Assembly: GCA_030590865.1 (NCBI GenBank)
Contig: JAUVCD010000162.1
Location: 1 to 15,112, forward strand
Origin: Myxococcales bacterium
GTDB taxonomy: Bacteria > Myxococcota_A > Polyangia > Polyangiales > Polyangiaceae
Direction: 5' to 3'
Length of the DNA stretch: 15,112 nucleotides
Both the position numbers and the translations under genes were made by a program. How positions within the stretch are numbered: the first letter of the stretch is position 1; every line of letters begins with the position of its first letter. This document shows, in pieces, positions 1 through 15,112 of the stretch. Under the pieces are notes generated by a model. It worked only from the letters and a program-made list of their open reading frames with translations, did no database searches and was not told the origin of the DNA.

Positions 1-199
1 CTCGCCCCTGCGGCGCGATTCACCCCCAAATTGACACGCCTGCGGGTCAGAACCCACAGGTCCGCGGCGGCGAGGAGCGCCCAGCCGGTCTATGTGTGCG
101 AAATCTGGGGTTGAGGTCCTTTGGCCCGTGAGTTGCTCCACTGGTGGCTCTGGTGGCGAAGGCGTCACGGGACCCAAACGGACAGGAGGAGCTATCCCC

Positions 200-844
200 A
201 TGAATACAACGACAGAGCTGAAGCTTGGTGTGGCGCTGACCTTGGTTGCTGGATTGGTCGGCTGCGATCCGTCCGCCCGACCCCCACGGGCAGAAGCCGG
301 CGGCTTGACCACGGTGGGCACCCAGGCTGAGCAATTGCTGGCCTCACGTCCGGCGGTGTCTTCGTCACCGGCAGTCTCGGTGGCTGCTGGCGATCAGGCT
401 GGGTCGGCAAAGTCCAGCGCCCGGCCGGCACCCGCAGATGGCCAGCTCGAGCCTCCAGTGAACGTCGATGCACCGCTAGCGATCAAGCGCATCGTCATCG
501 CCCACGGCGTAGCCGACCGCGAACCTGTCAATCCTGCCAAGACCTTCACCAAGGGGGAGCAGGAGCGCATCTACGCCTTCGTGGAAGTGACCAACCAAGA
601 GCGCGCCAATTCTGAGATCTTCGTCAGCTTCGTGCGCAAGGGCACCGCTGAAGGTGGGCGCATTCGGCTGCGAGTCGGCGCTTCGCCACGGTGGCGCACG
701 TGGGCCTACACCCGGCTAGCTCGCGATCAGGGCGACTGGGTTGCCATCGTGCGCAACGCCCGGGGCGACGAGCTAGCTCGCGCTGAATTCGCGATTCGCG
801 GCGCTGGTGTGCCGCCGCTAGCCGAGCTGGACAGCGCCGCGTAA
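200..844 (+). CDS. Lipoprotein with C-terminal DUF2914-like domain
   Basis: In-frame ATG at 200 within ORF 92..844, preceded by GGAGGA at 185-190 (9-nt spacer). From this Met the N-terminus MNTTTELKLGVALTLVAGLVGC is a signal peptide with lipobox LVGC. A low-complexity Ala/Ser/Pro linker follows. The C-terminal part (ERIYAFVEVTN...SPRWRTWAY...GDWVAIVRNARGDELARAEF) matches my memory of DUF2914 (RWRTWS-type motif). GC-rich third codon positions as in neighbouring genes. Confidence 0.8.
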   Translation: MNTTTELKLGVALTLVAGLVGCDPSARPPRAEAGGLTTVGTQAEQLLASRPAVSSSPAVSVAAGDQAGSAKSSARPAPADGQLEPPVNVDAPLAIKRIVIAHGVADREPVNPAKTFTKGEQERIYAFVEVTNQERANSEIFVSFVRKGTAEGGRIRLRVGASPRWRTWAYTRLARDQGDWVAIVRNARGDELARAEFAIRGAGVPPLAELDSAA

Positions 845-898
845 GGACCGCTGGCGCCCCACAATCACGCCCGTCCACAGGTCGAGTCGGCTAGCATC

Positions 899-1081
899 TT
901 GCCTATGCCGGTTTGTCGAGAGTGCCAGGACGAGGTCGAGGAGCTGTTCGCGGTGCGTGTCGACGGGCGCAAGCAGCGCCTCTGCGAGGACTGCGCCGAT
1001 CGGGCCCGCGAGGCGGCTGAAATCGCCGAGCAGAGCGAATCGGTCATCCAAGACATGATGGGCTTCAAGGGGCGTCGCTAG
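899..1081 (+). CDS. Small zinc-ribbon-like protein (CxxC...CxxC), function unknown
   Basis: 60-aa ORF MPMPVCRECQDEVEELFAVRVDGRKQRLCEDCADRAREAAEIAEQSE... with two CxxC pairs 21 residues apart and an acidic helical tail. Codon usage looks coding. The start is uncertain (ATG 899 or ATG 905) and there is no strong SD. The stop TAG (1079-1081) overlaps the stop of the convergent ATPase gene. Confidence 0.55.
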   Translation: MPMPVCRECQDEVEELFAVRVDGRKQRLCEDCADRAREAAEIAEQSESVIQDMMGFKGRR

Positions 1082-4000
1082 TCGTCGGCTTGAGCGGTGG
1101 GGAGCTCGTGCTCGAAGAGGGCGTCGGCTGGCACCACGTCGCGCGCCAACTGGCGTAGGTGATCGTGGTGGGTCAAGAGTAGGACCTGGGTCTTGTGGGA
1201 CAACTCGGCCAAGACCTCCAAGGTCGCTCGGGCACGCTGATCGTCGAAGTTGACGAGAATGTCGTCAGCGATGATGGGCATGGGCTCACCGCTGGCGAGG
1301 TTGCGCTCTAGGTAGGCGATCCGGAGGGCGAGATAGAGCTGGTCGGCGGTGCCGTCGGAGAAGCCCTCCAGCGGAACGGGCTCTGAGCCGTCGCCGCGAT
1401 CGCCCAACAAGAACGGTTTGTCGTCTGGGTCGTAGTCGATCTTCAGGTCCGCGAAGGAGCCACAGGTCAGCTTGCGAAACAGCTCGCGCGCCCGTTGCAA
1501 CACCGGGTCCTGGGTCTTGGCGCGCTGGTCCTCGACGTGACGGCGGAGCAGTGACGCGGCCAGTCGCAGGCGGATATATTGCTCCGCAGCCTCGTGGGCG
1601 CGGCCCACAATACCAAGCATCTCCTGGTCCGCCTCTGCGGCGGCGGCGCTGCCATCGACGAATTCGATCTCTCGCTGGGCGTCTCGGACGTCTCCGCTGG
1701 CTGTTTCGAGCACCTTCTCGGCATTCTTGATCGTATCGTCGAGGGTCTCGATATTCGCGGTCAGGCTGCTCGCGTTTTTGCCGCTCGCTTGCTCGATGAG
1801 CTCTTCGACGGGAATGCCACCGCCGAGCCCGAGCAATTCCTCATCGGTGGTCCGGAGCCGCTCCTGCAGGTCGCGTTTCGCTGTGGACGCCTCCTCCGTC
1901 ACGGCCAACTGATCATCGCGGTCGACGCCGGCGAGCTTGCAGAGCGACGCCAGTGCTTCTTGGGCGGTGCGTCGCGGTTCTTCGACGTCCCGAAGGTCAT
2001 CCTCCAATCCCTTGGCGCGCTCTTGCAGCTCCGCGAGCCTGTCCACATCTCTGTTCGCTCGTTTTGTCCGGGATGCCAGCTCGTTGGCTGCCTGGGCCGC
2101 CGGGACGCTCGCCAGGTCTTCTGCGACTAGCTTCGCCATCCGGCTGACATCTTTTTCGAACTGGAGTTGTCCATCCTGCATGCTTTCGATGCGAGCGTTC
2201 AGCGCCGCCGCGTCGTCCAGGTCCTTGAAGAGCGCTTGGAGGAGTCCGATGCGCGTGTTGGCCTGTGCAGCAGACGATTCAGGGCTACATCGCAGCGCAG
2301 CCATGGCCTTGTCCCACTGCAGCTGCCATTGAGCGAGCTTCTGCTCGGCCCTGTCGGCTTCTTCCACCATCCGCGCGAGCTCGCCTTCGCCATCCACGAT
2401 GGCCTTGTGCTGTTCCTCGCGCTCCTTTTGTTCCTCGCCGACTTGCGTGACCAGACGATCGCAACGGTCGAGTAGGGCAGCCAGGCTCTCGTCTTCTCGT
2501 GGTGCTGGCGCATCGAGCTCGGTGAGCTGCTCACCCAGGTCCTCGATGTAAACGCTAATGGCCCGTTCCAGCTTTGTGACATCGGTCCCGCACTTACGGT
2601 TTGCCTTGCTTGTGTTGCGCAGCTCGTCGAACCGGTCCAACCATTCGAGCATCTCAGATGGGGGCAGCGGATCATCGATGCCTGGCTTCGACCAGAGCCC
2701 GCTCCACTTCAAGTCGAGCTCTGCGCGGCTCTTGTCGTGTGGGTCCCGTTGCCTCTCGAGCACAGCGAGATCGCTATTGGCGGATCGTATCTGTTCTTTG
2801 AGGAATGCGACTTTCGTAACCAGAGCGGCGTGCTCGCGCAGCGCGTCGGCCACGTCATCCGCCTTGGTGACGGACTTCTCGTAGGTTGCGGCCAGCGCTG
2901 TGGCGCTGGCAGGGGTGGCGATGGCCGGGTCGACCTGGTCCTCCCCTCGCTGCAGGGGGCCCATCCACGCGCCCCGCACTTTCTGCCAGGCGTCCTCACG
3001 GCGTGTTCGTACTGCGGCGAGGTCGGTAGCTGAAGGAAGTACGCCGCCCCGGTGCAACTCGTCGAGCTTGTGCTGGTCCTCACCTTGCCTGCGGCGGACC
3101 TCGTCCACCTTGGAAACAGAGGTGCTGAGCTTCGTGTCGATCTCGGCCAGCTCCCTTGCGAAACGTTCGATGGTCTTGCGGAGCGGCACGGCGACTGTCT
3201 CGGCTTGGTCTACCGAGCCGTGGTACAGCCCTAGCGCAACCAGCTGTTGCTTCCCCTCCTCTTGGATTGACGCGAGACCAACGCGGAGATTCTCGAGCTG
3301 GTCCTCGATCTCCCCCTTCTTGCGCACCCGCTCAACCGCAGCTCGCAGGGAGGCCGCCTCCCGGGGCGAGGCACGGCTCTGCAAATGCTCACGGGCCTCA
3401 GTCAGGGTCTTGCGCTGCCGCTCGATCGAACGCCGCAGCGTTCCGGGCTTGGGCCGGACTGTTTTCTCGTCGAGTCCAAGGGTCTGGATGTTGTCGATGA
3501 CGTCGCTGGGCAAACGCAGGCTGCCCACGTCGGTCAGGCTCACGTCCAAGCCCAGCTCAGCCAGCTCTATCTTGGCCTGCCGCAGCAGCTCCTTTTGCTC
3601 TGCTACCCGCTTCGGCAGGTCCTTGCAGAATCCGTGATATGCGCCGAGCTGTTTGGTGAGGACGTCTATGTTTCTCTCTTGCTCCAACAGGACCTCGGGC
3701 ACATTGATTGCTGCGATTTGTCCCCTCAGACCATCGTCGCCCTCTAGCTCTCGCCGCGCCCTCTCTCCGACACGCTCTGCCTCCCTGAGAGTCTCCTGAT
3801 GCTGATCGCGGTTCTTGACGGAGTATTCGGCCGGCAAGACCGTCACGTCGCTGAGCTGGTCGAGGTCGTCCTGGAGCTTGGCGCGCTTGCCAACGAAGCT
3901 CAGCACCCTGTGAAGCAGCTTGAGCCGTTCGCGCTCGAAGCGGAGCTCTTCGAGTTGTTTCACGATGGCCTGCTGGTGCTCTCGTTTGTCTCGCAAGGTC

Positions 4001-4641
4001 CTGTGCAGCGTCTGCCACCGATGAGCGCTTACTTCCGCCTCGCCCCGGCGTTTGCGCCAGTCATCATGCTCTCGCCGCGCTTTCTGAATCTCCGACTTGC
4101 TGTTCTTGCGGCGCTCGAAGAGACCTTTGGCTTCTGCGTCGAGCCCGCCGAGCACGCCGCTGAGATCGGTGATCCCCATGCCAGCCGCGAGCAGGCTCTC
4201 TCCTGCTAGGCCGCGCAAACGTTGCAGCTCCTTCCCCCCCTCTTCGAGCTGCTGGTGGTCGATTCCGTACACCCGGGCAAACGTCTTGTTATCGATGCCA
4301 GCCAAGAAGGGGCTGAGCACATCGTCGCCGAAGGGTGCGTCTCCGGCGGTAGGGTTCAAGATGGTTTTGCTCCGCCCTTTTCGCCGAACGTAGGCGAGCG
4401 TTGCGCCGTTCTGATTCTCCAGCGTCGCGCCAATGCGCAGAGTGTTGGGCTTGTGAAGGAAGGCGTCGCGCGACTGGTGGGGGATCCCGAAGAGCACACC
4501 GTGGATGGCGCGCAGGAGTGCGCTCTTGCCTGCCTCGTTCAGGCCGAACACCAGGTGCAGGCCCTGTTCGCCCTGTCCTAAGTCGAGCCTCTGGTCCGTG
4601 AAGGGGCCGAACTTGACGAGATCGAGCCGCCGGATCCTCAC
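1078..4641 (-). CDS. SMC/SbcC-like AAA ATPase, YhaN family (COG4717-like), 1187 aa
   Basis: N-terminal MRIRRLDLVKFGPF...GLHLVFGLNEAGKSALLRAI (Walker A GxNxxGKS). About 900 aa of charged heptad-rich coiled-coil sequence. C-terminal signature-like FSDGTADQLYLALRIA and Walker B/D-loop PIIADDILVNFDD...LLLTHH. GTG start at 4639-4641 overlaps the TGA of the upstream phosphoesterase gene (GTGA). Confidence 0.92.
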   Translation of the reverse strand: MRIRRLDLVKFGPFTDQRLDLGQGEQGLHLVFGLNEAGKSALLRAIHGVLFGIPHQSRDAFLHKPNTLRIGATLENQNGATLAYVRRKGRSKTILNPTAGDAPFGDDVLSPFLAGIDNKTFARVYGIDHQQLEEGGKELQRLRGLAGESLLAAGMGITDLSGVLGGLDAEAKGLFERRKNSKSEIQKARREHDDWRKRRGEAEVSAHRWQTLHRTLRDKREHQQAIVKQLEELRFERERLKLLHRVLSFVGKRAKLQDDLDQLSDVTVLPAEYSVKNRDQHQETLREAERVGERARRELEGDDGLRGQIAAINVPEVLLEQERNIDVLTKQLGAYHGFCKDLPKRVAEQKELLRQAKIELAELGLDVSLTDVGSLRLPSDVIDNIQTLGLDEKTVRPKPGTLRRSIERQRKTLTEAREHLQSRASPREAASLRAAVERVRKKGEIEDQLENLRVGLASIQEEGKQQLVALGLYHGSVDQAETVAVPLRKTIERFARELAEIDTKLSTSVSKVDEVRRRQGEDQHKLDELHRGGVLPSATDLAAVRTRREDAWQKVRGAWMGPLQRGEDQVDPAIATPASATALAATYEKSVTKADDVADALREHAALVTKVAFLKEQIRSANSDLAVLERQRDPHDKSRAELDLKWSGLWSKPGIDDPLPPSEMLEWLDRFDELRNTSKANRKCGTDVTKLERAISVYIEDLGEQLTELDAPAPREDESLAALLDRCDRLVTQVGEEQKEREEQHKAIVDGEGELARMVEEADRAEQKLAQWQLQWDKAMAALRCSPESSAAQANTRIGLLQALFKDLDDAAALNARIESMQDGQLQFEKDVSRMAKLVAEDLASVPAAQAANELASRTKRANRDVDRLAELQERAKGLEDDLRDVEEPRRTAQEALASLCKLAGVDRDDQLAVTEEASTAKRDLQERLRTTDEELLGLGGGIPVEELIEQASGKNASSLTANIETLDDTIKNAEKVLETASGDVRDAQREIEFVDGSAAAAEADQEMLGIVGRAHEAAEQYIRLRLAASLLRRHVEDQRAKTQDPVLQRARELFRKLTCGSFADLKIDYDPDDKPFLLGDRGDGSEPVPLEGFSDGTADQLYLALRIAYLERNLASGEPMPIIADDILVNFDDQRARATLEVLAELSHKTQVLLLTHHDHLRQLARDVVPADALFEHELPTAQADD

Positions 4642-5909
4642 TTGGAATCCTCCGCTCGTAGCAATCGAGAGAGGAGCAGGTCCTTTGCATCGGCCAGGAT
4701 GGCCTGCACTCGAGCCGGGTCGTCCAGGTTGATGGTGCTTTGCTCGGCGCGCGGATCGGTGGGACCATCCGTGAGCATTGCGTCGAGCTCGGTGCGGATG
4801 TCGGCGAGTGCTGCGTCCGCAGACTCGAGATCGCGGATCTGACGCAAGAGCTCTCCGAGGGCGTCGTCTCGCTCCTCGAGGGCGTCGAGATTCAAGGGCG
4901 ACCGCGTGTGCAGACGAATCTTCTCAAGCCATACGCGCTGGTCGTAGTGGTCGGTCGCCATCCGGCGGAGCTGGTCTTCCCAGTCACCACGGGAGGCGGC
5001 CAGCTGCGGGTGGGCCGCGCTCTCGCCGGTTAGCAAGAGGCGCGCTGCGAGCATCTGGTTGTCCAGTTGGGCGAGAGCCGTTGCCAGTGCCTCGTCCACC
5101 CTGACGGTTACCGCCCCAACGTCCGCGCACTCACTCACGTCGATGTCCATCTGTGCCCAACGCACGACATCTAGCTCGCGATGCTCTGCGCTGACGACCT
5201 CACCTCCCTCGACGGTGACCAGAGTGCAGCCTTTGTTCCCAGTCTCGCGTACGTGACGCCCCTGGAGGTTGCCTGGGTAGACGATCCACGGATCGTCTTG
5301 GTAAAGGACCTCGCGCTTGTGGACGTGTCCGAGCGCCCAATAGTCGTAGCGCTTTGCGCGCAGCCCGCTGATGCTCGACTTGGCGTAATCACCGTGGCCT
5401 GGGTGGGCATCACAGTTGGTGTGGAGAAGGCCGATGTTGAAGAAGCCCTCAACCGGCTTGGGGTAGCTCGCGGACAGGTCGTCCTTCAATTCCTGGGTTG
5501 CGAATCCCTGGCCGTGAACCGCCACCTGTAGCTCGTCCACGCGGACCGTCTCAGGAGCATTGGTCGAGAACACGTGGGTGTTGTCCGGCCACTCGAGGCG
5601 GAAGGCCTTCGTCACTCGACTTTGGGCATCGTGGTTGCCCTGCACGATGAACACTCGGATCCCCGCCCGCCCAAGGGCTGCAAAGCTGCGTCGCAGCTCG
5701 AGGGGAGTGTTCATGTCCCGGCACTCGCCGTCGTAGAGGTCGCCGGCGATGAGGACGAAGCTCACCTGCTCTTGGATGGCTAGGTCCACCAGATTGTCCA
5801 TCGCGCGACGGGTCGCGCCCCTGAGCTCTTCGACGGGAGCTCCCTCGTAGCGATCGAGGTTGATGAGGGGACTGTCCAGGTGGATGTCTGCCGCGTGGAT
5901 GAATCGCAT
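4638..5909 (-). CDS. SbcD/YhaO-like calcineurin-type metallophosphoesterase (DNA repair exonuclease)
   Basis: Metallophosphoesterase motifs in order: MRFIHAADIHLD, IAGDLYDG, VQGNHDA, LLHTN, ALGHVHKR. The ORF track extends to 5987, but the Met at 5909 (MRFIHAADIH) sits at the conserved N-terminus and is preceded on the minus strand by AGGGGA with a 5-nt spacer. The stop overlaps the start of the downstream ATPase. Confidence 0.9.
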   Translation of the reverse strand: MRFIHAADIHLDSPLINLDRYEGAPVEELRGATRRAMDNLVDLAIQEQVSFVLIAGDLYDGECRDMNTPLELRRSFAALGRAGIRVFIVQGNHDAQSRVTKAFRLEWPDNTHVFSTNAPETVRVDELQVAVHGQGFATQELKDDLSASYPKPVEGFFNIGLLHTNCDAHPGHGDYAKSSISGLRAKRYDYWALGHVHKREVLYQDDPWIVYPGNLQGRHVRETGNKGCTLVTVEGGEVVSAEHRELDVVRWAQMDIDVSECADVGAVTVRVDEALATALAQLDNQMLAARLLLTGESAAHPQLAASRGDWEDQLRRMATDHYDQRVWLEKIRLHTRSPLNLDALEERDDALGELLRQIRDLESADAALADIRTELDAMLTDGPTDPRAEQSTINLDDPARVQAILADAKDLLLSRLLRAEDSK

Positions 5910-6072
5910 GGCTATCCCCTGGTCTGTGGGCGCTCCAGGGCGCTTGGGTCCGCCCGACGGCGCCACCATCGCGAGTAGCGCAACCAAGACCTGCTGTCAG
6001 CAAGACGACGCGCCGCAGGTCTGCCTTGGCGTTCGTGAGACCGATCGGGGTGTCGTGGCTGGCCCGCCCAAG

Positions 6073-6107
6073 AAAAAACGACCGTCGCTTCTCGCGACGG
6101 CCGTTTT
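6073..6107 (-). terminator. Bidirectional rho-independent-terminator-like hairpin (T6 tail on minus strand, T4 on plus)
   Basis: Stem 6079-6088 / 6094-6103 (7 contiguous bp CCGTCGC/GCGACGG plus 2 more after one mismatch), 5-nt loop. It is flanked by AAAAAA (6073-6078, which reads UUUUUU after the hairpin on the minus strand) and TTTT (6104-6107). Confidence 0.6.
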
Positions 6108-6130
6108 CGCTGGCAGTGTTGCGGCGATCC

Positions 6131-6180
6131 GCCCCACAAAATGACTCGAGGGCGATCTCGGTTGCCCGAGTCGCCCTCGA
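6131..6180 (-). terminator. Long GC-rich hairpin with GCAA loop followed by U-rich tract on the minus strand (terminator or 3' stability element)
   Basis: 15-bp stem 6146-6161 / 6166-6180 with a single bulge (T6156). The loop 6162-6165 ttgc reads GCAA on the minus strand. The downstream minus-strand sequence is GUCAUUUUGUGGGG (complement of 6131-6145). Confidence 0.5.
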
Positions 6181-6224
6181 CGGGGTTCTACTTGCGCGCG
6201 GGTGATTCCGGTAACCACCGCTAC

Positions 6225-6241
6225 GGCTTATTCGGCCGCTG
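6225..6241. repeat. Left arm of 17-nt inverted repeat bounding the non-coding block
   Basis: ggcttattcggccgctg. The reverse complement of 8435-8451 is ggcttattcggtcgctg, a 16/17 match. The single difference gives a U-G wobble if both arms are transcribed from the minus strand. Confidence 0.75.
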
Positions 6242-8300
6242 CACGCCGCCAGACTCTGCTGGGTGACAGACGATGTCTGCCTCTCAACCTACTCTGGCAT
6301 CATCGGACTCCGTCGACCTCCCTCACTGCACTGGCAGTTCGCGCCGCCATGCGCAGTCGGAATAACGCGGTTTTTCGCCGCGAGAGCTTCGTCTGTTGCG
6401 TCCGGTTGAGCTCAGGCTTTACCCCGGGCCCTGACCCTCTGCGCCTTTCAGCTGGGAGAGCCTCCCGATCCGCACCATCCTTTGACGCTTCCTGTCGCTC
6501 GAACAGCTTGTGACCAGCTTCCACACTTGCCACTTGGCTCCACTGCTCCTCCGAAGAGTCACAGCGATTCCGCTACTCGCGCCAGGACCGTTCCTCCCGC
6601 TTGCCGGTTAAGGCTCACAGGGCTCACGACCCGAAACGTCTTCAATCGGTTTGATCCCGACCTTTCGGTCGGAAGTGGCCGCTCAATCACTCAACTCGCG
6701 CTGAACTTCCGAGCAACCGGAACACCCTTTTGCGACCTACAGCACCCCGCCCGTCACGGTGATGGGCTGCCGCATCTCGCTATTTCTCGTCGCACCGGCA
6801 ATGTCGAAACGCTACCGACCTTCGAGAGAAAGGCACCTCTTACCAATCTTTGCAGTCGACTTGTTGTCAACGAGCACCCGCCAGATCCTTCAATTCCCGA
6901 GCAGCCCGGCTCTCACCGTTCCGACCACCGTTTCGAGCCCTGCCCCGCTGATACGCACCCTCGTACGCACCTTGGAACAATTCCGTCACCGGTGGCGCCG
7001 AATAGCCGCAAGCGGCATCTTCGACCCCTAGTAGTGTCGCGGTTGGCGTCGCGAACACTAGCTGTGCCCATGGTCCAACGCTCCCCGGCAAGGGGTTGCC
7101 TCCGTCGCCCTTTCGGGCCGGACATGACCTACGCTGAACCTTGTCGGTTCTGACGCAAGCCGCGTGGCCTGGCCACTGACACTCCCTGTCGCACTGACCT
7201 GTCGCCCCGGTTTCACCCGGTTTGACTGACCAGCACCAAGGACCCTTTCCACGGGCGACGCACCAACGCCACCGCTTTCCAGGCCCGAAGTGCCTTCCGC
7301 CTACGAGTCCCCACCACTCACCCCCAACTCACGCTGGAAGCGAACGACGGAGCCGCCGCTGGTCCCTCGGCTTTGCCGCCTCGGTCCAGTTTCCGACACG
7401 CATTCACGCGCAGGTACTACGCGCTAGACCCAATCACCTTGCCGGTTATTCACCGGAGCTTTCAGGCCACGTGCCGCTCGTCGACTTCAACAATTGAAAG
7501 GATCCACGAGCACAACCTCGCTCTCTCCAGACCCTGGTGCTGAAGTGCAATGGTAAACCACCGCGCACCGGGTGACGCCGCTCTTGCGAGACAACGCCTG
7601 CTGAGCAGTCACAGCTCAGGGGTCAGCCCGAACGCTTTCACGTTTGGTCAACCCCCACAGTGACCTCCGTAGTCACCGTGGATTTACCCCAAGCCGATCG
7701 ACTCAGACACCTCTTGTCGCTTGCTAACACTGTCTGCGCCCCGGATAAGGAATGCAAACAGCGACCGTGCGGATGTCGGCCCCTCCCGACCCCTTGCGGG
7801 ATCTTAGGAAGGATCAGCTCGCCGGGCTCACCGCACCCCCGAAGGAGCACGCTTCGCCTTGAAGGGCCGTCTCCTGCTGCCACTCGCGAAAGCAGCTGCG
7901 CTCGACCGCACCCAAGGTGCCTTCCACCCTCGAGACCTCTTTACTGGCCAGCAACTGCGTTTCCGCCGCCGCTAACCTCGATCGCCCGCTCGGTTACCCT
8001 CGCGTTCGACCTCGAAGTAGAGTGCTTCCCCGGTTTGGTCATCCCTCACCGGCTCAGCGACCCCGACACCTTTGTTACTGCCGACAACATGGCCCTGACA
8101 GGATCCATGCGTCGCCAGCTCAGCCGAGCGTTTCGGAGGGCTCCCTAATGGGCCCACCGACTCGTGATCGGCTGCAGTGCCCCCTGAGGCTTCTGCGTCT
8201 GGAAGAGTCCGAAGCTTGATGTGCCGCAGAACTTCCAAGACGTAATGTGGTCGAAGCGATCCCTATTTGCAAACAAAAAAGAACGGAAAGACCTCTTTTT

Positions 8301-8370
8301 TTACCCCACAGGGTTATCCACAGGTTGTCCCCAAGTGCTTGAAATGAGGGGTGTTGTTGCCTGTGGACGG
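8301..8370. promoter_or_regulatory. Cluster of DnaA-box-like 9-mers forming an imperfect hairpin, in an AT-rich segment
   Basis: Perfect TTATCCACA at 8314-8322. Near matches are TTGTCCCCA at 8325-8333, TACCCCACA at 8302-8310, and the inverted TGTGGACGG at 8362-8370. The 8317-8324 / 8360-8367 arms (8 bp) plus CCCC/GGGG (8329-8332 / 8348-8351) can form a hairpin. Confidence 0.3.
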
Positions 8371-8409
8371 TTCGCCGTGTCGGTTATGCAGATAGTGTTT
8401 GTTGTAATA

Positions 8410-8437
8410 ATTGTATGTAAATAGAACGAGCCGTCAG
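8410..8437 (-). promoter_or_regulatory. Sigma-70-like promoter candidate reading into the non-coding block
   Basis: Minus strand: CTGACG (8437-8432), 16-nt spacer, TACAAT (8415-8410), in the most AT-rich part of the window. A second weaker candidate is TTGCAA at 8267-8272. No experimental TSS is available. The -35 overlaps the right inverted-repeat arm. Confidence 0.3.
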
Positions 8438-8451
8438 CGACCGAATAAGCC
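8435..8451. repeat. Right arm of 17-nt inverted repeat bounding the non-coding block
   Basis: cagcgaccgaataagcc, the partner of 6225-6241. The match starts at the outer edge and extends inward, as in terminal inverted repeats or an end-to-end closing helix. Confidence 0.75.
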
Positions 8452-8454
8452 CAT

Positions 8455-8493
8455 AAAAAGGGGGAAAACGCTCACGTCGTCGTGAACTGAGCG
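8455..8493 (-). terminator. Possible intrinsic terminator of the smr-domain gene
   Basis: The stem CGCTCA/TGAGCG (8469-8474 / 8488-8493) lies about 30 nt after the stop. On the minus strand it is followed by UUUUCCCCCUUUUU (complement of 8455-8468). The stem is short and the loop is large, so this is weak. Confidence 0.35.
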
Positions 8494-8524
8494 ACCTGCG
8501 AGGGATCACCGATCGCCATCAGAA

Positions 8525-8842
8525 TCAGGGCTGCCGTTGCCCAGGCTCAGGGCTGTCATTCCTTAGCCACACGATGGTCGCACCCCAGCCGCCGCGATGG
8601 CTGGGCGCGTTGCTGAAGTCGTCGACTAAGGGATGCTGCGCGAGCAGGTTTTGCACCTGATGACGTTGCACACCTTTGCCCCGCCCGTGGATCAGTCGCA
8701 CTTCGGTGAAGCCCTTCTCAGCGGCTGCTTCTAGGTAAGATTCGACGACCGATAGGATGTCGCGAGGCTGAAAGCCGTGCAGATCGATGACGTCCTCGAT
8801 CTCGATGACCGCAATATCGTCTTCTGCTGGTGGGTCGCTCAC
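8525..8842 (-). CDS. Standalone Smr (small MutS-related) domain protein, 105 aa
   Basis: VIDLHGFQPRDILSVVESYLEAAAEKGFTEVRLIHGRGKGVQRHQVQNLLAQHPLVDDFSNAPSHRGGWGATIVWL carries the Smr hallmarks: DLHG, HG+GxG, a HP-V--F motif and GG-GAT-V-L. Confidence 0.88.
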   Translation of the reverse strand: MSDPPAEDDIAVIEIEDVIDLHGFQPRDILSVVESYLEAAAEKGFTEVRLIHGRGKGVQRHQVQNLLAQHPLVDDFSNAPSHRGGWGATIVWLRNDSPEPGQRQP

Positions 8843-8949
8843 CTGTCGAGCCTATCACCAGCCCTCTCGCGCCGGTGGTCAGCACCAGCGGGTCAAATGG
8901 CTCGTTGCGGATCGTTGAACCCAACCACCTGTCGTTCTAGGACCGCGGC

Positions 8950-10632
8950 ATGAAGCTTTCCCAAAACAGGATGAGCCCCGTGGCGTGGGTTGCCTTGTGT
9001 GCCGCCACCTTGATGAGCCAGGGGTGCGGTCCCACTGCGCCGGCCCGGGATGTCGACCAAGCGGCTGTCGGCGATACGCCAGCTGCGCCAGCCGATCCTT
9101 TTGCTATCACTGGCGAGCTGCAAACAGAGCAGTTGGCTGCCAGCGCTCCATCCTACCCGTTGGTGCGCCGCGAGCTGCCGCCTGCGCCGCCGGGGCTCTG
9201 GGCGCCGCCAGCGACATGCCGTGCCTTCGAAGCTCGCAAAGCCAGCTCAAACCCGAGCTGCATCGATCCGAGCTCGGCTCATGGATCGCTAGATGCGGCT
9301 CTCGCGCTGTCTGATCCCTCAGAGCGCGACGAGGCGCTCTTGGCTCTCGAGCCATGCACGCACTTGTCGGTGGGGATGGTTCGCGCCCTGCGCGCCGAGC
9401 TGGCCCCGCCCGAGTGTGGCGACGTCATCGTTGGAGCTTTGGTTCGAGAGCCCCCGGCAGACATGCCCGGCGTGATCTACGACGCGCTGGTTGGCCTCGC
9501 CTTGTCTGGGCGGCTGTCCCGGGCTGCCGTGTCGCCGCCTCAGCTCGAGCCTCCATACACCAAAGAGTCGGTCACCAAGTATATCGACAGCGCGATGGGA
9601 GCCTGGGTCAAGCAGCAGGCCACCGCGATCCAGGCGCTGGCCATCATCGGCGCCAAGCTTCGCCATTACGGCAAGGCGGTCGTTGCGGTCGAGGCCGGGC
9701 TGGCTGAGATGCGCTTCATTGATGCCGTTCGGAAGGTGCCGGTGCCCGAGGAAATCGCCAAGTTCGAGGAGGCCAAAGAGACGTACTACCAACGTCTCGA
9801 GTCTCAGCTCGAAGCGCGCAAGCGGCGGGGCCGCGACGCCGCCCTAGTTGGTCTCGGCCAGCTCGCCCAGGTCGGGGTGATTCGTGGCCTGAGGGTGGAA
9901 CGAGCGCGGGCGATTCTGTCGCGCATGTACGGTGGCAGTCCCATCAATGCACTCGATGGGCTGCAGCTTCCGCCGCTGCAGCCTGCGGGGGCCACGACTG
10001 CGGAGCAGCGGCTCGTGGCGCGCCTACCGACCTTCTATGCGGGCCTCACGCTGCAAGCTGATGCGGTCAAAGAACCGCTGATGCTGCGGATGATCATCGA
10101 GAAGGGGCTGCCGATCGCTCATCGTATCGCTCTGGGCAAGACCGAGCTCAGTCCGGCGCTTCGCTTGCTCTATGCTCGTGGCCGCTTCGAGCTGGCGCAG
10201 AACTACTGGCGCAGCGTCGATGTCGACGAGGCCATCGGCCTGCTTTCCGAATGGCCCGCTGACCGTCAGCGGCCCCCCGAGGCGAGCCTCTTGCTTGCCC
10301 TCGGCATCGCCTTGCACGGCGGTCCCGCCAACGCGGCGGAGATGATGGTCCGCGCGCCCCTTGCGGATCTGCGCATTGGCAATGTGGTGGCCTTGGACGC
10401 GTTGGCCGACGATGGTGGCAAGCTGGCTCCCATGGCGGCCTTCGATGCTGCGCTCATCAAGCAGCTGTCGGCACCGGCCACGGCTACCGCCGACTATTGG
10501 CGCGACGTAGCAGCACGGTTTCGCAAGGCTGCGGGCTTGATGCAGGACGTGCACGACAAGGCCGATGCCGAGCAGCGCGCCAGCGAGGCAGAGCAAACTG
10601 CCGCCGCCATCGAGCCGGGCGCTGGTGACTGA
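8950..10632 (+). CDS. Putative secreted/lipoprotein, Ala/Leu-rich helical, function unknown (560 aa)
   Basis: Long ORF with GC-rich third positions. N-terminus MKLSQNRMSPVAWVALCAATLMSQGCG is a signal peptide with a lipobox-like SQGC. An alternative start is the Met at 8971. I recognise no domain. Confidence 0.8.
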   Translation: MKLSQNRMSPVAWVALCAATLMSQGCGPTAPARDVDQAAVGDTPAAPADPFAITGELQTEQLAASAPSYPLVRRELPPAPPGLWAPPATCRAFEARKASSNPSCIDPSSAHGSLDAALALSDPSERDEALLALEPCTHLSVGMVRALRAELAPPECGDVIVGALVREPPADMPGVIYDALVGLALSGRLSRAAVSPPQLEPPYTKESVTKYIDSAMGAWVKQQATAIQALAIIGAKLRHYGKAVVAVEAGLAEMRFIDAVRKVPVPEEIAKFEEAKETYYQRLESQLEARKRRGRDAALVGLGQLAQVGVIRGLRVERARAILSRMYGGSPINALDGLQLPPLQPAGATTAEQRLVARLPTFYAGLTLQADAVKEPLMLRMIIEKGLPIAHRIALGKTELSPALRLLYARGRFELAQNYWRSVDVDEAIGLLSEWPADRQRPPEASLLLALGIALHGGPANAAEMMVRAPLADLRIGNVVALDALADDGGKLAPMAAFDAALIKQLSAPATATADYWRDVAARFRKAAGLMQDVHDKADAEQRASEAEQTAAAIEPGAGD

Positions 10633-10636
10633 CTGG

Positions 10637-10704
10637 CCGCGCAGACCCCAGCGATTGGAACATAGCGTGTCGTGGAGGAGCGCGATGTGCCGAGGTCTGC
10701 GCGG
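10637..10704. repeat. 11-bp perfect inverted repeat just after the 560-aa gene stop
   Basis: ccgcgcagacc (10637-10647) and ggtctgcgcgg (10694-10704) are separated by 46 nt. No T-tract follows. Confidence 0.5.
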
Positions 10705-10880
10705 TCAGTGGGTTGTCAGGTGACGCCCAGAGCACTTGCACCCACCGTGCCGACTCGCCACGTCCAATGATCTCGGGGGGACCTCATGGTCCTGTGAACG
10801 CTCCTTCACACTAGCGGCGTGAAGCGGGCGATACGCTTCGCGTAGCCATGCTGAGGTCAGCCGATTACGATTGGAGGATC

Positions 10881-11957
10881 ATGGTGCGTTCGGTCTTTGA
10901 CGTGGGCGAATCTTGGGTGGTGCTGCGCCGCGTGTGGCTGGGCGGCCGCGTCGCTGCGTTGTGCGCTCTTTGGAGCTGCGCCGCCGCGGCGCCGACCGAA
11001 TCAGGGTCCCACTCTGCCTCAGCCGCCGGGAGCACTGCGGTCGAGGAGAAGGTGTCGGACGGCAAGTCGACGGTCACCGTGCTGTCCCGCCCAGGTGACG
11101 AGCGTCGCAAGCCGAAACCCGCTGTCAGCGCTACGCCACCCTTGACCGACGAGGCGTGTCAGCAGCGGCCGGCCTGTGCAGAGCGCGGCCTGTGTACCGC
11201 CTCAGGCCAAGACTGTGTCGCGCGATCCTACGCGGACTGCGAGCGCATGACTGCCTGTGCAAGCGGTAAGTGTGCCTTCACCGCTGGACAGTGCCAGCCG
11301 GTACCTGATTGCAAGAACGCCCACGAGTGTGGTGTTCGGGGTCGGTGCCAAAATGACGGTGCTGGTTGCGTGGCGGGCGCGGTGGAGGATTGTCGTGGAG
11401 CGACCCTCTGCCCAAGCGACGGGCTCTGCAGCTTGGCCGATGGCGTCTGCGTCGCCCAGTCGCCTGGCGATTGCCGTCGTGCTGCGGCCTGTCTGAAGCA
11501 GGGGCGCTGTACCCCTCGCAGTGGCGCTTGTGTGGCCCTGCGGGACAACGAGTGTCGCCGGTCAGAAGGTTGTCGGCGGGACGGCAGATGCTCTGCTCGT
11601 GGCGGCACGTGTGTGAAGAGCTGCCGGGAGTCGGAGGCCTGCGCGAATGGTGGTCGCTGCGGCGAGCCCCCGGCTGCCCGGGCGGGCGAGGCGAGTTGCA
11701 TCGTCGTCTCCGATCAGGACTGCCAAAAGGCTACTATTTGCGCTGAGCTCGGTCACTGCTCCATGGGACTCGCCAGGCGCTGTGAGGCGGGCGATGACGT
11801 CGAGTGTCGCCGGTCCCGGTTGTGTCGAGAGCAGGGGCGCTGCACCGCCACCCGGGGGCGCTGTTGGCCTGGTTCGAAGGCAGAATGTGAACAAGCCACC
11901 GTCGCGTGCAAACGAGAAGGACGGTGCAACCATGACGCGGGCCGCTGCGTCCGCTGA
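10881..11957 (+). CDS. Secreted cysteine-rich repeat protein (ten units of about 27 aa, each C-x5-C-x5-C-x6-C)
   Basis: ORF 10848..11957. The ATG at 10881 (or GTG 10884) follows GGAGGA at 10873-10878. A hydrophobic signal-like segment is VWLGGRVAALCALWSCAAAAP. From residue 104 of the ORF-track translation (nt 11157) there are about 40 Cys in ten units, e.g. DCKNAHECGVRGRCQNDGAGC and DCRRAAACLKQGRCTPRSGAC. Confidence 0.8.
   Translation: MVRSVFDVGESWVVLRRVWLGGRVAALCALWSCAAAAPTESGSHSASAAGSTAVEEKVSDGKSTVTVLSRPGDERRKPKPAVSATPPLTDEACQQRPACAERGLCTASGQDCVARSYADCERMTACASGKCAFTAGQCQPVPDCKNAHECGVRGRCQNDGAGCVAGAVEDCRGATLCPSDGLCSLADGVCVAQSPGDCRRAAACLKQGRCTPRSGACVALRDNECRRSEGCRRDGRCSARGGTCVKSCRESEACANGGRCGEPPAARAGEASCIVVSDQDCQKATICAELGHCSMGLARRCEAGDDVECRRSRLCREQGRCTATRGRCWPGSKAECEQATVACKREGRCNHDAGRCVR
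11151..11954 (+). repeat. Degenerate tandem coding repeat (about 81 nt period) encoding the 4-Cys modules
   Basis: Seen at protein level as ten consecutive modules with conserved Cys spacing and a G-x-C motif. The nucleotide copies are diverged. Confidence 0.7.
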
Positions 11958-12004
11958 GTGGGCAAGGGGGTGAGTCACCGAAGAAGAAGCACTCGAGGTA
12001 GCAA

Positions 12005-13945
<1,941 letters not shown>

Positions 13946-13960
13946 GCGTAGGCAACAGCG

Positions 13961-15112
13961 GTGCCTGGCAGTAGTTTCGGACGCGCATTTCAGGTGACCA
14001 CGGCCGGGGAATCCCACGGCCCTGGCCACGTGGTCATCGTCGATGGTTGCCCGCCGGGCATCGCGCTGTCCGTCGACGACTTGCGGCGAGACTTGCGGCG
14101 GCGCCGGCCCGGGCAGAGTCCCTTGGTGACGGCCCGCAACGAGGCTGACGAGCCGGAGATCTTGGCTGGGGTTTTCGAAGGCCGGACCACCGGCACGGCC
14201 ATCGCCATCTTGGTGCGCAACACCGATGCGCGAAGCGATGATTACGCTGATTTGCGGGGCGTCTACCGGCCAGGCCACGCCGACTATGGTTACCAGGTCA
14301 AGCTCGGGCACCGGGACCATCGTGGTGGCGGGCGCGGCAGCGCGCGGGAGACCGTCGCTCGTGTTGCCGCTGGCGCCATTGCCAGGAAAGTGATCGTCGA
14401 GGCCTTCGGTGGACAGGTGGTGGGCTATGTGCGCCAAGTGGGGGAGGTGATTGCCGAGGTTTCGGAGCCGGCCGCCGTCACCGTCGAGCAGGTCGAGACC
14501 CTTCCCAGCGGCGAGCCCAACCTGGTGCGCTGTCCCGACGCTGCCGCGGCGCAGCGCATGGTCGCGCTCATCGAGCAAGTGCGCGACGAGGGCGACTCAA
14601 TCGGAGGGGTGGCCGAGATCGTCGCCACTGGGGTCGTCGCCGGCCTCGGCGAGCCGGTGTTCGACAAGCTCAAGGCCGATCTCGGCAAGGCGCTGCTCAG
14701 CTTACCCGCGGTGCTCGGCGTGGAATATGGCGTCGGCTTCGGTTGCGCGACCATGCGGGGCCGGCAGCACAACGACCGCTTCGTGGCGGGCCCTGTGCCT
14801 GGGGGCGGCGAGCCGGGCGACGCTCAGCCCCCCATCGTGACCGACACCAATCGCCATGGCGGCATCCTCGGCGGGATTTCCACGGGCATGCCCATCGTGT
14901 TGCGTGCCGCGGTCAAGCCGACGAGCAGCCTTCAACAGCTGCAGCAGAGCGTGAACGAGGCAGGGGAGCCCCTCGAGATCGCCGCTGCCGGGCGTCACGA
15001 TCCCTGCCTGTTGCCGCGCTTTGTTCCCATGGGAGAGGCGATGGTGGCACTCACCCTGGCCGATCACTACCTGCGTCAGCGCGGTCAAACCACCGCAGAG
15101 CCCACGTCCTGA
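13961..15112 (+). CDS. aroC: Chorismate synthase
   Basis: N-terminal SFGRAFQVTTAGESHGPG, then RRRPGQSP..TARNE.DEPEILAGVFEGRTTGTAIAILVRN, YRPGHADY, GRGSARETVARVAAGAIA, GDSIGGV and HGGILGGISTG are all canonical AroC motifs. GTG start at 13961, TGA at 15110-15112. The gene lies 15 nt after the upstream gene. Confidence 0.95.
   Translation: MPGSSFGRAFQVTTAGESHGPGHVVIVDGCPPGIALSVDDLRRDLRRRRPGQSPLVTARNEADEPEILAGVFEGRTTGTAIAILVRNTDARSDDYADLRGVYRPGHADYGYQVKLGHRDHRGGGRGSARETVARVAAGAIARKVIVEAFGGQVVGYVRQVGEVIAEVSEPAAVTVEQVETLPSGEPNLVRCPDAAAAQRMVALIEQVRDEGDSIGGVAEIVATGVVAGLGEPVFDKLKADLGKALLSLPAVLGVEYGVGFGCATMRGRQHNDRFVAGPVPGGGEPGDAQPPIVTDTNRHGGILGGISTGMPIVLRAAVKPTSSLQQLQQSVNEAGEPLEIAAAGRHDPCLLPRFVPMGEAMVALTLADHYLRQRGQTTAEPTS

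Follow-up and report, generated by a model that had tools for sequence, protein, structure and literature searches.

To our knowledge, the largest well-supported structured RNAs of bacteria other than the ribosomal RNAs are shorter than about 1 kb. GOLLD, the largest of three classes, has many members of more than 800 nucleotides (PMC12286853). The locus described here lies in a window of 15,112 nucleotides from contig JAUVCD010000162.1 of a Myxococcales bacterium, the whole stretch of DNA that was analyzed, and we consider it very probable that its minus strand carries, at 8237-6182, the stand-alone gene of an undescribed, highly structured non-coding RNA of ~2,050 nt that belongs to a Polyangiaceae-related lineage of the Myxococcota. 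The resemblance to OLE, GOLLD and ROOL, and also to HEARO and raiA, lies in a long stand-alone non-coding transcript with many covarying helices; these classes further share with it GNRA-rich loops, A-rich unpaired regions, a function that cannot be read from the sequence, and a discovery that began with an oversized, ORF-free and strand-skewed intergenic region. The descriptive criteria for a large ornate non-coding RNA (a length above ~500 nt, numerous conserved helices, no coding capacity and no known function) are met. The new RNA nevertheless differs from those classes in having no similarity to them in sequence or structure (Rfam 15, E up to 5-10), in being found outside Firmicutes and extremophiles, and in its three-domain layout; its ~2,050 nt make it some 2.5 times as large as GOLLD, and unlike GOLLD and ROOL it is chromosomal, in Polyangiaceae, rather than associated with phages or prophages.

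The original prediction started from an exceptional gap between smr and an sbcD-like gene that held only short ORFs, was skewed in strand composition and resembled no known RNA family, and each of these features is borne out. Between the stop codon of smr (8525; the gene matches Pfam Smr) and the start of the SbcD-like gene (5909) lie 2.6 kb of intergenic DNA in which all six frames are interrupted by stops. The only ORFs are mechanical ones, the longest of them 223 aa on the plus strand at 6482-7153, and a Pfam search with the longest of these, the 223-aa ORF included, gave no match. Across 6250-8250 the GC skew of the plus strand ranges from -0.15 to -0.25, and G makes up 36.9% of the mature RNA strand. 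None of the covariance models of Rfam 15, which include rRNAs, RNase P, tmRNA, 6S, SRP, group I and II introns, OLE, GOLLD, ROOL, HEARO, raiA, riboswitches and small ribozymes, finds a match anywhere in the window at its gathering score. With E up to 10, the interval 5900-8600 yields only three chance-level sRNA matches of at most 22 bits, and five whole-contig homologues together with the homologue L034 yield five chance-level matches of at most 18 bits, none of them consistent between homologues. A literature search for a prior description of the RNA returned nothing relevant, nor did one with the identifiers of the JGI samples.

About 20 homologues, with 61-91% identity, were collected from metagenomes and one Polyangiaceae genome. 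An exact look-up of the window's SbcD found no record, and the sister-strain contigs were reached through a 97%-identical cluster member of it; L009, L012 and L013 were located by synteny, L014-L028 by a DNA pattern scan, and L030-L033 in protein databases through antisense pseudo-ORFs. The last route, translating the stop-poor antisense strand and consulting protein databases, led to RNA homologues beyond the reach of DNA tools, and it may uncover further giant RNAs. Four loci found with the first metagenome pattern, GTTGACAAYAAGTYGAYTGCA, share only a short hairpin motif and were set aside as non-homologues by nhmmer and covariance model (L018, L019, L021 and L029). The most distant homologue is L034, at 61.5% identity, from a genome labeled 'uncultured Polyangiaceae bacterium'. 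A scan of GTDB with a 22-base exact pattern matched one of 185,579 species representatives; such a pattern could miss divergent copies, so this count may understate the distribution. At the other end of the scale, comparison of the body of the locus (6190-8249) with sister strain L006 reveals differences at only 11 of 2,060 positions (0.53%), all of them transitions, against a divergence of 2.1-3.8% in the flanking genes and 3-5% in the flanking non-coding DNA. Predicted pairs are hit by seven of the 11 changes, each of which preserves its pair through G-U, and this is true of the minus strand only. As judged from these substitutions, purifying selection acts more strongly on the nucleotides of the RNA than on the neighboring protein genes.

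The extent of the RNA (6182-8237, minus strand) is drawn from the HMM of alignment A3, which maps to 8227-6182, from coincident contig ends and from covariation. The starts of eight independent contigs fall within 5 nt of one another (8225-8229) and six contigs share an end at 6181/6182, the end-sharing contigs spanning sequences that are 68-90% identical; these ends define a length of ~2,046-2,056 nt, and a primary 5' end at ~8237 is inferred. L028 has the same 5' end as the other contigs but continues through the terminator. The contigs that bear pseudo-ORFs (~30, from JGI, ENA and Logan) are all 2,089 nt or shorter, and a length ceiling of ~2.06-2.09 kb recurs across the assemblies of all three. 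Because ends and lengths coincide, we infer that the ~2-kb contigs derive from metatranscriptomes. Together, the coincident ends and the ceiling look like the signature of an abundant, discrete transcript, with the provisos that the RNA origin of the samples is itself an inference, that the contigs carry no strand information, and that neither an experiment nor read-level RNA-seq is part of the evidence.

Just upstream lies a promoter-like block (8282-8244, minus strand) made up of a T-tract, a -35 element TTGCAA (8272-8267), a 17-nt spacer and a -10 element CACATT (8249-8244), the last followed after a variable 3-6 nt by the invariant UGGAAGUUCUGCGGCAC. The arrangement TTGCAA-N17-CACATT is invariant in six genomic homologues, including L034, and the spacer varies. 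CACATT agrees with three of the six consensus -10 positions, a poor sigma-70 match, and a generic sigma-70 scan made no call here; that the block acts as a promoter is an inference. Promoter-like, AT-rich DNA had been proposed at about 8260-8440, and while the AT-richness is real (GC is 0.54 at 8250-8500), the conserved promoter-like block sits at 8272-8244 and not nearer 8440. A sigma-70 scan site at 8437-8410 was rejected, given that the DNA around it is only 56% conserved and that the conserved elements are found downstream of it. Ahead of the promoter is a conserved upstream element, GGGGACAACCTGTGGATAACCCTGTGGGGTAAAAAAA (8297-8331, minus strand), in which CCTGTGG is directly repeated and the plus strand at 8314-8322 matches the DnaA box perfectly (TTATCCACA). 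By inference, it is probably a regulator-binding site. It can be described as a CCTGTGGATAACCCTGTGG element, for which binding of DnaA is putative.

Both of the terminators that had been proposed are present, conserved in position and with stem covariation in homologues. Terminator 1 (6180-6137, minus strand) is a two-tier hairpin at 6180-6146, with a 10-bp outer stem and an inner CUCGG-GCAA-CCGAG, followed by UCAUUUUG; the hairpin precedes UCAUUUU, the transcript-like contigs stop just 5' of it, and L013, L014, L028 and L034 retain it with changes that are wobble or compensatory. Terminator 2 (6107-6073, minus strand) comprises an A-tract, a 10-bp GC-rich stem at 6103-6079 and U6, and in L013 the same position is occupied by a hairpin and T8 with a different stem sequence. 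A generic terminator scan with stricter rules (loop of at most 8) listed neither hairpin; the criteria for intrinsic terminators, namely a GC-rich hairpin, a U-tract and positional conservation, are met. The promoter, the upstream element and the terminators are conserved while the neighboring genes vary.

The fold calculated from the window alone has 731 pairs, and 90.8% of the cells are standard pairs across the homologues; 149 of the pairs (419 cells) are doubly changed, compared with 39-59 pairs (57-116 cells) in slid controls. The RNAalifold fold has 706 pairs, is 95.4% paired and contains 169 doubly changed pairs, which brings the range for the two folds to 149-169 against 34-59 in the controls. 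The held-out homologue L034 is 80.6% paired and keeps 99 doubly changed pairs, compared with 41-50 in slid controls. At least one doubly changed pair is found in 65 of the 87 predicted helices, and at least two in 44. Some 700 base pairs in ~87 helices are kept by compensatory substitutions. About 69% of the nucleotides of the RNA are paired, and 42.5% of the unpaired ones are A. Folding is also strand-specific: the sense strand reaches -1004 kcal/mol and the antisense strand -759 kcal/mol, and z-scores are negative in all 300-nt windows of the minus strand (-1.2 to -5.9) and near 0 on the plus strand, except at the two ends, where terminators or promoter hairpins lie. Some caution attaches to the counts. 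The full-length pair counts were made by script, with a formal shuffle test on one sub-domain only (6642-6482); the homologues represent few clades, so that fewer independent compensatory events lie behind the data than the cell counts suggest; and long-range and domain-closing helices have fewer covarying pairs than local hairpins. The core of the original prediction, a novel structured non-coding RNA of ~2 kb on the minus strand, is nonetheless supported by the homologues, by covariation and strand-specific folding, by the lack of any Rfam match and by the common contig ends.

The RNA is laid out in three domains of 620-720 nt, each with its own closing long-range helix. Domain I (8227-7506, ~720 nt) is closed by a three-segment helix in which 8227-8197 pairs with 7532-7506; in the RNAalifold fold of A3 this is represented by columns 15-46 with 730-756, forming 23 pairs of which 3 are doubly changed. 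Domain II (7505-6883, ~620 nt) has a 13-bp closing helix, 7505-7492 with 6895-6883, with 2 doubly changed pairs. The closing helix of domain III (6880-6181, ~700 nt) is weak, at 4 bp, and its sub-domains are well supported: in the sub-domain at 6642-6482, for example, the 50 pairs are 96.1% paired and 22 of them are doubly changed, against 10.8 +/- 2.1 in shuffles, and none of 500 shuffles reached any of the observed measures. This same segment (6482-6642, minus strand) is the domain III copy of a three-way-junction module and the basis of covariance model R1, which recovers the held-out L034 (75.5 bits, E 5e-14). R1 also detects a second copy in domain II at 7176-7296 on the minus strand (AAGGCACUUCGGGCC ... 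GCGACAGGGAGUGUCAG; 32 bits, E 7e-6) and matches the equivalent place in every homologue; a third match, at 7923-7776, is weaker (17.8 bits). Triplication of whole domains was considered and rejected, the comparison of profiles between domains being weak and only local (best E 0.002), and internal repetition limited to the 120-160-nt module is all that is supported.

It had been proposed that an 'end-to-end 17-bp helix' closes the RNA. The arms of this inverted repeat, 6225-6241 and 8435-8451, are complementary at 16 of 17 positions, but the reading as a closing helix fails: the 5' arm (8451-8435, minus strand, partner 6241-6225) belongs to neither the RNA nor the promoter. It falls within a spacer of low conservation, ~200 nt before the 5' end of the RNA, and is itself not conserved. 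The sister strain has three changes in the repeat, two of which break a pair, and in L009 it is unrecognizable. When covarying helices were sought de novo, 35 non-nested candidates emerged, of which most overlap helices with good support; since these amount to phylogenetic noise given the few clades, no pseudoknot is claimed. A pairing of UAUUCG (~7003) with a CGAAUA loop (~6232) was likewise dropped, with no covariation and a recurrent C-A mismatch in A3. Two invariant loops are palindromic, CGCG in the hairpin near 6345-6330 and UUAA near 6611-6608. That they might be sites of self-association in a homo-oligomer is only a lead, an idea taken from PMC12286853.

Could the locus be something other than an RNA gene in its own right? 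In many assemblies the locus has been annotated by gene callers with 'proteins', which make up 14 clusters in one database and 38 representatives in a second, as might be expected of a decayed or frameshifted protein gene or of a real plus-strand gene such as the 223-aa ORF, but these products have no Pfam domain and lose similarity blockwise, as frameshifted translations do. The variable columns of the alignment are distributed 376/378/374 by phase (p = 0.99), without 3-nt periodicity; 239 indels are not multiples of 3 and 28 are, so that 89% would break a frame; stops are numerous in all six frames of every homologue; and GC-frame periodicity is absent, the amplitude of GC by codon position being 0.05-0.14 over 6000-8500 compared with 0.3-0.48 in the flanking genes. 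The substitutions are instead compensatory in RNA helices, and those mediated by G-U fit the minus strand only. The region 8237-6182 is non-coding, and the checks that accompanied the original prediction refute a protein gene, to which we now assign essentially no probability. Whether the RNA might act in cis, as a leader, long 5' UTR or attenuator of sbcD-sbcC, or be the 3' UTR of smr, has to be asked because smr, the RNA, sbcD and sbcC are all on the same strand in the window and because smr remains adjacent to the RNA in its closest relatives, L006, L009, L012 and L013. The arrangement does not hold further out: the gene downstream of the RNA is convergent in L013, and in L034 a radical-SAM gene lies upstream and an IF-2B-family gene downstream, with neither smr nor sbcD nearby. 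Two conserved terminators intervene between the RNA and sbcD, and with these and the differing downstream genes the criteria for a cis-regulatory leader or riboswitch of sbcDC are not met. A GTDB scan by SbcD synteny found no relative, and the closest SbcD relatives (56-59% identity, including those at 58%) have neither the gap nor similar DNA, from which we conclude that the RNA is not linked to sbcD; it has other neighbors in its relatives. As for smr, conservation is lowest, at 56% identity, in the spacer that separates it from the RNA promoter, and the contigs begin downstream of the conserved promoter rather than inside smr. A role in cis is thus largely refuted, and only the slimmest chance is left to it. 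No protein partner is conserved beside the RNA, so gene context does not constrain its function.

A mobile or selfish element, be it a non-autonomous transposon, the RNA of an ORF-less group II intron or retroelement, or a phage-derived ornate RNA, would accord with a 17-nt inverted repeat that flanks ~2.2 kb, with gene contexts that differ between the window and L034, and with the precedent of GOLLD and ROOL, large RNAs encoded by phages and prophages (PMC12286853). We nevertheless regard it as very unlikely. One arm of the repeat is internal to the conserved RNA, not terminal, the other is unconserved, and there is a single copy per locus with no second in any fetched locus, so the criteria for a terminal-inverted-repeat transposon are not met. 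Phage and plasmid records searched by blastn gave no match, nor did IMG/VR in a pattern scan; the window and six homologues have no Rfam group II, GOLLD or ROOL match with E up to 5-10; and the adjacent genes include no reverse transcriptase, integrase or phage gene. The likeness to group I and II introns and RNase P RNA is real in that all have a large multi-domain fold, GNRA tetraloops, A-rich junctions and extensive covariation, and a catalytic role cannot be excluded. However, no Rfam model for them matches, and the 5' end is UGGAAG/GCGGCAC, not GUGYG. Where a group II intron would be expected to have an intron-encoded protein and flanking exons, the RNA has neither, and is provided instead with its own inferred promoter and intrinsic terminators; with no Rfam intron model, a 5' end of UGGAAGUUCUGCGGCAC and no RT ORF, the group II criteria are not met. 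It is less easy to set aside a structured RNA that is regulatory, such as a sponge or decoy whose repeated modules titrate small RNAs or a protein, given that the recurrent module is present two to three times and that sequestration of a ribosomal protein has been proposed for OLE (PMC12286853). Even so we think it improbable, as nearly the whole 2 kb is constrained (65/87 helices covarying, very few indels), beyond what a few sites would need, and no partner has been identified.

The reading that we prefer, a stand-alone structured RNA acting through its architecture, invites comparison with ribosomal RNA. The new RNA falls between 16S and 23S in size, its domains are closed by long-range helices, its nucleotides are more conserved than the neighboring protein genes, it has a strong dedicated promoter (by inference) and upstream element, and many data sets contain it as a contig of its own. 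It differs in matching no SSU or LSU model, in being confined, as far as the searches show, to one narrow lineage, in lacking the context of an rRNA operon (no tRNA, no 5S), and in being less conserved, with 61-91% identity within one family-level group. We infer that the start of transcription is near 8237, directed by TTGCAA-N17-CACATT, that a regulator binds at the upstream element with its perfect DnaA-box sequence, and that the primary transcript ends at the terminators, leaving a stable species that extends to ~6182, where the first terminator hairpin has its base. By the same inference the RNA accumulates to high levels and acts in trans by virtue of its three-dimensional fold. It would form the core of a ribonucleoprotein or of an RNA particle that assembles itself, possibly with catalysis, and would not act by pairing with the mRNA of a neighboring gene. 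A trans-acting architectural or catalytic RNA is what we infer, and no evidence demonstrates its molecular function. As for the broadest form of the proposal, a new class of rRNA-sized, three-domain RNA of ~2,050 nt that is the largest non-ribosomal structured RNA of bacteria, the core of an unknown RNP machine or self-assembling particle, possibly catalytic, specific to the Polyangiaceae lineage and abundant in sediment metatranscriptomes, we would judge the chances to be about even.

With the ends, the putative promoter, the terminators, an alignment of ~20 homologues and a secondary-structure model now defined, the RNA is open to synthesis, for cryo-EM and probing, and to a search in culturable myxobacteria, organisms already prized for their complex biology. 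Each of the large ornate RNAs has led to biology that had not been foreseen, including RNA-only nanocages and RNPs associated with membranes, and for one 2.5 times larger the implication would be a function that depends on RNA architecture on the scale of the ribosome.

The 2.6 kb gap between the stop of the Smr-domain gene (8525) and the start of the SbcD-like metallophosphoesterase gene (5909), both on the minus strand, is real and contains only mechanical ORFs, in agreement with the original prediction that it lacks genes. The longest of these, of 223 and 162 aa, lie on the plus strand and have no Pfam match, and the codon-position GC difference is 0.05–0.14 over 6000–8500 as against 0.3–0.48 in the flanking genes; plus-strand GC skew is about -0.2 over 6250–8250. 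An alignment of 19 homologous sequences gives no sign of protein-like conservation: variable columns fall evenly into the three phases (376/378/374; p = 0.99), 239 indels are not multiples of three as against 28 that are, and many stops occur in all frames of all homologues. The similarity of the pseudo-proteins drops out blockwise, as it does for frameshifted translations of non-coding DNA. On this comparative evidence the block is non-coding, with spurious antisense ORF calls being frequent because the antisense strand is stop-poor. No tRNA or tmRNA genes were found in a search of the window. Elsewhere, a 369-aa ORF (10848–11957, plus strand) has no Pfam match and a codon-position GC periodicity of 0.03–0.15 versus 0.3–0.4 in its neighbours, and is retained at 357–369 aa in L006 (the sister-strain locus), L009 and L010; either its product is unusual or of low complexity, or the ORF call is wrong.

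The window SbcD shares a 90% cluster with one further member, from an NCBI MAG labelled 'Deltaproteobacteria bacterium', whose contigs L006–L008 are 97–98% identical to the window, have the same smr-gap-sbcD layout and carry no gene calls within the gap. The RNA body (6190–8249) differs from L006 at 0.53% of positions (11/2,060), compared to 2.1–3.8% for seven flanking protein genes, 5.1% for the AT-rich stretch 8250–8524, 3.1% for 6060–6189 and 11% for the chorismate synthase gene, the alignment of which contains gaps. All 11 body substitutions are transitions, and the seven located in pairs of the MFE fold all retain the pair through G-U (CG to UG, AU to GU, UG to CG), such that the minus strand must be the RNA strand. 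The pattern of substitutions shows that selection on the body in these close relatives acts at the nucleotide level. The Smr protein is 102 aa in the sister strain and 105 aa in the window, where an imperfect 22-nt tandem duplication (8520–8563) lies across the smr stop codon.

Relatives of SbcD at 56–59% identity have neither the gap nor similar DNA, so the RNA is not linked to sbcD. The divergently transcribed neighbour orf560 (8950–10632, plus strand) has no Pfam domain, but its protein family occurs in Polyangiaceae, Sorangium and Polyangium, and this membership places the source organism. The family (homologues P0132–P0250) is well conserved, with some members annotated 'secreted protein'; within orf560, the coding strand of 9301–9600 (plus) folds well beyond shuffles (z = -5.8), the strongest folding signal outside the RNA locus, which may reflect mRNA structure or chance. 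Contigs of orf560 relatives (74–83%) carry smr and then a homologue of the block, partial in L009 and L012 and full length in L013, at 82–91% identity with almost no indels. Searching a protein database with the 223-aa pseudo-ORF gave 14 'proteins', whose contigs all measure 967–2,089 nt, and an exhaustive search yielded 38 cluster representatives; two such look-ups supplied L030–L033, the most divergent metagenomic homologues (68–72% identity). A conserved 21-mer scan of JGI metagenomes produced 12 true homologues, and four further loci that proved unrelated. Finally, a relaxed 22-base pattern matched one genome among 185,579 GTDB species representatives, an 'uncultured Polyangiaceae bacterium' (L034; 61.5% identity over aligned columns). 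Homologues can thus be collected from metagenomes and one Polyangiaceae genome, although they fall into few clades. Adjacency to smr is confined to close relatives: in L013 the gene downstream of the RNA is convergent, and in L034 the RNA lies between a divergent radical-SAM gene upstream and an IF-2B-family gene downstream. The neighbours thus vary, each locus has a single copy, and searches of phage records, plasmid records and IMG/VR found no similar sequence; the gene is therefore chromosomal, stands alone and belongs to a narrow lineage related to Polyangiaceae.

Folding is specific to the minus strand, which beats dinucleotide shuffles in every 300-nt window of the block (z -1.2 to -5.9), whereas the plus strand does no better than shuffles except at the two block ends; the fold energies are -1004 kcal/mol sense and -759 kcal/mol antisense, and antisense covariation is lower. 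A fold of the window alone, without comparative input, contains 731 pairs, and across the 19 sequences 90.8% of cells are standard pairs. Both sides have changed with pairing kept in 149 pairs (419 cells), compared to 39–59 pairs (57–116 cells) and ~40% pairing when the 3' partner column is slid by 1–3. The RNAalifold consensus has 706 pairs (95.4% paired), with 169 doubly changed; 65 of its 87 helices have at least one such pair, and 44 at least two. L034 was left out when the structure was derived, yet it pairs at 80.6% of 644 pairs, 99 of them doubly changed relative to the window, as against 41–50 in slid controls. A sub-domain at 6642–6482 (50 RNAalifold pairs, 17 with both-sided changes) gives a covariance model that, built without L034, recovers it at 75.5 bits (E 5e-14); the model alignment shows pairing in 96.1% of cells and double changes in 22 pairs, versus 10.8 +/- 2.1 in shuffles (0/500 as high) and 5–11 in slid controls.

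The minus-strand fold comprises Domain I (8227–7506), whose closing helix has 23 pairs in three segments and includes the 5' end, Domain II (7505–6883), closed by a 13-pair helix, and Domain III (6880–6181), whose closing helix is weak. Sixty-nine percent of nucleotides are paired, 42.5% of unpaired positions are A, and among the hairpin loops are 11 of the GNRA tetraloop type and one UUCG. The sub-domain at 6642–6482 is a three-way-junction module (AAGGCAC.UU.GGG ... GCGACAGGRAGYGUCAG) with a second copy at 7296–7176 (32 bits, E 7e-6) and a weaker third match at 7923–7776 (17.8 bits), all on the minus strand; with a covariance model of one copy, matches of 120–160 nt recur at equivalent places in all homologues. 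The module may have been duplicated internally, or its copies may serve as repeated sites for binding or assembly. Triplication of whole domains is not supported. Two minus-strand loops are palindromic, CGCG at ~6330–6345 (GGCGGCGCGAACUGCC) and UUAA at ~6608–6611; every homologue has the same CGCGAA loop on a covarying stem, and nearly every one retains the UUAA loop (L015, a metagenomic homologue, differs). As OLE and GOLLD form homo-oligomer kissing contacts via palindromic loops (PMC12286853), these loops might do the same by analogy, but this is a lead only.

The transcription signals of the RNA appear to be its own and are conserved, as read from six genomic homologues including L034. An upstream element (8331–8297; GGGGRCAACCTGTGGATAACCMTGTGG, then an A-tract) is followed by 14 variable nucleotides, TTTTTTGTTTGCAAATAGG, a partly variable spacer, CACATT, 3–6 variable nucleotides and the invariant UGGAAGUUCYGCGGCACA. 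From this we infer a minus-strand promoter with TTGCAA as -35 (8272–8267), a 17-nt spacer, CACATT as -10 (8249–8244) and a start near 8237. Both terminator-like hairpins of the original prediction (6180–6146 and 6103–6079) are present, and they are retained in L013, L014, L028 and L034 with wobble or compensatory changes. The proposed 17-bp end-to-end closing helix fares differently. The inverted repeat exists (6225–6241/8435–8451; 16/17 complementary, with a chance expectation estimated at ~0.01–0.02), but its 5' arm (8451–8435) sits between smr and the promoter, in a spacer where conservation is the lowest of the region (56% identity to L009). Three substitutions in the sister strain leave one G-U wobble and two broken pairs, and the arm is unrecognisable in L009. 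The 3' partner, by contrast, is part of a hairpin that is invariant and lies close to the 3' end of the RNA. Taken together, these observations show that the repeat is not a conserved RNA helix; it is strain-specific, and the reason for its existence is unexplained.

In many data sets the RNA looks like a discrete molecule with fixed ends. Eight contigs, each from a different sample and 68–90% identical to the window, all start within 5 nt (8225–8229), ~10 nt inside the inferred start; six (L015, L023, L024, L027, L031, L033) stop at 6181/6182, directly 5' of the first terminator hairpin, and three more 7–12 nt beyond. L024 alone terminates in ...ACCA, its relatives in ...ACCG. Five RNA-only contigs are 2,009–2,056 nt and two are 1,944–1,959 nt, and none of ~30 pseudo-ORF-bearing contigs in JGI, ENA and Logan exceeds 2,089 nt; L028 has the same 5' position and extends 170 nt beyond the terminator. 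Genomic contigs (the window, L006, L013, L014, L034) continue into flanking genes. As assemblies of single-copy DNA have no reason to break at one shared nucleotide, and would not break inside the block when the promoter region is equally conserved, we infer that these shared-end contigs were assembled from transcripts of an RNA that is abundant and stable. This evidence is indirect, the samples not being confirmed as RNA, and falls short of demonstration. The shared 6181/6182 end points to trimming or processing of the 3' end as far as the hairpin foot, or else to a systematic sequencing drop-off.

The central proposal of a novel, large, structured minus-strand ncRNA therefore holds: the RNA is non-coding and strongly constrained, with ~2,050 nt and ~700 conserved pairs. 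Rfam 15 has no match in the window at gathering score (only chance-level sRNA matches at E up to 10) and no family match in six homologues, and no prior description was found in the literature searched, although the search was not exhaustive. The closest known RNAs, OLE, GOLLD and ROOL, resemble it in the kind of evidence and in that their function is likewise not known; their sequences are unrelated to it, their hosts and contexts are different, and they are less than half its size (PMC12286853). No evidence here identifies a function. Constraint extends to nearly all helices, few indels occur, no cis target is conserved, and A is enriched at unpaired positions, as it is in rRNA and large ribozymes; from this we infer that the RNA would be highly expressed, stable and trans-acting, working through a large tertiary fold; a decoy or sponge is a lesser alternative. 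As a trans-acting RNA of this kind, it would form an RNP core or an RNA particle that assembles itself, and might be catalytic. The upstream element is invariant even in L034, the genomic homologue furthest from the window, and includes both a perfect DnaA-box sequence (TTATCCACA, 8314–8322, plus strand, the window's only perfect one) and a direct repeat, CCTGTGG-N4-CCTGTGG. It could be a site for DnaA or another regulator and, if so, would link expression of the RNA to the cell cycle.
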